From positions 448,001-512,000 of the forward strand of contig CAWGLD010000001.1 of assembly GCA_963823335.1 (NCBI GenBank): 64,000 nucleotides of DNA, in the 5' to 3' direction. Shown one piece after another: positions 1-64,000 of this stretch. The stretch is from an uncultured delta proteobacterium (GTDB lineage: Bacteria > Desulfobacterota > Desulfobacteria > Desulfobacterales > B30-G6). The notes under the pieces were generated by a model, which saw nothing but the letters and a program-made list of their open reading frames with translations, was not told the origin of the DNA and ran no database searches. The stretch's first letter is position 1. Each line of letters begins with the position of its first letter. The translations under genes were made by a program, and so were the position numbers.

Positions 1-91
1 GCGTCATGGCATTGCGCTTTTCCGGACGGTTGAGGGTCAAGGTGAGGATACCGTCGTTTTCCTCGGTCAATAATTGATTCTGTTGGTCCAT
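1..91 (-). CDS. Enoyl-CoA hydratase/isomerase family protein, N-terminal part (runs off window)
   Basis: Manual translation from ATG at 91: MDQQNQLLTEENDGILTLTLNRPEKRNAMT, a typical crotonase-family N-terminus. Confidence 0.8.
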   Translation of the reverse strand, partial: MDQQNQLLTEENDGILTLTLNRPEKRNAMT

Positions 92-127
92 AGTTATCCC
101 CATATCCAGGAGGTACGAAAAAAGAAG

Positions 128-330
128 GAACATCGAACATCCAACGTCCAACATCGAATGTTGAATTGGATATCTGAAGAAACAGGCCTCGGCATTGAAA
201 TTTTCCCATTAAGGCTTGCTAACGAGAAGTCCTGAAGCTCAATAGGAGCCCTCAGGCTGAACCGCTAGGGGAATGGACACATTGTCTCACTTCAATGCTC
301 TTTTCATTCGATGTTCGATGTTGGACGTTC
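128..330. repeat. Pair of inverted heptamer-repeat tracts (AACATCG/AACGTCC type)
   Basis: gaacatcgaacatccaacgtccaacatcgaatg at ~128-160; the reverse complement of ~305-330 is gaacgtccaacatcgaacatcgaatg. Confidence 0.7.
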
Positions 331-370
331 ATCTTTAACGTATTATTTATATTTTTCTTTTATGGATACT

Positions 371-1426
371 TCATGAAACATCCGTACTGATGAGGTTCCA
401 GCCTGCATCTGAAAGAAATTGCACCAAAATACCGAAGCTTTGAGCATCGGCTGCGCTGGCGTTTCCGTCGAGACCACGTTTGTATACGCCCTGGACGATG
501 GCCGCAAGACGAAACATGCTGAAAGCCATGAAAAATGACCAGCTGGGAATATCCCTGCGTTGTATACGTTCGCAATAGGCCGCTGTATAAACATCCTCGG
601 TGGGGATCCCAGTTGCCTGAAAATCAACATCGGATATTCCAAAAGCATTACCGCCCATGGAAGGCAGGTAATAGCCCATGCAGTTGTAGGCCAGATCGGC
701 AAGAGGATGCCCCAGCGTGGAGAGCTCCCAGTCGAGAACTGCCACCACTTTAGACTCAGTCGGGTGAAGAATCATGTTTTCAAGCCGGAAATCGCCATGC
801 ACAATGGTAGTACGGTCGTCATCCGGTATGTTCTGTGGCAGCCATTCCATCAAATTATCCATGCTTTGGATGGGGTCTGTTTTGGATGCCATATATTGTT
901 TAGACCACTTGCCCACTTGTCTGGTCATGTAGTTGCCTGGCTTGCCATAGTTTCCCAAGCCCATGGCCTGCCAATCCACTTTGTGGATCCGGGTCAGCGT
1001 CTCGTTCATGGCATCGTAGATAGCGAAGCGTTTGCGACGCGTCATATCCGGAAGGGCCGGATTCCGAAAGATGCGGCCCTCCACGTGTTCCATGATGTAG
1101 AACGGGGTACCGATAATAGCAGCATCTTTACAGAGCAGAACCATCTTTGGCACCGGCACATCCGTCTTTTCCAGAGCCTTTAGGATGCGGTATTCGCGCT
1201 CTACGGCATGGGCCGACGGCAACAGGTTACCGGGTGGCTTTTTCCTGAGCACATAGGTCCTGTTGCGATCGCTCATAAGATAGGTCGGGTTGGATTGGCC
1301 AAAGCTGAACTGCTGAATCACAAGCTTGTCCGAAATATCCATTTTACCCTGAAGGTAGGATACCAGCGCCGGCATATCCAGTTTGTGAGCTTCCCTGACC
1401 TCTCTGATTTCGTCGGTTGGTTTCAT
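371..1426 (-). CDS. APH-like phosphotransferase (ACAD10/11 kinase domain / LvaA-like)
   Basis: GQSNPTY, LRKKPPG-LLPSAHAVEREY, HGDFRLEN, LDWELSTLGHPLADL; start placed at ATG 1426. Confidence 0.9.
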   Translation of the reverse strand: MKPTDEIREVREAHKLDMPALVSYLQGKMDISDKLVIQQFSFGQSNPTYLMSDRNRTYVLRKKPPGNLLPSAHAVEREYRILKALEKTDVPVPKMVLLCKDAAIIGTPFYIMEHVEGRIFRNPALPDMTRRKRFAIYDAMNETLTRIHKVDWQAMGLGNYGKPGNYMTRQVGKWSKQYMASKTDPIQSMDNLMEWLPQNIPDDDRTTIVHGDFRLENMILHPTESKVVAVLDWELSTLGHPLADLAYNCMGYYLPSMGGNAFGISDVDFQATGIPTEDVYTAAYCERIQRRDIPSWSFFMAFSMFRLAAIVQGVYKRGLDGNASAADAQSFGILVQFLSDAGWNLISTDVS

Positions 1427-1563
1427 GGTCAAATGATATATTCGCCCGGCTGCCTGCCTGTCAAGGGCAAACACTTCTCTTTATTGTTGACTTCGCGGTT
1501 CCAATCGGCATAAGGCTCAACATCTTTAAAGCGCAAGAAACGGGTTAATATCAGTCACTCATG

Positions 1564-1605
1564 AACAACGCAAGAAACACAACAAACACAAAGAACCCAA
1601 CAAAC
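1564..1605. repeat. Degenerate 9-nt tandem repeat
   Basis: aacaacgca agaaacaca acaaacaca aagaaccca acaaac. Confidence 0.5.
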
Positions 1606-1642
1606 AGTGGTTCCCTCGAACCCTTTATTTAAAGGAATAGCG

Positions 1643-3043
1643 ATGAACTTTTTTTTCAATCCCCAGGGTATTGCCATAATCGGCGCCACTGCCAACCCTC
1701 TCAAAGGCGGATACAACCTCCTGAAAAACATTGTCACCGGATACAAGGGGGGTATTTACCCTGTCAATCCGAAGTACAACGAAATCGAAGGTCATACCTG
1801 TTATGATTCAGTACAGAACGTCCCGGATCCGGTAGACCTGGCCATTGTCTTTGTACCGGCCCGGATCGCCGTGCAGGCGGTAAAAGACTGTGCCCAACGC
1901 GGCATCAAGGGTGTCATGATCCAATCAGCCGGTTTTGCCGAAACCGGCCCCATGGGTCAATCGCTCCAGGACGAACTGCTCAAGATCAGGGAAGAGACCG
2001 GCATAAGGCTCTGGGGGCCCAACTGTATGGGACTCGTGGATGCTGTGAATCGCCATGTGTTTTCCTTTGTTCTCCCCGGTATCTGGGATGACGGCATGAT
2101 GCCCGGTGATGTCTCTCTCATCGTCCAGAGCGGCATGCTCTCGGCCGGTTTTCTTATCGATACGGTATCCCACGGAACCATGGGCATCAGCAAAGCCTGT
2201 TCCATCGGCAACAAGACCGATGTGAACGAATGTGACCTCCTGGAATACCTTATTGCGGACCCGGACACCAAGGCTATCGGCGCTTACCTGGAGTCGATTA
2301 CTAACGGCAAACGCTTTCTTAAGGCCTGCAGAAGTACTAACAAACCCATTGTCATTCTCAAGGGGGGCAAGAGTGAAAAAGGGGCCAGGGCTGCCATGAG
2401 CCACACATCCAGTTTGGCTGGAGATGCCGCTGTTATTAGCGGTGCCCTGGCCCAGGCCCATGTGACCGAGGCCAACGATTTTCAGCAGATGCTGGATCTC
2501 TGCCGAACCCGGGCCATGTATGCACACCTAAAAAAGCCTGGTAAGGGGCGTACTGCTATCTTGACCTACAGCGGTGGCGCCGGGATCGTATCCGCGGACT
2601 TCATGGATCAGATGGGGCTGGAACTGGCGGACCTCTCCCCCAAAACATTTCAAAAACTTGGGGAGATCTTTCCAGAATGGATGCCACCATCGAACCCGGT
2701 GGATATGTGGCCGGCCATTGAAAAAAATGGCGCGGAAAAGGTCTACGAAACCGCTTTCGAGGCTGTTTTTTGCGATCCGAATGTCGATGCTGTTCTTTTC
2801 CACGTCTTTATCGGTGGCATCATCGCCACCCTGGACATCTCTCCTCTGGTGGACATCGCCCGCAAACATGACAAACCGCTTTTTGTGTGGTTGCTCGGAA
2901 AACGCGAGGAAGCTCTCAAATTTCAGCTGCACGTTCAGAACCTGGGTGTTCCCGTCTACCGGGAACTTCGCCGTGCCGTGGAATGCATGTCAGCTCTATT
3001 TGCGGGGTACCCCACAAATAGAACTGACAGCCATAAGCTCTAA
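1643..3043 (+). CDS. Acyl-CoA synthetase (NDP-forming) alpha subunit / CoA-binding protein
   Basis: IAIIGAT, YPVNP, GPNCMG, QSG, phospho-His motif AAMSHTSSLAG, NPVD; AAGGA SD before ATG 1643; no ATP-grasp domain seen. Confidence 0.9.
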   Translation: MNFFFNPQGIAIIGATANPLKGGYNLLKNIVTGYKGGIYPVNPKYNEIEGHTCYDSVQNVPDPVDLAIVFVPARIAVQAVKDCAQRGIKGVMIQSAGFAETGPMGQSLQDELLKIREETGIRLWGPNCMGLVDAVNRHVFSFVLPGIWDDGMMPGDVSLIVQSGMLSAGFLIDTVSHGTMGISKACSIGNKTDVNECDLLEYLIADPDTKAIGAYLESITNGKRFLKACRSTNKPIVILKGGKSEKGARAAMSHTSSLAGDAAVISGALAQAHVTEANDFQQMLDLCRTRAMYAHLKKPGKGRTAILTYSGGAGIVSADFMDQMGLELADLSPKTFQKLGEIFPEWMPPSNPVDMWPAIEKNGAEKVYETAFEAVFCDPNVDAVLFHVFIGGIIATLDISPLVDIARKHDKPLFVWLLGKREEALKFQLHVQNLGVPVYRELRRAVECMSALFAGYPTNRTDSHKL

Positions 3044-3044
3044 G

Positions 3045-3180
3045 CATTTACTGGTGGTCGATTACACAGATTTCAGGGAAACACCATTTTATGTCCGGCA
3101 AACCATTCGCATGATTGAGTTCATGGCCGGTCGCCGGCATTTTGGCAACTTTCGCACATATCATCGTACCGGTGAATTGA
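3045..3180 (+). pseudogene. Internal fragment of a class I SAM methyltransferase, homologous to 43402-43537
   Basis: Encodes HLLVVDYTDFRETPFYVRQTIRMIEFMAGRRHFGNFRTYHRTGEL; by hand 36/45 aa and 106/136 nt identical to the gene at 43018-43656; no start codon of its own. Confidence 0.9.
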
Positions 3181-3182
3181 TT

Positions 3183-5105
3183 TTAAATCTTCAGGGCTGC
3201 TTCTTCTGCTTCAAAGACAGCTTCCATTGCATCCCTCGGAACCCTGGCATCACCAATCACCTGCAGGTTTTGACAATACGTTTTTATTTGCCGAACCATT
3301 TCAGCATTAGATTTTGAGCCAACCGAGGAAACAATTTGATCAAAACAATCCAACTCCCCGGGACCGTCGGGGCCTTCGGTCAACAGGCATTCATTTTTGA
3401 AGCAAACAGCTTTCGTAGAAGTTAATATGGAGACACCCTGATCTGAAAGCTTCTGTGTTAGAAAGGATCGAATGGCAGGATGCATATCGATTCCGATGCC
3501 TTCTCTCAACTCCATAATGGTAACGTTTTTTCCCTTCTCCGACAGGTAATCAGCTATCTCAACACCGGTATCGCCACCACCCAAGACCAAGATATCCTGT
3601 GCCACCTCAACTTCATTGTTGAGAATCTGATCGTCTGTTATAACATCGGCTCCCTGGCAGAAATCGGGTATGATCGTTCTGGCCCCCGTGGCCAAAATAA
3701 CAGCGTCCGGGGACTCTTTCTGAAGTAAATTAGGATCAAAGGGCTTTCCCTTGTTGACCGTCACATCCAATTTCTCTATCTGCGAACTCAGATAGTCCGT
3801 GAATTCCTGCAGACATTTTTTCCCGGGAGGCAAAGCAGCCAAACGAAACCGTCCCCCCAGCGTGTTCTGTTTCTCAAATAGTGTCACTGCATGCCCGCGA
3901 AGGGCTGCAACCTGAGCCGCTTTCATGCCGGCTGGCCCGGCCCCGATAATCCAGACATTTTTTGGATGCGCAACCTTATTTTCAATCTTCAGCCAGGTTT
4001 CCCGACTCACTTCCGGATTAACCGTACAGCGCAGGCTACCGACTTTGACGAGACTTAACGAACACCGGTTGCATGAAATACAGGGGACTATCTTTTCAAA
4101 TTGCCCCGCCCTGGCTTTGTTTGGCATGTGCGGGTCGGCAATCAGGGCCCGTCCCATGGACACCAGATCTGCTTTCCCACTGGCGATAATCTCTTCAGCC
4201 ATCTTGGGGTTGCGAATTCTACCGACAGTAATTACCGGGATGTCAACAACGGACTTGATACCCGCAGCCAGGTGCACAAATGTTCCTTCTTGCATGTAAT
4301 AATGGGGAATCATGGGAAATGGCGATGAAGACATGCAGGCGGAGACATGGATGACATCGGCCCCGTTTTTCTCCAGGGCCTGGGCAACCTGCTGAGTGTC
4401 AGCCAGCCCCAGTCCACCATCCAGGTACTCATCACCGCTGATACGGCAACTGATGGGAAAATCTTTTCCCACCGTCTTTCGAACCGCCCGCAATGTTTCC
4501 AGAGGCACTTTCATCCTGTTCTCAAAGCTACCGCCAAATTCATCATCACGCTTGTTAACAACAGGGGAAAGAAATTGATTGAGCAGGTACCCATGGGCCA
4601 TGTGGATCTCTACACCGTCAGCTCCCGCGGTCTTCACACGCCCGGCAGCTTTGGCGAAAGCCGCGATCAGCTCCTGAATTTCCATGACCGTCAGGGCTCT
4701 GGGCGTTTCTTCACGCAAGGGGCAGCGCACGGCTGAAGCAGACACGATAGGGAGCCCCGTTGTCTGGGAGGCTGTTTGGCGCCCGGCATGATTGATCTGG
4801 ATAAAAACCTTTCCATCTTCGGCGTGAATGGCATTCACGAGTTTGCGAAAGCCCGGTACGTGATCATCCGTACTTATCATCAGCATGGTGGGAAAGGCCC
4901 GGCCATCGATGCGAACGGCCGTGTGCTCGATGGTAAGATAGCCGGCCCCGCCGCGGGCACGCTCCAGATAATAGGCAATAACATCATCGGTAACATGCCC
5001 ATCGCCGTCACCAAAATTGGTTGCCATGGGCGGCAGAACAATGCGGTTATCGATTACCAGCTGGTTGATCTTTATGGGGCTGAAAAGATTAGGCAAAGAA
5101 TTCAT
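3183..5105 (-). CDS. NADH:flavin oxidoreductase (OYE-like FMN barrel + Fe-S + FAD/NAD domains; FadH/BaiCD-like)
   Basis: NRIVLPPM, EIHMAHGYLLNQFLSP, CISCNRC-x11-C, GAGPAG. Confidence 0.92.
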   Translation of the reverse strand: MNSLPNLFSPIKINQLVIDNRIVLPPMATNFGDGDGHVTDDVIAYYLERARGGAGYLTIEHTAVRIDGRAFPTMLMISTDDHVPGFRKLVNAIHAEDGKVFIQINHAGRQTASQTTGLPIVSASAVRCPLREETPRALTVMEIQELIAAFAKAAGRVKTAGADGVEIHMAHGYLLNQFLSPVVNKRDDEFGGSFENRMKVPLETLRAVRKTVGKDFPISCRISGDEYLDGGLGLADTQQVAQALEKNGADVIHVSACMSSSPFPMIPHYYMQEGTFVHLAAGIKSVVDIPVITVGRIRNPKMAEEIIASGKADLVSMGRALIADPHMPNKARAGQFEKIVPCISCNRCSLSLVKVGSLRCTVNPEVSRETWLKIENKVAHPKNVWIIGAGPAGMKAAQVAALRGHAVTLFEKQNTLGGRFRLAALPPGKKCLQEFTDYLSSQIEKLDVTVNKGKPFDPNLLQKESPDAVILATGARTIIPDFCQGADVITDDQILNNEVEVAQDILVLGGGDTGVEIADYLSEKGKNVTIMELREGIGIDMHPAIRSFLTQKLSDQGVSILTSTKAVCFKNECLLTEGPDGPGELDCFDQIVSSVGSKSNAEMVRQIKTYCQNLQVIGDARVPRDAMEAVFEAEEAALKI

Positions 5106-6223
5106 GAATCGTTTCCTCCATCCTTAGACTTTAAAAATTGTTCACCCAGTATATCACGATCATATCCCAGAAAAACAGTCTCGCCCGGCATCAGTTTATA
5201 AAATCCGATTTCAGGGTTCATGCGATCGCCATATGGGTCAAACGTTATCTGCCCGGTGATTCCAGGAAAGTTTTTTGTTTTGGTGACCATCGACAAAACC
5301 GACTGCCGCGTCAGCTGTTTAGCGCTTGCCATGGCATGTATCATCACATTGGCGGCATCATAGGCTTCGGCCGAGTAAACCGAATATGTCTGTCCATATC
5401 GATCCTCGAATGCCTTTTTAAACACATGTGCGGAGGCTTTCACATCAAGATCCGTACTGGCATTGGAATAGTAGGGTCCCTTTACAACAGATTGACGTGT
5501 CTCCAGATAGCGTGATGATTTGAGCCCGTCTGTGCCGAAAAAAATCGAGCGGACGCCGGCGGAACGTAGCTGGGGTGCAAGTTGTAGCCCCTCTTCTTCG
5601 ATGACCCCGAAAAAAATAAGGTCAGGCTGACAGGAGGCCATTTCATCTGCCACATCGGTAAAGTCATGTTGACCCCGCTGAATCTCCTTAGAAGATATGA
5701 TCTCGGCACCCAAAATCTCGGCCCGTTTCATAAAAACCTCAGATAGTGGTTTTCCAAATGAGGATCCATCGTGAATGACACCGATTTTATTTTTTTTCAG
5801 ATGGGACACGACGAATTCAGCGGCACGGGCACCTTGAAAGCTATCGTGACCAACAACCCGGAAAAATGAACGGTATCCCAAACGGGTCAGCTGCGGATTG
5901 GACGCCGCCGGGGAAATATGGACAAGATCGGCTCTTTGGTACAGGGGGGCCGCGGCAAAAACAGCATTGCTGTTCATTGGCCCCACGACACCCAAAAGTT
6001 TATCATCGCAAATAAAGCGACGAGCGATGTCAGCTGCTGCCCCACGCTCGTCACGGTCGTTTCCTACTACCAGTTCCAGACCACCCCTTATAAGCCCTTT
6101 TGTGTTGGCCTGCTCAACAGCAATTGACACGGCCTGAACGATCGCCCGTCCATGAATTTCTTCATGTCCGCTAAGAACAACCGAGCAACCTATTTTTACC
6201 GGGTCATTTATCATGCGTTTCAT
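5102..6223 (-). CDS. LivK/LivJ-like branched-chain amino-acid binding protein, no evident signal peptide
   Basis: VVGPMNS, HISPAASNPQLT, FFRVVGHDSFQG, AYDAA, FPGITGQITFD. Confidence 0.85.
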   Translation of the reverse strand: MKRMINDPVKIGCSVVLSGHEEIHGRAIVQAVSIAVEQANTKGLIRGGLELVVGNDRDERGAAADIARRFICDDKLLGVVGPMNSNAVFAAAPLYQRADLVHISPAASNPQLTRLGYRSFFRVVGHDSFQGARAAEFVVSHLKKNKIGVIHDGSSFGKPLSEVFMKRAEILGAEIISSKEIQRGQHDFTDVADEMASCQPDLIFFGVIEEEGLQLAPQLRSAGVRSIFFGTDGLKSSRYLETRQSVVKGPYYSNASTDLDVKASAHVFKKAFEDRYGQTYSVYSAEAYDAANVMIHAMASAKQLTRQSVLSMVTKTKNFPGITGQITFDPYGDRMNPEIGFYKLMPGETVFLGYDRDILGEQFLKSKDGGNDS

Positions 6224-6250
6224 TTCGCTTCATCAAATCTAAAAAGGAGC

Positions 6251-6394
6251 ATTGAAGAACCTCGCAGCAAGCTACGAGGAATCTTCGACCGTAAGGAATT
6301 CTGTCTAATTTAGATGCGCTCGCTAACCCCGCAGCATGCGAAGCACTGCCGAACGGCAGAACCTACAGGGAATGCGCTCGCTGTTGCGGTTCAG
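6251..6394 (+). repeat. REP/MITE-like element family A, long copy
   Basis: ttgaagaacctcgcagcaag...gggaatgcgctcgctgttgcggttca; related copies at 28101, 30825 and 43626 (reverse). Confidence 0.8.
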
Positions 6395-6420
6395 ACGATT
6401 CCAGCCCTTCCCAACAATTC

Positions 6421-7182
6421 TTACCAAATGGAAAAGCCACCTTCGACCTTGATGACTTGTCCGGTGATAAACGATGAATCGTCTGATGCTAAAAACAGGG
6501 CCACACGCGCAATCTCAGACGGCTGTGCAAATCGTTTCATGGGGTATCGATCCGTAAAGAATTTCATCCGTTCCGCCGGATCCTCACAACTGGCAAAAAA
6601 ATTTTCGGCCATCGGTGTCATAACATCACCCGGCGAAATGCAATTAGCCCGAACATCATACTGAGCATAATCATAGGCGATTTGGCGTGTCAGTGCTACG
6701 ATGCCCCCCTTTGACGCAGAGTAAGCAGCCTGATTGGGAGAGGCAACATGTGCCAGAATGGATGCCGTATTGACAATGATGCCGCCACCATCTTCCATCA
6801 TGATAGGAAGACAGAATTTACAGCCCCAGAAAATACCTTTCAAGTTGATATTCAGGGTCCGATCCCATTCCTCCTCGGTTGTTTCCACAACAGACTTGGC
6901 AATATCGATGCCGGCATTGTTGAAAAGAATATCAATCTTACCGTATTCATGGATAGTCCGTGCAACCATGGCCTCCACATCGCTACCCTTGGAAACATCG
7001 GTTTTCACAGAAATGGCTTTATGGCCTTTTTCCCGTATCAATTCAACCGTCTCTTCGGCAGGCCCACTTTCAATATCCACCACCACCACGGACGCGCCTT
7101 CCGCGGCAAACAGAAGCGCCGTGGTTCTGCCAATTCCGGATCCGGAACCGGTGATAATCGCTACCTTGTTTTTTAGCTTCAT
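6421..7182 (-). CDS. Short-chain dehydrogenase/reductase
   Basis: TGSGSGIG, NNAG, YSASK; start at ATG 7182 (MKLKNK). Confidence 0.92.
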   Translation of the reverse strand: MKLKNKVAIITGSGSGIGRTTALLFAAEGASVVVVDIESGPAEETVELIREKGHKAISVKTDVSKGSDVEAMVARTIHEYGKIDILFNNAGIDIAKSVVETTEEEWDRTLNINLKGIFWGCKFCLPIMMEDGGGIIVNTASILAHVASPNQAAYSASKGGIVALTRQIAYDYAQYDVRANCISPGDVMTPMAENFFASCEDPAERMKFFTDRYPMKRFAQPSEIARVALFLASDDSSFITGQVIKVEGGFSIW

Positions 7183-7444
7183 AACCACGCTCCTGACAAA
7201 GAAAATATTATATGTCAGACGGCCGGGGCATCCTATCACATTTTATTAAATAACGTTCCGGTTGCCCTGAAAAAGGCTTCCATCTTTTTCTAAAAGGACA
7301 TATCAAACCAAGCTTTGGCTTGTGCCCACAGGATGGGTGATGGAACAGGGACGTTGGTAAACGGCGATATGGACGTGCAAGTACCGTCTAACGATCGGGG
7401 GAAATTGACGATCACTTTTTGGCAAGAAACAGTGAAATGAATCA

Positions 7445-7476
7445 AGACCGGGCCGGCCTTTCGAACAGCCCGGTCT
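7445..7476 (-). terminator. Putative terminator hairpin after the binding-protein genes
   Basis: AGACCGGGC...GCCCGGTCT 9-bp stem just past the stop at 7495; weak U-tract. Confidence 0.45.
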
Positions 7477-7494
7477 CGATTCTACAAGATTTCG

Positions 7495-8308
7495 TTAATA
7501 GTTTTTTTCACCGCGGATGAAGGCGCCAATCCATTTGTCTTCCAGCGCATCCAGGGTCCCTGCGGCACGATAGTAATCGACCCAGTTAATGACCCAGATC
7601 CACAAGTCCAGATCTTGTTTACGCATGGCCGCATGACCATATTCCTGAGATACAACGATGCTCTTACCGCTGCCATCGGTCATGATCTTGGTGGTTTCCG
7701 CATGCTTGCGCGTGTAGGGCGATGCCATGTACATATCCGTCAGACAAGCGTCCGCCCGTCCTGACTCAACTTCCATAAAGGCCGCCTGCTGATCCGGCAA
7801 AGATCGAACCTGGGCTTTTTGAAAGATCATTTTGGCGGCTTTTTCCGAGGTGGAACCCAGCAAACAGGTGATGGTCCTGTCGGGTGTGTCAATCTCCTTC
7901 AATGAGGTCAGGTTGTTGTTCTTCTGCACGATCAGGACCACATCCGTCTTTTCGAGACGGGGGCTGAAGTTGACGGCCAATGCCCTTTCCGGCGTATTGG
8001 TGTGTCCTGCCCACAGAATATCGACTTTTCCAGACAAAAGCGCCGGAATAAGCGCATCCCATTTCATATCCACGAACACCGGTTTGACGTTCAAGTCCTT
8101 GGCAACCATGGTCGCCACGTCCACGTCGAATCCAATGGGGTTGCCACTTTTATCACGAAATTGCACGGGTGGATATTCAAGTGCTACACCGATTCTGAGC
8201 TCGCCACTTTTCTTAATGTCTTCGAGCGCTCCGGCAAATCCATTACTCCGGAAGAGAAAAAACAAAAACAGCCGATAATACTATTAGAACACTAAACAAT
8301 TTTTTCAT
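7495..8308 (-). pseudogene. Polar amino-acid ABC substrate-binding protein, frameshifted after the signal peptide
   Basis: GGAGG SD + ATG 8308 gives MKKLFSVLIVLSAVFVFSLPE*. The mature domain (GELRIG, GFDVD, WDALIPALLSGKVD, TPERA) is in another frame (ORF 7495-8265), and the shift lies in or next to a GT5GT6 tract. Confidence 0.75.
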
Positions 8309-8345
8309 GATTGGTGCGCCTCCTCGTTGGTTGAAAGATTCCAGG

Positions 8346-9152
8346 TTATTTCGACGTTTCAAAGAAAGTCGGGAGAATAATTTCATCATACATGGCATCC
8401 AGAATACCTCGGACGCGATAGTAGCGAATCCAGTTGTTCAGATACTGGAGAAAGCGATAATCTCCTGGCCGGACAGCATAGGTTCCCCATTCAGCTGAAA
8501 AGGGTTCCTCCGGATTTAAAATCTTGACCTTGGTGGGGTTGTTTGCAACCAAAGGCATACACAGGTATTCCTCGGCCACATGGGCGTCAGCCCGCCCGGA
8601 TGTCACTTCCATCATGGCCTCCTGCTGTTTAAAGCCCACAACTGTCGCATTAGGGAATTTACGTTTGGCGATATTTTCTGCCGTTGATCCCAGAAGCGCG
8701 GTAATTTTCATGCCCTTTTGATTTAAATCCGCTACTGTTTTTGCCTTACTGTTAATAGGTACTACCACCAACTGGCGATAAGGAACATACCCGTCCGAAA
8801 ATTCGAGAGATAGCGCTCTTTCAGGGGTGTTCACCAGCCCACAGGAAATCATATCGAGCTTGTTGGATAGAAGTGCTGGAATCAATCCATCAAATTCCAT
8901 GTCAACAACCTCCAATTTGACCTTCATATCGTCGGCCAGCATTTTCATCAGTTCAACATCGTATCCGGCAGGCTGACCTTGCTTGTCACGATACATTTGT
9001 GGGGGAAATTGTAAAACGGTTCCGATCTTGATAACGCCACGTTTCTTGATTTCGTCCAGCACAGATTCGGCACCTATCACCGAGACTGGAATCACCAGAG
9101 CGCTAACAACAATAGCCGCGACTGCAATTACAAACCATTTACTTTTCTTCAT
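8346..9152 (-). CDS. Polar amino-acid ABC substrate-binding protein (SBP_bac_3)
   Basis: Signal peptide, GYDVE, FDGLIPALLSNKLD, TPERA; paralog of the downstream gene. Confidence 0.92.
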   Translation of the reverse strand: MKKSKWFVIAVAAIVVSALVIPVSVIGAESVLDEIKKRGVIKIGTVLQFPPQMYRDKQGQPAGYDVELMKMLADDMKVKLEVVDMEFDGLIPALLSNKLDMISCGLVNTPERALSLEFSDGYVPYRQLVVVPINSKAKTVADLNQKGMKITALLGSTAENIAKRKFPNATVVGFKQQEAMMEVTSGRADAHVAEEYLCMPLVANNPTKVKILNPEEPFSAEWGTYAVRPGDYRFLQYLNNWIRYYRVRGILDAMYDEIILPTFFETSK

Positions 9153-9230
9153 AGTCTCCTCCTGTTCTTTGCCTGTAATACGGTTTTGCTAAATGATTTC
9201 TCTTCTTTCGTACGCCTCTCCTCTTTTTCG

Positions 9231-9887
9231 TTACTTCATCTTTGCTTCCAGCAATTTGACCAATTGGGAAAAACCCAATGTAAGACCGACATAAAGGAGC
9301 GCCGTCACGGTATAGAATTCAAACGGTCGGAAAGTGAGCGATGTGGCCATTTGAGACTGGCGCATGAGCTCGTTCACACCAATGATGGAGATCAGTGCTG
9401 AATCTTTCAGCATGCCGACAAACATATTGGCGGTCGGGGGGATGATTATTTTAAATGCCTGTGGAAAAATAATTTTTATAAAAGTTCTTGTGGACGAGAA
9501 ACCCAATGAATAGGAAGCTTCCCATTGTCCAACAGGTATGGCCTGAATGCCGGAGCGGTATATTTCAGCTAGGTAGCCACCATGCTGCATGGCCAGACAC
9601 ATAATACCAGCCACCAGAGGCCTGAAGTTGAGTCCGATCACCATGGCAAGCCCATAATAGAGCCAGATGATGAACACAAACAAGGGAATACCGCGAAAAA
9701 ATTCTATATAAGCCTGTCCAACCCAGGACAAAGCTTTTATCTTTGAAAGACGTAACAATGCGACGAGCAAACCGATGATAAGGGCAAAAAACATGGCAAC
9801 AATAGAGACGTACAGTGTCATCCCCAACCCTTTGGCAAGCCATGTCCAATAGGTTTCGAACACGTCAAAATGGAATTGATACTCCAA
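9231..9887 (-). CDS. Polar amino-acid ABC permease (HisM/GlnP family)
   Basis: YIEFFRGIP, AEIYRSGIQAIPVGQWEA, PQAFK, KDSAL; TTG start with GGAGG SD. Confidence 0.92.
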   Translation of the reverse strand: MEYQFHFDVFETYWTWLAKGLGMTLYVSIVAMFFALIIGLLVALLRLSKIKALSWVGQAYIEFFRGIPLFVFIIWLYYGLAMVIGLNFRPLVAGIMCLAMQHGGYLAEIYRSGIQAIPVGQWEASYSLGFSSTRTFIKIIFPQAFKIIIPPTANMFVGMLKDSALISIIGVNELMRQSQMATSLTFRPFEFYTVTALLYVGLTLGFSQLVKLLEAKMK

Positions 9888-10183
9888 ATTTTCCTCCCTT
9901 AAAACAATATAAACACCAAGGGATTGCCATTCATTATCTAGGCGCCCCTATCTTCAGAAGTTAACTAGTTTCTACCGAGAGCGAAAAATCACCATATATC
10001 GTCTCACTTACACCTGTCTCTCTGAACCTGTCAATCGATGGAGAGTCTGAACTGCCGTTTCGGATGGTGACCAATCATCCACCCAATCTATATTAAGTGT
10101 CAATAAAAATTTTGACCCTGAATACAATTTTATAAAGACTGTTCAAAACAATGCCGGGGACTGCTTTCATTACCGCATCCTGA

Positions 10184-10939
10184 TTACTGGGCCATAAATC
10201 CGCCATCCAGCACTAACGGATGCCCGGTAATGTAGGAAGATTTATCTGACACCAACCAGACAACCGCCTCCGCCACTTCCTCCATCGTACCCCTACGACC
10301 CATGGGCATAGGATACATTTTTTTTATAATTTCAGGATCATTTCCCTGATAGTGGCTCAGAGGGGTCAATATCGGCCCGGGACATACCGCATTAACCCGA
10401 ATGCCTGTTTCAGCATACTCCAATGCAGCATTACGGGTTAAGCCGATCACACCGTGTTTGCTGGCAACATAAGCGCTCAGGTCCAGCCAGCCCCCGAGGC
10501 CGTTTATCGAGGCTGCATTGACAATTGCCCCCTTGCCCTGGGAAACCATCTGCTGCAATTCATATTTCATGCATAACCAGACCCCTTTGAGATTGATATT
10601 CAGAACCCGGTCCCAGTCTGATTCGGGTAATTCGTGTATTTTGGCCTTGCCATGACTGATCCCGGCATTATTGAAAGCGCAGTCCAGTTGTCCAAAGGCC
10701 TCGACAGATCGAGCCACCATGGCCTCGACATCATGGGTCTTGGACACATCACACTTTATGAATACGGCCGTTCCGCCTTCATCTTCGATCTGTCGAAGGG
10801 TCTTCTGGCCGGCTTCGGCATCAACATCCACAACCGACACTTTAGCACCTTCCCGGGCGAAGAAGAGGGCCGTCATTTGACCGATTCCCGAACCAGCACC
10901 CGTCACCAAGCCGACCCTGTCTGCTAAAACACCACCCAT
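10184..10939 (-). CDS. Short-chain dehydrogenase/reductase
   Basis: TGAGSGIG, AFNNAG, YVASKHG. Confidence 0.92.
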   Translation of the reverse strand: MGGVLADRVGLVTGAGSGIGQMTALFFAREGAKVSVVDVDAEAGQKTLRQIEDEGGTAVFIKCDVSKTHDVEAMVARSVEAFGQLDCAFNNAGISHGKAKIHELPESDWDRVLNINLKGVWLCMKYELQQMVSQGKGAIVNAASINGLGGWLDLSAYVASKHGVIGLTRNAALEYAETGIRVNAVCPGPILTPLSHYQGNDPEIIKKMYPMPMGRRGTMEEVAEAVVWLVSDKSSYITGHPLVLDGGFMAQ

Positions 10940-10948
10940 TTGTCCCCC

Positions 10949-11644
10949 TCAGCTCTTGGCAATAAATTCTTCCACTTCATACACCACTACATTTTCAACT
11001 TGCTCAAAAAATTCCTTTACCAGGGACACCCCACCCGGAAGCATTTTGCGACCCAGCTCTTCCAGATCCAGATCCATATCGGCGTGGTTTGCCCACCAGG
11101 TTTCAATAAAGCCATAGATCTGCTCGTCACCCTTGATAACGCGGTTGATCCTGTTAATGATATACTTTTTCCGGGCGTAATCGGTCTGGGACGCGTTAAG
11201 TACATCCGTGGCATGCTTATGCGTATGATAATGAAAAAAATCATTACCATCAATGCCTTGCGCCAGCTGGTAGAAGGTCATGCGTTTGACAGAATCATGA
11301 TTGAGTTTATCCAGAGCGACGAACTCATCCACTTCAAAGCTGGTATAGCCAGTAACCCGGGAACCAAAATCATCCGAAACGCTCAGTCCATTCGGCAGGA
11401 TGGTCGTATTGAGACGTTGAAACGCACGATCGATATCAGCTTGATTTTCCCACCAGGTTTCCACCATGCCAAACCAGCGCCCCTCACCTGAAATCACCCG
11501 CCGTACCCGATTGATCGTATATCGCTTCAAATAGTCGCCAAAGGCTTTCCGGGCCTGCTCAGCATGAATCTGAGTGTGGTAGTGCCAAAATTCATCGCTG
11601 TCCACACCATCCGGCAGTGAGTAGACGCCCAGTCTTTTTATCAT
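10949..11644 (-). CDS. Tandem two-domain EthD-like (dimeric alpha-beta barrel) protein
   Basis: Two ~110-aa repeats, each with F-x-HYHT-xx-HA, Y-x-INR and ETWW. Confidence 0.7.
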   Translation of the reverse strand: MIKRLGVYSLPDGVDSDEFWHYHTQIHAEQARKAFGDYLKRYTINRVRRVISGEGRWFGMVETWWENQADIDRAFQRLNTTILPNGLSVSDDFGSRVTGYTSFEVDEFVALDKLNHDSVKRMTFYQLAQGIDGNDFFHYHTHKHATDVLNASQTDYARKKYIINRINRVIKGDEQIYGFIETWWANHADMDLDLEELGRKMLPGGVSLVKEFFEQVENVVVYEVEEFIAKS

Positions 11645-11677
11645 TCGCTCTCTCCTTTTTGGCGGGCCATGGTCTTG

Positions 11678-13624
11678 TCAAATACCAATCGCGATCTCGG
11701 CTGCATCATGAACAGCTTTTCGATAGTCCCCTGGGGATTCGCAATCTCCGATTAAATAGACATGTTTCCTGCTTTTCGAAAGCATTTTCCCAAAACGGTT
11801 ATCAGGAACAACACCCACTGCCATCACAACCGTATCGAACCCATGCAATCGGCTCTCCTGTGCATATCGGTCCACCACCAGGTCCAGTTTACCCTCTATG
11901 GCGACAATGCTCCGGACTGCTGTGGATTCGAGAAAACGAAAATTCTTATCCGCCAGCTTGTCCAACAGAACCAGTTCGGCATCATGACTGATGTCAGACA
12001 AGATTCTCGGCAACATTTCCACAACAAGAACCTCCCGTCCGGGTTGGTGTAAGATCACCTCTGCTGTTTCAACCCCCATGGAGCTCCCGCCGATGACAGC
12101 CACCTTTGCTCCGATTTCAACCAACCCGGTCAAGACGTCCTCAGCAGTTACTACTCCTTCAAGACCCGTTCCCCCAATGCTCTTGGGAATCAAGGGGCGT
12201 GCTCCAGTCGCCACATAAATGATGTCCGGATTTAATGTCTCAACATCGTCAAGGGTCAATTCTCTGCCCAGCTGAACGGTAACGCCCAAACGTTGTAACT
12301 CCTTTTTATAGTATGTCAGCCACAAATCCTGATTATTCTTATGCTTGGGAATTTTTGCCAGTAACACCTTGCCACCCACCTGGTCTGCCTTCTCCACCAA
12401 TGTAACGACATGCCCTCGAAGAGCAGATATTCGTGCCGCTTCGAGCCCTGCCGGCCCAGCACCGATGACCAGCACATTCTTAACCGGTTCAACCGGCTTC
12501 AACTGGTCATCAAAAAGTCTTTCCTTGCCCACCGCAGGGTTGACCGCACATCGCATATCCTCAGGCCAAACTGCTGCACCCTTGGCACAACGCAGGCACG
12601 GACGGATCTCATCCAGCCGCCCCTGGCGAGCCTTATTGGGAAGCTCTGGATCCGCAAACAAAGGTCGGCCGATGGCAACCAGATCCGCCTTGCCATCTCT
12701 CAGAATCGATTCGGCAAAAACCGGATCCTCGATGGCACCACAGGCAATTACAGGAACACCGACAACCGATTTAATCCCCTCAGCCAGATAAACATTGTAG
12801 CCCTTGTCAATGCCGGCCGGCAGAAAGCTATACTGGGCGCTGGGAGCCATTCCTGCGGAAACGTGGATGATTTCCGCACCGGACATTTCGAGAATTCTGG
12901 CTATTTCCTTAGCATCATCCAGAGTGTTTCCGCCATTAATGTAATCGTGGCCGTTGATGCGTACACCGATCAACATGTCTTCACCAGCATGCTTGCGGCA
13001 ACTGGCCAGAATTTCACGCACGATACGGGTTCGCCCCTCGACATCACCCCCATATGCATCGGTGCGTTTATTCTGGTAAGGAGACAAAAATCCCGAGAGA
13101 AGATACCCGTGAGCGCAATGGATCTCAATGGCATCAAAGCCCGCTTCTTTGGCCCGGCGTGCAGCCTGGCCAAAATCTTCTACAATTGCTTGGATTTCTT
13201 CGACCGTCGGGGCCCTGGCCGGGTCCTTGCGCACAGGATCAGAAATCCCGGAGGGACTCAACGTCTCACCGCCGGCAATCAGGGCATAACGCTGCCGGCC
13301 TGAATGATATAGCTGGAGCGATACTTTTACATCGTATTTATGGATAGTTTCGACCAATTTCCGAAAACCAGGAATATACTTGTCATGGGTAATGGCCGTT
13401 TGGTTGGGATGTGAAGCACCATTTGGGTGAACATACGTGGCATTGACAATGATAAATCCCACACCGCCTCTTGCGCGGGCCTCATAATAATCAATCAGCC
13501 GTTCTTTAACATAACCCTCTGAACCGGGAATGTATATGGCCATGGGCGGCATGACAATGCGGTTGGCCAGCTCGAATGTTCGTAATTTTATTGGGTTGAA
13601 TAGATGGCTAAATTGGGTACTCAT
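11678..13624 (-). CDS. NADH:flavin oxidoreductase (OYE/FadH/BaiCD-like)
   Basis: NRIVMPPM, EIHCAHGYLL, GAGPAG; Cys motif CLRC..C has only three Cys; GAGGAG SD before ATG 13624. Confidence 0.92.
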   Translation of the reverse strand: MSTQFSHLFNPIKLRTFELANRIVMPPMAIYIPGSEGYVKERLIDYYEARARGGVGFIIVNATYVHPNGASHPNQTAITHDKYIPGFRKLVETIHKYDVKVSLQLYHSGRQRYALIAGGETLSPSGISDPVRKDPARAPTVEEIQAIVEDFGQAARRAKEAGFDAIEIHCAHGYLLSGFLSPYQNKRTDAYGGDVEGRTRIVREILASCRKHAGEDMLIGVRINGHDYINGGNTLDDAKEIARILEMSGAEIIHVSAGMAPSAQYSFLPAGIDKGYNVYLAEGIKSVVGVPVIACGAIEDPVFAESILRDGKADLVAIGRPLFADPELPNKARQGRLDEIRPCLRCAKGAAVWPEDMRCAVNPAVGKERLFDDQLKPVEPVKNVLVIGAGPAGLEAARISALRGHVVTLVEKADQVGGKVLLAKIPKHKNNQDLWLTYYKKELQRLGVTVQLGRELTLDDVETLNPDIIYVATGARPLIPKSIGGTGLEGVVTAEDVLTGLVEIGAKVAVIGGSSMGVETAEVILHQPGREVLVVEMLPRILSDISHDAELVLLDKLADKNFRFLESTAVRSIVAIEGKLDLVVDRYAQESRLHGFDTVVMAVGVVPDNRFGKMLSKSRKHVYLIGDCESPGDYRKAVHDAAEIAIGI

Positions 13625-13673
13625 ACCGCTTCTCCTCATCTGAATATGGCAACCTTTGGTATTGACTGAACGT

Positions 13674-14468
13674 CTAGTGTGATATGATTTGGCTTAAAAA
13701 CTGACAGGTTCGGTCATGCTCGGGACAATCAAAAAAGTCTTTCGGTGGTCTGTCTTCGATGATAAGACCTTCGTCCATCATCATGATCCGGTCGGCCACT
13801 TCCCGTGCGAAACCCATCTCATGCGTAACCACGATCATCGTCATGCCGTCTTTCGCCAGATCGCGCATGACATCCAGAACTTCCTTGATCATCTCTGGGT
13901 CAAGAGCGGAGGTGGGTTCGTCAAACATCATCAACTTTGGGCTCATGGCCAGCCCCCTGGCGATTGCGACACGTTGTTGCTGACCACCTGAAAGGGAAGC
14001 AGGCCTCGCATTTTCTTTTTCAAGGATACCCACCCTGGAGAGAAGTCTGCGGCCCAGATCTTCCGCCTCTTTCCTGGGTATCCCACGAACATCCATAGGG
14101 GCCATGATTACATTTTCCAGAACTGTTTTGTGGGGGAATAAATTGAACTGTTGGAACACCATCCCGGTTTCAGTTCGCAACTGGATCAGACGCTTCTTGT
14201 CTTTGACGGTAATACCGTCCACCACGATATCCCCTGAATCGATAGACTCCAGCCCATTGATACAACGGAGCATCGTGCTTTTTCCACAGCCACTCGGTCC
14301 GCAGACGACAACAACCTGGCCAAGCTTAATTTCGACGCTAATCCCGCGCAGAACATACAATTGGTCAAAGTGTTTATGGATATCCTGAATTGAGACAATG
14401 GGGTCGACTGTGGTGCCTGAATGAGCCGTTCGTGAAACAACTTTGGCGCGAAAAGATAGTATTCCCAT
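13674..14468 (-). CDS. Polar amino-acid ABC ATP-binding protein (GlnQ family)
   Basis: GPSGCGKST, MVFQQFNLFPH, LSGGQQQR, FDEPTSALDPE, VTHEM. Confidence 0.93.
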   Translation of the reverse strand: MGILSFRAKVVSRTAHSGTTVDPIVSIQDIHKHFDQLYVLRGISVEIKLGQVVVVCGPSGCGKSTMLRCINGLESIDSGDIVVDGITVKDKKRLIQLRTETGMVFQQFNLFPHKTVLENVIMAPMDVRGIPRKEAEDLGRRLLSRVGILEKENARPASLSGGQQQRVAIARGLAMSPKLMMFDEPTSALDPEMIKEVLDVMRDLAKDGMTMIVVTHEMGFAREVADRIMMMDEGLIIEDRPPKDFFDCPEHDRTCQFLSQIISH

Positions 14469-14579
14469 ACGTTCGTTCTCCCCAATGCCATCCGACACTA
14501 CTAATGGTTTGTGGACACTCGCGATGATTTATAATGACACGCTACCACGAGATCGACTATAGTTTGGTGAAGATAGTGT

Positions 14580-14608
14580 AATTTATTTTCAAAACTTTTA
14601 ATTGTCAA
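14580..14608 (-). promoter_or_regulatory. Sigma70-like promoter for the ABC-ATPase/OYE operon
   Basis: TTGACA-17 nt-TAAATT on the minus strand in an AT-rich divergent region. Confidence 0.55.
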
Positions 14609-14815
14609 GAATAATTTTGAACATTAATTTAATTTTATAGCGGCTATTTGATTTTACTTGCAATATGCCCGCTTCACAATACCACAGCATTTGCGCTTTC
14701 TCCCCGAGGGGATGCAAGGACAACCTGTTCTTTCAGAAGGATGGCCATATTCTTGATAAGCATTTTGTGACATCCTCAAGGAATCTTTTACTTGACTTTC
14801 AGTTTAAACGTTAAT

Positions 14816-14851
14816 ATGAAATCTAGATATATGTTATATTTTTAGATTCAT
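14816..14851. promoter_or_regulatory. Imperfect palindrome upstream of tetR, candidate operator
   Basis: atgaaatctagatatatgttatatttttagattcat. Confidence 0.35.
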
Positions 14852-14875
14852 CCTATAATATTTGAACAGTTTTCT

Positions 14876-15511
14876 ATGACACCTGCAAAAGAAAAAAATA
14901 AGAAAGAAGCGAAAAAGACAAAACACAAAAGCTTCCGCGAAATCCGATATGAAGAAAAGAAGCTCGCCATCATAAAGAGCGCTGCCAAAGCCTTCGGTCA
15001 AAAAGGTTTCCACGCTGCAACAATTGAAGACATTACAAATGATTTAAAAATGACAAAAGGGAGCCTCTATTATTATTTTTCAACCAAAGAGGAGCTTCTA
15101 TTTAACGCGCATCTGCTATCATTGGAAAAAGTCCTCAAAAATATTATCCAGATAAACGCGAAAAATGACCCACCTGAAATAAAGCTCAAAACCGCCATCT
15201 CAAGACACTTGGAGGTGTTGGCAACGGATTTTGAAGGGGCTTTTCTACTCCAGTATGAATTTCATCTCCCCAACGAGTATCTCGATGAAATCATTGTCAT
15301 GCGGGATACCTACCAGAAAAATTTCATCCAAATCATTGAAGAAGGCATCCAGGCGGGTACGTTTAAATCCCAGAATGCCCGGATGGTAGCCTTCGTCATT
15401 TTAGGGTCCATCAACTGGTTTCTGAGGTGGTACTCCTCCACAGGCAGCTGGACTATTGAGGAAATCTCAGACGCTTATATCGATCTTTTCTGTAACGGCT
15501 TGTTGACCTGA
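14876..15511 (+). CDS. TetR/AcrR-family regulator (KstR2-like C-terminus)
   Basis: HTH GFHAATIEDIT...KGSLYYYFSTKEELL; ILGSINWFLRWY. Confidence 0.92.
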   Translation: MTPAKEKNKKEAKKTKHKSFREIRYEEKKLAIIKSAAKAFGQKGFHAATIEDITNDLKMTKGSLYYYFSTKEELLFNAHLLSLEKVLKNIIQINAKNDPPEIKLKTAISRHLEVLATDFEGAFLLQYEFHLPNEYLDEIIVMRDTYQKNFIQIIEEGIQAGTFKSQNARMVAFVILGSINWFLRWYSSTGSWTIEEISDAYIDLFCNGLLT

Positions 15512-15583
15512 TCCTCGTCAGTCCTTCCTGATCCTTCTTTTTAACGTTACAATCTTCTCCAGCGGGCATACCATCTCCGATCT

Positions 15584-16003
15584 TTATCGGGTTTCCGGCA
15601 TGACATCCATGATCACGCCAAACTTGTGGGCCGCAACCATAAACGCCATGAATGCGCATAGAGCGGCAATTTCTTTCTCTGTAAAAAGGTCTTTGAGTGC
15701 ATTGAAGTCTTCATCCGTTATGGCGTGATGGTCTGTGACAAACGTTTTGGTCAACGCAAGCGCTGCTTTGATTTTAGGGTCTGGATGATCCTCATCCGGT
15801 TTTCCACCGATTACCATTCAATATCGGCAGCCATTCCCCCAGGCTGAGGCTCTTCGGACCTGCTCCAGCAACTCCGGGTCCAACGGCGTTGATGAAAAAA
15901 AGGCTTTCTCAAGCGCAACCCAACCCTTCAGGACTTCAATATTGTGACCAAGAAGCTTTTTAAATGGGGTCAATCCGTTTTTGGACAACGTAATCCGAGA
16001 CAT
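15584..16003 (-). CDS. AhpD/carboxymuconolactone-decarboxylase-like selenoprotein (CxxU), copy 2
   Basis: ORFs 15818-16003 and 15584-15817 are in frame and separated only by TGA in GCRY*M, giving one 139-aa protein; SECIS-like hairpin 18 nt downstream. Confidence 0.85.
15781..15799 (-). promoter_or_regulatory. Bacterial SECIS-like hairpin
   Basis: CCGGATGA-GGA-TCATCCAG, 18 nt after the UGA at 15818-15820. Confidence 0.75.
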
Positions 16004-16028
16004 TCTCCGACTCCAGCTGATAATGAGT

Positions 16029-16493
16029 TCATTTAGAATTTATTGATGGATCCATTGTAGTACCCGCAAGTGATGAGCTGTCTTCAGGGCCAACATCCAT
16101 AAGCACACCGAATTGATGAGAGGCTGACACAAAGACCATAAATGCACACAACTCAGACATCTGCTTTTCACTGAAATGCGCTTTCATCTCCTTAAAGTCC
16201 GAGTCACCAATGGCTTTGGGGTTGCTCACGAATTTATCGGCCAAGGTAACTGCAAGCTGTGTAGAAACATCCTGATGCACCGCATCAGGCCGACCATTGA
16301 TGGCCATTCAATACCGACATCCAAACCCCCATGCCAGGGTCCGACGGACCTGTTCCAGAAGATCGGAATCAACCGAGTTTTTGTTTACAACCGCATCCAT
16401 CATGTGTCTGAATGCGTCGAGAATCTCCGGATTGTGACCAATAATTCGCTGATTCGGCGTGTCGCCAACTGCTGAAAAGCCAATACGGGGCAT
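16029..16493 (-). CDS. AhpD/carboxymuconolactone-decarboxylase-like selenoprotein (CxxU), copy 1
   Basis: ORFs 16308-16493 and 16029-16307 are in frame and separated only by TGA in GCRY*M, giving one 154-aa protein; paralog of the adjacent gene with the same TGA position. Confidence 0.85.
16271..16289 (-). promoter_or_regulatory. Bacterial SECIS-like hairpin
   Basis: CCTGATGC-GGT-GCATCAGG, perfect 8-bp stem, 18 nt after the UGA at 16308-16310. Confidence 0.8.
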
Positions 16494-16526
16494 AGATAAC
16501 TCCTGGTCATGGCAAACTGAAAATCG

Positions 16527-17159
16527 TCATGATGACTTACTGTCAGATGCAATTTCCAATCCCTTTTTAAATGCCGCAAGGTTTAATTCAAATTTTTTAT
16601 CATCGAACTGTTTCTTCAACACGGCGATAAAATCATTTTCCGATATGGGAAACAGATCCAGGCCGATGGCAACACCGCTCATAATTGTATTTGTAAGAAC
16701 GGGTGCTCCCATTTGCAGCGCAATTTCAGATGCATCAATAAATAGTGCTCGGCTTGAAAGCTTTTGTGCTGCATGGATTATCTCGTCCAGCTTCGGATAG
16801 TCAGCGCCTCCGGATGTAACATCAAATGGATAAGAAGGCCGGGTGTTCGAGATAACAACAACGGACGGGTTTCCCCAAGTACCCAGGACGCGCAAGGCCT
16901 CGACCGGTTCAAGACTGATAACGATATCCACCTTGCCACTGGGCGTCAGTGGGCTGTACAAGGACTGCTTGGATATTCGCAAATGGCTTGAAACCGGCCC
17001 CCCGCGCTGAGCGGCACCGTAGGTATCCCCGACGGTAACGGCAAAGCCTTTGTCTGTCAGTGCTCTTCCGAACAGTTGTGCCATCAGGACGTTACCTTGT
17101 CCGCCTACCCCGGTGATAATGGCATTCAAGGGATCTTTTTTCAGACGATGGTTATTCAT
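16527..17159 (-). CDS. iorB: Indolepyruvate:ferredoxin oxidoreductase beta subunit
   Basis: GVGGQG, YGAAQRGGPVSSHLRI, LEPVEALR; ATGA overlap with iorA. Confidence 0.9.
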   Translation of the reverse strand: MNNHRLKKDPLNAIITGVGGQGNVLMAQLFGRALTDKGFAVTVGDTYGAAQRGGPVSSHLRISKQSLYSPLTPSGKVDIVISLEPVEALRVLGTWGNPSVVVISNTRPSYPFDVTSGGADYPKLDEIIHAAQKLSSRALFIDASEIALQMGAPVLTNTIMSGVAIGLDLFPISENDFIAVLKKQFDDKKFELNLAAFKKGLEIASDSKSS

Positions 17160-19090
17160 TTATCTTTTCCTTTTTCGGCCTTCAAGGGCTTCAACAATAT
17201 CGCATCATGCCTGCAGACCTGGGCACAGACACCGCAACCAACACAAATGGCCTCATCGATCTTGGCCTTCTGCGCTTCGGCATCCCACATAATTCCCGGA
17301 CATTTAAATGCCCGGCTGCAATAGCGGTTACATCCGCAATCCTCGCCAACACATTTGCTTTGATCTACCCAGACATCGTAAAGCTTGCCGCTACGGGCCA
17401 TCTGCAGCGCACATTGCTGCCGCATGATCAAAACCCTCGGACCCTGCTTCTCATCATTCATAAAATCCAGGACTTTTTGGGTCGCCTCTTCACTGTTGTA
17501 GGGGTCAACGATATCCACACGAACACCGAGTGATTTGCATATATCTTCGATCAACACAGGTTTTGCAGGATGACCAAAGGTATCCGTACCGGTCCCGGGA
17601 TGGGGCTGAAAGCCTGTCATGGCGGTCGCACCATTGTCGAGCACCACCAACGTCAGGTTCGATTGATTGTTTACCGCGGTAACCAGGGCCGGAAGAGCGC
17701 CATGATAAAAAGTACCATCGCCCACGACGGCTACCACCGGTTGCTTCATATCAAATTGTCCCAGTTTCCCAAATCCGTACCCAACGCCCGGACCGGAGCC
17801 CATGGCCTGTTCCGTTTTCATGATGGAGTACCCGGACGGGAACAACCCAAAACTGTAGCAGCCGATATCACCCGTCACAAAACCATCACGCGTGTCCAGG
17901 ACTTCAGCATTTTTAATGGCCCAGTAACTGGCGCGATGCGGGCATCCGGCGCAGAGCGCCAGCGATCTTGGCGGCACCAGCCGGTCCACCATCTCTTTGG
18001 CCTGCCGATCATATTCAGGCGGTCTGGCTTCATATTTAATCGATAATATTTCGGTTAGGGCCTGAATAATAATATCGGGATTTAACTCACCGGTTGCGGC
18101 AAGCGGCCCGGTACGGCGGCCGTAAAACGTCGGCACCGGAAACTCGGATGCCCATTCCACAGCCAACTCCTTGAGATTGCCTTCCAAAAAGGGCTCTACC
18201 TCTTCAAGAACAAGGATTTTTTGATTGCTTGCCATGTGCTTTTTAATAAGTTCATCAGGAAGGGGCCAAACCGTTCCTATCTTCAGAATCCCCACCCGGT
18301 CCCAGAGATCCAGCAGGTTCATTGCGTCCAGTGAATACAGGTAGCAACTTCCACAGACGATAATGAGAAGTTCCGGATTTTCTGGTCCCTCGTAAAAGTT
18401 GAATACAGAATCCTTGCAAAGCGCCTTCGCCTGAGATAATTTCTCCCTGGCTTCAATATGCTTCGGCAATGACGGAAATGCCACAAACTGTCGTTCAGTG
18501 TCAAAATGCGCTTTGCGCTTCTCCTGGGGCAAGGCACCCAAAACCGTCCTTCCGCGTGCATGCTGCAAGCGGGTAGCGCTTCGAAGAAGAACCATCCGTC
18601 CGATCTTTTCGGAAAGCTCAAGAGCAAACGTGGTCATGTCTTTGGCCTCCTGAAACGTTCCCGGTTCCAGCAACGGGAAGTCGAGAGACCGGGCCAGGGG
18701 ACGTGAATCCTGTTCACTGGTGCTGGTAATCCCCGAGGGGTCGTCACACACCACCAGGACTAAACCACCTTTGGATCCGCTGGTGGAGATACCGGACACA
18801 AAATCCAAGGCCACGTTCAACCCATTCTGTTTCATGGCCGAAAGTCCCCGGAGCCCTGCAAAAGAGGCAGCAGCAGCTGTTTCAACCGCGACTTTCTCAT
18901 TGATCGACCATTCGACGTATATATTCATCTTTTCCGCCACCTGGCGAATCGCCTCGGTAATCTCCGTCGAAGGGTTTCCAGGATAGGAAGCCACCACATT
19001 CACGCCGCCTTCAAGTGCACCACGTCCAATGGCTTCACTGCCCAGGAGCAGCTCTACCCGGCCCTCTGTTTTATTTGAAATGTCCGCCAT
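17156..19090 (-). CDS. iorA: Indolepyruvate:ferredoxin oxidoreductase alpha subunit
   Basis: YPGNPSTE, NEKVAVE, MKQNGLN, CAGCPHR, GDIGCY, GDGTFYH, C-terminal ferredoxin. Confidence 0.92.
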   Translation of the reverse strand: MADISNKTEGRVELLLGSEAIGRGALEGGVNVVASYPGNPSTEITEAIRQVAEKMNIYVEWSINEKVAVETAAAASFAGLRGLSAMKQNGLNVALDFVSGISTSGSKGGLVLVVCDDPSGITSTSEQDSRPLARSLDFPLLEPGTFQEAKDMTTFALELSEKIGRMVLLRSATRLQHARGRTVLGALPQEKRKAHFDTERQFVAFPSLPKHIEAREKLSQAKALCKDSVFNFYEGPENPELLIIVCGSCYLYSLDAMNLLDLWDRVGILKIGTVWPLPDELIKKHMASNQKILVLEEVEPFLEGNLKELAVEWASEFPVPTFYGRRTGPLAATGELNPDIIIQALTEILSIKYEARPPEYDRQAKEMVDRLVPPRSLALCAGCPHRASYWAIKNAEVLDTRDGFVTGDIGCYSFGLFPSGYSIMKTEQAMGSGPGVGYGFGKLGQFDMKQPVVAVVGDGTFYHGALPALVTAVNNQSNLTLVVLDNGATAMTGFQPHPGTGTDTFGHPAKPVLIEDICKSLGVRVDIVDPYNSEEATQKVLDFMNDEKQGPRVLIMRQQCALQMARSGKLYDVWVDQSKCVGEDCGCNRYCSRAFKCPGIMWDAEAQKAKIDEAICVGCGVCAQVCRHDAILLKPLKAEKGKDK

Positions 19091-19171
19091 TCATTACCTC
19101 CACGTTCATTGCGTACCGGTCGTACCAAAATCATCAAGACGATTTAGAGAACATGTCCAAATCGCTGGCAA

Positions 19172-20311
19172 CTACCAATCAAAGGTTTGGAAAACCGGGT
19201 CACGGCAATCCAGGTACAGCAGATCATCCCGATCACCACTCTTGCATGCCAGGTTGTCCAATGCTGTTTTTTTCTTCTTTACCGATGCCTGCTTCAACTT
19301 CTCCAGATTACCATCCGGAACGTCTCTAAATTCCAATACCTGCCGGTCTTTGGCCAGCTGCATCAAGGCCTCCCCGGCCGCAGTTCTGACAATAACCTGG
19401 TTCCAGCCCTTGGCAACCTCCCATCCATCCGGCAGGCGTGCAGAACCAACTGAAATATCGCTGAATTCCGCGGTTACATCTGTGCAGAACTTACAGGCCT
19501 CACGGACACAGGCTTCCACCTCATCCAGGGGAATCTCAACCAGGCCGCTGTCCGTATCCACCTGCATGGTCTTGTATTTACTGGGGGGAATATCCAGACC
19601 GACAACTGACCGCTGGTGGACTTTCTGATGGAGCAAGTGTTTAAAACTCCGCCAGGACAACACCCATCCACAGAACAGTCCTATGGTGAGATGCAGCTTT
19701 CCTATCTGGTTATCATTTTTCGGAAAGGGCTTCATTTTCATCTTGGCCAGGGCCAGGGTCTGGCAAGGCGTTGCCACAATACCTATTTTTTGGGCAGCGC
19801 TTTGGGCCGCCAGATTGAACGCTTCCACCATGGGTGCGGCAATGAATTTGCTCTTAGCCAACTTAGGCACCTCACTGGCATCACTCACCGCAACGCCTCT
19901 GGGCAGCGTCGCCCCCCCCCCTTCGGCCAGCAGGGCTGTATCAATGATGCCTTCCGTCAGTGCCAGCGACATCAGTGTGGTTACGGTACCGCCATGTTGG
20001 GCTATGGCACGGATCTCCGGGTTGCTGGCACGGGTCAGATAGAAACCTTTGACAGCACCAAGTTCGGGGGTTAAATCCTGTGGATCAAAAAGCTGCTTGC
20101 GAATGGACTCCAGGTCCGTCGGTGTCCTGGGGCAGAAGGCATAACAACGACCCGCGGCCCGGTCACAGACATCTTTAACCACCGTTTTATCCATGGATGT
20201 GGCATAGTAGGGGCATAGGTTGACACAGGCGCCACACCCAGTGCAAAGACCGGTATCATGCACCTCTTCCATCAGCTCTTTTTGACCTCGAATGTAGGTG
20301 TTATTTCCCAT
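19172..20311 (-). CDS. F420 hydrogenase/dehydrogenase beta-subunit-like (FrhB/FdhB) Fe-S flavoprotein
   Basis: CTGCGACVNLCP, AQHGGTVT, ATPCQ, IGLFC, CKFCTDVTAEFSDISVG. Confidence 0.88.
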   Translation of the reverse strand: MGNNTYIRGQKELMEEVHDTGLCTGCGACVNLCPYYATSMDKTVVKDVCDRAAGRCYAFCPRTPTDLESIRKQLFDPQDLTPELGAVKGFYLTRASNPEIRAIAQHGGTVTTLMSLALTEGIIDTALLAEGGGATLPRGVAVSDASEVPKLAKSKFIAAPMVEAFNLAAQSAAQKIGIVATPCQTLALAKMKMKPFPKNDNQIGKLHLTIGLFCGWVLSWRSFKHLLHQKVHQRSVVGLDIPPSKYKTMQVDTDSGLVEIPLDEVEACVREACKFCTDVTAEFSDISVGSARLPDGWEVAKGWNQVIVRTAAGEALMQLAKDRQVLEFRDVPDGNLEKLKQASVKKKKTALDNLACKSGDRDDLLYLDCRDPVFQTFDW

Positions 20312-20393
20312 CAAAGGAATCCTCCTAGGATATCTTTTTCATTGTCCAGCCCGTCGAGGGCCACTACTTGCTGTTTCTATTTGTTTTTTTCGA

Positions 20394-21353
20394 TCATCCA
20401 TCATGCCCGCGAGAGGCCGTATGGCTCTTTTCCATGGCCGGTGATAACCCAACCTGGGTTGCATAGGCCACCACCAGCCCTACACCTGCCAGCATGGCAC
20501 CGGCACCAAGGTAACCCACGAATGTGATGTTTTCAACTCCGAGCCAACCCAGCTGGTAGGCGGATAGCAGCGCCATGCACGACATGGTAATGATCGGATT
20601 GAGGACAACAACCAGCGCAACCTGATTGGCCTGAATCAACTTTAAGGCCACCGCCAAGGCACCATAGGCTATCAGGGTATTGGCCCCCATAAAGCAGAGC
20701 AGGGCCCAGCCAACCCAGTGCAATTGTCCAAATTCGTGAAATTTCGCCTGCGGGAAAAAAACCAGCGCGGCCACACCGTAAATAATTAGATTGGCCTGCT
20801 GGGGTGTCATCCGCCGAACCAGAATCTTTTGTGCCGAGGCAAACACAGCCCAAACAACAGAGCCAAAAACAATCCACAGATCCCCGCGAATGTGCGTGGC
20901 CCGGTCAATCAGCAAGCCCCTGAGCTGATCCTGATTAAAGAAGATAAACCCACACAGCGTCAAAGCAAGCCCCACTTTCTGTTTTGGGCTGAGCCGCTCC
21001 TTGAAATAGACCATGCCGGTAACTGTCAACAACAAGGGCCCGATTTGCCCGAGTACCTGAGCATTGCTGGGACTTGTCAGATGCACGCCAACGGTGCTGC
21101 CAAAATAGTTACCCGCCAGCGCCAGCCCCGCCAGGATGCCCAGCAATGGTGGTTTTTTGATCACCCGGAAAGAACCCGGGTCTTTCACTGCGTATACAGC
21201 CGCCAGAACGAGGAAAGACGTTGTAAACCGAAACCAGATGATGGTTCCGATGCTGCACACCGATAAAAGATATTTTAGGACGATGGGTACCACGCCCCAG
21301 AATACGGCGGCGGTAACGGCCATCAGAACCCCAAAACTATGGCTTGATTTCAT
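20394..21353 (-). CDS. DMT/EamA family transporter
   Basis: About 10 hydrophobic segments, FWG and FKERL motifs. Confidence 0.85.
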   Translation of the reverse strand: MKSSHSFGVLMAVTAAVFWGVVPIVLKYLLSVCSIGTIIWFRFTTSFLVLAAVYAVKDPGSFRVIKKPPLLGILAGLALAGNYFGSTVGVHLTSPSNAQVLGQIGPLLLTVTGMVYFKERLSPKQKVGLALTLCGFIFFNQDQLRGLLIDRATHIRGDLWIVFGSVVWAVFASAQKILVRRMTPQQANLIIYGVAALVFFPQAKFHEFGQLHWVGWALLCFMGANTLIAYGALAVALKLIQANQVALVVVLNPIITMSCMALLSAYQLGWLGVENITFVGYLGAGAMLAGVGLVVAYATQVGLSPAMEKSHTASRGHDG

Positions 21354-21393
21354 AAAGCCTTCATGCAGCTTGGCAACCTAGTGGGTACGGTGT

Positions 21394-22170
21394 TCATTCG
21401 GTCCAGCCACCATCGACTTCCATAATGTTGCCGGTCACAAAGGAGGCTGCATCCGACAACAGCCAAGCTACGGCTTCGGCAACCTCTGACGGTTCCCCAC
21501 GACGACCAATGGGCACTGGATATCGTTCCCGTTCAATTTTTTCGCGATCCTCCCCCGGAGCGAAATTGCGCTCCGTCATGGGGGTCTTGATGGGACCGGC
21601 TGCCACGGCATTGATGCGTATGCCATCTTTGGCATACTCCTGGGCAGCTGCCCGTGTGAGACCGGACACACCGTGTTTGCTGGCGGTGTAGGCAGGTATG
21701 ATGAAATCCTTGGTGCCGATCAATCCACACATGGAAGATGCGTTGACAATCGACCCATGGCCTTGTTTCAGCATCTGCAGAATTTCATATTTCATGCAAA
21801 GCCAGACCCCCTTGAAGTTGACCGACATGACATAATCCCAGTCCTCTTCACTTATTTCAGCTGTCCGGGCATCTTTTTCCCGGGCATGGATGCCGGCATT
21901 GTTGTAGGCGCAGTCCAGCCGCCCGAAATGCGCCACTGTCGATCGGATCAGGTTTTCAACATCTCCCGCTCGGCTGACATCGGCTTTGATAAATAAAGCA
22001 TCTCCACCGGCATCCCGTATCAGTTGAACTGTATTTTCGCCACCAGCAACATCCACATCACAGACAACCACTCTGGCGCCTTCCCTGGCCAAGATTTCAG
22101 CAGAAGCCTGCCCAATGCCACCACCGGCACCGGTTACCAAACCCACTTTTCCACTCAATCTGCCTGCCAT
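21394..22170 (-). CDS. Short-chain dehydrogenase/reductase
   Basis: TGAGGGIG, AYNNAG, YTASKHG; close paralog of 10184-10939. Confidence 0.92.
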   Translation of the reverse strand: MAGRLSGKVGLVTGAGGGIGQASAEILAREGARVVVCDVDVAGGENTVQLIRDAGGDALFIKADVSRAGDVENLIRSTVAHFGRLDCAYNNAGIHAREKDARTAEISEEDWDYVMSVNFKGVWLCMKYEILQMLKQGHGSIVNASSMCGLIGTKDFIIPAYTASKHGVSGLTRAAAQEYAKDGIRINAVAAGPIKTPMTERNFAPGEDREKIERERYPVPIGRRGEPSEVAEAVAWLLSDAASFVTGNIMEVDGGWTE

Positions 22171-22257
22171 AAACCACCTCTTATAAAACCTTACTACATT
22201 GTCGTGACTTGCAATAGCCTTGAACGGCAAATCAAACAGGCCATCCAAAGCAAAGAA

Positions 22258-22596
22258 TCAGCCTTTTACAACCACCTCTTCCACAGCGAAACTGTTTGGA
22301 TTGACCACCCGCGAGAAATAATCCTCATCAATATTCTTGCCGTTGGGCAGCACGGCCTTATAACAGCGATCATAGACACGGTGCATGGCTGCTTCATCCT
22401 CATACCATGTTTCCACGATTCCAAAACAGATTTTTTTCCCTTTAAGAACCTTGGTAACTCGGTTGATCACATACCTAGCCAGGTCATCGCCTGCGGCTTT
22501 GATGAAATCAGCCGCGTGTGTCTGGGTATGATAATGCCACCATTCTTCCTCATCTGTTTCTTCTGGAATTGAATAAATACCTATTCGTTTTATCAT
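22258..22596 (-). CDS. Single-domain EthD-like protein
   Basis: WWHYHTQTHA, YVINRV, VETWY, LPNG. Confidence 0.7.
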   Translation of the reverse strand: MIKRIGIYSIPEETDEEEWWHYHTQTHAADFIKAAGDDLARYVINRVTKVLKGKKICFGIVETWYEDEAAMHRVYDRCYKAVLPNGKNIDEDYFSRVVNPNSFAVEEVVVKG

Positions 22597-22657
22597 GCGC
22601 TATTCCTCCGCTCCTTTGCTATGCATCTGTTTTCTGAAAAATGAGGTTCATGGAATG

Positions 22658-23362
22658 TCAAGCCTTGGCAGTGAATTCTTCCACCACATAACCAAAAGCA
22701 TCCACAACCCGAACGTTGAAATCCTCTGAAACATTTCTGCCATTAGGCAAGATCACCCGCTTATGGGCCTCAAATCCCTTTTTAAGACATTGCCTGTCGG
22801 CAAACCAGAGTTCAACGACCCCAAAACAGACAGCCTGCCCCTTGACAATTCTGCTCACCCGGTTGATGACGTAATATTCCAGGTAGTCGTCAAAGGAATC
22901 GACACTGTGTACGGCATGCTCACGTGTGTGATACTCCCAGAATTTTTCCGAATCGGTCCCCTGGGGCAGGGAATAGAAACCCATATATTTGGCAGGTGAA
23001 GATCGCAATTCCCGGGAATGTTTTTTCGCAACAAATTCTTCGACTTCAAACGCAACCGGTTGATCTGTCAAACGGCCAAAATAATCCTGGGCTACACTTT
23101 TTCCGTTTGGAAGAACCTCGCTTTCCAATGCCCGAAAACCGGCCTGCATTGCAGACCGATCCCGCCACCAGGTTTCTACAACACCAAAGAAACGGGTGGT
23201 TCCTTTGGTCAAATCGATTACACGATTAATGGCGTATTTAACCAGACTGTCGCCACATACCCGCAAAACAGCCGGTGCGTGTATCCGGGTATGATATCGC
23301 CAGAACGCATCACCATCCGTCTGCCTGGGAATGGAATACAACGCCATTCGTTTAATCATCAA
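22658..23362 (-). CDS. Tandem two-domain EthD-like protein
   Basis: FWRYHTRIHA and FWEYHTREHA repeats; paralog of 10949-11644. Confidence 0.7.
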   Translation of the reverse strand: MMIKRMALYSIPRQTDGDAFWRYHTRIHAPAVLRVCGDSLVKYAINRVIDLTKGTTRFFGVVETWWRDRSAMQAGFRALESEVLPNGKSVAQDYFGRLTDQPVAFEVEEFVAKKHSRELRSSPAKYMGFYSLPQGTDSEKFWEYHTREHAVHSVDSFDDYLEYYVINRVSRIVKGQAVCFGVVELWFADRQCLKKGFEAHKRVILPNGRNVSEDFNVRVVDAFGYVVEEFTAKA

Positions 23363-23385
23363 TATCCCCTAATGCATTCGGACAA

Positions 23386-24162
23386 TCATTCCACCCCATA
23401 GACAATGTGCTTAACCAGCAGATTGCCCCCTTCAACCGGCAGGGTGGTACCGGTAATATAGCCCGACCGCTCCGAACAAAAAAATAAAATGGCTTCAACC
23501 ACGTCATCGGGTTGAGCCAATCTCCCGATGGGGATACCTTCGACACCTTTTTCGAGTGTGTTGGGATCATCAAAAAACTGCCGCAGCAGATCGGTCACCA
23601 CCGGTCCGGGTGCCACCGAATTAACGGTAATACCGTAAGAGGCCAGTTTTAGCGCCATGACCTTGGTCAACATGACAAGGGCCGCCTTGGACACATCGTA
23701 ACTGACCATGGGACGTGTCGAGGGTGTAAAGGCCGATGCCGAAGAGAGATTCACGATGCGACCGTATCTGGCTTCCGACATGGCGTGGGAAATCTTCTGG
23801 CTTAAAAAGAAAGTCCCCTTCAGGTTGATGTCCATAATACGATCCCACTGTTTCGGGGTGAGTTCAAAAAATTCTTCCGGGGCTGCAATTCCAGCACAGT
23901 TGACCAGAATATCCACTTTGTTGGACCATGGCGCTACGCTGTCAACAAAGGCGGTAATGCTGTCCATATCTGCCAGATCCAATGGGTGTGCCTGACAACG
24001 CTTTGTGGAAGATTCGATGCCTGCCGCTGTTTCCTTTGCTTTGTTAAAGTCAATATCCCCAATGATCACCTGTGCCCCGCTGGCGACCAAACGTTGGACC
24101 ACCGCTTTGCCGATACCTGAAGCGCCCCCGGTAACGATGGCATTTCTTCCTTCAAAGTCCAT
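23386..24162 (-). CDS. Short-chain dehydrogenase/reductase
   Basis: TGGASGIG, NCAG, YDVSK; GGAGG SD. Confidence 0.92.
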   Translation of the reverse strand: MDFEGRNAIVTGGASGIGKAVVQRLVASGAQVIIGDIDFNKAKETAAGIESSTKRCQAHPLDLADMDSITAFVDSVAPWSNKVDILVNCAGIAAPEEFFELTPKQWDRIMDINLKGTFFLSQKISHAMSEARYGRIVNLSSASAFTPSTRPMVSYDVSKAALVMLTKVMALKLASYGITVNSVAPGPVVTDLLRQFFDDPNTLEKGVEGIPIGRLAQPDDVVEAILFFCSERSGYITGTTLPVEGGNLLVKHIVYGVE

Positions 24163-24197
24163 TGATCCTCCTCCAAACATCCCTGTAAATATAGATT

Positions 24198-26126
24198 TTA
24201 AACACCATATGCTGCCATATAACCCTCGTAGAATGCATTGACGCCATCTCGAGGTCCCTTTGCGTCTCCGACTATCATTAGATCTACGCCAGTATCCTCC
24301 AGCGCTGAAAACAGTGCATTGTCTGGTCTGCCGCCTATGGCAAATACAATAGAGTCCACATCATCAACCGTTCTTTCACCGTCTGGCGACTTCAGCATAA
24401 CTGTTTTATCCGAAACACCCGTGATAACCGTATCGCACATAGTATCCACGTTGTACTTGGCAAAATCTTCAAAAAGAAACCATTTGAAATCGGGCAGCAT
24501 ATCAGGTAAAATTTGCGGCATCATTTCAACAATGAAGACCTCTTTGCCCTGGGCAGCCAGAAAATGGGCTGTCTCTGCTCCCACAGGACCACATCCGATG
24601 ATCATCGCTTTCTGACCTACATCCACTTCTCCGGCCAGGACTTGCTCAGCGATGAGGGACCGGTCAACGTCAAGACCCTTGAGCGCCGGGATCTCTATTT
24701 TTGCGCCCGTGGCAATGATAACGGCATCTGGTTTTTCAGTTATCACAACCTCCCGGGTCAAGGCCTTGTTCAAACGAATGTCCACATCCAAACGTTTCAG
24801 CTCTTTCCCGCAAAAAGCAACGGCCTTGGCATATTCATCTTTATGGGGTGCCACCGAGGCCAGCTGAAGCCGACCGCCCAGTCTGGCACTTTTTTCGAAT
24901 AAAATGACATCGTGACCACGGAGTTTGGCAACACGGGCGGCCTCCATACCAGCCGGCCCACCACCTGCAATCATGACTTTCTTTTTGACTTTTGCCGAAG
25001 CTATATGCAGCTCCATCTCCCGTCCGGCTTCGACATTGTAGAGGCACCGTGTACTTCTATCCGTGAGTTCGCGATTATGGCAGTTATTGCAGGAAATACA
25101 GGGTCGAATTTCAGCAACACGACCGTCGGAAAGCTTATTCACATATTCAGGATCGCAGATGAGCCCCCTGGCCATGCCTATCAGGTCCGCCTGGTGGGAA
25201 ACCAACACATCTTCGGCCAGGTAGGGATCGCTAAGACGACCGGTAACCATCACCGGAATGGAAAGGGCCTTTTTAATCTCAGCCGCATCCGCTACATTCA
25301 ATCCACATTCATGGACCATGCTCGGCAACGTTCGTGTGTGACCCCAGCACGGTGAGAGCCCCGATGAAACGCTAATAAAGGCGATGCCCAGCTTTTCGAG
25401 CATCTGAGAGCTTTTTACCTGATCCTGAATCGTCAACCCCTCTTCAACATATTCTGCGTTGGAAAGTCGAACATGGATGGGAAAACGTTCTCCCACGGCA
25501 CTCTGACAAGATCCCACGACTTCTCTCAAAAAGCGAAACCGGTTTTCAAAACTACCCCCATAGGCGTCATCACGCTTATTGGCATGCAGGGACATGAATT
25601 GAGATGTCAGATATCCGTGAGCATGGTGAATCTCTATCATGTCAAAACCGGCTTCTTTGGCTCGCCCGGCCGCCAGGCCCCATGCTTCTACCAGTTCCTC
25701 TATCTCGCCAATACTCAAGGCCTTGGGGGTAACGTTCCCCGGCGGCCATGCAAGGGTAGAGGGGGCCACCGGCTGAATTCCCCGGGCCCCGGTGGCGTAC
25801 CGGCCAAGATGGTAAAGCTGTATGGATGATTTGGCGCCGCATTGATGCACTTTTTCATTATAGGTCTTGAACGCCTCAATATTCTGGTCACTATGCAGGT
25901 CAAGATCTTCTCCACTGCTGCCGGAAGGATGCACAAAGGTTGCGCCGATGATAATCAAACCGGTGCCCCCCTCGGCTCGCTTCAGGTTAAAGGCTTCTTC
26001 CCTTGGCACAAAGGCCCCGGTACTCATGTGGTTGGATATGGGGGCCTGAACAATTCTATTTTTAAGTTGAACGTCACCAATCTGAATCGGCGATAAAAGC
26101 GTCGGAAATTCATTTTTAGCGCTCAT
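24198..26126 (-). CDS. NADH:flavin oxidoreductase (OYE/FadH/BaiCD-like)
   Basis: NRIVQAP, EIHHAHGYL, CISCNNC-x11-C, GGGPAG. Confidence 0.92.
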   Translation of the reverse strand: MSAKNEFPTLLSPIQIGDVQLKNRIVQAPISNHMSTGAFVPREEAFNLKRAEGGTGLIIIGATFVHPSGSSGEDLDLHSDQNIEAFKTYNEKVHQCGAKSSIQLYHLGRYATGARGIQPVAPSTLAWPPGNVTPKALSIGEIEELVEAWGLAAGRAKEAGFDMIEIHHAHGYLTSQFMSLHANKRDDAYGGSFENRFRFLREVVGSCQSAVGERFPIHVRLSNAEYVEEGLTIQDQVKSSQMLEKLGIAFISVSSGLSPCWGHTRTLPSMVHECGLNVADAAEIKKALSIPVMVTGRLSDPYLAEDVLVSHQADLIGMARGLICDPEYVNKLSDGRVAEIRPCISCNNCHNRELTDRSTRCLYNVEAGREMELHIASAKVKKKVMIAGGGPAGMEAARVAKLRGHDVILFEKSARLGGRLQLASVAPHKDEYAKAVAFCGKELKRLDVDIRLNKALTREVVITEKPDAVIIATGAKIEIPALKGLDVDRSLIAEQVLAGEVDVGQKAMIIGCGPVGAETAHFLAAQGKEVFIVEMMPQILPDMLPDFKWFLFEDFAKYNVDTMCDTVITGVSDKTVMLKSPDGERTVDDVDSIVFAIGGRPDNALFSALEDTGVDLMIVGDAKGPRDGVNAFYEGYMAAYGV

Positions 26127-26127
26127 A

Positions 26128-26916
26128 TCATTTTCCTTTGTAAATGGGTTTTCTTCTCTCTGAAAAAGCCTTGACCCCTTCCCGGCTGTCTTGGGTGTTT
26201 TTAAGAGAATCAAAAAGAAAGGCCTCAAAGTCAAGACCTTGCTGCAATGCCAAACTCCTCAGGACGGATTCCTTTATGGCACGCATGGCAACCGGTCCAC
26301 GGCGACACAATTTCTCAGCCATCTGCATAGCCGTGTCCATCAATTCCTCGTTAGAAACAATGCGATTGATCAAACCGAAGCTGAGTGCCTTCCGGGCATC
26401 GATGGGTTCGCCCGTCAGCAGCATTTCCATGGCAACCGCATAGGGAACATTGCGAGGCAGACGTATGGTGCCACCAGCCCCCGGCATTATTCCCCATTTG
26501 ACCTCGGCCAACCCAAACCGGGCTGATTCGGCGGCAATTCGGATGTCACAGCACAAAACCAGTTCGAGACCGCCTGCAATGGCATAACCGTTGATGGCTG
26601 CAATGATCGGCTTGAACACATCCGTCCGGGGCAACCCGCCAAAATTTTCAGCCCTGGGATAGTAATTGGCCTTGGCTTCTCCTGCCATCCGGGCAGGAAG
26701 ATAGGCCTTCAAATCACCACCGGTGCAAAAGGCCTTATGGCCTGCCCCGGTCAAAATCGCGACCCAAAGGTCATCGTCTTCGCGAAAATCGAGCCAGACC
26801 GCGGCCATCTCCTTCTCGGCTGACGGATCCATGGAGTTGTGAACATCCGGGCGATTGATGGTGACCAACGCAATGTGATCTTTTTTCTCGTATGTAATTT
26901 CAGACATAGACTTCAT
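26128..26916 (-). CDS. Enoyl-CoA hydratase
   Basis: FCTGGDL, AINGYAIAGGLE, GLAEVKWGIMPGAGGT. Confidence 0.92.
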   Translation of the reverse strand: MKSMSEITYEKKDHIALVTINRPDVHNSMDPSAEKEMAAVWLDFREDDDLWVAILTGAGHKAFCTGGDLKAYLPARMAGEAKANYYPRAENFGGLPRTDVFKPIIAAINGYAIAGGLELVLCCDIRIAAESARFGLAEVKWGIMPGAGGTIRLPRNVPYAVAMEMLLTGEPIDARKALSFGLINRIVSNEELMDTAMQMAEKLCRRGPVAMRAIKESVLRSLALQQGLDFEAFLFDSLKNTQDSREGVKAFSERRKPIYKGK

Positions 26917-26926
26917 CGTCCTCTTA

Positions 26927-28069
26927 TTAGGCTTTCAGGAGCATGTTACCAATGACCAGGCGCTGAATTTCTGAAGTGCCCTCATATACCCGCAGCGCCC
27001 TTATCTCACGATACAGTCTTTCCACGTGCTGCCCCTTAATTACACCATATCCACCGTGAATCTGTAAGGCCTCATCGATGATGCGCCAAGCGGCTTCTGT
27101 CGCATATAGCTTGGCCATGGATGACTCCAGCGTGATCCGCTCGACCCCCTGGTCTTTTATATAGGCCGCCCGAAATACCAGGGCCCTGGAAGCCGTCAGC
27201 TCGGTAGCCATATCCGCCAGTTTGAACTGAATGCTCTGGAACTCGGAAATACTTTTTCCGAACTGGAATCGGCCCTTTGCATAGGAGACGGCTTCATCCA
27301 AAGCAGCCTGGGCCATGCCGACTGCGGCAGCCCCCACCGTGGATCGAAAAAAATCAAGGTTCCGCATGGAAACCTTGAAACCCGCGTTCAGTTCTCCGAT
27401 GAGATTTTCCTGTGGCACGCCGCAGTCCTTGAAAACCGGTGCTCCAATGGGGTGGGCCGCCATCAGATCCATGCGTTTGCCAGGATCAAACCCTTCCCAT
27501 CCCTTTTCAACAACAAACGCTGAAATACCACGGGTGCCCTTGTCGGGGTCTGTCTTGGCAAACACGCTATAGATATCTGCATCCGGTGCCAGAGATGTAA
27601 AAATCTTTTGTCCATTGAGAACCCATTGATCATTGTCCTTTACGGCCGTTGTTTCAATGGCACCTACGTCCGAACCGGCATTGGGCTCTGTCAGGCAGAT
27701 GGTAAAAATCTTTTCGCCACTGGCAATAAGCGGGCAGTATTTGGCCTGTAGCTCCTCGTTGCCGCTCAGTACAATCGGATAACTGCCCAAACCCTGCATA
27801 ACAAAAATGAGCTCGGCATTCGGGCAACGACGAGCCAGTTCTTCCCGAACCAGACAAACCGAAACCAGCGAAGGCATTTGTGTTGTATTGCCGAACTCGG
27901 CAGGAACAAATAGCTTGAACAAACCCGATTCAGCCAGAACGTCAGCAATCTCACGCGACATCACCTTACTCTCGCCGACCTTTTCCTCAAGGGGTGCCAG
28001 CTTTTCCTTGCAAAGCGAAATCACCTTCTCTTTTAACTCTCTCTGCTCTTCTTTAAATAAAAAATCCAT
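26927..28069 (-). CDS. Acyl-CoA dehydrogenase
   Basis: LTEPNAGSD, RFQFGK, QIHGGYG, YEGTSEIQ. Confidence 0.93.
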   Translation of the reverse strand: MDFLFKEEQRELKEKVISLCKEKLAPLEEKVGESKVMSREIADVLAESGLFKLFVPAEFGNTTQMPSLVSVCLVREELARRCPNAELIFVMQGLGSYPIVLSGNEELQAKYCPLIASGEKIFTICLTEPNAGSDVGAIETTAVKDNDQWVLNGQKIFTSLAPDADIYSVFAKTDPDKGTRGISAFVVEKGWEGFDPGKRMDLMAAHPIGAPVFKDCGVPQENLIGELNAGFKVSMRNLDFFRSTVGAAAVGMAQAALDEAVSYAKGRFQFGKSISEFQSIQFKLADMATELTASRALVFRAAYIKDQGVERITLESSMAKLYATEAAWRIIDEALQIHGGYGVIKGQHVERLYREIRALRVYEGTSEIQRLVIGNMLLKA

Positions 28070-28100
28070 AAATTCTCCTTATTGCTGATTAGATAATTCG

Positions 28101-28154
28101 TATTGAAGAACCTCGCAGCAAACCACGGGGAATGCGCTCGCTGTTACGGTTCAA
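28101..28154 (+). repeat. REP/MITE-like element family A, short copy
   Basis: tattgaagaacctcgcagcaaaccacggggaatgcgctcgctgttacggttcaa. Confidence 0.8.
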
Positions 28155-28157
28155 ATC

Positions 28158-28982
28158 TCAGTTGCGCGGCTGGAGGCTGAAAAGACGTTGGGCGTTGCCA
28201 CCCAGAATCAGCCCCCGATCTTCTTCAGAAAGATCTAACATGTTCAGCAATTCATATTCCCAGCCGTACTCACCGCCCTGACGAGCCCAGGGATAATCGG
28301 TGGCATATAACATGCGATCGGTTCCGTGCCGGCTGATCAGTTTCTTTAGGGAGGCAATGTCCAGGTCTCTGCAGGTGGGTGTCTGGGAGGTGTCTATATA
28401 GACACCGGTACCGGCCAGATGTGCCATAACTTCCGCAAACATGCCGGAGCCGCCAAAATGGGCACAAATCAACTTCAGATCGGGGTGATCATCGTGCAGA
28501 CGACGCAGGCCGGATGGTGTGGATCGAATATCATCTTTGTCTTCATGACCGCTGCCCATGCCCGCATGGTAGAATACAAACAAGCCCTCATGGGTCAACT
28601 TCTCATATATGGGGTACATGTTGCGATCATCCGGACGAATATCCTGAAAAAGGGGGTTGAATTTTATTCCCAGGATACCGGCAGCTTTGATACGGTCAAT
28701 TTCAGACTCCCATTCTCCAAAATCGGGAGTGATGGTCCCAAACAGCAGCAACCTGTCATCTGCCTGAGAAATCAACCAGTCATTTGTGGTACGTACAAAC
28801 CCACCGTCCGGCGCAACACCAAAGGCGATGGCATAATCAACATCTGCATCGTCCATATAGGCCAACAAGTCGCTGGTCGTACCGGCTCCGTAAGGTTCCA
28901 GGCCGAGGTTCCGCCGGTTCATCTGCATAACTTTGGGTGCAATTTTATCAGGAAAAATGTGGGTGTGACAATCAACGATCAT
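28158..28982 (-). CDS. Amidohydrolase family (Amidohydro_2) metalloenzyme
   Basis: DCHTH, GIKFNP, HAG, CAHFGG, ATDYPW. Confidence 0.88.
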   Translation of the reverse strand: MIVDCHTHIFPDKIAPKVMQMNRRNLGLEPYGAGTTSDLLAYMDDADVDYAIAFGVAPDGGFVRTTNDWLISQADDRLLLFGTITPDFGEWESEIDRIKAAGILGIKFNPLFQDIRPDDRNMYPIYEKLTHEGLFVFYHAGMGSGHEDKDDIRSTPSGLRRLHDDHPDLKLICAHFGGSGMFAEVMAHLAGTGVYIDTSQTPTCRDLDIASLKKLISRHGTDRMLYATDYPWARQGGEYGWEYELLNMLDLSEEDRGLILGGNAQRLFSLQPRN

Positions 28983-29016
28983 GGTTCTACCTCCAGCGCC
29001 CTAACGATTGAATACT

Positions 29017-29772
29017 CTAGTATGGATTGATGTAGCCCCCGGATACCCGCACAATCTGACCCGTGATGTAAGAAGACTCATCCGACGACAAAAAAGCAAC
29101 GGCAGCTGCAATTTCATCCGGCAGGCCCAGTCGCCTGAGGGGGGTCAGTGCCATCACACGATCCATCATTTTACTGTTTTCTTTCAGCGACTGGTTCATT
29201 TCTGTATCGATGGAACCCGGAGCCACGGCATTAACTCTGATGCCGTAACGGGCTTCCTCCTTTGCCAATGAGACCGTAAAAGAAACAATGGCCGATTTTA
29301 TGGCGCTGTAAAGGCCGAAACTGGAAACATGATCGAAAGCAAACGTGGAGCTCATATTTACAATGGCTCCCTGACCGGTGGGCCGGATTAAAGGCAGCAG
29401 CATTTTGGTCATCAGGTAAGGACCTTTTAGGTTGACGGCCACATTCCGATCAAAATCAGCTTCATCCATATCCGCCCATTTTGAAGCCGAAAGAATACCG
29501 GCATTGTTAACCAAAATATCGATCTTTCCAAATCTGGATCGAAGTTCTTCAGCCAGTTCCGAAACATCAGCCGTCTTTGAAATATCGCATGTCATGGGAG
29601 TGGCCATACCATTGGCAGCACAAATGCTTTGGGCACATGCATCGGCTGTTTCTGCTTGAATGTCGGTAACAATTACCTGCGCACCGTCGGTAGCCAAACG
29701 TCTGCATATGGCAGCTCCAATGCCTTGACCGCCTCCCGTCACCAGGGCAATCCTGTCGGATAAAGCACTCAT
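29017..29772 (-). CDS. Short-chain dehydrogenase/reductase (FabG-like)
   Basis: TGGGQGIG, NNAG, YSAIK. Confidence 0.92.
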   Translation of the reverse strand: MSALSDRIALVTGGGQGIGAAICRRLATDGAQVIVTDIQAETADACAQSICAANGMATPMTCDISKTADVSELAEELRSRFGKIDILVNNAGILSASKWADMDEADFDRNVAVNLKGPYLMTKMLLPLIRPTGQGAIVNMSSTFAFDHVSSFGLYSAIKSAIVSFTVSLAKEEARYGIRVNAVAPGSIDTEMNQSLKENSKMMDRVMALTPLRRLGLPDEIAAAVAFLSSDESSYITGQIVRVSGGYINPY

Positions 29773-29774
29773 GA

Positions 29775-30680
29775 TTAATCCTTTTTTGCGGCGCAAGGGG
29801 CTGGGGCCACTTTAGATCCATCTGCATTATACGCATACCAGCCAGTGCCCGTCTTTTTTCCCAGCCTGCCAGCTTTGACCATGCGACGCAAAAGGACTGG
29901 TGGCAGATATTTGGGGTCTTTGGTTTCAGCATAAATGGCGTCGCAGGCGTTCAAGGTCACATCCAGACCAACCAGATCACCCAGTTCAAAAATTCCCATG
30001 GGGCGACCAAACGCCAGTTTGACACCCTGATCCACATCTTCGATGGTCGCAACCCCCTGTTCCACCATGCGTATGGCTTCCAGATTTGATGGAAGATTAA
30101 TGCGGTTCAAAAGAAACCCCGGAATATCATGATTGACCACGATGGGTCGTTTCTCAAGAGACACGATAAACTGCGTTGTAACATCCATGGTATCATCACT
30201 CGTTTCCATACCCCGCACAACTTCAACGGCTTTTAGCATCGGTACAGGATTGAAAAAGTGAATCCCGATGACACGTTCGGGCTTGATGGCTGAAGCAGCG
30301 AGCGCCGTAATCGAAATGGCCGAGGTGTTGGTTCCGATGATGGCGGCGGGATCAATGACCTGAGATAATTCTTGGATAATACCCGTTTTGACCTCAATAT
30401 CCTCATAGACAGCCTCTATGGCCATATCGGCATTACCGCAGGCCGCCAGTTCCTGGCTGTATTCTATCCGCGCCATTATGGTCGACACTGACTCGGACAA
30501 CTTTTTTTTATGGGCAAAGCGACCCAGTGAATTATTGATACTATCTTTGGCCCGATCCAATTGTTGCGGGTCAAGATCAACGAGCGTTACACGGTATCGG
30601 GCAACGGCGCAAACCTGGGCGATACCGGCGCCCATGGTACCTGCACCCACCACGCTTATTTGCTTTAAATTCAATACCAA
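29775..30680 (-). CDS. 3-hydroxyacyl-CoA dehydrogenase
   Basis: GAGTMGAG, IEAVYE, TNTSA, GIHFFNP, PGFLLNR. Confidence 0.92.
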   Translation of the reverse strand: MVLNLKQISVVGAGTMGAGIAQVCAVARYRVTLVDLDPQQLDRAKDSINNSLGRFAHKKKLSESVSTIMARIEYSQELAACGNADMAIEAVYEDIEVKTGIIQELSQVIDPAAIIGTNTSAISITALAASAIKPERVIGIHFFNPVPMLKAVEVVRGMETSDDTMDVTTQFIVSLEKRPIVVNHDIPGFLLNRINLPSNLEAIRMVEQGVATIEDVDQGVKLAFGRPMGIFELGDLVGLDVTLNACDAIYAETKDPKYLPPVLLRRMVKAGRLGKKTGTGWYAYNADGSKVAPAPCAAKKD

Positions 30681-30761
30681 CTCCTTTACCTTACCAAGCC
30701 TGGAAAAAGATGCTTTGTTATATTTTTAAACCATTAGTTTTTTTTTGAACCAATATTCTAA

Positions 30762-30790
30762 ACTATAATCAAAACCGATATTCCTGTCAA
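30762..30790 (-). promoter_or_regulatory. Sigma70-like promoter for the operon starting at 30680
   Basis: TTGACA-17 nt-TATAGT on the minus strand. Confidence 0.7.
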
Positions 30791-30824
30791 GATAATTCCA
30801 GTACCTGATCGTATAGGACTGCCA

Positions 30825-30878
30825 TATCGAACAACCCCGCAGCAAGCGACGGGATTAGCGTTCACTCTCCCGGTTCAA
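30825..30878 (+). repeat. REP/MITE-like element family A, degenerate copy overlapping the aminotransferase stop codon
   Basis: gaacaaccccgcagcaagcgacgggattagcgttcactctcccggttcaa. Confidence 0.6.
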
Positions 30879-32032
30879 ACACCGGTACACGCCTTATAAA
30901 AGCGGCACATCCGCTGGATTCCTTCCTCGACATCCTCCTTGTTTGCGCAATATGAAATACGGATGATTTGATCAGACTTGGGACCAAACGTCAGACCTGG
31001 CGCGATGGCAACGCCCGTGGCATCAAGCAATTGGGTAGAAAAATCGTAGGAGCCAAGACCGGTATCGGAGATACCAAGCATCAGATAAAAAGCGCCTTGG
31101 GGCATTGAATAACCAATACCAGCCTTTTCCAGAGCATCCACACAGATGTCTTTGCGTTCCGCATAAGACCTCACCATCTCTGCAATACAGTCTTGAGGCC
31201 CTGTCAGGGCTGCCTGGGCAGCAATCTGTGAAACCGAAGACGCACAGGACAGGTAGCTCTCGATGGCTCTGCCCATGGCCTTGGCCACGGGTTGCGGGGC
31301 TACATAGTAACCGATACGCCAACCCGTCATGGCATAGGTTTTGGACGTGGCAAAAATAGAGATAACCCGACCATCCGGATCCAATGATGCCGGTGAAAAG
31401 TGCTCCCCTTCGTAGAGGATACGTTCATAGACCTCATCGGAAATAAGATAGATGTCATGTTTCTCACACATCTCCAGCAGGTCTTGCATGACCTGACGGG
31501 AAAAAACAGCCCCTGTGGGATTCCCCGGCGAATTAATGACGATACCCCGTGTTCTTGAGGATATCATGGATTCGATGCCGGAAATATCGGGCTGAAAATT
31601 TGAATCCAGGGAGAGATGATAATATACGGGCTTCAGACCGATGACCACCGATTGGGTATGATAGTTCGGCCAGCCTGGATCAGGGATCAGGATTTCATCC
31701 CCTTTTTCACTGATGGCCATCATGGCAGCAGCTACGGCAAAAACACCACCGGGGGTTACACCGATTTGTTCAAACTTAGCATCAATATTGTTTTCTTTCG
31801 TCACTTTTTCCAGGATGGCTTCACGCAAAGACGGCATACCCGCGTGGGTTGTGTAATGCGTCTTTCCCTCTCTGATGGCAGAGATAGCTGCCTCCTGGAT
31901 GTGCGCCGGTGTATCAAACCCGGGATCACCGATTTCCAGGTGGTACGATTCCTCCAATAAAACAGCTTTGTCCAGAATCATACGGATACCGGAGCGTGTT
32001 AAATTAGATAGATTTTTTGATATCGTTCGCAT
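30875..32032 (-). CDS. PLP-dependent aminotransferase class I/II
   Basis: NSPGNPTG, SDEVY, SKTYAMTGWRIG. Confidence 0.93.
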   Translation of the reverse strand: MRTISKNLSNLTRSGIRMILDKAVLLEESYHLEIGDPGFDTPAHIQEAAISAIREGKTHYTTHAGMPSLREAILEKVTKENNIDAKFEQIGVTPGGVFAVAAAMMAISEKGDEILIPDPGWPNYHTQSVVIGLKPVYYHLSLDSNFQPDISGIESMISSRTRGIVINSPGNPTGAVFSRQVMQDLLEMCEKHDIYLISDEVYERILYEGEHFSPASLDPDGRVISIFATSKTYAMTGWRIGYYVAPQPVAKAMGRAIESYLSCASSVSQIAAQAALTGPQDCIAEMVRSYAERKDICVDALEKAGIGYSMPQGAFYLMLGISDTGLGSYDFSTQLLDATGVAIAPGLTFGPKSDQIIRISYCANKEDVEEGIQRMCRFYKACTGV

Positions 32033-32050
32033 GGCTTCCTCCCTATTATT

Positions 32051-33322
32051 TTATGAATCTTTATTTGAAGTTACGGCAGTTTTTGGCTCTCGGCTGAACC
32101 AATACAGGATCAAGGCAATCAGAATAGCAAAAAAGCAGACACTGAAACCCATCTGGAAATCTCCCCCTGAAATGGTATCGGCAGGTCTGCCATGATCCAG
32201 GATATGCCCCAGGGCATGCAGAAAAATGCCACCGCCAATAGCTGAAAACAGGTTGACACCGGTAAATGAGACACCTGTCATTTCCGGCGGCATCATGGTC
32301 TTGATATGGGCGAAAAGAAGACTGGCAAACGGGGCAAAAAAACCCAGAATAAACAGAACCATGGCCAGCAGCAACAGATGAACAGGCCCCGGCCAGAGCA
32401 CCAGCAGAAGAATGGCCGACGCCAGGAAACACAAGCTGATGAGGCCGGTTCGCCGGGCAGACCTCAAAACTCGATCCGCCAGCAAACCGCCTATGGGTGC
32501 ACCAACAATAGCACCGATATTCAAAAAAAGCAGCAGATTGCCGGCTTTGAGCACCGGAAGACCCAGATGAAATATCAGGTAGGGCCCCGCCCACAGCGCC
32601 TGGATTGCGGTAAATACCCCATCCCGCAATCCCATTGTCAGAGCGATGATCCAGAAATTCAAATTCCCGAAAAGCTTTAGCAATCCTTGCCACTGGAAAG
32701 CGTCCTGTTTTTCGGTATGAACGCAGGGAGGAGAAATCTCATCCCTTGGTGTATCATGCACCCATAAGAAAAAGCAGATCACCAGAATAAAGTTGATTGC
32801 GGCCAAAACCATGAAACCGCTTCGCCAGCCGATTTCATCCACCAGTAATCGAAAGGGGCTCGTGGCCAACAGACCACCGAGAGAAGCGATAGAAATCGTC
32901 ACACCTGTTATGCTTGCAAATTGATGCGGTTTGAACCAGACCGTATAAAGCTTCAGGGATCCCATCATATTAACGGACATGCCCAGACCCAAAAGAATCC
33001 TGGCCATCAACGCGTCATTGATTCCATGAGATCTGGCAAACAACAAGGCCCCCAGTGTGCCCACTATATTCATGCAGATCAGCACCCGCCGTGATCCGAA
33101 TTTATCCAGCAGCAATCCCATGGGTAGTTGCGCAGCCGCAAAGGCATAAAAAAAAACGGACCCCAGGAGGCCCAGGTTTTCAATACTCAGATGGAGATCA
33201 CCCATCAAATCCGGAGAGATGATCACCGTGGATGCGCGAAACAACATGGCCATCATAAAAAGCAAGGAACAATTGATAACCATTAGCCAGCGACTTGCTT
33301 TTGCCGTTCTCATATCATTCAT
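32051..33322 (-). CDS. MFS transporter
   Basis: About 12 TM segments, GLLLDKFGSRR motif A. Confidence 0.9.
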   Translation of the reverse strand: MNDMRTAKASRWLMVINCSLLFMMAMLFRASTVIISPDLMGDLHLSIENLGLLGSVFFYAFAAAQLPMGLLLDKFGSRRVLICMNIVGTLGALLFARSHGINDALMARILLGLGMSVNMMGSLKLYTVWFKPHQFASITGVTISIASLGGLLATSPFRLLVDEIGWRSGFMVLAAINFILVICFFLWVHDTPRDEISPPCVHTEKQDAFQWQGLLKLFGNLNFWIIALTMGLRDGVFTAIQALWAGPYLIFHLGLPVLKAGNLLLFLNIGAIVGAPIGGLLADRVLRSARRTGLISLCFLASAILLLVLWPGPVHLLLLAMVLFILGFFAPFASLLFAHIKTMMPPEMTGVSFTGVNLFSAIGGGIFLHALGHILDHGRPADTISGGDFQMGFSVCFFAILIALILYWFSREPKTAVTSNKDS

Positions 33323-33379
33323 GCTTCACTTGAAAAGTACCCTGCTGATAACCACAGGGAATCTCCCCGGTAAAGAGTT

Positions 33380-33440
33380 GACTCAAGTTTCTAAATTCAG
33401 CGAATGCGAAATGAATAATCCCCGCGACAGCCGTCGGGGA
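33380..33440 (+). repeat. Repeat family C copy with GC hairpin
   Basis: 33380-33423 matches the reverse complement of 62547-62590 at 36/44 nt; followed by the ccccg...cgggga hairpin. Confidence 0.6.
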
Positions 33441-33478
33441 CTGCGTTTGTCATTACCAGTCAACCTCGAAACATCGGC

Positions 33479-34717
33479 TTACGTGTCAGCAGTCAGGTTA
33501 TCGCGAGTGAAAGCGTAAAACCCTGCCGAAATGATCAGGGTGCCAGCACACAGCCAGAAGGCCAGGGGATAGTTTTTAGCCGCATATAGACTGCCGGCAG
33601 TACCCCGTCCGACAAAACCCCCCATTCCATGCATGAAAATGCCGCCACCCATCATGGAAAAAAAATTGGTGATGGCAAAAGCCCGGCCGGACAACTCCGG
33701 TTTTATCAAGGTCTTGATATGGGCGAAGGCAATATGGCCGAATCCGCCGAACATACCAAAAAAAAATAGAAATCCGGCCAGCAGGATGATCCGGTCCGGA
33801 CCATCTTCATTGGCAAGACCCACAAGACACAACACCATAAAAATGAGACCGGCCAGCATGATACGCTTGGGACGCCCTATAATACGATCATTAAAAAAAC
33901 CCGACAGCGGTCCGCCCAGAATGAAACCGATATTGAGTAACAGCAGTAAGTGGGCTGCCAATACAATCGGAACCTTTAAATACAGAATCAAAAATGGTCC
34001 GGCCCACAGTGATTGAACCGCAGCATAGACCCCGTATCGCAAACCAGCCATTACGGAGATGCACACATAGGAAAAATCAGTGAACAACGTCCGGCAGGTT
34101 TCCAAAACCGACAGGCGGTTTTGACTGCCTGGGGCCAATCTCGCGCGGGTTCCTTGGCCGGGATCGTCCTGGACAATATAGTAAAATGCCACGGTAAGAA
34201 TAAACGTAATCAGTGCCAATACAACAAAAACCATCCGCCAGCCTATGACTGCTACAAGGATGTGAAGTGGACTCGTGGCCAGAAGTCCCCCCAAAGCACC
34301 AATACCAAAGGTCAATCCGGCAACGCTGGCAAATTCAGATGGTTTGAACCAGGTAACATATAAGGTCAGGGAGCCTACGATATTAGCGGACATACCTAAG
34401 CCCAGCAGGGACCTACCCAACAAACCTGTTCCACGTCCCTGTGCCGCCGCAAAAATAAGCGCACCCAGCACCGCCGTCATATTCAGGAAAAACATGATAC
34501 GTTTGGGCCGCATCTGGTCGAGGAAAAAACCCAATGGCAGCTGGGCCAACCCAAAAACATAAAAGAAGATGGCACCCAGCAGTCCCAGGTCCTGGGGGCT
34601 GAGGTTTAAATCATGGCTGATCTCAGGTGCGATGAGAACAATGGACGCCCGGTATAGCATTGACATCACGAACAATAGCGAGCACACACTAAATATAAGC
34701 CACCGATTGGTCTTCAT
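33479..34717 (-). CDS. MFS transporter (paralog of 32051-33322)
   Basis: About 12 TM segments, shared Q-x-LWAGP motif. Confidence 0.9.
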   Translation of the reverse strand: MKTNRWLIFSVCSLLFVMSMLYRASIVLIAPEISHDLNLSPQDLGLLGAIFFYVFGLAQLPLGFFLDQMRPKRIMFFLNMTAVLGALIFAAAQGRGTGLLGRSLLGLGMSANIVGSLTLYVTWFKPSEFASVAGLTFGIGALGGLLATSPLHILVAVIGWRMVFVVLALITFILTVAFYYIVQDDPGQGTRARLAPGSQNRLSVLETCRTLFTDFSYVCISVMAGLRYGVYAAVQSLWAGPFLILYLKVPIVLAAHLLLLLNIGFILGGPLSGFFNDRIIGRPKRIMLAGLIFMVLCLVGLANEDGPDRIILLAGFLFFFGMFGGFGHIAFAHIKTLIKPELSGRAFAITNFFSMMGGGIFMHGMGGFVGRGTAGSLYAAKNYPLAFWLCAGTLIISAGFYAFTRDNLTADT

Positions 34718-34798
34718 TGTCTGGTATGATCTGAAGGGTGCTTGTGGACTTTCAATACTGCCGCACGCCCTGTGTGCCGGCAGCCTACATAGGAAGAA

Positions 34799-36001
34799 TC
34801 ATGTCATCCGCTCAAGAATGGTCGCCAGCCCCTGTCCACCACCGATGCACAACGTGGCCAGGCCGTACGTCCCCTTGCAGCGCTCTAGTTGGTTGGTGAT
34901 TGTAAGCGCCAGCCGGGCACCGGTCATTCCGTTGGGATGCCCCAATGCAATCGCTCCGCCATTCGGGTTCAGCCGTTCATCATCCGGGGCAATATGATGC
35001 TTCTGTCTGTCCAATTCACGAATATCCGCCAAGACCTGGGCAGCAAATGCCTCATTAATTTCAACCACACTCATGTCGTCCATTTTCAGGCCGGCTTGAT
35101 CCAGGGCTTTTGGTACGGCATAGGCCGGGCCAATGCCCATCAACTTGGGATCGACACCCACCGTTGCACAGGTTACAAAACGGGCCTTAGGTTTGTAGCC
35201 CAGTTCTTCAGCCTTTTGAAGAGACATAAGCAAAAGAGCTGCAGCACCGTCATTTCGACCCGTGGCGGTTCCCGCTGTTACGGTACCGTCTTTCTTAAAG
35301 GCTGGTTTTAAATTTGACAACTTTTCCAGAGTGGTATTCCGCGGGTGTTCATCGACCATAAAGTCAACGGGCGGTCCTTTTCGTTGAGGGCTTTTGACCG
35401 CAACTATTTCCTCTTCGAAAACCCCTGCCTGCATCGCCCGAGCATATCTTGTCTGGCTTTGAAACCCAAAGGCATCCTGTTCCTGACGCGTGATGTCATA
35501 CATCTCGGCCAGGGACTCAGCCGTGAGTCCCATAACCACATGATCCGGAGGGGGTGCTGTTTCGCGGGAAATGATTTGAGGCGGCTTAAACGAGTAGGCA
35601 CCATCCGAACGTGCAATCATCCAAGGCGTCTGACTCCAGCATTCCATCCCACCGACAACAAAAATTTCTCCAAAACCAGCCATTATTTGGATAGCGGCAA
35701 AATTCAGGGCCTGAAGTCCGGATGCACAAGCCCTCTCCACCGTTACCGCTGGAACGCTATAAGGCAGACCAGCCTTGAGTGCTGCCCATCGGGCAGGATG
35801 GTAGGCCGTATGCCATGAATTTGAGAGCCCCATCAACACGTCGTCGATTTTCTCTGGATCAACTTTCGTCTTATCGATTAATGCTTTAATGGCAAATGCA
35901 CCCAGTTCCTCTGGCCGAAAGGTCGCCAGACTCCCCCCCATTCTACCGATCGGTGTGCGTACGCCATCGACGATCACAGCCATATTTTTCTGATTGCCCA
36001 T
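34799..36001 (-). CDS. Thiolase
   Basis: RTPIG, CASG, NEAFA, GHPNGMTG, CIGGGQG. Confidence 0.93.
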   Translation of the reverse strand: MGNQKNMAVIVDGVRTPIGRMGGSLATFRPEELGAFAIKALIDKTKVDPEKIDDVLMGLSNSWHTAYHPARWAALKAGLPYSVPAVTVERACASGLQALNFAAIQIMAGFGEIFVVGGMECWSQTPWMIARSDGAYSFKPPQIISRETAPPPDHVVMGLTAESLAEMYDITRQEQDAFGFQSQTRYARAMQAGVFEEEIVAVKSPQRKGPPVDFMVDEHPRNTTLEKLSNLKPAFKKDGTVTAGTATGRNDGAAALLLMSLQKAEELGYKPKARFVTCATVGVDPKLMGIGPAYAVPKALDQAGLKMDDMSVVEINEAFAAQVLADIRELDRQKHHIAPDDERLNPNGGAIALGHPNGMTGARLALTITNQLERCKGTYGLATLCIGGGQGLATILERMT

Positions 36002-36004
36002 ATA

Positions 36005-36772
36005 TTACCGTCCTTTCCAATTGGGTTTGCGTTTTTCCAAAAAGGCCTTGGCACCTTCCTGACAGTCATCTGTATTGCGGATGATCGTGGCCATTTCGCA
36101 AAGGTACTCCAGGGCCTGGGGGTATGGCAAGTCACTGGATACCCGGATGGAATCAAGCCCCAGACCAAAAACGGAACTACTTTTCTCAGACAATGTAGCC
36201 GCTATATTGGCAACCGTCTCATCCAGAGCCTCCGGTGCAACAACAGTGTTGACCAGACCCATCTCCAGCGCTTCCTGCGCATCGAGGATCTCTCCCAGGA
36301 GAATCATTTTCATGGCCGCCTTTTTGGGAATTGCGCGTAAAATACCGGCCATGACCATGTTGGGAAAAGCACCTACGTTGATTTCCGGGGTTCCGAAACG
36401 GGCCGTGGTAGAAGCGACGGCCAGATGTGACAAGGTCACCAGGGCCATACCACCTGCCACGGCAGCGCCATTGATCTTTGCAACCACCGGCTTCTGCGTC
36501 TCGTATAACGCCATGCAGAGATCCCGGTAGGAGGCGTTCTGCTTCCGCTGGTTCACGATGCCTGGCCGATCGAATTCTCCAAGATCGGCCCCGGCACAAA
36601 AAGCTTTCTGCCCGCTCCCGGTAATAACGATCACACGTATATCCGTGTCTGCATTCAACTCTCTTAAAGAGAATGTCAGATCCGCCATGGCCTGAATACT
36701 CAGGCGATTACGCTTTTCTGGGTTGTTCAGGGTAATTGTGGCGACCGCATCCTGCCGATATACTTCTATCAT
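36005..36772 (-). CDS. Enoyl-CoA hydratase/isomerase
   Basis: FCAGADL, INGAAVAGG, FGTPEINVG. Confidence 0.9.
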   Translation of the reverse strand: MIEVYRQDAVATITLNNPEKRNRLSIQAMADLTFSLRELNADTDIRVIVITGSGQKAFCAGADLGEFDRPGIVNQRKQNASYRDLCMALYETQKPVVAKINGAAVAGGMALVTLSHLAVASTTARFGTPEINVGAFPNMVMAGILRAIPKKAAMKMILLGEILDAQEALEMGLVNTVVAPEALDETVANIAATLSEKSSSVFGLGLDSIRVSSDLPYPQALEYLCEMATIIRNTDDCQEGAKAFLEKRKPNWKGR

Positions 36773-36902
36773 GATATTCTCCAGGCTGATGGGTTATTTC
36801 AGCAAAATCACGTTCATCTATGGTTTCCCTATCCGGTCTCCAAAAAAAATGGGAAAACGAACTATATGATTCCAAGAAAATAGCCTGTTGATAAATTTGT
36901 GG

Positions 36903-37670
36903 TTAAGATGTGTAGTTCGCCTGCCCGCCATCGATACAAATTATTTCACCGGTCATGTAGTCGCAAGCCTCACTCGCGAGATAAACAGATAGGGGGCCTA
37001 TTTCCGGTGGATTCCCAACACGCCCTATCGGTATCCGCTTCAGAACCTGTCTCCTCATATCGGGATTCCCCAAAACAGCTGCCGGCATGTCGGTGTCAAA
37101 GTAACCGGGCGCTATTCCATTGACACGAATACCATATCCGGCCCACTCAAATGCCAGGTTTCGAATCATCTGTGAAAGACCGGCCTTACTGACAACATAC
37201 GCCAAGCAGTAGGGCAGCACACGTTCAGCAAACGCTGAACCAATCAGAATAATACGACCACCGCCATTCTGCTTCATTTTTTTGGCAACTTCGCGGCAGG
37301 TCACATACGCACCTGTAAGATTGGTTTTCAAGACAAGCTCCCAATCCGTAAGTGGTATGTCGAGGGAAGACCCGGTATGCATCATCCCGGAACAGTAAAA
37401 AAGAATATCGATACGGCCAAATATCTCGACAGTTCTGTTGACGAGAGCAAGCACCTGTCGCTCCTGGGTAACATCGGTGGGTATCCCGATGGATTGTCTG
37501 CCCAAGTCATTGACGGCATCGACAGTTTCTTGCAATTTCAAGGAATTTCTGGCGGCACATGCAACATCTGCGCCTGCTCTGGCAAGACTGAGAGCGACTT
37601 CTCGCCCCAAACCCTGGCTGGCACCCACCACCAGGGCTGTTTTATTTTCAAGGCCGAACCAATCAACCAA
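36903..37670 (-). CDS. Short-chain dehydrogenase/reductase (KduD-like)
   Basis: GASQGLG, YVVSK, VNGIAPGYFDT. Confidence 0.9.
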   Translation of the reverse strand: MVDWFGLENKTALVVGASQGLGREVALSLARAGADVACAARNSLKLQETVDAVNDLGRQSIGIPTDVTQERQVLALVNRTVEIFGRIDILFYCSGMMHTGSSLDIPLTDWELVLKTNLTGAYVTCREVAKKMKQNGGGRIILIGSAFAERVLPYCLAYVVSKAGLSQMIRNLAFEWAGYGIRVNGIAPGYFDTDMPAAVLGNPDMRRQVLKRIPIGRVGNPPEIGPLSVYLASEACDYMTGEIICIDGGQANYTS

Positions 37671-37690
37671 TGATTGCAGGCTGTCGTTTT

Positions 37691-39061
37691 TCAGAAACCG
37701 TCCTCCTGATTTTCCAAAAGATCCAGGATTTGTTGAACCAGATCGAGGTCGTATTCACCACTCACGAATTTATCATGCTGAATAACCTGCAGCAGAAATG
37801 GTTTTGTTGTTTTGACCGGTTCGATGGTTAATTCTAGCAGTGCCCGCTGCATGATACGAATGGCTTCGCCTCGCGTGCTGCCCCATGCGATCAGTTTACC
37901 CAACAACGAGTCGTAGTAAATCGGAATTTCATACCCTGAATACAGGTGCGTATCCAATCTCACACCAAATCCCCCTGGTGACCGAAACGTTTCGATGGTT
38001 CCCGGAGATGGCACAAAATCCATGGAGGGGTCTTCGGCATTGATACGGCATTCAATGGCATGACCCTGCTGCTGGATATCTGCCTGCTTAAATCCGATCC
38101 CGTTGCCCATGGCGATGGATAGCTGGGCCTTGACGAGATCCCGTCCTGTAATCATTTCCGTTACAGGATGCTCCACCTGGATGCGTGCGTTGAGCTCCAT
38201 GAAATAAAACTGATTGTCCGCATCAAGCAAAAATTCAACGGTTCCGGCATTTCTATACCCGATGGCCTTGGCAATCTTTACGGCACTTGCGTGGATGGCT
38301 TGTCTTACCTCGGGTAACAGATTCGGGGATGGTGCTTCCTCAATCAACTTCTGGTGTCGCCGCTGAACAGAGCAATTGCGTTCAAACAGATGGACGGCAT
38401 CACCTTCTCCATCGGAAAGAATCTGTACTTCGATGTGCCGGGGCCGCAGGATATATTTCTCCACATACATCGTCGGATCACCAAAGGCTGCCCGGGCTTC
38501 GGCTGCAGCCATGGCAAAGTCCTCCTTCAGATCCTGCTCATCTTTCAGAATGCGCATGCCGCGCCCGCCACCTCCGGCAGAAGCCTTCAGCATCAACGGA
38601 TAACCAATAGCGGCACAGGTCTCGATGGTCTCTTCAAGAGATGAAAATCCCTGGTCACTACCGGGCACAACAGGCACACCCGCAGCCGCAACTGTCTGCC
38701 GGGCCATCAGCTTGTCTCCGGCAAGCCGCATGTTTTCCGGCGTCGGACCGATGAAGGCTATTCCCGACTTTTCGCACAGCTCTGCAAACTCGCCATTTTC
38801 TGCAAGAAAGCCATATCCCGGGTGAATGGCGTCAGCACCAATCTCTTTGGCAAGCTCTACAATCCGGGCGGCATTCAAATAGCTTTTGGCGGCAGGCGGG
38901 GGTCCGATGAGGTGAGCTTCATCAGCCAATTCCTTATGGATACAGTCCGAGTCTGCCTCAGAATATATGGCAGCCGAGCAGATACCCAGCTCCTTGAGGC
39001 TTCGAATGATCCGCAGGGCAATTTCACCACGGTTGGCCACCAGGACCTTAGAAAACGACAT
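37691..39061 (-). CDS. accC: Biotin carboxylase
   Basis: ANRGEIA, HPGYGFLAEN, GGGGRGM, RNCSVQRRHQK, ECRINAED. Confidence 0.93.
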   Translation of the reverse strand: MSFSKVLVANRGEIALRIIRSLKELGICSAAIYSEADSDCIHKELADEAHLIGPPPAAKSYLNAARIVELAKEIGADAIHPGYGFLAENGEFAELCEKSGIAFIGPTPENMRLAGDKLMARQTVAAAGVPVVPGSDQGFSSLEETIETCAAIGYPLMLKASAGGGGRGMRILKDEQDLKEDFAMAAAEARAAFGDPTMYVEKYILRPRHIEVQILSDGEGDAVHLFERNCSVQRRHQKLIEEAPSPNLLPEVRQAIHASAVKIAKAIGYRNAGTVEFLLDADNQFYFMELNARIQVEHPVTEMITGRDLVKAQLSIAMGNGIGFKQADIQQQGHAIECRINAEDPSMDFVPSPGTIETFRSPGGFGVRLDTHLYSGYEIPIYYDSLLGKLIAWGSTRGEAIRIMQRALLELTIEPVKTTKPFLLQVIQHDKFVSGEYDLDLVQQILDLLENQEDGF

Positions 39062-39072
39062 AAGCGAAATCC

Positions 39073-39321
39073 TTAGGATTGAATCTTCATTATAACTTGA
39101 TTTTTCCCAACGGTATCTTCATCACCGATATGAATTTCAGCTACCGTTCCGTCAACGGGAGACTTCACTTTGGTAAAAACCTTCATGGTCTCCAACAAAC
39201 AAAGTGTTGCCCCCTTTTTGACCTGGCTGCCCTCTTCGACAAAGAATGGTTGATCCGGAGCTGGTTTTCGATACAAAACACCCGATAGGGGAGACATCAC
39301 GGAAATCAAATTTTCAGACAT
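39073..39321 (-). CDS. accB: Biotin carboxyl carrier protein (minimal)
   Basis: SPLSG, ETMKV biotinylation-site variant. Confidence 0.85.
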   Translation of the reverse strand: MSENLISVMSPLSGVLYRKPAPDQPFFVEEGSQVKKGATLCLLETMKVFTKVKSPVDGTVAEIHIGDEDTVGKNQVIMKIQS

Positions 39322-39344
39322 TGATCACCTCATGTAGCGGAGTA

Positions 39345-40916
39345 TTAAACCGGTGGGTTTCCATGTTTCCGATCCGGTAGTTCGACGTTCTTTTCCCAAG
39401 CCATTTCAAATGCACGTATCAAAATCTGTCTGGTATCCCGAGGATCGATAATATCGTCGATGAAATCATAGCGGTAATTTTCCGCCAAGCGAAATGGATT
39501 GATGTACTGATCATGATATTCTTTTCGTTTTTCTTCCAATACCTTGGCATACTCAGGAGATTGTTCGGCCTTTTTCAGATCTTGCGCCCAAATGATCGAT
39601 GCAGCTGATTCTGGCCCCATGATACTGATCTCAGCCGTAGGCCAAGCAAAACTGAAATCCGCACCCAGGGTTTTTGAACCCATAACAACATTCCCTCCAC
39701 CGTAGGCACGTCGGACAATCAGGGATATTTTTGGCACCGTAGCACAGGCATAGGCATACAGTAGTTTTGCTCCGTGCCGCAGAATACCCTCTTTTTCCCA
39801 TTCATGGCCAACCACAAAAGCCGGGGTGTCCATCATGGTCAGAATCGGAATGTTAAAGGCATCACAAAAAACCATGAAGCGATAATACTTGTCCGAAGAA
39901 TTATTCTCCATCACACCACCCAACTCATCTGGGTTGTTGGCTATCAGACCAACAGGATGGCCATCCAGACGGCAAAAACCCGTGATGATATTCGGAGCAT
40001 ATTCATCTTTGACCTCATAAAAACTGTCCTTGTCGATGATTTTTTCAATCACCTCATGCATATCATAGGTAAAACGCCGGTCGTCCGGCAGAATGTCCAA
40101 TAACGACTCTTCGCGCCTATCTATGGGATCATCACACTGAAGCCGAGGTGCCCGCTCTTTCCAGTTTTGCGGAATATAGCTCAATAGCTTTCTGGCGATT
40201 TCAAGGGCATCTTTGTCGTCTTTAGCCACAAAATCGCATTGCCCGGAATGACGCATACAGAAGTCCGGGCTGCCGATGTCGGCATCAAGCTCTTCCTTTA
40301 CAATTGACTGGGTTAAACGGGGCCCGCCCAGCCACATCCAGGATGTATTTTGAACCATGATCAAAAAATCGGACAGCATCGGGCTATAGCCCTGACCGGC
40401 AGCGCAAGGCCCCATCAAAACCTGTATCTGGGGAATGACACCAGAAAATTTCGACTGGTTCTGAAATATTTCATTGAAGGGTCTTGACAGCGCGGTACCT
40501 TCATGCAGACGCGCACCGGCCGAATCCAGCAGACCGATGATGGGCACCATCATCTTGCCTGCCAGCCCAATGATATCGGCAATTTTCTTTGAGTGACTTT
40601 CACCGGCTGACCCTGCCAGCACGGTAAAATCAGTGGAATAGACACATACCTTCCGCCCCTTGATCTTACCTGTGCCGATAACAACACCATCGGCCGGCGT
40701 CGGTCGGTCCTTCATCTCGAAGTCTTTGATCTGGGAACGAACAAACATTCCCAGCTCTGTAAAAGAGCCTGGATCAAAAAGGTAGTCTATTCGCTCCCGG
40801 GCGGTCATTTTGCCACGCCCATGTTGTTTGGCCACTTTTTCCGGGCCACCCATTTCGAGAATCTCGGCCTTGCGTTGCTCCATCTCTGCAAGGAGCTTAT
40901 CCATCATTTTGCCCAT
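39345..40916 (-). CDS. Acyl-CoA carboxylase carboxyltransferase subunit
   Basis: TARERI, DSAGARL, GPCAAG, RRAYGGG, KHGNPPV. Confidence 0.92.
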   Translation of the reverse strand: MGKMMDKLLAEMEQRKAEILEMGGPEKVAKQHGRGKMTARERIDYLFDPGSFTELGMFVRSQIKDFEMKDRPTPADGVVIGTGKIKGRKVCVYSTDFTVLAGSAGESHSKKIADIIGLAGKMMVPIIGLLDSAGARLHEGTALSRPFNEIFQNQSKFSGVIPQIQVLMGPCAAGQGYSPMLSDFLIMVQNTSWMWLGGPRLTQSIVKEELDADIGSPDFCMRHSGQCDFVAKDDKDALEIARKLLSYIPQNWKERAPRLQCDDPIDRREESLLDILPDDRRFTYDMHEVIEKIIDKDSFYEVKDEYAPNIITGFCRLDGHPVGLIANNPDELGGVMENNSSDKYYRFMVFCDAFNIPILTMMDTPAFVVGHEWEKEGILRHGAKLLYAYACATVPKISLIVRRAYGGGNVVMGSKTLGADFSFAWPTAEISIMGPESAASIIWAQDLKKAEQSPEYAKVLEEKRKEYHDQYINPFRLAENYRYDFIDDIIDPRDTRQILIRAFEMAWEKNVELPDRKHGNPPV

Positions 40917-40954
40917 AACAATATCCTGGTCATAAAGGTAGATGTTTATGAGGT

Positions 40955-41275
40955 CTACTCGTCTGCCTCAAACTCCATTCGCAGCATGTTAGGTCCGTAT
41001 GCCTTACCGGTTTGATCCATACATAACGTCCTGGTAGCACCGCCTCCCAAAGCGTTGTGCATGACAAACTCAAGGGAGTTCAGGGTGTCGATATTATAAC
41101 GCAGCACCTTGCCCTTGACGATGGGGCTGAAAAAAGCTTTCACCTTATCGGCGGTAAGATATTTTTTTAAAATCCGGTACGCTTCGTCATCCTTGGCCAT
41201 CACACCGATATCGACGATATCACCTTTGTCACCGGAACGGGCATATGCCAGATCTTTGAGTTTAAACGTTGTCAT
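40955..41275 (-). CDS. AtuA C-terminal-like domain protein
   Basis: AYARSGDKGD, ALGGGAT, DQTGK. Confidence 0.8.
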   Translation of the reverse strand: MTTFKLKDLAYARSGDKGDIVDIGVMAKDDEAYRILKKYLTADKVKAFFSPIVKGKVLRYNIDTLNSLEFVMHNALGGGATRTLCMDQTGKAYGPNMLRMEFEADE

Positions 41276-41280
41276 AGTGA

Positions 41281-42645
41281 TTAACCCTCCATCATCTCTA
41301 CTTTAGTGGGAACCAATTCCCTGGGAACCAGTGTCGGCCACAGCCCAATCACTTTACGCGGTGGTGGCGGTGAAATGACAGCCGTGGTCCCCACCGGTCC
41401 ATGCGTCCAAAGATGGGTTACTTCCCGGCGTACCTGATTGGCATCCTCACGCGTCCTGGTCTTGGCAGCCACCCTTACGCGGATTTCATTGATATCTTCC
41501 AGATTCTCTGTCATTTTAGACAAAGGCCCGTGAATCGAGTTCATACCGATGAAGTCAAACCGGACATCATCAATGGTCAGATTCCGTGCTTTGAAACGTC
41601 CCCGCAGAAACGCCTCGCAAAATTTGGCTTTTTCGTAAGCATCAGGCCAGCAAACACTGATTTCACTTTCGCCGATCCATCCATCTTCATATCCGATGGT
41701 CATTTTCAGCATATCGGGACGCTTCTTGCCACCGATACCGGTAACTTCAACCTCATCCTTTCCGATGTCTTTGACACGAATTTTTGAAAAGTCGCCGATG
41801 GCATCCGGCATAAAATAATTTTCAGGGTCATGGACCTCATAAACGAGATGCTCCTTGACCGTCCACTCATTGACCATGCGTCCGGCACCTTTGGCCTTGG
41901 TGATAATAGTGCGTCCGTCCTCATAAACCTCGGCAATCGGAAAAGCCACTCGCCAGGGCTCCTTGATTTCTTTCCAGAAATTAGACATACCCCCGGCGCA
42001 ACCAGCGCTGCACTCAATGATGTGGCCGACAGTCACAGCCGTTCCCATCTTATGCCAGTCATCCATCTTCCACCCAAGTTCGTGAACCATGGGTGCGACG
42101 TACATGGCATTGTCGGAAGCACGCCCTGTAATAATGAGATCTGCGCCCTTTTCCAGACCCTCCACCAGAGACTCGGAACCGATATAAACGTGGGCGGCGA
42201 CAATTTTATCGGCAATGCGGTCAATGTCCTCCTCCCCCGTATCCAGGTTTACAAACTTAAGTCCCTGTTTCCTGAAGTCATCCAGGCGTGAACCAACGTC
42301 ATCGCCACTCACAACACCGATTTTCATCCCGTCGATGCCAAGTTCTTTGGAAAGCGCCATCACATCGCTGCCAGCCTGTTCTGGATTGGCACCGCCGGCA
42401 TTGGTGAGCATCCTGACACCCTTTTCCTTGGCAATTGGCAATAAGGCCCGCATCCATGGAAGCAGATCGGGGATATAGCCACGTTTAGGGTTTTTGTCTT
42501 TCATCCGCTGAAGGATAGACATGGTTAACTCTGCCAAATGATCGAACCCCATGTAATCCAATTCGCCCTTTTCCATCAGTTCGACTGCTGGATCAAGCAT
42601 GTCTCCCCATGAAGCGGAGCCACAACCCATTCGAATCTTTTTCAT
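41281..42645 (-). CDS. atuA: Acyclic terpene utilization AtuA family protein (DUF1446)
   Basis: FDHLAELTM, TNAGGANP, GADLIITGRASD, GHIIECS, EHLVYEVHDP. Confidence 0.88.
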   Translation of the reverse strand: MKKIRMGCGSASWGDMLDPAVELMEKGELDYMGFDHLAELTMSILQRMKDKNPKRGYIPDLLPWMRALLPIAKEKGVRMLTNAGGANPEQAGSDVMALSKELGIDGMKIGVVSGDDVGSRLDDFRKQGLKFVNLDTGEEDIDRIADKIVAAHVYIGSESLVEGLEKGADLIITGRASDNAMYVAPMVHELGWKMDDWHKMGTAVTVGHIIECSAGCAGGMSNFWKEIKEPWRVAFPIAEVYEDGRTIITKAKGAGRMVNEWTVKEHLVYEVHDPENYFMPDAIGDFSKIRVKDIGKDEVEVTGIGGKKRPDMLKMTIGYEDGWIGESEISVCWPDAYEKAKFCEAFLRGRFKARNLTIDDVRFDFIGMNSIHGPLSKMTENLEDINEIRVRVAAKTRTREDANQVRREVTHLWTHGPVGTTAVISPPPPRKVIGLWPTLVPRELVPTKVEMMEG

Positions 42646-42686
42646 ATTATTGACCTCCCTCTGTTTTTTCTGAAAGAAATAAAACA

Positions 42687-42715
42687 ATACTATTGTTGAT
42701 ATTTTTGTATGTCAA
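42687..42715 (-). promoter_or_regulatory. Sigma70-like promoter for the atuA-carboxylase operon
   Basis: TTGACA-17 nt-TAGTAT on the minus strand. Confidence 0.65.
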
Positions 42716-42744
42716 GCAAAAAATTGAACAGCTGGTCGAAAATA

Positions 42745-42767
42745 GCTATTGGCTATTAGCCAATAGC
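42745..42767. promoter_or_regulatory. Perfect 23-bp palindrome, candidate operator
   Basis: GCTATTGGCTA-T-TAGCCAATAGC. Confidence 0.45.
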
Positions 42768-43017
42768 ATTCATAGCCGTTGTAGCGTTCACGGTTCCGGC
42801 CAAAGGAAATAGACCACGAATTCGGCAGCCACCCGTCTCCTGGAAAAATCATGCTGAGTCGCTGCAAGCAGTGTTTCAAATTTAAAAGGTTGATATCGAT
42901 AATCCGTGCATGATACTGTTGTAGCGTTTTTTCTTTTTAATCCGACAACCAACAGATTTACCTTAGAAAACTGGTCGCTCTATACTTGTGACGACCTAAA
43001 ACTTAACACCACGAAAC

Positions 43018-43656
43018 ATGAAAGACTACGTTTTTATCGCCCCCTTCTACGACTGTCTCCTGAGCCCCTTTATACGGTCCATCCGCCGGGATGTGCTTGA
43101 AACCGTACTTCGGCTTCAGCCGGAAAACGTACTCGACGTAGCCTGCGGCACGGGTGATCAACTGCGTCTTCTGGCAGAAAACAGCATCGCCGCCGTGGGT
43201 GTGGACATGTCCGAAGCCATGCTGAAGATCTGTCGCAAAACGAATCCGGTCGCTGATTGCCTCCTGCAGGATGCCACGCAGATGGCCTTTCAAAACGAAC
43301 GGTTTGACCTGGCCATGATCTCTTTTGCACTCCACGAAACCGGCTGGAAATCGGCCTCCGGCATCCTCGAGGAGATCCACAGAGTCCTCAAACCGTCCGG
43401 GCATCTGCTCGTGGTCGATTACGCAAATTCTCAGGAAACACCCTTTTATGTCAGACAAACCATCCGCATGATCGAATTCATGGCCGGCAGACGCCATTTC
43501 AGAAACTTTCGCACCTATCGTCTCAAGGGTGGCTTGACGACATTGATCGGTAAAAACAGATTCCGTCTCGTCGCATCCACCTACCGCGCTTCCCGCAGTA
43601 TCGCCATACAGCTTTTTCAGCGTCTTGAACCGAAAAAGCGAGTGCATTTCCCCTAG
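43018..43656 (+). CDS. Class I SAM-dependent methyltransferase (UbiE-like)
   Basis: VLDVACGTG, GVDMSEAML, FDLAMISFALH, RVLKPSG. Confidence 0.9.
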   Translation: MKDYVFIAPFYDCLLSPFIRSIRRDVLETVLRLQPENVLDVACGTGDQLRLLAENSIAAVGVDMSEAMLKICRKTNPVADCLLQDATQMAFQNERFDLAMISFALHETGWKSASGILEEIHRVLKPSGHLLVVDYANSQETPFYVRQTIRMIEFMAGRRHFRNFRTYRLKGGLTTLIGKNRFRLVASTYRASRSIAIQLFQRLEPKKRVHFP

Positions 43657-43702
43657 GTCCTGCCGCTCGGCAGTACTTCGCATGCTGCGGGGTTCTTCAA
43701 TA
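43626..43702 (-). repeat. REP/MITE-like element family A copy supplying the methyltransferase C-terminus
   Basis: Reverse complement tattgaagaaccccgcagcatgcgaagtactgccgagcggcaggacctaggggaaatgcactcgctttttcggttcaa matches the copy at 6251-6394. Confidence 0.8.
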
Positions 43703-43770
43703 ATCTTTCCCCAATGTTACTATGGCCGTTGTCATAAATAGGGGAATGCGCCTACGGCAGGGAAAAAAGA

Positions 43771-43820
43771 AAAAACCCGGCGGTCTGGGGATATTCCCCA
43801 GAAAAACCGGGCTTAAAAAA
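43771..43820. terminator. Putative terminator between convergent genes
   Basis: cccgg..ctgggga-tat-tccccag..ccggg hairpin preceded by an A-run (U-tract on the minus strand). Confidence 0.6.
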
Positions 43821-43854
43821 GAAATTAACTGCTTGTATATAGTTCCGAAAAGGC

Positions 43855-45486
43855 TTACCTGGTCCCATTGACGGGTTCCCTGCCGGGAGCCACAATACCT
43901 CTTCGCTCGAGGAGGGAGCCCTCCAGCCGGTAAAAACTGGTGAGGGCCTTGAGATAGCTGACCACCGTATTGACTTCGGCGATGCGGTTCACCAGGAGGT
44001 CCCTTTGGGTCTGTGCCACGAGCAAATTTGTCGAACGGCCCACGCGAAATTTTTCGGTTTCAATTCGTAATTTTTCTTCCTGAAATTTTCTAGTGGCCGC
44101 ACTGGCAGCTATCTGCTCCTTGCTTCGATTGACCTCGATGTATGCGTTGCGTACGTCCAGTTCAACCAACTGGGACAGATTTTCCAATATTTTTTCCGCC
44201 TGGTTCTTCTTGAGAAGCGATCTTCTACGCTGTGCCTTGGCGCTACGGTTTCTTATGGGCTGCTCAAAGTTAAGACCCACAAGCACATCATAATTATCCC
44301 CCGGCAAATCATTAACGGCGCCTGAAAAGGAATCCGCATATCCGGTTTTCCCCAGATTGATGAACAGATCCATTACAGGCAGCATTCCGTTTTTGGTGCG
44401 GACAACTTCGAGCTCTTGTCTCTGGATGTCCAGTTTGGCCTGATTTATCTCCGGCCGCATGCGTTTGGCGACGGCTACGTGCTCCTCTATATCGTCGAGT
44501 TCAGCTTCCGGCAGCGCCGGGGGGCGTACAATAGAAATCTCTCTGTTCCAGAAAGATTCCCCCGGAGGATTTAACAGACGCAGCAGAAGAATCCGGTTCG
44601 ACTCCAAGGCACTTTTTGCATTGATCAAAGCCTGCTTTTGGGCAGCCACCTCGGCCTGAACAGCAGCAAGTTCGGCCTCGGCCATGGCACCCACGCGAAT
44701 CATCTCCTCGGTCTCGACAAGTTGCTGATTGGCAAGCTTCAGGGACTCCTCGACAATCTCGATTTGTCGCTGGGCCAGGGCATAATCCCAGTAGGCATTT
44801 TCCACCTGGGCAACCAGGGTTTCACTAAAGCCCCTCAATTCGTAAATGCTGATGGCTGTTTCCAGTCTTGATTGTTGAATCCTTGCCTCATTTACTTCGG
44901 TGCCATACCCGCGCAGCAGGGACTGTGTAACCGATAACCCCACCCGGGCTTTTGCATAAGGATCGTCAGCTTGATCTACATCTGTGACGCTGCCGGAGAA
45001 TCCCAGTTCCACAAAGGTACCCGTGGGAAAGTATTCTTTGAGAGAGATAGTGCCCGCGTAGACATCCGTGGTTGTATCTATGGTGCCGCGGCCCGTAATG
45101 CCCGAGTTCGCAACGTCATTTCGTTCTACAGCGATTTCCCCGCCTAAAACCGGATCGAACAGCGCCTGTTCCTCATCTGTATAGGTATTCTGGATCGGGG
45201 GATTGAACCGTTCCACAACCAGGGAAGGATTGTTTTCCATGGTGCTAAGAATAGCGTCATTCAAAGAAATCCGAAGTGGCCCGCTAAGGGGAATCGATGA
45301 CTGCCTGTCTTTTTCACGGGCAGACTCCCCGGATAAAAAAGCATCCATGTCATCAGGGTATGTGGAAATACTCGTATCTTCTGCTTTTTTCTCATATCCC
45401 GTGAACACGCACGACAACGGGAGTGTAATAACCGCTAAAACAAGGATAAAGGCGCTTCTTTTCTTAAACCTGTTCATCTTTTTCAC
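43855..45486 (-). CDS. TolC-family outer-membrane efflux protein
   Basis: Lipoprotein-like signal, VENAYWD, VRNAY, EKFRVG; downstream of RND/MFP genes. Confidence 0.88.
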   Translation of the reverse strand: MKKMNRFKKRSAFILVLAVITLPLSCVFTGYEKKAEDTSISTYPDDMDAFLSGESAREKDRQSSIPLSGPLRISLNDAILSTMENNPSLVVERFNPPIQNTYTDEEQALFDPVLGGEIAVERNDVANSGITGRGTIDTTTDVYAGTISLKEYFPTGTFVELGFSGSVTDVDQADDPYAKARVGLSVTQSLLRGYGTEVNEARIQQSRLETAISIYELRGFSETLVAQVENAYWDYALAQRQIEIVEESLKLANQQLVETEEMIRVGAMAEAELAAVQAEVAAQKQALINAKSALESNRILLLRLLNPPGESFWNREISIVRPPALPEAELDDIEEHVAVAKRMRPEINQAKLDIQRQELEVVRTKNGMLPVMDLFINLGKTGYADSFSGAVNDLPGDNYDVLVGLNFEQPIRNRSAKAQRRRSLLKKNQAEKILENLSQLVELDVRNAYIEVNRSKEQIAASAATRKFQEEKLRIETEKFRVGRSTNLLVAQTQRDLLVNRIAEVNTVVSYLKALTSFYRLEGSLLERRGIVAPGREPVNGTR

Positions 45487-48400
45487 ATGGGTCCCTCGAG
45501 GTGTTTGTCTTTGGACACATGCTCGGGTCCTTCAGACACCAACACCTGCACTGCTTTTAGTTTTTTTCCTTCAAACAAGGTATAGATGGCGGGAAGTATG
45601 ATCAGTGTAATCAGATTTGAGCTGATCAGTCCACCAATAATTGCCCTGGCCATGGGTGCCTGGGCATCTCCCCCTTCACCCAGACCCATGGCCAATGGTG
45701 TCATGGCCAGTATCGTTGTGGAGGCGGTCATGAGAACGGGTCGCAGACGTCTTCTGCCGGCCTCTTCAATGGCTTCTCTGAGCGCAAATCCATCCCGGCG
45801 GCGAAGCAGATTGATGTGGTCCACCAGCAAGATGGCATTGTTCACAACGATACCGCCCAGCATGATACACCCGATGTAGGACTGAATGTTGAACGTTGTA
45901 TGGGTAAAGAGGAGCATGAGAATGACACCGATGGCGGCCATGGGCACGGAAAACATCACCACAAAGGGATAGCGCAGGGATTCATACAGAGAGGCCATCA
46001 CCATGTAGACCAGAACGATCGCCAGTATAAAACTGATCAACAACTCCCTGAAAGCTTTCTGTTGTTCCTGGTAGTCGCCGCCAAAAATGATGTTGAAATC
46101 CCTTGGTATGGGTACGGACTGTAAGCCCTTTCGAATATCCCCCAGGATGGAACCCATGTCCCGGTCACCGATATTGGCCGTTACGTAAGTCACCCGTTCC
46201 TGGCCTTTGCGCTCGATCAAAACCGGCCCCCGTCTCGGGCGGACCTGTACCACGTTTCGAAGAACCACCTGCTCCCCGTCGGCATTGGTAACAGGCAGGT
46301 CAAGGATGTCCCTCAATTCGCTTTTTCCCTTGTCCGCCAGTTTGACACGTATGCGATATTCACTCCCGCCTTCCCGGTAGTTGCCTGCCGAAGTCCCGGA
46401 TAAAACGGTTTGCAGCATGTTGGCAATACTGGTTATGGTCAGTTTCATATCGGCGGCCTTTTGACGATCGACGATGATCAGTTCCTCCGGTGTCCCGGTT
46501 TCCCTGCTGATGCTGGTATCGGTGATACCGTCCACGCCTGCGACCACCTCTTCCACACGCAATGCCAGTTCGTTGGATGTTTCGAGATCGTATCCGTGCA
46601 CCTCTATCTGAACCCGTTCGGTACCTCCGGTGCCCATGCGAAGGATAAAAAGACCCCCTCCGGCCCGGGTACGAACCTTGGTTCCGGGAATGAAATTGAG
46701 TTTGTTACGAAGATCGGCTGCGATTTCATCACTGGATCGCGTGCGCTCCTTGAGTGGCTTCAAGGCGATGCGCATCGATCCTTCATTGGAACCCCTGGCG
46801 CCCCAGCTGGAACTACCCAGGAAGGATACGGTGTTGTCGATTTCCGGGACGTTCTCATAGACGATCTTTTCGATTTTTTGAAACGTACGATCCATTATGT
46901 CGAGCCGTGTCCCCACGGCCATTTCGGCATTGACCCTCACCTCTCCCTCATCGGAGGCCGGCATCAGTTCAACGCCCACAAAAGGGATCAGGAAAAGGCT
47001 TCCGCCGAGCAGTAGAAAAGCGCCGCCAACGACCATAATACGATGGTTGAGGGCAAATCCAAGGATGCGTGTATAGGCATCTTCCATCTTCGTAAAAAAT
47101 CTTGCGGTTATACGAAAAAACCATCCGCCTGCGGCATTTTCTGATTCAGCCCCCAAAACTACGGGTAATCGGATACGGGCTGCCAGCATGGGAACGAGGG
47201 TCAGCGCCGCTGCCAGGGAGCAGATCAGAGAAAACCCGATCACATATGAAAGCTGTTCGAACATGATCCCTGACATCCCGCGGACAAAAATGAGTGGCAA
47301 AAACACGGCCAGTGTCGTCAACGTGCTGGCAATGACAGCCGCGCTCACTTCCTGGCTGCCCTTTATGGCCGCTGAAATCCGATCTTCACCCGATTCTCGC
47401 AGTCGATAAATATTTTCCAGTACCACGATGGCATTGTCCACCAGCATGCCGACACCAAGGGCCAGACCGCCGAGGGTCATCAGGTTCAAGGTAAACCCGT
47501 TAAAGTACATCAGTGCAAAGGTGGCCACAATCGAAATGGGGATGGTGGTGGCAATGATGGCCGTGCTGGGAATGTTTCTGAGAAAAAATAGTAGGACACA
47601 GATAGCCAGGACGCCGCCATACAGAATGATGGAGCCGACATTGGTGATGGAACGCTTGATATAGTCGGAGGAGTCGATGATCGTGACGATCTGAATCTGG
47701 GGCAGATCCCGGTTGATCGTTTCGATCTCGTTCAGCACGTTCGTGGCGACTTCCACGGTATTTTTCCCAGATTGCTTGCTGACCGACATGCGAATGCCAG
47801 GATTGTTGTTTACCCGCACGATCCGGGTCACTTTTTCCCATGCATCCTCCACACCGGCAATCTCTTTTAGCTGGATAGGGACACCATCCCTGATAGCCAC
47901 GACCGTATTCTTAAGCTCATCCAGGTCGTTGTAGATACCGGGTGTCCGGATGGTAACATCCTGCAAACCCTGTTCGATGGTCCCGGCAGGCAGGTTGATG
48001 TTTTCTTCTTTGAGACGTTTCAGGATCTGGTCGATGGGAAGCCCCAGGGCCTTCATCTTTTCCGAATCCAGATTTACGTGAATCTCGCGGTCCAGACCAC
48101 CGCGGATATCCAGCGATGCAACACCAGGTATCTTTTCAATACGGTTTTTTACCTGATCATCGATGAGCTGCCTGACCTGTATGGGGTCCAAGTTGCTGGA
48201 CACGCCCAGAATGAGTATGGGAAAAGCGGCCAGATCGAACTTCCGCAACTGGGGACGTTCCACATCTTCGGGCAGGAGGGGTAAGACACGGTCGAGACGG
48301 TCCCTGACATCATTGGCGGCTTCGTTCAAATCGGTCCCCCAGGCAAAGGAAACCCGCACGCTGCTTTGTCCCTCGGCCGAGACCGATGTGACTTCATCGA

Positions 48401-48629
48401 CACCGGGGACGGCGCTCATGGCCTCCTCGATGGGGATGGTGATAAGCTCTTCAACTTCCTCGGGGCTGGCGTCTGCGTATCCGGTGGAGATGCTCAAGGT
48501 GGGATAGGTGATGTCCGGCATCAGGTCAACGGCAAGTCGCGTCAGTGAAATGGCTCCGATGATAATAACGATCAGGGAGACCATGATGGTCAACACAGGA
48601 CGTTTAACGGAAAAACTGGAGACGTTCAT
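45483..48629 (-). CDS. RND efflux permease (AcrB/MdtB family)
   Basis: 1048 aa; GMLVDNAIVVLENI, RLRPVLMT. Confidence 0.95.
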   Translation of the reverse strand: MNVSSFSVKRPVLTIMVSLIVIIIGAISLTRLAVDLMPDITYPTLSISTGYADASPEEVEELITIPIEEAMSAVPGVDEVTSVSAEGQSSVRVSFAWGTDLNEAANDVRDRLDRVLPLLPEDVERPQLRKFDLAAFPILILGVSSNLDPIQVRQLIDDQVKNRIEKIPGVASLDIRGGLDREIHVNLDSEKMKALGLPIDQILKRLKEENINLPAGTIEQGLQDVTIRTPGIYNDLDELKNTVVAIRDGVPIQLKEIAGVEDAWEKVTRIVRVNNNPGIRMSVSKQSGKNTVEVATNVLNEIETINRDLPQIQIVTIIDSSDYIKRSITNVGSIILYGGVLAICVLLFFLRNIPSTAIIATTIPISIVATFALMYFNGFTLNLMTLGGLALGVGMLVDNAIVVLENIYRLRESGEDRISAAIKGSQEVSAAVIASTLTTLAVFLPLIFVRGMSGIMFEQLSYVIGFSLICSLAAALTLVPMLAARIRLPVVLGAESENAAGGWFFRITARFFTKMEDAYTRILGFALNHRIMVVGGAFLLLGGSLFLIPFVGVELMPASDEGEVRVNAEMAVGTRLDIMDRTFQKIEKIVYENVPEIDNTVSFLGSSSWGARGSNEGSMRIALKPLKERTRSSDEIAADLRNKLNFIPGTKVRTRAGGGLFILRMGTGGTERVQIEVHGYDLETSNELALRVEEVVAGVDGITDTSISRETGTPEELIIVDRQKAADMKLTITSIANMLQTVLSGTSAGNYREGGSEYRIRVKLADKGKSELRDILDLPVTNADGEQVVLRNVVQVRPRRGPVLIERKGQERVTYVTANIGDRDMGSILGDIRKGLQSVPIPRDFNIIFGGDYQEQQKAFRELLISFILAIVLVYMVMASLYESLRYPFVVMFSVPMAAIGVILMLLFTHTTFNIQSYIGCIMLGGIVVNNAILLVDHINLLRRRDGFALREAIEEAGRRRLRPVLMTASTTILAMTPLAMGLGEGGDAQAPMARAIIGGLISSNLITLIILPAIYTLFEGKKLKAVQVLVSEGPEHVSKDKHLEGPM

Positions 48630-48661
48630 GATGGGTGCTTCCGTATGGCTCGTTTATCCTT

Positions 48662-49864
48662 TTACAGATGGGTTTTTGTGTCTTCTGCAGGCTGGTTTTC
48701 TGTCACCTGCTTGTCTGGAATGATGATGGAAGCGCCGTCTTCCAGAAGGTGTTGTCCCAAAACAACCACTGAACCGCTTAGGACGGGTGTGCGTATTTCA
48801 GTGATTTTGCTGTCCACAATACCGGGTGTAACCGCAACAAAGCGTGCGGTTTTTCCTTCCGGGTCCACAAGAAAGACCCCTTGTAAATTGTCGCGTTTGA
48901 TTATAGCAGCGGTGGGAACCACGGTGGCATTTTCATGTTTTTCGAACTGAATTTGGGCCCGCACAAACATGCCCGGCTTTAAGATCTTCTGGGGATTGGG
49001 TATTTCTATTTCGATTCTGGCTTCTCTGGATTTTTCTTTCAGGATCGGTGCAATTCGAAGCACCTTTCCGGAAAACGAACGATCTGGAAACGCATCGGTG
49101 GAAATCGCGGCCTCCTGGCCAATGTTTATTTTGGCATAGTCCTGCTCGACGACGTGAATGGCGGCGATCAGCGTTCCAATATCTATGATAGAAACGATCG
49201 GTGTATTGGCTGCCAGCATGGCACCCTCATCCACAAATCGTTCCCCCACCACCCGATATCCGGCCCTGTTGTTGCTGGGCACATGGATCTGGGTGTACTC
49301 GAGACGTACCTTGGCAACCCTCATGGCGGCCTCACTCTGGGCTACCCTGGCAAAGGCCACTTTCAATTTTGCCTCCTGGGCTTTCAAATCGGATAGGGAT
49401 GCATCCAATTGTGATTCAGAGGCAATCTTTTTTTCTCTCAAGGCAACAGCCCGCTCATGCTCCCGTTTGGCGTTTTCCAGGGCATTTTCCTGTTCCAGGA
49501 GATTGGCCTGCGCGACTTCGAGTTCGGCCCCGGCCTGGCTGACCTGCTGTTTGTATTCCGCGTCATCCAGAACGGCTATCAGTTGACTGTTTTGAAGTTC
49601 ATCACCAATATTGACCCATATCTTTTCAAGCCGCCCTCCGATTTTTGGGGCGATAACAAATGCTGCGTGGGGATACAAGGAGCCGCTGTAGCGGCCAATA
49701 TCCTGAACCGTTGCTTGTTGAACAGGTGCGACTTCAACGGCAACGGGTACATTTTTTCGCTCACGCTTGACGGCTTTTGTGTCACTGTTGACGCGTTGAT
49801 AAATCTGCCAGCCTAAAAAAGATAGACCCAGTAAAAGAATACCTATCAGAATTATTTTTTTCAT
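48662..49864 (-). CDS. RND periplasmic adaptor (MFP)
   Basis: N-terminal TM segment, coiled coil, LKPGMF. Confidence 0.92.
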   Translation of the reverse strand: MKKIILIGILLLGLSFLGWQIYQRVNSDTKAVKRERKNVPVAVEVAPVQQATVQDIGRYSGSLYPHAAFVIAPKIGGRLEKIWVNIGDELQNSQLIAVLDDAEYKQQVSQAGAELEVAQANLLEQENALENAKREHERAVALREKKIASESQLDASLSDLKAQEAKLKVAFARVAQSEAAMRVAKVRLEYTQIHVPSNNRAGYRVVGERFVDEGAMLAANTPIVSIIDIGTLIAAIHVVEQDYAKINIGQEAAISTDAFPDRSFSGKVLRIAPILKEKSREARIEIEIPNPQKILKPGMFVRAQIQFEKHENATVVPTAAIIKRDNLQGVFLVDPEGKTARFVAVTPGIVDSKITEIRTPVLSGSVVVLGQHLLEDGASIIIPDKQVTENQPAEDTKTHL

Positions 49865-50099
49865 GACAACGATAATTATTTGCTTTTTGATAAAGTATCA
49901 AGCAGAAAATAGGCTGCTTACATTTAAGACCGTAAGTCTTTTAGGCAGCTTTTGGTTTTCACCTTGATGGAGCGATCTGGTTGATTTAATGGAAATTACA
50001 TAATGGTCAAAGCTTCCCACAACATCTTTAAAGAATCTGTGAGACCCGCTTTAAAAGGATTGATATGCATGGTCCCGGCATGCTATTGCTGCAGCGCAT

Positions 50100-51365
50100 A
50101 TGTCTAAATCATCTCACGAACCCTATGGCGACCCCCATCGCTGGACGGTCTTTTCCGTCATCTGCCTGGTCTATTTCTTTGTCTATTTTCACCGGGTATC
50201 CACCTCCGTCATCGTACCGGACCTGTTGAAAGCCTTTGACACCCATGCTACGGCCCTGGGTCTCATGTCTTCCATGTATTTTTATATCTATGCCCTGGAG
50301 CAGCCTCTGGTGGGATACCTGACAGATCGCCTGGGTCCCGTGAGGGTCATCGGTGTGTGGTCTCTGGTGGCAGCCGTGGGGTGTTTCATGTTCGGTATGG
50401 CCCCGAATATCTTCTGGGCGTCTGTGGCAAGGGCGATTATCGGATTCGGTGTCGGGGGTGTCTATGTGCCAGCCATCAAGGCCTTCTCCCAGTGGTTCAG
50501 AAAAAAAGAATTTTCATTCATGATCGGTCTGCTCATGTCTGTGGGAAATTTCGGGGCCGTCATTGCCACCACACCCCTGGCCTGGTCTGTGGATTTGTGG
50601 GGCTGGCGTATAACCTTTTATGTCATCGGCGGAATCACGCTGATACTTGCTTTCGTGGCCCTGGTTTTCACGCGGGACAAACGAGATCCCCAGACCCCCG
50701 CGTCCCCGGCAAATTCAGCTGACGGGGAGGTATTTCCGGAAAGCTCCGTCTCTCAAATTCTGGTCTCGGGTCGATTGTGGCTCATGGCCACAATCTTTTT
50801 AGGCATTTATGGCACGGTCCTGACCTTCCAGGGTCTCTGGGCAACACCCTTTCTCATGTCAGCCCTCGGTATCGCCCGAATCCATGCCAGCAAGCTGAAT
50901 ATGCTGATACCCATCGGTTTCATCATCGGGTCGCCGTTGATTGGCTGGCTCTCAGAAAGGCTCTCGTGGCCCAAGATAACGACCCTGCGGGTCATTATGT
51001 TCATCAACATCATATCGTGGATCGGGATAACCTTCTGCCATGCATGGCTCGGTGCTGTCGGTCTGTCCGTAATGCTGCTGTGTATGGGCTTTGTGGGGGG
51101 CGGTTTCATCAGTGTTTTCTGGGGTGTCATCCGGGAAACAACCCCGGAAAAAAACCTGGGCATGGTCTCAGGGCTGCTCAACCCGGCACCCTTTTTGGGT
51201 GTGGCCGTTTTCCAGGTGATCACCGGCACCATATTGAACCGCACCGAGCGTGTGGATGGTCTTTACCCTTTGTCAGGTTTTAGCGATGCCTTTTCCGTCT
51301 GTGTTGTGGTTGTCGCTGTCTGCCTGGGAATGTCCTTTTTTTTAAGCAACGACCGAAAACAATAA
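50100..51365 (+). CDS. MFS transporter
   Basis: About 12 TM segments, GYLTDRLGP; same subfamily as the genes at 32051 and 33479. Confidence 0.9.
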   Translation: MSKSSHEPYGDPHRWTVFSVICLVYFFVYFHRVSTSVIVPDLLKAFDTHATALGLMSSMYFYIYALEQPLVGYLTDRLGPVRVIGVWSLVAAVGCFMFGMAPNIFWASVARAIIGFGVGGVYVPAIKAFSQWFRKKEFSFMIGLLMSVGNFGAVIATTPLAWSVDLWGWRITFYVIGGITLILAFVALVFTRDKRDPQTPASPANSADGEVFPESSVSQILVSGRLWLMATIFLGIYGTVLTFQGLWATPFLMSALGIARIHASKLNMLIPIGFIIGSPLIGWLSERLSWPKITTLRVIMFINIISWIGITFCHAWLGAVGLSVMLLCMGFVGGGFISVFWGVIRETTPEKNLGMVSGLLNPAPFLGVAVFQVITGTILNRTERVDGLYPLSGFSDAFSVCVVVVAVCLGMSFFLSNDRKQ

Positions 51366-51442
51366 CATCCCTGAATGCGTGCGTTTGCGGGCTGAGGTCA
51401 CCAAATGTACGGTTCATCAGGGTAATTGAGTTGTAAACAATT

Positions 51443-51508
51443 CGAACAGCAGAAGTAAAATAAGACACTTCGAAATTCGATATTCCTTGTTCGACATTCT
51501 GCGGTTCG
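51443..51508. repeat. Short inverted, heptamer-type repeat between convergent genes
   Basis: cgaacagcagaa...ttcgaaattcgatattccttgttcgacattctgcggttcg. Confidence 0.4.
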
Positions 51509-51532
51509 TTTTGAAAAAAAGCTGCTTACAGC

Positions 51533-52525
51533 TTACTGCTTATTGCTCATAGCTTCCAGCAACACCGGAATGAAGGTCTTCAGGTCTTCCACAATACAGA
51601 TGTCGGACAGATTGAAAATGGCAGCCATGGGATCGGTATTGATGGCCACGATGAATCCGGATCCTTTCATGCCGCTGACGTGCTGGGCTGCACCGGATAT
51701 ACCGCAGGCCAGATAAAGATCGGGTGTTACAGTGGCGCCTGTGACCCCTATTTGCCGGTCATAGCTCATCCAGCCCATGTCGATGACCGGGCGGGATCCG
51801 CACACCACTGATTGGGGAATCAGGGAAGCCAGCTTCCGTACAAGCTGGAGATTTTCTGCCTCACCAATGCCCCTGCCGGCAGAGACAATGACCCTGGCTA
51901 TTGACAGGTCCAGGTCACTCGTCTGGAATGCCGTGGTGGAAAGCGTGTCAGATGTCTGGGGAGCAACTGCCATTGATTCCAGATAAACCTTTCCCCGTGT
52001 CTGATCCTTTTTCGGTGTCGGCCCATATGATCCCGGTTGAACGGTAAGCACCGTTGTTTTCGTAGAAGACACCATGTCTGCGTTGATTTTGCCGCCGTAG
52101 ATATCCCTGGAAAAACAAAGTCTGCCCTGCTGAACAGATAGTGCGCTCACACCGGTAATACAGGCGGCATTCAGACGCATGGCCAGCCCTGGTGCAAAAT
52201 CCGATCCCCGGGAAGAATGGGCAATACAGATATGCTTGGGGGGGTGTTCCGCCAGGGCTTCATGCAAAACTGATTTATAGGCTTGGCCATTGTACTGTGC
52301 CAGTTGGGGCGCCGCTATGCCCAGGACATCCTTTCCCGTTTTTGTGGCCAGGCTTTCTGCAAGATCGTCCACCTTCTCCCCCAGAACCAGCATCTGAATT
52401 GGCGCCGGTCTGAAGTGCTGGAGCGCCTCGGCGAAATGCACCAGCTCATAGGTGACCGGCCGGATTTCTCCTTTAAAATGCTCGGCGATGACCACAATGG
52501 ATCCGGATTGTAGGATATTTCTCAT
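51533..52525 (-). CDS. etfA: Electron transfer flavoprotein alpha
   Basis: SAGRGIG, QIGVTG, GISGAAQHVSGM, AINTD. Confidence 0.93.
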   Translation of the reverse strand: MRNILQSGSIVVIAEHFKGEIRPVTYELVHFAEALQHFRPAPIQMLVLGEKVDDLAESLATKTGKDVLGIAAPQLAQYNGQAYKSVLHEALAEHPPKHICIAHSSRGSDFAPGLAMRLNAACITGVSALSVQQGRLCFSRDIYGGKINADMVSSTKTTVLTVQPGSYGPTPKKDQTRGKVYLESMAVAPQTSDTLSTTAFQTSDLDLSIARVIVSAGRGIGEAENLQLVRKLASLIPQSVVCGSRPVIDMGWMSYDRQIGVTGATVTPDLYLACGISGAAQHVSGMKGSGFIVAINTDPMAAIFNLSDICIVEDLKTFIPVLLEAMSNKQ

Positions 52526-52560
52526 GTTAAAAATGATGGTCTCATAATAAGTCCGAGTTA

Positions 52561-52685
52561 GACGGTTTTGTAAAAAGTTCAAATTCAAGGCGTGCAAATT
52601 TTGTAATCATGAGGCGTACTTTTCGTACGTTGAATGATTACGAAATGCAGCACAACGCAGAAGTTGGGCTTTTTACGAGACCGCC
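52561..52685. mobile_element. MITE-like element family B with imperfect TIRs
   Basis: gacggttttgtaaaaagt ... gctttttacgagaccgcc; internal tcaaggcg...caacgcaga; contains the etfB stop codon. Confidence 0.6.
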
Positions 52686-53458
52686 AAAAATGACCTGTCA
52701 GACAAAATGGTCAGCAACTGTTCCGCTTTCTGGGATGTCGATCCTTCCAGAAAAACACCATCCCGCGATTTTCCGGGCAAGGTCACCTGCTGCACGCTCT
52801 GCATCGGGGCAGATTCATCCGCCACATCCACGTGCAGGGTCTTCAGCTTCAGTTTGTTGGCCCGCAGCAGGTTTGACAGTGACGGATAGCGCGGCTGGTT
52901 GATACCGGTCTGAATCGTCAAGAGGGCCGGTAACTGCAAAGCAACCGCCTCCCGGTACCCCCCTTCTATCTCCCGCTCCACGCGCAGGCCCTCACCGGCC
53001 GACATGATCTTCACCTGAACGACGGCTGTTGCACACGGCAGGGACAGGTACTCGGCCATGAGGGGCCCTACCTGACCCTGCATCAGGTCTTCCGACATGG
53101 CGCCGCAGAAAATCAGGTCAGCACCCCTGGCTTCAGGTAAGCCCGCCATCCATCCGGCCAGGATGGACGGGTCCACAAACCCATCTGTGGGAGTGATGAT
53201 ATGTGTCCCATGGTCGGCCCCCATGCCTATGGCCCGTCGAATGACCGCCTCTGATCGCTCCGTACCAACGGACAGAACATGAATGCCCGTCCCGGGAAAT
53301 TGTTCCTTGATCTGGACAGCCGCTTCCACAGCACATTCATCGAAGTGGTTCATCCTGAAGGCCGATGTACCATGAATGGTTACCCATCGGGTGTCTTTGT
53401 CGATGGCGACGACGGCTTCGGATTCTGGAACCTGTTTTACACAGACGAGTAATTTCAT
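52673..53458 (-). CDS. etfB: Electron transfer flavoprotein beta
   Basis: CVKQVP, AIGMGAD, EREIEGG, INQPRYPS. Confidence 0.93.
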   Translation of the reverse strand: MKLLVCVKQVPESEAVVAIDKDTRWVTIHGTSAFRMNHFDECAVEAAVQIKEQFPGTGIHVLSVGTERSEAVIRRAIGMGADHGTHIITPTDGFVDPSILAGWMAGLPEARGADLIFCGAMSEDLMQGQVGPLMAEYLSLPCATAVVQVKIMSAGEGLRVEREIEGGYREAVALQLPALLTIQTGINQPRYPSLSNLLRANKLKLKTLHVDVADESAPMQSVQQVTLPGKSRDGVFLEGSTSQKAEQLLTILSDRSFLAVS

Positions 53459-53557
53459 ATAAAATCATTCCACGATTTTATAAAACGCGACGTTGTCGCT
53501 CCTATAATAAAAACTATGAGTTGCTATTGGCTGACAGGTGACACCTTATCCCAAAAT

Positions 53558-53703
53558 TAGAAGCTATCTGAAAAATAGGATTTTGGTTCAAGATCAAGGC
53601 GGGATTGCGTTTCAATCCGCAGGAATACTGACGTATTTTGAGGAATTGAAACACGATCCCAACACAGAGATTGGGCCAAAAGACATTTTTAAGATGGCTT
53701 CTA
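53558..53703. mobile_element. MITE-like element family B with 19-bp TIRs
   Basis: tagaagctatctgaaaaat ... atttttaagatggcttcta (2 mismatches); internal tcaaggcg...caacacaga; the terminal TAG is the thiolase stop. Confidence 0.75.
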
Positions 53704-54906
53704 GTAATTTTCCCTTTCGATAATGGTCGCCACCCCCTGACCGCCACCCACACACGCGTTGGCACAGCCATAACGCCCTCCTTTGGTCTCCAGGATACGC
53801 GCTAGAGTGCCTGTCAGACGAACACCGGTTGCTCCCAATGGATGGCCCAGGGCGGTACCGCCGCCCATGACATTGACCGTGTCAGGATCGAGACCCAGTT
53901 CCTTGATACAGTTCAAGGCCACGATACAGAAAGCCTCGTTGATTTCCCAGAAATCGATGTCCGACGCTTTCAAGCCGGCCTTTTCCAGCGCCTTCCTGGA
54001 AGCGGGAACCGGGCCATCTCCCATGATGGTGGGGTCCACACCGGCAAAACCGATGGAACGGATGGTTGCCAGGGGCTTGATGCCTTTCTTTCTGGCGGTC
54101 TCTTTGGACATCAGAATCATGGATGTGGCCGCAGCATTGAGGGGCGAAGAAATACCGGCCGTTATCACACCGTCTTTTTTGAATGCCGGTCTCAATTGGG
54201 AGAGACCTTCCAGGGTCGTTTCCGCCCGAACAGCCTGATCCGTGTCGACGGTCATGACGGAACCATCGTCCTGTTCTGCCTCGATGGGCAGAATCTCATC
54301 TTTGAAAAATCCTTCTGCCTGGGCTTTTGCAGCCAGTTGGTGAGACCGTACCCCCCATTTGTCCATGTCTTCCTTGGTGAAGTCGCACTGGGCAAAAAGT
54401 TTCTCCGCCGTCAAGCCCATGTTCATGCTGGTCATCATGTCCCAGTGCTGGTAGGAGGGGTCCATAAACAGACCCATGTTGGGAACGATGGCGCCGCGAT
54501 CGATCAGGGGGCCGCCCATGGGTACGCGTGTCATGTGCTCCATGCCGCCCACCATGACGATATCCGCAAAATCCATGGCTATCTCCATGAAACCGATGTG
54601 AATGCCGGCCATGGCCGAACCGCACTGCTGATCCACGAATTTTGCAGCGATGGTTTCCGGCAGGTTGGCCAGGAAAAGGGGAAAGCGGCCACCAAAGGTA
54701 AACTGTTCTGAAACACCCGTGGCGCAGCCCACGATAAAATCATCGATCTCTTTTGGGTCAATCCCGGTTTTTTTAATGACCTCAGGCAGAAGTTTTCCCA
54801 GCAACTCATCCGAGCGCATTTTGCAGAACCAGTCCCGTGCAGGATCGTTGGGACGGGATCGGGTTTGTGCGGTTCTCAAGTATCCTGCAATGACGACTTC
54901 TCTCAT
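53701..54906 (-). CDS. Acetyl-CoA C-acyltransferase (thiolase)
   Basis: QQCGS, NEAF, GHPLGATG, CVGGGQG. Confidence 0.93.
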   Translation of the reverse strand: MREVVIAGYLRTAQTRSRPNDPARDWFCKMRSDELLGKLLPEVIKKTGIDPKEIDDFIVGCATGVSEQFTFGGRFPLFLANLPETIAAKFVDQQCGSAMAGIHIGFMEIAMDFADIVMVGGMEHMTRVPMGGPLIDRGAIVPNMGLFMDPSYQHWDMMTSMNMGLTAEKLFAQCDFTKEDMDKWGVRSHQLAAKAQAEGFFKDEILPIEAEQDDGSVMTVDTDQAVRAETTLEGLSQLRPAFKKDGVITAGISSPLNAAATSMILMSKETARKKGIKPLATIRSIGFAGVDPTIMGDGPVPASRKALEKAGLKASDIDFWEINEAFCIVALNCIKELGLDPDTVNVMGGGTALGHPLGATGVRLTGTLARILETKGGRYGCANACVGGGQGVATIIERENY

Positions 54907-55002
54907 GATGGTACCTCCTATTCATCCTTTAAATTCGTTGATAGCTATTGTAGACGTTCAGTACGTTAAACAACTTACATAACGATAAACACAAAACACC
55001 TC

Positions 55003-57126
55003 TTAATAAAACGTCTTTTCCTTCTCCACCATCTCCTGGATCAGGGCCGCCGGCTTGAAATGAATGCCGTACTGAGCCTCCAGTTCAACGAGCTTCTTGA
55101 GGACCCTGGAAAGACCCCACGTGTCTGCATAGCGGAGTATGCCGCCCCGGAAGGGCGGGAACCCCGTTCCGTAAATCATGGCCAGGTCCATATCCTGAGG
55201 TCTGTCACAAATCCCCTCCTGGATCATGTATGCGGCCTCGTTGATGGCGTTTGCCAGCATCAGGTCCAGGATCTCCTGTTCCGCAAGCTGCTTGGCGACG
55301 ACGCCGTTGTCCGCAAGATAGGTCTGCACGACAGCTACGATCTTTTGATTCGGAACGGGTGTGGCACCACTGTAATCCATGTAACCGGCCCCGGTTTTGC
55401 GGCCATAGCACCCGGTCTTGTAAATCAGTTCCGTCAGGGGGTGAACCTTGTAACGTTCTCCCAGTCTTTTCTCGAAGGTTTTGTTGACGTGGTAATTGAT
55501 GTCGATGCCCGTGAGGTCGGAAAGCGCCGCCGGTCCCATGGGCATGCCGAAGTTGAGCATGGCCTGTTCCACGGCGGAACCATCGACACCGTCGGCTGTG
55601 AGATAGACGGCGCCACCCATCAAGCCACCCAACTGCCGGGAAACATAAAACCCAGGGCCGTCATTGACCACGATAGGTATTTTCTTGATCTGCCTCCCAA
55701 AGGCCACACTCGTGGCAAGGGTCTGGTCAGATGTCTGCTCGGCGCAGATGATCTCCAGAAGCATCATGCGATGGGCCGGGTTGAAAAAATGAAGTCCGAT
55801 CATTCTACCGGGATCGGAAAGTGCCGAAGCCATTTCCGTTATGGGCAGAGCGGAGGTATTGGTTGCAAACACGGTATAGGCAGGACAGATCCCCTCTAAC
55901 TGTTTCCATATATCCTGTTTGATCTCCATGTCTTCCACCACGGCTTCGATGACAAGGTCCACCCCCTTTAGATCCGCGAGGTCGGTGGTGGTCTTGAACT
56001 GTTTCTCCAGCATGTTTTCAAGATCTTCCTGTTTCATCTTGCGCTTCTTGATGGGAAAGGCAAATGTCTGGCGGACAGAAGCAACCCCTTTTTCAAGGGC
56101 TGTCTCGTTGATATCCCAGAGAATGGTTTCACATCCGTTTTTCAGCAGGAGGTTGACGATGCCGGAACCCATGACGCCCCCTCCCAGCATGGCCACCTTC
56201 TTGATGTTGGCCGGCGCGGTCCCTTCGATGCGCTCGAGTCTCCCGGCGGCGCGGGTATTCAAAAATATTCCGATAAGGTTTTCAGCCACGTCCGACACGG
56301 CACAGTCGGCAAACAGCTCCACCTCCCTTTCAAGGTCCTTATCCATGTCATAGCTCAGCCCCTCAGCGATGGCCAGCACCGCTTTCATGGGTGCCAGGTA
56401 ACCTTTGGACTGCGCCGCCACCATGGCCTTTGTAAACTCCATCATGGATTTTTTCTCTGCCGCACTCGGAATCCAGTGGTGCTGATTACGGGTCATCCGC
56501 GCCTTGATATTGAGCTGACCGCTGGCAAACCGCTGGGCGGTCTGCACAGCCTTTTCGATCAGTTTCCGGGCCTCCACCACAGTATCCACCAGCCCTCTCT
56601 GAAGGGCGACTTCGGCTTTGATAGGCTTTCCCAGAGTAATCATCTCCAGGGCATACCGCAGCCCGATCAGGCGGGGCAGACGCTGGGTACCACCTGCACC
56701 CGGAATCAGCCCGATCTGCACCTCCGGCTGACCCAGATTGACACCCCTGGCGGCTACACGGTAGTGACAGGCCATAGCAATTTCCAGACCGCCGCCAAGA
56801 CAGTTGCCGTTGATGGCCGCCACGATAGGCTTGGGGCCTGTTTCCAGGCTGCTGACGAAGCGGGTAAATTCGAGGGCCCGCCCCAGAAAAAGGTCGCGAT
56901 CCTTGATCCCCTGAATCTGGGTGATGTCCGCACCGGCAATAAAGTTTCCGCCGGTGCCGGTGATAACCAGGGCCTTGATATGGTCATCCTCGTAGGCCGC
57001 CTTCAGGGCCCGGGCAAGATCCTCCACAAAATGTTTCGAAAGCTGATTCACGGGCGGGTTGTTCATATTGAACACGGCCACACCCTCTTTCACTTCCACC
57101 TGGATGGTATTAAATTCGGTTTTCAT
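55003..57126 (-). CDS. Bifunctional enoyl-CoA hydratase/3-hydroxyacyl-CoA dehydrogenase (FadB/FadJ-like)
   Basis: [49 protein letters not shown]. Confidence 0.93.
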
Positions 57127-57137
57127 ACATGACTCCT

Positions 57138-57352
57138 TTATTTAGCCTTCGGCCGTCATTGATGGTCATTAGCCCCGCGGGCGAAATATGTTGTCATTTC
57201 GCCTTCGGCTGTCATTAGCCCTGCGGGCAAAAGATATTGTCATTTCGCCTTCGGCTGTCATTAGCCCTGCGGGCGACATTAGCGCTGCGCGCGACATTTA
57301 TTGTTGCTGATAGCTCCTGGCTGAGATTAAAACTTAAAACCTAAAATTTAAC
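57138..57352. repeat. Array of 18-nt mini-hairpin units plus conserved flank (locus 1)
   Basis: Units gtcatta-gccc-tgc-gggc, gtcattt-cgcc-ttc-ggct, gacatta-gcgc-tgc-gcgc; then attgttgctgatagct and YTAAAAC heptamers. Confidence 0.85.
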
Positions 57353-57486
57353 ACGGTATTGTTTCCCCCTCAAACCTCGGTTAGGCTTTTAGGGGTTTAG
57401 ACTGTAGGCTGTTAGGTGCATTTTGCTCTCAGCTGTCAGCCACCCTCCAACCCTTGTATCCCCCACGAACCCTTGAACCCTCTTTT

Positions 57487-59304
57487 TTACACCCCCCCAA
57501 ACCCCGCATCTTCGATCTCAACGGCCGATCCATCAAAATCCTTTATCGAGACCATTTTACCGTGGGTCACTGGAAGGACCGTATTGATAAAAAACTTGGC
57601 TGACTGGATCTGGCCTTCGTAGAAGCTGACATCCTTTTTCTTGGCACCTTCCTGAAGTTTTTCAGAGGCAACAACGGCGCGCCATAGCAGCATCCACCCC
57701 ATGGTGACGTCCCCCATGACTTCCAGAAACGGAAATGCGTGGGCAAAGGCTTTTTTAAACTCGGGGGTCATGGCTTTCTGACCCAGGTGGAGGGCGGATT
57801 CTCCCAAGGCGTTCATGGCCGTTTCCAGCTTTTCGGCCAGGGGCACCAGGGTTTCTTGTTTCCTGGCCTGCGCGATGGTCTTTTGAATCTTTTCCAGAAA
57901 TTCCATGAAAACCTTTCCCTTTTTCATCCCCAGCTTTCTGGCCAGCAAGTCCATGGCCTGTATGCCATCCGTGCCCTCGTATATGGACGCTATTTTACAG
58001 TCTCTGGCAATCTGTTCAACCGGATACTCCCGGGTGTATCCATAACCGCCATACACCTGGATTGCCTCGATGCACACATCATATCCTCTCTGGGCACAGT
58101 AGGCTTTTACCACTGGTGTCAAAAGATCCGTCATGCCCTGATAGTGTTCCTTTTCTTCCTCATTCTCCGTGTTGGCCAGCTTGTCAAAACAGCGGACCGT
58201 ATAGTAGGCAAAACTGCGCATGCCATCCACATGGGCCTTCATCCAGAGGAGCATGCGTCTCACGTCAGGATGATTGATGATGGCTACCGGGGGCGCATCC
58301 CGTTCGGCGAATTTTTCCAGATCCCGGCCCTGCAGCCGTTCACGGGCATAGTTCACGGCATACAGATAGGCCGTGGTTGCATGGATAAAGGCCTGAAAAC
58401 CGACACCCAGACGGGCCTCGTTCATCATGTGGAACATGATGCGCATGCCATGGTTTTCCTCTCCCAGCAACAGTCCCCGGCAGTTGCCCTTACTCCCCAG
58501 AGACATGCTGCAGGTGGCGGAGGCGTGGATACCCATCTTCTCTTCGATACCGGTGCAGGTCACATCGTTGGGCTCACCCAGGCTGCCGTCCTCATTGACC
58601 CATATTTTTGGCACAATAAAGATGGAAATCCCTTTGGTTCCTGCAGGAGCGCCCTCTATGCGGGCAAGTACCGGGTGAATGATATTTTCCTGGAGATCGT
58701 GTTCACCGTTGGTGATAAATATTTTATCCCCCTTGATCGTGTAGGTGCCATCATCATTCTTCACAGCCGATGTGGTCAAGGCCCCGACATCCGACCCGGC
58801 GTTGGATTCCGTCAGGAGCATGGTTCCTCCCCATACACCGGTATAGAGCTTCTTGAGAAACATGGACTTCTGCAATTCAGTGCCAAAGAGCTCGACCATC
58901 TTGCCGGTGCCATGACCCATACGTGCATAGTTGACCAGCGGATAGTTGCCCCCCACAATGTATTCTGCCACAGCCATGCCGATACTGCTCGGCAATCCCT
59001 GGCCGCCAAGCTCCGGGTCTTCGTTCAACGCGGTCCATTCCCCCTCGATGAGAAGTTTGTGGGGTCTGTGAAAAGACTCGGGGACCTTTACCTGGCCCTT
59101 TTCAAAGCGCACTCCAGTCTGGTCCCCTTCTGCATATGTGGGCAAAAGCTCTTTGATTGCAAAGGTTCGCGCCTCTGAAATAATCATGTCAAAGACTTTC
59201 TTGTTGAGACCTTCGAATCTTTCATAAGCCAACAAGTCCTCAATCTTCATCTGTTCGTAAAGCACAAAATCCATGTCCCGACGATCTGCAATTACCTGTG
59301 CCAT
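57487..59304 (-). CDS. Acyl-CoA dehydrogenase (long, ~600-aa type)
   Basis: GTMLLTESNAGSD, GISIFIVPK, MMNEARL, QVYGGYGY, IYEGTDGIQ. Confidence 0.93.
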   Translation of the reverse strand: MAQVIADRRDMDFVLYEQMKIEDLLAYERFEGLNKKVFDMIISEARTFAIKELLPTYAEGDQTGVRFEKGQVKVPESFHRPHKLLIEGEWTALNEDPELGGQGLPSSIGMAVAEYIVGGNYPLVNYARMGHGTGKMVELFGTELQKSMFLKKLYTGVWGGTMLLTESNAGSDVGALTTSAVKNDDGTYTIKGDKIFITNGEHDLQENIIHPVLARIEGAPAGTKGISIFIVPKIWVNEDGSLGEPNDVTCTGIEEKMGIHASATCSMSLGSKGNCRGLLLGEENHGMRIMFHMMNEARLGVGFQAFIHATTAYLYAVNYARERLQGRDLEKFAERDAPPVAIINHPDVRRMLLWMKAHVDGMRSFAYYTVRCFDKLANTENEEEKEHYQGMTDLLTPVVKAYCAQRGYDVCIEAIQVYGGYGYTREYPVEQIARDCKIASIYEGTDGIQAMDLLARKLGMKKGKVFMEFLEKIQKTIAQARKQETLVPLAEKLETAMNALGESALHLGQKAMTPEFKKAFAHAFPFLEVMGDVTMGWMLLWRAVVASEKLQEGAKKKDVSFYEGQIQSAKFFINTVLPVTHGKMVSIKDFDGSAVEIEDAGFGGV

Positions 59305-59400
59305 TCTTTTTTATCTCCTTTCACTTATTTAAAACTTCTGATATTCTTCTCTACATATGATTGGATTAAACAATGTTCGAGAACATCTAAACCTGTTGCT

Positions 59401-59570
59401 GTCATTTATGGTCACTAGCCCTTTGGGCGACATTAGCGCTGCGCGCGTCATTTGTTCTACCGAACGTCAGTTGCCCTGCGGACGACATTAGCGCTGCGCG
59501 CGTCATTCATTGTTGCTGATAGTTGTTTGCTCCTGGCCGAACCTAAAACTTAAAACCTAACACCTAACCC
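59401..59570. repeat. Array of 18-nt mini-hairpin units plus conserved flank (locus 2)
   Basis: Five units at 59411-59501, then attgttgctgatag and cctaaaacttaaaacctaacac. Confidence 0.85.
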
Positions 59571-59575
59571 GTCCA

Positions 59576-61135
59576 TTAAAATTTGGTCGGCCAGTTGGCC
59601 AGTCGATGCCCGCCAATACCATTGTTCCGCACACCCCGGCTGATTTTCAGGGCCCGACTTATATAATTCCGTGTCTCCCGGGGATCGATCACATCGTGAA
59701 TATAATGCATACCGGCAGCTCCGTAGGGAGACGCATCATCCACCATCTGCTGAACCAGCTTCTCCCACTCCTTCTTGTCACGCTCCGTGGCGGGGATCTT
59801 GCCACCGAAGACCACATTGGCAGCTATTTCCGGGCTCACGAAACTCATTTCCGCCGTGGGCCAGGCCACGATAAAATTGGTGCCACACCCCGATCCGGCC
59901 ATATTCCAGAAAGCCATACCATATGTTTTCCTGACGATGACGGAAATTTTCGGAACCGTTACCAACCCCAGAGCGTTCATGTAGTTCATCACCCTGGCCG
60001 CCACACGGTTTCTTTCGGCTGCTTTTCCCACTAAAAAGCCTGGTGTGTCGTGAAAGAACACCAGGGGAATATTGAACGAATCACACAGGCATAGAAAGCT
60101 GATGACCTTGTCGATGCCGTCCGTGTCCATGGCACCGGCATTGACAAAGGGTTGATTGGCAACAACACCCACCACATTCCCCTTGATTCTGGCGAGGGCG
60201 GTGATGACATTTTTTCCAAAATCGGGTTTAATGGGAAAGAGACTTTGCCGGTCGAAAACAGCATTCAAAATCCGGTGCATGTCATAGGCCCGATTTCGTT
60301 TTTGAGGCAGGCTTTCTAAAATATTTTCAGCTTCTTCGGATGGATCGAATTTCTCCCGACGAGGTGGTGCTTCCTCATTGTGCTGTGGCATATAGCCCAA
60401 AAACTGCCGAATGATTCTGAAACAGTCGTCTTCGGTTTCGGCAATGCGGTCTGCCATACCGGTGATCTCTCCGTGAACCTTTGAACCCCCCAGTTCCTCG
60501 TCGGTAACGGACTCGCTCAGGGCAAGCTCCAGGATTCTTGGTCCCGAAACCCCCATGGCGCTCCCCTTGACTTGCACCACAAAATCGGACAGGCAGGCCA
60601 TCCAGGTGGGCATGCCATAGCATTCCCCCATGACGGCGGTAATCATGGGTGTTTTCCGGACCCGGCTCATGATTTGAAGGTAGGTGTCAAAGCCGCCGCC
60701 CCCGAAGGATGCAAGGCCCTTTGACCCCATGATATCCGGCATTCTGGCGCCACCTGCTTCCCCGAGATAGATCACTGGATACCCGTATTGCGCTGCCAGT
60801 TGTTTCAATTCACCTTCTTTGCGGCCTGCTACGCGGCTCGAGGTGGCAGCCAGCACGGAAAAATCATTGGACAGGATGCCCACCGTACGGCCATCGATGG
60901 TGCCATACCCACCAATTTTGCTGTCCGCCGGAGTCCTGTCCTCCATTCCCGGCACGTCGGAATGATTGAACATGCCCACCTCGAGAAAAGAACCCGGGTC
61001 GAGAAGACCCTGGATACGTTCCCTGGCGTTGAGCCGCCCCTTGGCATGCTGCTTGTCGATCTTTTCCCTGCCACCCATTTCCAGCGCCCGGGCTCTTCTG
61101 TTCTCCAGATCCTGCAGTTCCTTTTCAAAAGACAT
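59576..61135 (-). CDS. Acyl-CoA carboxylase carboxyltransferase subunit
   Basis: NARERI, GGARM, DTPGFLVG, RKTYG, WPTAE. Confidence 0.9.
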   Translation of the reverse strand: MSFEKELQDLENRRARALEMGGREKIDKQHAKGRLNARERIQGLLDPGSFLEVGMFNHSDVPGMEDRTPADSKIGGYGTIDGRTVGILSNDFSVLAATSSRVAGRKEGELKQLAAQYGYPVIYLGEAGGARMPDIMGSKGLASFGGGGFDTYLQIMSRVRKTPMITAVMGECYGMPTWMACLSDFVVQVKGSAMGVSGPRILELALSESVTDEELGGSKVHGEITGMADRIAETEDDCFRIIRQFLGYMPQHNEEAPPRREKFDPSEEAENILESLPQKRNRAYDMHRILNAVFDRQSLFPIKPDFGKNVITALARIKGNVVGVVANQPFVNAGAMDTDGIDKVISFLCLCDSFNIPLVFFHDTPGFLVGKAAERNRVAARVMNYMNALGLVTVPKISVIVRKTYGMAFWNMAGSGCGTNFIVAWPTAEMSFVSPEIAANVVFGGKIPATERDKKEWEKLVQQMVDDASPYGAAGMHYIHDVIDPRETRNYISRALKISRGVRNNGIGGHRLANWPTKF

Positions 61136-61207
61136 ATCCGTGATTCTCCTATCGTTCTACCCACAATCATAACGAGAGTAACAAATAACAGAGTCTGCGT
61201 TGCCCAT

Positions 61208-61305
61208 GTCATTAGCCCTTCGGGCGTGATTTGTCCTTCGGACGACATTAGCGCTGCGCGCGTCATTTATTGTTGTTGATAGCTGTTCGCTGAACCTAAA
61301 ACCTA
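61208..61305. repeat. Array of 18-nt mini-hairpin units plus conserved flank (locus 3)
   Basis: gtcatta-gccc-ttc-gggc, gtgattt-gtcc-ttc-ggac, gacatta-gcgc-tgc-gcgc, then attgttgttgatagct...cctaaaaccta. Confidence 0.85.
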
Positions 61306-61359
61306 TTCTGATGATGCGCAGAAATGACATGTCTCTCTCAAGCCCTTCTATGCCGTGCA

Positions 61360-62250
61360 TTATGCGTCCTCTTCACCGTAGGGCAAGCGCTTCCCGTCTT
61401 TGGTATAGCGGTAAAAACCCTTTCCAGCCTTTTTCCCCAGACGCCCCTGGGCAATCATCTTCAACAGGAGGTCCGATTTCGTCACCAGATTCTCTTCCCC
61501 CAGCTCCGCCAGGGATTGACCCACCAGGGCAAAGGTATCCAGGCCGGCATTGTCGGCGACTTCAAAGGGCCCCACATTCCAGCCATACCCCAGTCGCATG
61601 CCGGCATCCACATCTTCCGGACTGACAATACCGTCCGATACCAGGTCCACGGCTTCCCGGAAAGCCGCCGAGAAAATACGGTTCATCACAAAACCGGGGA
61701 TGTCCCGGTTGACACGCACCGGTGTTTTCCCAAGGGAATTGACAAAGTCAACCCCTGCTTCAAACACGTTGTCGGCCGTCTGTTCCCCTTTTACGACCTC
61801 CACCAGTCCCATGAAGGGTACCGGTCCAAAAAAATGAAGACCCAGCATGCGCTCAGGCCGGTCGAGATGTGCGGCCATACGGGTGATGGGTATTGAGGAG
61901 GTGTTGGTGGCCAGCGGGGTTGTAACGGGGATTTCTTTCTCCAGGGCCTTGAAAAGATCGATCTTGAGCGTCTCTAACTCCAGGACTGCCTCGATAATCC
62001 AGTCTGCCTCCGCCGCAGCCGACAGATCGGTTCCATAGCTGAGACGACTGAGGATTTTATCGGGAGCTTCCTCAAGAAGCCCTTTCTCCGTCAGTTTGCT
62101 GACCGACCATTGCAAGCCCTTTTCCGCCTTACCCAGAGCCTCCGGACTAACATCGCTCAGGTGAACCCGGTATCCACTCTGGGCACACACCTGGGCGATC
62201 CCGGCACCCATAAATCCTGCCCCGACGACCAAAACGTTTTGCTGCTTCAT
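61360..62250 (-). CDS. 3-hydroxyacyl-CoA dehydrogenase
   Basis: GAGFMGAG, IEAVLE, TNTSS, GLHFFGP, PGFVMNR. Confidence 0.92.
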   Translation of the reverse strand: MKQQNVLVVGAGFMGAGIAQVCAQSGYRVHLSDVSPEALGKAEKGLQWSVSKLTEKGLLEEAPDKILSRLSYGTDLSAAAEADWIIEAVLELETLKIDLFKALEKEIPVTTPLATNTSSIPITRMAAHLDRPERMLGLHFFGPVPFMGLVEVVKGEQTADNVFEAGVDFVNSLGKTPVRVNRDIPGFVMNRIFSAAFREAVDLVSDGIVSPEDVDAGMRLGYGWNVGPFEVADNAGLDTFALVGQSLAELGEENLVTKSDLLLKMIAQGRLGKKAGKGFYRYTKDGKRLPYGEEDA

Positions 62251-62430
62251 CTTTTCTCCTTTGACCGATACGGACCCGCCAAGACACCATTTTTAGCAGG
62301 TCCCCGGGTTCATAATAATCCGGCACTAATTATACCCTTTAACTCAACTTTCGGTTTTCACCATCGATAGAGCGAAATGGGTGATCCAATGGCGATTTGC
62401 GGTGTTTGAGGCGTTTAGGGATCCTTACAT

Positions 62431-62590
62431 CAGCGCATGACAATGAAAATCCAATATGAAAACCCGGTCAGTTGAAAGCTATGCCTGTTTAACCATATGG
62501 CCGGCGCTGGTGTTAGGAACCCTTACGGCGAGTTCGCAAAGCGCCAGGGGATTATTCATTTCGTGTTCGCTGAACCCCGAAAGTTGGGTC
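62431..62590. repeat. Repeat family C copy / imperfect long inverted repeat
   Basis: cagcgcatgacaatgaaaatcc versus reverse complement cagcgaacacgaaatgaataatcc; the right arm matches 33380-33423. Confidence 0.5.
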
Positions 62591-62655
62591 TGTAATTTTT
62601 ATACTGTTTGTCAAAACAACGTTCCGAAACTGCTTAGGCAAATAGCGTCAAACAA

Positions 62656-63723
62656 CTAAAGCGTGGAGCGCTCGATGACATTCATGGCCGCTTTTTCCAA
62701 TATACCCACCACATAGCCCATTTTCTTAAATCGCGGGTCCTGGGTCTGCCCGTGATAATAACGATAGTAGATCTGCTGAACGATCACTGCCAGCTTGAAA
62801 AAGCCGAAACAGAGATAAAAATCGTAGTGATGAATGGTGCGGCCGGACAGGCGCTCATAGAGCGCCACCAGTTCTCTTCGTTTCAGCGCCCCTTCGGCAT
62901 TGGTGGGAACCGAACGCATCAGCTGCATTTCCAGGGGATCCCCGGCTTCGACCCAGTATGCCAGAGTACCACCCAGATCCATCAACGGGTCACCCAGGGT
63001 GGTCATTTCCCAGTCCAGAACACCGATGATGTTCAAGGGGTTTTCAGGATCCAGCACCACATTGTCGAATTTGAAATCGTTGTGGATCAGACAGGGCACG
63101 TCCGTATCCAATGGCATTTTGTCCTTGAGCCAGCACATGACCACTTCGGCCTTCGGCACATCAGGCGTGCGGGCAGCCCGGTAACGCCCGCTCCAGCCGG
63201 TCACCTGACGTTCCACGTATCCTTCGGGTTTGCCCAACGATTCCAGACCGATTTCCCGGTAGTCAACACTGTGCAGCTCATAAAGAACCTTGAACAGGTT
63301 TTCGCACAGACGCGTCATGTCCCCGGGGCTCAGCCCCAAGGATTCCGGGATATCCCTTCGCAATACAATGCCCCTGATCCGTTCCATGACATAAAACGAA
63401 CACCCCATCACCTGGGGGTCTTCGGTGTAGGCCAACGGGCGAGGACAGTAGGGGAATACCGGCCCAAGGGCCTTTAACACCCTGTACTCCCTACCCATGT
63501 CATGAGCGGTTTTAGCCTTGGTCCCCAGGGGTGGCCGCCGCAACACCATTTCCCTTTCACCCACCGTGACCAGATAGGTCAGGTTGGAGGCGCCGCTGGG
63601 AAACTGCTGGATCGTCATTGCCCCATCAAGCCCGGTAATCACATCCCGCAGAAACGCTTCCACTTTCCGGGTATCGAGCTCTTCGCCCTGTCTTACTTCG
63701 GTTGCTTCGTCCATCTGTTGCAC
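62656..63723 (-). CDS. APH-like phosphotransferase (ACAD10/11 kinase domain / LvaA-like)
   Basis: GASNLTY, LRRPP, AHDMGREY, HNDFKFDN, LDWEMTTLGDPLMDL. Confidence 0.9.
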   Translation of the reverse strand: MQQMDEATEVRQGEELDTRKVEAFLRDVITGLDGAMTIQQFPSGASNLTYLVTVGEREMVLRRPPLGTKAKTAHDMGREYRVLKALGPVFPYCPRPLAYTEDPQVMGCSFYVMERIRGIVLRRDIPESLGLSPGDMTRLCENLFKVLYELHSVDYREIGLESLGKPEGYVERQVTGWSGRYRAARTPDVPKAEVVMCWLKDKMPLDTDVPCLIHNDFKFDNVVLDPENPLNIIGVLDWEMTTLGDPLMDLGGTLAYWVEAGDPLEMQLMRSVPTNAEGALKRRELVALYERLSGRTIHHYDFYLCFGFFKLAVIVQQIYYRYYHGQTQDPRFKKMGYVVGILEKAAMNVIERSTL

Positions 63724-63757
63724 TTTTACCTATGAATATAGAAAAAGAAAAAAACTG

Positions 63758-63797
63758 TCACGAAAGCACGAAAATGATCTTTTTCGTGTTTTCGCGA
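63758..63797. repeat. Short inverted repeat/hairpin
   Basis: tcacgaaagcacgaaaa-tgatct-ttttcgtgttttcgcga. Confidence 0.5.
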
Positions 63798-63836
63798 TGA
63801 AGATATTCCCCTGGCCGCTAAATCAGAACCGGGCAG

Positions 63837-64000
63837 TTATTTTACGGTCTTACCTTCATACTCTTTTAAGATTCTGCGGGCCACGGACACCTTGTGAACC
63901 TCGTCAGCCCCGTCATAAATCCTGGCTGCGCGCTCGTGACGGTAGAAAAAGGAGATGATCGTGTCATCTGTCATACCCAACCCGCCGTGCACCTGCAAAG
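63837..64000 (-). CDS. Acyl-CoA dehydrogenase, C-terminal part (ACAD10/11/LvaC-like; start outside window)
   Basis: Manual translation: LQVHGGLGMTDDTIISFFYRHERAARIYDGADEVHKVSVARRILKEYEGKTVK*. Confidence 0.85.
   Translation of the reverse strand, partial: LQVHGGLGMTDDTIISFFYRHERAARIYDGADEVHKVSVARRILKEYEGKTVK

Follow-up and report, generated by a model that had tools for sequence, protein, structure and literature searches.

Two adjacent genes on the minus strand of a 64,000-nucleotide stretch of DNA (the window) are very probably intact selenoprotein genes, in each of which UGA codon 62 is decoded as selenocysteine (Sec) by way of a SECIS hairpin to give a redox protein of the AhpD/CMD fold. 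A preliminary description of this DNA had proposed two Sec-containing AhpD/CMD-like C-x-x-U proteins split by the ORF caller, a proposal that gains support here from the homologues of the two proteins, from the sel genes of the genome and from a covarying hairpin. From these observations we infer Sec insertion itself, and likewise the proteins' chemistry, reductant and substrate.

The first gene (gene A, 16032..16493, minus strand) has 154 codons and encodes a divergent AhpD/CMD-fold protein with the motif C59-R-Y-U62, whilst the second (gene B, 15587..16003, minus strand) has 139 codons and encodes a paralogue with the same motif. Both were called as pairs of short minus-strand ORFs lying in frame with each other and broken by one TGA only: 16308..16493 (61 amino acids) and 16029..16307 (92 amino acids) for gene A, with the TGA at 16308..16310, and 15818..16003 (61 amino acids, running from 16003 to 15818) and 15584..15817 (77 amino acids) for gene B, with the TGA at 15818..15820. 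The genes end at a TGA (16029-16031) and a TAA (15584-15586), respectively, both on the minus strand. The context of the internal TGA is WGFGCRY-TGA-MAING in gene A and WGNGCRY-TGA-MVIGG in gene B, and its assignment as codon 62 of gene B follows from the translation and the homologue column. The true starts carry putative ribosome-binding sites that can be read directly from the sequence (minus strand), AGGAG at 16500..16504 for gene A (AGGAG-N6-ATG) and GGAG at 16011..16014 for gene B (GGAG-N7-ATG); inspection by eye of the ~15 nt 5' of either internal ATG revealed no Shine-Dalgarno-like run. Coordinates and translation thus bear out the preliminary description in its account of two in-frame ORF pairs with a single TGA each, of the shared G-C-R-Y-TGA-M context, of downstream ATGs lacking a Shine-Dalgarno sequence and of read-through products of 154 and 139 amino acids.

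Might the TGA simply be read as tryptophan, glycine or cysteine, through a genome-wide change of code or near-cognate suppression and with no involvement of selenium? One homologue (P0029) is indeed recorded with a tryptophan at the UGA column, probably as the result of a table-4 gene call, but TGA terminates ordinary genes in the window, including gene A itself and the neighbouring iorB, the genome encodes a dedicated tRNA-Sec and SelB, and the site is the redox cysteine of a CxxC motif, where Sec/Cys pairs are the rule. We regard this reading as scarcely credible, and genome-wide reassignment of TGA was rejected on the grounds of the TGA stops of iorB and gene A and of the tRNA-Sec and SelB. 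A scan of the window identified 66 TGA places with at least 50 open codons on either side, only two of which, those in genes A and B, have a Cys-x-x-TGA context. The remainder either mark the end of a gene with a further open frame behind it or lie in non-coding frames, and TGA therefore also serves as an ordinary stop codon in the window.

Evidence that the UGA occupies the position of a redox cysteine comes from 150 listed homologues, 111 of which have cysteine at the UGA column and 107 a CxxC motif; nine of the 150 stop exactly at column 61 and nine start at column 63. Full-length homologues with cysteine aligned to the UGA, which the preliminary description had proposed looking for, therefore exist, an example being P0005, a Cys form of 154 amino acids with the motif C-E-Y-C-M. 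Its placing of the TGA at the second cysteine of the AhpD/CMD CxxC likewise agrees with the Cys-form homologues and with the aligned G-C-x-Y-C motif of the Pseudomonas aeruginosa protein PA0269. In an alignment of 39 family members (A1), C59 and C62 are invariant in all 39. A glutamate at position 47, which aligns with a glutamate of PA0269, is found in 92 of the 107 CxxC homologues, and a histidine within eight residues after the CxxC in just 12. The locus search made with a 10-sequence alignment demanded the pattern C-x-Y-C-M, so that only Cys forms could be returned.

These data also bear on the reading that the genes are truly split, the UGAs terminating translation to give 61-amino-acid N-terminal peptides, with separate C-terminal proteins arising by re-initiation at the adjacent AUG. 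An ATG does lie directly 3' of each UGA, and the halves are called as separate proteins in many metagenomes. However, the methionine next to the UGA column is shared by the 10 closest sequences, eight of them Cys forms, and is therefore a family residue rather than a start; the internal ATGs lack a Shine-Dalgarno sequence, a single-domain fold is predicted across both halves, and a SECIS hairpin is present together with a complete Sec machinery. On this evidence genuinely split genes were rejected, and we consider them highly improbable.

The read-through products of A and B can be aligned without gaps on both sides of the TGA, with 47% identity (65/137, E 2e-48), and the same TGA is kept in nine genes from five genomes at a synonymous divergence of 0.56-0.74 or more, which is more conservation than chance would give. 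Retention of the TGA in two well-diverged paralogues, as the preliminary description had it, is thereby confirmed. Purifying selection acts on the N- and C-terminal halves alike: dN/dS is 0.055-0.18 for the former and 0.085-0.21 for the latter (dS 0.56-0.74 in both cases), and no frameshifts or additional stops were seen in the Sec genes compared. A conversion of TGC or TGT to TGA requires only a one-base change, and the two genes could on that account be taken for pseudogenes decaying after nonsense mutation of a cysteine codon. This is already contradicted, however, by the TGA shared between paralogues at 47% identity and among nine genes in five genomes, by a dN/dS far below 1 downstream of the TGA and by the intact reading frames, and the chance that it holds is minimal. 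Both the A and the B orthologues have been retained as Sec forms, and the pair probably arose by duplication of a gene that already carried Sec.

The genome encodes the full complement of Sec factors. Profile searches identified selA (610 bits), selB (373 bits) and selD (372 bits), the last of which itself carries an in-frame TGA, and the tRNA-Sec scored 75.4 bits and is called by ARAGORN as tRNA-SeC with anticodon tca. All four of selA, selB, selC and selD, whose presence the preliminary description had put forward as a check, were found with scores over the curated cut-offs.

The bacterial SECIS consensus is a stem-loop shortly 3' of the UGA with a G in the apical loop. In gene A, a SECIS-like hairpin at 16271..16289 (minus strand) comprises an 8-bp stem (CCUGAUGC/GCAUCAGG) and a GGU loop, the stem beginning 18 nt after the UGA; its counterpart in gene B (15781..15799, minus strand) has the same register, a GGA loop and seven of eight stem positions paired. 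The region of the gene A hairpin was also flagged as a hairpin in a separate scan for promoter- and terminator-type sites. An 8-bp stem with a GGN loop is found 18 nt 3' of the UGA in all nine TGA-bearing genes (five genomes), with 97.2% of the cells of the hairpin alignment paired, compensatory changes altering both sides in three of the eight pairs, and the identical helix recovered by RNAalifold. Sliding the partner arm by one to three columns leaves just 18-39% paired, and in 80 Cys-form genes only 0-5 of the eight positions pair (six or more in none), against 7-8 in the Sec genes.

Several points temper the strength of this evidence. No gain in stability over shuffled sequences was seen for whole 64-nt folds 3' of either UGA (z = -0.37 and +0.08), and the evidence for the hairpin is accordingly its covariation together with the Cys-form control. 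As the nine Sec genes are close kin, forming two paralogue clades and one outlier, the covariation amounts to some three to four independent events. The hairpin also overlaps a conserved P-D-x-x-H-x-D peptide, and its conservation could therefore be driven in part by the protein, although the compensatory substitutions in either arm are non-synonymous. A search of the whole window against Rfam at gathering thresholds gave zero matches, although Rfam is not expected to model SECIS elements of this kind.

Profile and fold searches place A and B in the AhpD/CMD superfamily. The family profile matched PA0269 among CMD structures at E 4e-13 with the CxxC aligned, and an AF2 model of the gene A product (pLDDT 93.9) predicts a single domain that spans both halves and has the all-helical AhpD fold; Foldseek ranks 1-37 are without exception AhpD/CMD-fold chains (TM 0.63-0.70). 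Nevertheless, neither protein reaches the Pfam CMD cut-off or that of any NCBIfam model giving a match. B reaches 21.1 bits with Pfam CMD (PF02627; cut-off 23), with which A has no match; the scores are 14.5 bits with TIGR01926 (cut-off 81.8) and 27.8 (A) and 22 bits with NF053654 (cut-off 310), whilst NF041047, NF041238 and NF041537 match neither protein at E up to 0.1. Across the 39 family members, Pfam CMD is matched by 13 (E ≤ 0.01), NF053654 by 30 and TIGR01926 by 15 (both E ≤ 0.001). The Cys-form homologue P0007 falls in protein clusters automatically named CMD/AhpD family, for which Pfam CMD is given as 'none common' or 11%. By sequence, A and B form a short clade without the usual histidine after the CxxC: that residue, four positions after the second cysteine, is replaced by glycine or asparagine in A and B and is glycine in the family profile. 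Given this replacement, and the rarity of the histidine among the homologues, AhpD-like chemistry is not assured. No peroxiredoxin (ahpC) domain was found among the 18 neighbouring ORFs scanned.

We propose that the ribosome would decode UGA codon 62 of each gene as Sec, steered by a SECIS hairpin of the SelB type, with its 8-bp stem and GGN loop inside the coding sequence 18 nt past the UGA, to produce small, probably all-helical AhpD/CMD-fold proteins. Their redox centre would be Cys59-x-x-Sec62, placed where a helix begins; a glutamate 12 residues before it and an Arg-Arg are conserved. The proteins would most likely act as thiol/selenol oxidoreductases, with Sec as the attacking and Cys59 as the resolving residue, and reduce a peroxide, sulfenic acid or disulfide on a partner protein or a small substrate.

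Gene A begins 33 nt past a gene for a POR-gamma/IorB-like subunit (16527..17159, minus strand; PF01558, 116.7 bits), with no promoter-like or terminator-like site in those 33 nt. Upstream of iorB on the same strand lie genes for an IorA-like subunit (17156..19090) with TPP, POR_N and 4Fe-4S domains and, by domain search, an FrhB/FdhB-like flavo-iron-sulfur protein (19172..20314); a convergent gene downstream of gene B (14876..15511, plus strand) encodes, again by domain search, a TetR-family regulator. The pair is perhaps co-transcribed with the iorAB/FrhB-like cluster and, at a guess, protects or serves its oxygen-sensitive enzymes. Contigs from metatranscriptomes cross both UGAs, with no variant listed at either, and one RNA-library contig covers iorA, iorB and A. 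At depths of ~3-7, three such contigs begin at 16011-16020 and none covers 15935-16010, leaving the A-B gap unbridged; RNA libraries may hold DNA.

A dedicated role for the pair in this catabolic module, as opposed to general peroxide defence, is compatible with Sec decoding and possible, though we think it unlikely; the two proteins could, for example, form a hetero-oligomer that accepts electrons from 2-oxoacid oxidation, or repair enzymes of the module. In its favour are the close spacing to iorB with no intervening site, the contig spanning iorA, iorB and A, the maintenance of both orthologues as Sec forms, a gene order (SDR, EamA, FrhB-like, iorA, iorB, A, B, TetR) conserved in three further genomes (G002, G005 and G006), and the presence of an orthologous iorB (82-97% identity) in exactly those four genomes of the genus that hold the pair. 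The linkage of the pair to iorAB/FrhB-like genes is, however, confined to these four genomes of one genus, which are so closely related that it counts as a single observation, and distant iorB paralogues in two other genomes (G003 and G008) occur where the pair is absent. The one Sec form found outside the genus (in G272) is a single gene, with a gene for an AAA-ATPase/DUF4143 protein ~500 bases away and, beyond that, a rubredoxin-reductase-like protein, rubrerythrins and desulfoferrodoxin. Among 20 Cys-form loci sampled, a divergent Lrp/AsnC regulator adjoins in 11 and iorAB in none. A search of 400 other genomes (a phylum-wide sample) at E up to 1e-15 returned no close relative, which is to be read as not found there rather than as absence.

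Overall, the pathway or heteromer role suggested in the preliminary description comes out as a weak possibility. More doubtful still is a specific version of it, in which A and B would act as a hetero-oligomeric selenol/thiol redox relay within the IorAB/FrhB-like module, passing low-potential electrons from 2-oxoacid oxidation via the FrhB-like flavo-iron-sulfur protein to C-x-x-U centres that would reduce a pathway intermediate or keep oxygen-sensitive enzymes active; the conserved linkage in four related genomes would be its sole basis. In mycobacteria, AhpD is linked with 2-oxoacid dehydrogenases, and such a relay, if real, would be a ferredoxin-era counterpart of that link.

Reading the two genes as selenoprotein genes converts four 'hypothetical' fragments into two complete genes, and the same correction of annotation holds for their orthologues in at least four further genomes as well as for half-length metagenome entries. 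The AhpD/CMD selenoproteins gain an uncatalogued short, His-less clade, whilst the nine Sec and 80 Cys genes, with their simple 8-bp/GGN hairpin, offer a natural set for SECIS study. The retention of a duplicated selenoprotein beside an oxygen-sensitive 2-oxoacid:ferredoxin oxidoreductase is also a case open to testing. What is known of Sec decoding and of the kinds of protein that use Sec is unchanged.

How do A and B compare with known proteins of this fold? Mycobacterium tuberculosis AhpD, an alkylhydroperoxidase that re-reduces AhpC, carries a CxxC redox motif on the same fold; its second cysteine attacks, and 12 residues ahead of the first there is a glutamate, these residues presumably corresponding to Sec62 and Glu47 in A and B. 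Unlike AhpD, A and B are matched by no NCBIfam AhpD model, have no ahpC nearby, lack the catalytic histidine and comprise one short domain. The debrominase Bmp8 (PDB 6ohi, 6ohj), whose thiol chemistry reduces a small organic substrate, is an example of the CMD fold serving catabolic chemistry (profile E 1.7e-8; TM 0.69 in the fold search), although the match covers mostly the C-terminal helices (profile positions 74-136) at 14-15% identity and, unlike Bmp8, the A/B cluster shows no sign of halogen metabolism. The closest match by profile (E 3.8e-13) and by fold (TM 0.66-0.72) is PA0269 of P. aeruginosa (PDB 2ijc, 2o4d, 7xw1; deposited as an AhpD/CMD family protein), in which the G-C-x-Y-C motif and upstream glutamate align with those of A and B. 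PA0269 differs in having cysteine for Sec, a histidine four residues after the second cysteine and ~19 extra residues past the motif, and its identity to A and B is 18-20%.

That CxxU AhpD-like selenoproteins had already been reported, as the preliminary description stated, agrees with the literature, passages of which catalogue them from 2005-2008 onwards (PMC2398784, PMC1794560, PMC13188914). Passages in the work of Zhang, Gladyshev and co-workers catalogue AhpD-like, CMD-like and 'distant AhpD homolog' selenoproteins and mention adjoining selenoprotein genes, such as a Prx-like gene with AhpD-like 2 (PMC2398784, PMC1794560, PMC1976440, PMC9312934, PMC13188914). So far as those passages go, A and B resemble the catalogued proteins in superfamily, in carrying Sec at the second redox position of the CxxU motif, in their many Cys-form homologues and in their sources, anaerobes and metagenomes. 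They differ in reaching the cut-off of none of the named models of the catalogued AhpD-type families and in forming tandem Sec paralogues that close an iorAB cluster. Most likely, A and B belong to this already known kind of selenoprotein, of which they represent a sound, fairly ordinary case.

Four short minus-strand ORFs form two tandem genes, A and B, each interrupted by a single in-frame TGA. In gene A (16032-16493, minus strand), ORFs of 61 aa (16308..16493) and 92 aa (16029..16307) make up the N- and C-terminal parts of a protein of 154 aa upon TGA read-through, and in gene B (15587-16003, minus strand) ORFs of 61 aa (15818..16003) and 77 aa (15584..15817) do the same for a protein of 139 aa. 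In both pairs, the upstream ORF ends at the TGA and the downstream ORF begins in frame with an ATG as the very next codon. Codon 62 is the TGA in each gene, in the contexts WGFGCRY-U-MAING (A) and WGNGCRY-U-MVIGG (B), and the two proteins align without gaps at 47% identity (65/137, E 2e-48), the likeness continuing across the TGA. The preliminary description had proposed both this arrangement and the lack of a Shine-Dalgarno sequence at the downstream ATGs; the first is confirmed and the second is borne out by reading of the window sequence, where A has AGGAG six bases 5' of its ATG and B has GGAG seven bases 5' of its own, with no such run seen before either internal ATG.

TGA codons flanked by at least 50 open codons on either side occur at 66 places in the window, and Cys-x-x-TGA is found at the A and B sites only. 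Many of the remaining places are plain gene ends, including those of iorB and gene A, and TGA is thus a working stop codon in this genome. The iorB stop (TGA, 16527-16529) is itself in frame with gene A, and a listing of TGA read-through ORFs joins iorB, A and part of the spacer (16494-16526) into one ORF of 399 aa; no SECIS-type hairpin was seen after the iorB TGA, and A starts from an ATG of its own with AGGAG ahead of it.

Full-length relatives with cysteine aligned to the UGA had been predicted, and these exist. A word-indexed protein search with A matched only three proteins: the C-terminal half of A itself, another C-terminal half beginning MAVGGRPDAVHQD, and a full-length protein of 154 aa (P0005) with G-C-E-Y-C-M at the TGA site. 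An exhaustive phmmer search with B returned 157 cluster representatives at E <=0.001, 66 of these at E <=1e-10. Among the 150 listed representatives that were aligned, Cys occupies the TGA column in 111, of which 107 show the full CxxC, the rest of the 150 having a gap (26) or another residue (13) there; several of the latter two groups are short or poorly aligned, and one homolog (P0029) has W at the column, as expected from a table-4 call. Nine listed homologs stop exactly at column 61 and nine others start exactly at column 63, a pattern that marks further Sec genes cut in two by gene callers. Only A54, C59 and C62 are invariant in a 39-sequence alignment of the family. The Met next to Sec is kept in all ten sequences of an alignment of A, B and the eight closest Cys forms and in 21/107 CxxC homologs, and is thus a family residue rather than a start codon.

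A short hairpin folds in both A and B at an equal distance from the UGA. Searching related genomes with stops read through identified the tandem pair, with TGA in every copy, in G002, G005 and G006 among nine further genomes of the genus, and a single TGA-bearing copy in G272, from another family of the order. Aligned from 9 nt before the UGA to 60 nt after it, nine Sec genes have in common an 8-bp stem that starts 18 nt past the UGA and a 3-nt loop (GGU, GGA or GGC); in the SECIS consensus, the apical loop contains a G and follows the UGA by a few tens of nucleotides. Pairing holds in 97.2% of 72 cells, with two-sided changes in three of the eight stem pairs (G-C to U-A, G-C to A-U and A-U to C-G), although the Sec genes are kin (two paralog clades plus G272) and the compensatory cells therefore represent some three to four events rather than nine. 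The observed covariation score was reached by none of 500 shuffles, sliding the 3' arm by 1-3 columns reduced pairing to 18-39% with no compensatory change, and the same helix is obtained with RNAalifold. The sequence encoding the peptide P-D-x-x-H-x-D overlaps the hairpin, and in copy B of G005 both arms have changed together at the cost of two substitutions in the protein (D to N, P to S).

As a control, 80 Cys-form genes from named genomes were scored in the same register, which is slightly harsh on them in that some are one codon shorter past the motif. These pair at 0-5 of the eight positions (27 genes at three, 18 at one, 17 at two, 12 at four, four at none and two at five), none reaching six or more, compared with 7-8 in the Sec genes, and their mean fold energy over the first 50 nt is -6.5 kcal/mol versus -10.3 to -18.5 for the Sec genes.

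The machinery for selenocysteine insertion (selA, selB, selC and selD), also sought on the basis of the preliminary description, is complete in the genome of the window (11 contigs, 93.9% complete), each component scoring over its curated cut-off: tRNA-Sec at 75.4 bits (gathering score 47; tRNA-SeC with anticodon tca according to ARAGORN), selA at 610.4 bits (cut-off 267.9), selB at 373.4 bits (cut-off 242.25) and selD (C5:144246-145172, locus L018) at 372.2 bits against TIGR00476 (cut-off 125). The selD gene contains one in-frame TGA, so that here selenophosphate synthetase, too, is a selenoprotein, in keeping with an organism that makes much use of Sec.

Comparison of the A and B genes with their orthologs in G002, G005 and G006 gave dN/dS values of 0.055-0.18 for codons 1-61 and 0.085-0.21 for codons 63-137, at dS 0.56-0.74 (the G002 comparisons being saturated in one half each); with dN/dS low on either side of the TGA, both halves are evidently kept as protein. 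Close relatives are found in four of 15 genomes of the taxonomic family. Within the order, 18/401 genomes match at E <=1e-8, those at E <=1e-40 being the window's own genome, G002, G005, G006 and G272 only, and in a phylum-wide sample of 401 genomes no match at E <=1e-15 was found outside the window's own genome. Chryseobacterium, Salinimicrobium, Clostridium and Brevibacillus are among the taxa in which Cys forms are common. A maximum-likelihood tree was built from nine Sec proteins (X at Sec) and 58 CxxC representatives that are full-length at 125-185 aa, excluding half-length Sec fragments and rows outside this size range. All nine Sec proteins fall on the same side of a branch with support 93/84, present in 92% of bootstrap trees, and divide into one clade of A proteins and another of B proteins plus G272. 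This topology fits one Cys-to-Sec change followed by duplication; as the tree is unrooted, it does not show the order of the two.

Individual domain models place the proteins poorly. Pfam CMD scores 21.1 bits for B (residues 23-63), below its cut-off of 23, and the Pfam search gave no match for A; the NCBIfam models NF053654 ('YciW-related (seleno)protein'; 27.8 and 22 bits, cut-off 310) and TIGR01926 ('peroxidase-related enzyme'; 14.5 bits, cut-off 81.8) are likewise far from reached. Pfam CMD is found at E <=0.01 in 13/39 family members, and one natural Cys-form homolog belongs to Atlas clusters auto-named CMD/AhpD family. Matches of the family profile to Pseudomonas aeruginosa PA0269 (2ijc, 2o4d and 7xw1; CMD family/AhpD in the deposited entries) have E-values of 3.8e-13 to 8.3e-13 and align both G-C-x-Y-C and a Glu ahead of it; the profile also matches the debrominase Bmp8 (1.7e-8) and several 'AhpD core' proteins, which settles AhpD/CMD as the predicted superfamily. 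An AlphaFold2 model of A, built from the 39-sequence alignment, is all-helical (mean pLDDT 93.9, pTM 0.85), and ranks 1-37 of a Foldseek search against the PDB are all AhpD/CMD-fold chains (TM 0.63-0.70, normalised to query).

Compared with the structures matched, the family lacks about 19 residues after the motif. PA0269 also has a His four residues past the second Cys, where the family profile has Gly and A and B have Asn or Gly; a His within eight residues is present in only 12/107 CxxC homologs. Conserved positions among the 107 are E47 (92/107), R50 (92/107) and R51 (78/107). A and B are most likely thiol/selenol oxidoreductases in which Sec62 would attack an oxidised partner or peroxide, the selenenylsulfide would then be resolved by Cys59 and an external reductant would restore the Cys59/Sec62 pair. 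In Mycobacterium tuberculosis AhpD, the attacking residue is the second Cys of CxxC and a Glu 12 residues ahead of the first Cys takes part, roles that fit Sec62 and Glu47. With the His missing, the proton relay must differ and A and B are thus not filed as AhpD proper.

Upstream of A, an IorB/POR-gamma protein (16527-17159, minus strand) ends 33 nt ahead of the gene, and the domain scan identified further minus-strand genes for an IorA-like TPP/4Fe-4S protein, an FrhB/FdhB-like protein, an EamA transporter, two SDRs, an EthD protein, an OYE-plus-flavin reductase (678 aa), an enoyl-CoA hydratase and an acyl-CoA dehydrogenase; B is faced by a convergent TetR gene. Between iorB and A there is neither a promoter-like nor a terminator-like site, the sole 'terminator' called being the SECIS hairpin of A. 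Gene order is conserved in G002, G005 and G006. Within the genus, the four genomes with the A/B pair are precisely those with an orthologous iorB (82-97% identity), and two other genomes have only iorB paralogs of 44-45% identity and no pair. All that this linkage shows is that close kin inherited the block as a unit. The G272 copy lies at a contig end, with an AAA-ATPase/DUF4143 gene ~500 bases away and, past it, genes for a rubredoxin-reductase-like protein, two rubrerythrins and a desulfoferrodoxin. A pathway or heteromer role for A and B, as raised previously, is possible, its basis being linkage within one genus.

For the Cys forms, 21 of 80 loci were picked for taxonomic spread, one proving to have no target ORF, and at most two ORFs to either side of the other 20 were scanned (7/79 ORFs having been dropped beforehand). 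No iorAB was found at these 20 loci, and 11 (L052, L088, L091, L096, L097, L098, L106, L111, L113, L117 and L121) have directly upstream a divergent Lrp/AsnC-type regulator of 146-156 aa, about 100-150 bases from the Cys-form gene, in Bacillota, Bacteroidota and one bin labelled Bathyarchaeia. Regulator and Cys-form gene are thus a conserved regulator-target pair. L091 (labelled Brevibacillus) and L098 (labelled Bathyarchaeia) are nearly identical in layout.

Elsewhere in the window, three small minus-strand proteins (10949-11644, 22258-22596 and 22658-23362) have a common N-terminal motif, M-I-K-R-x-G/A-x-Y-S-I/L-P...W-x-Y-H-T, as seen in their orthologs; Pfam EthD reaches only the one of 234 aa. 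Each adjoins an SDR or a ~650-680-aa OYE-plus-flavin reductase, suggesting a repeated EthD-like/SDR/OYE unit in the catabolic region. Two large minus-strand genes (11678-13639 and 24198-26234) encode Oxidored_FMN plus Pyr_redox_2 proteins of 653 and 678 aa, an architecture found in 2,4-dienoyl-CoA reductase and in OYE-type aryl-CoA reductases, and share the region with the enoyl-CoA hydratase, the acyl-CoA dehydrogenase, iorAB and an amino-acid-type ABC transporter.

Six metatranscriptome runs cover part of the stretch, and contigs from four were placed on the window. The UGA of B is spanned by one contig (15629-15934) and that of A by four (16011-16566, 16154-17349, 16248-16517 and 16239-16389), one of which continues across iorB as far as iorA; neither TGA has a listed variant. 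As RNA libraries can hold DNA, these assembled contigs are no proof of transcription, of a single transcript or of translation. No contig from the four libraries covers 15935-16010. Three contigs from three different studies, at low depth, start at 16011-16020 in the 25-nt gap between A and B, which may be chance or could mark a transcript end or processing site.

The main proposal, that A and B are mis-split genes for CxxU AhpD/CMD-like selenoproteins, is supported by Cys homologs, SECIS, machinery and fold. Selenoproteins of this kind are on record. Those described from the GOS data include AhpD-like 1 (COG2128, CxxU, 299 genes) and AhpD-like 2 (pfam02627, CxxU, 70 genes), with one read carrying adjoining Prx-like 1 and AhpD-like 2 genes (PMC2398784). 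A 'distant AhpD homolog' is listed for two Geobacter species, and an AhpD-like protein together with a distant AhpD homolog for the Olavius delta-1 symbiont (PMC1794560, PMC1976440). Tables in reviews of 2022 and 2026 give five AhpD-type selenoprotein families with models (PMC9312934, PMC13188914), and BSepDB has an AhpD-like family page (PMC13326102). Neither A nor B is matched by NF041047, NF041238 or NF041537, models named in the 2026 review (PMC13188914), and judged by the model scores the two are not members of the catalogued families. A and B are a short, His-less clade of AhpD/CMD-fold C-x-x-U proteins, present as a tandem duplicate: two mis-split selenoprotein genes correctly caught, of an AhpD/CMD C-x-x-U kind already known.
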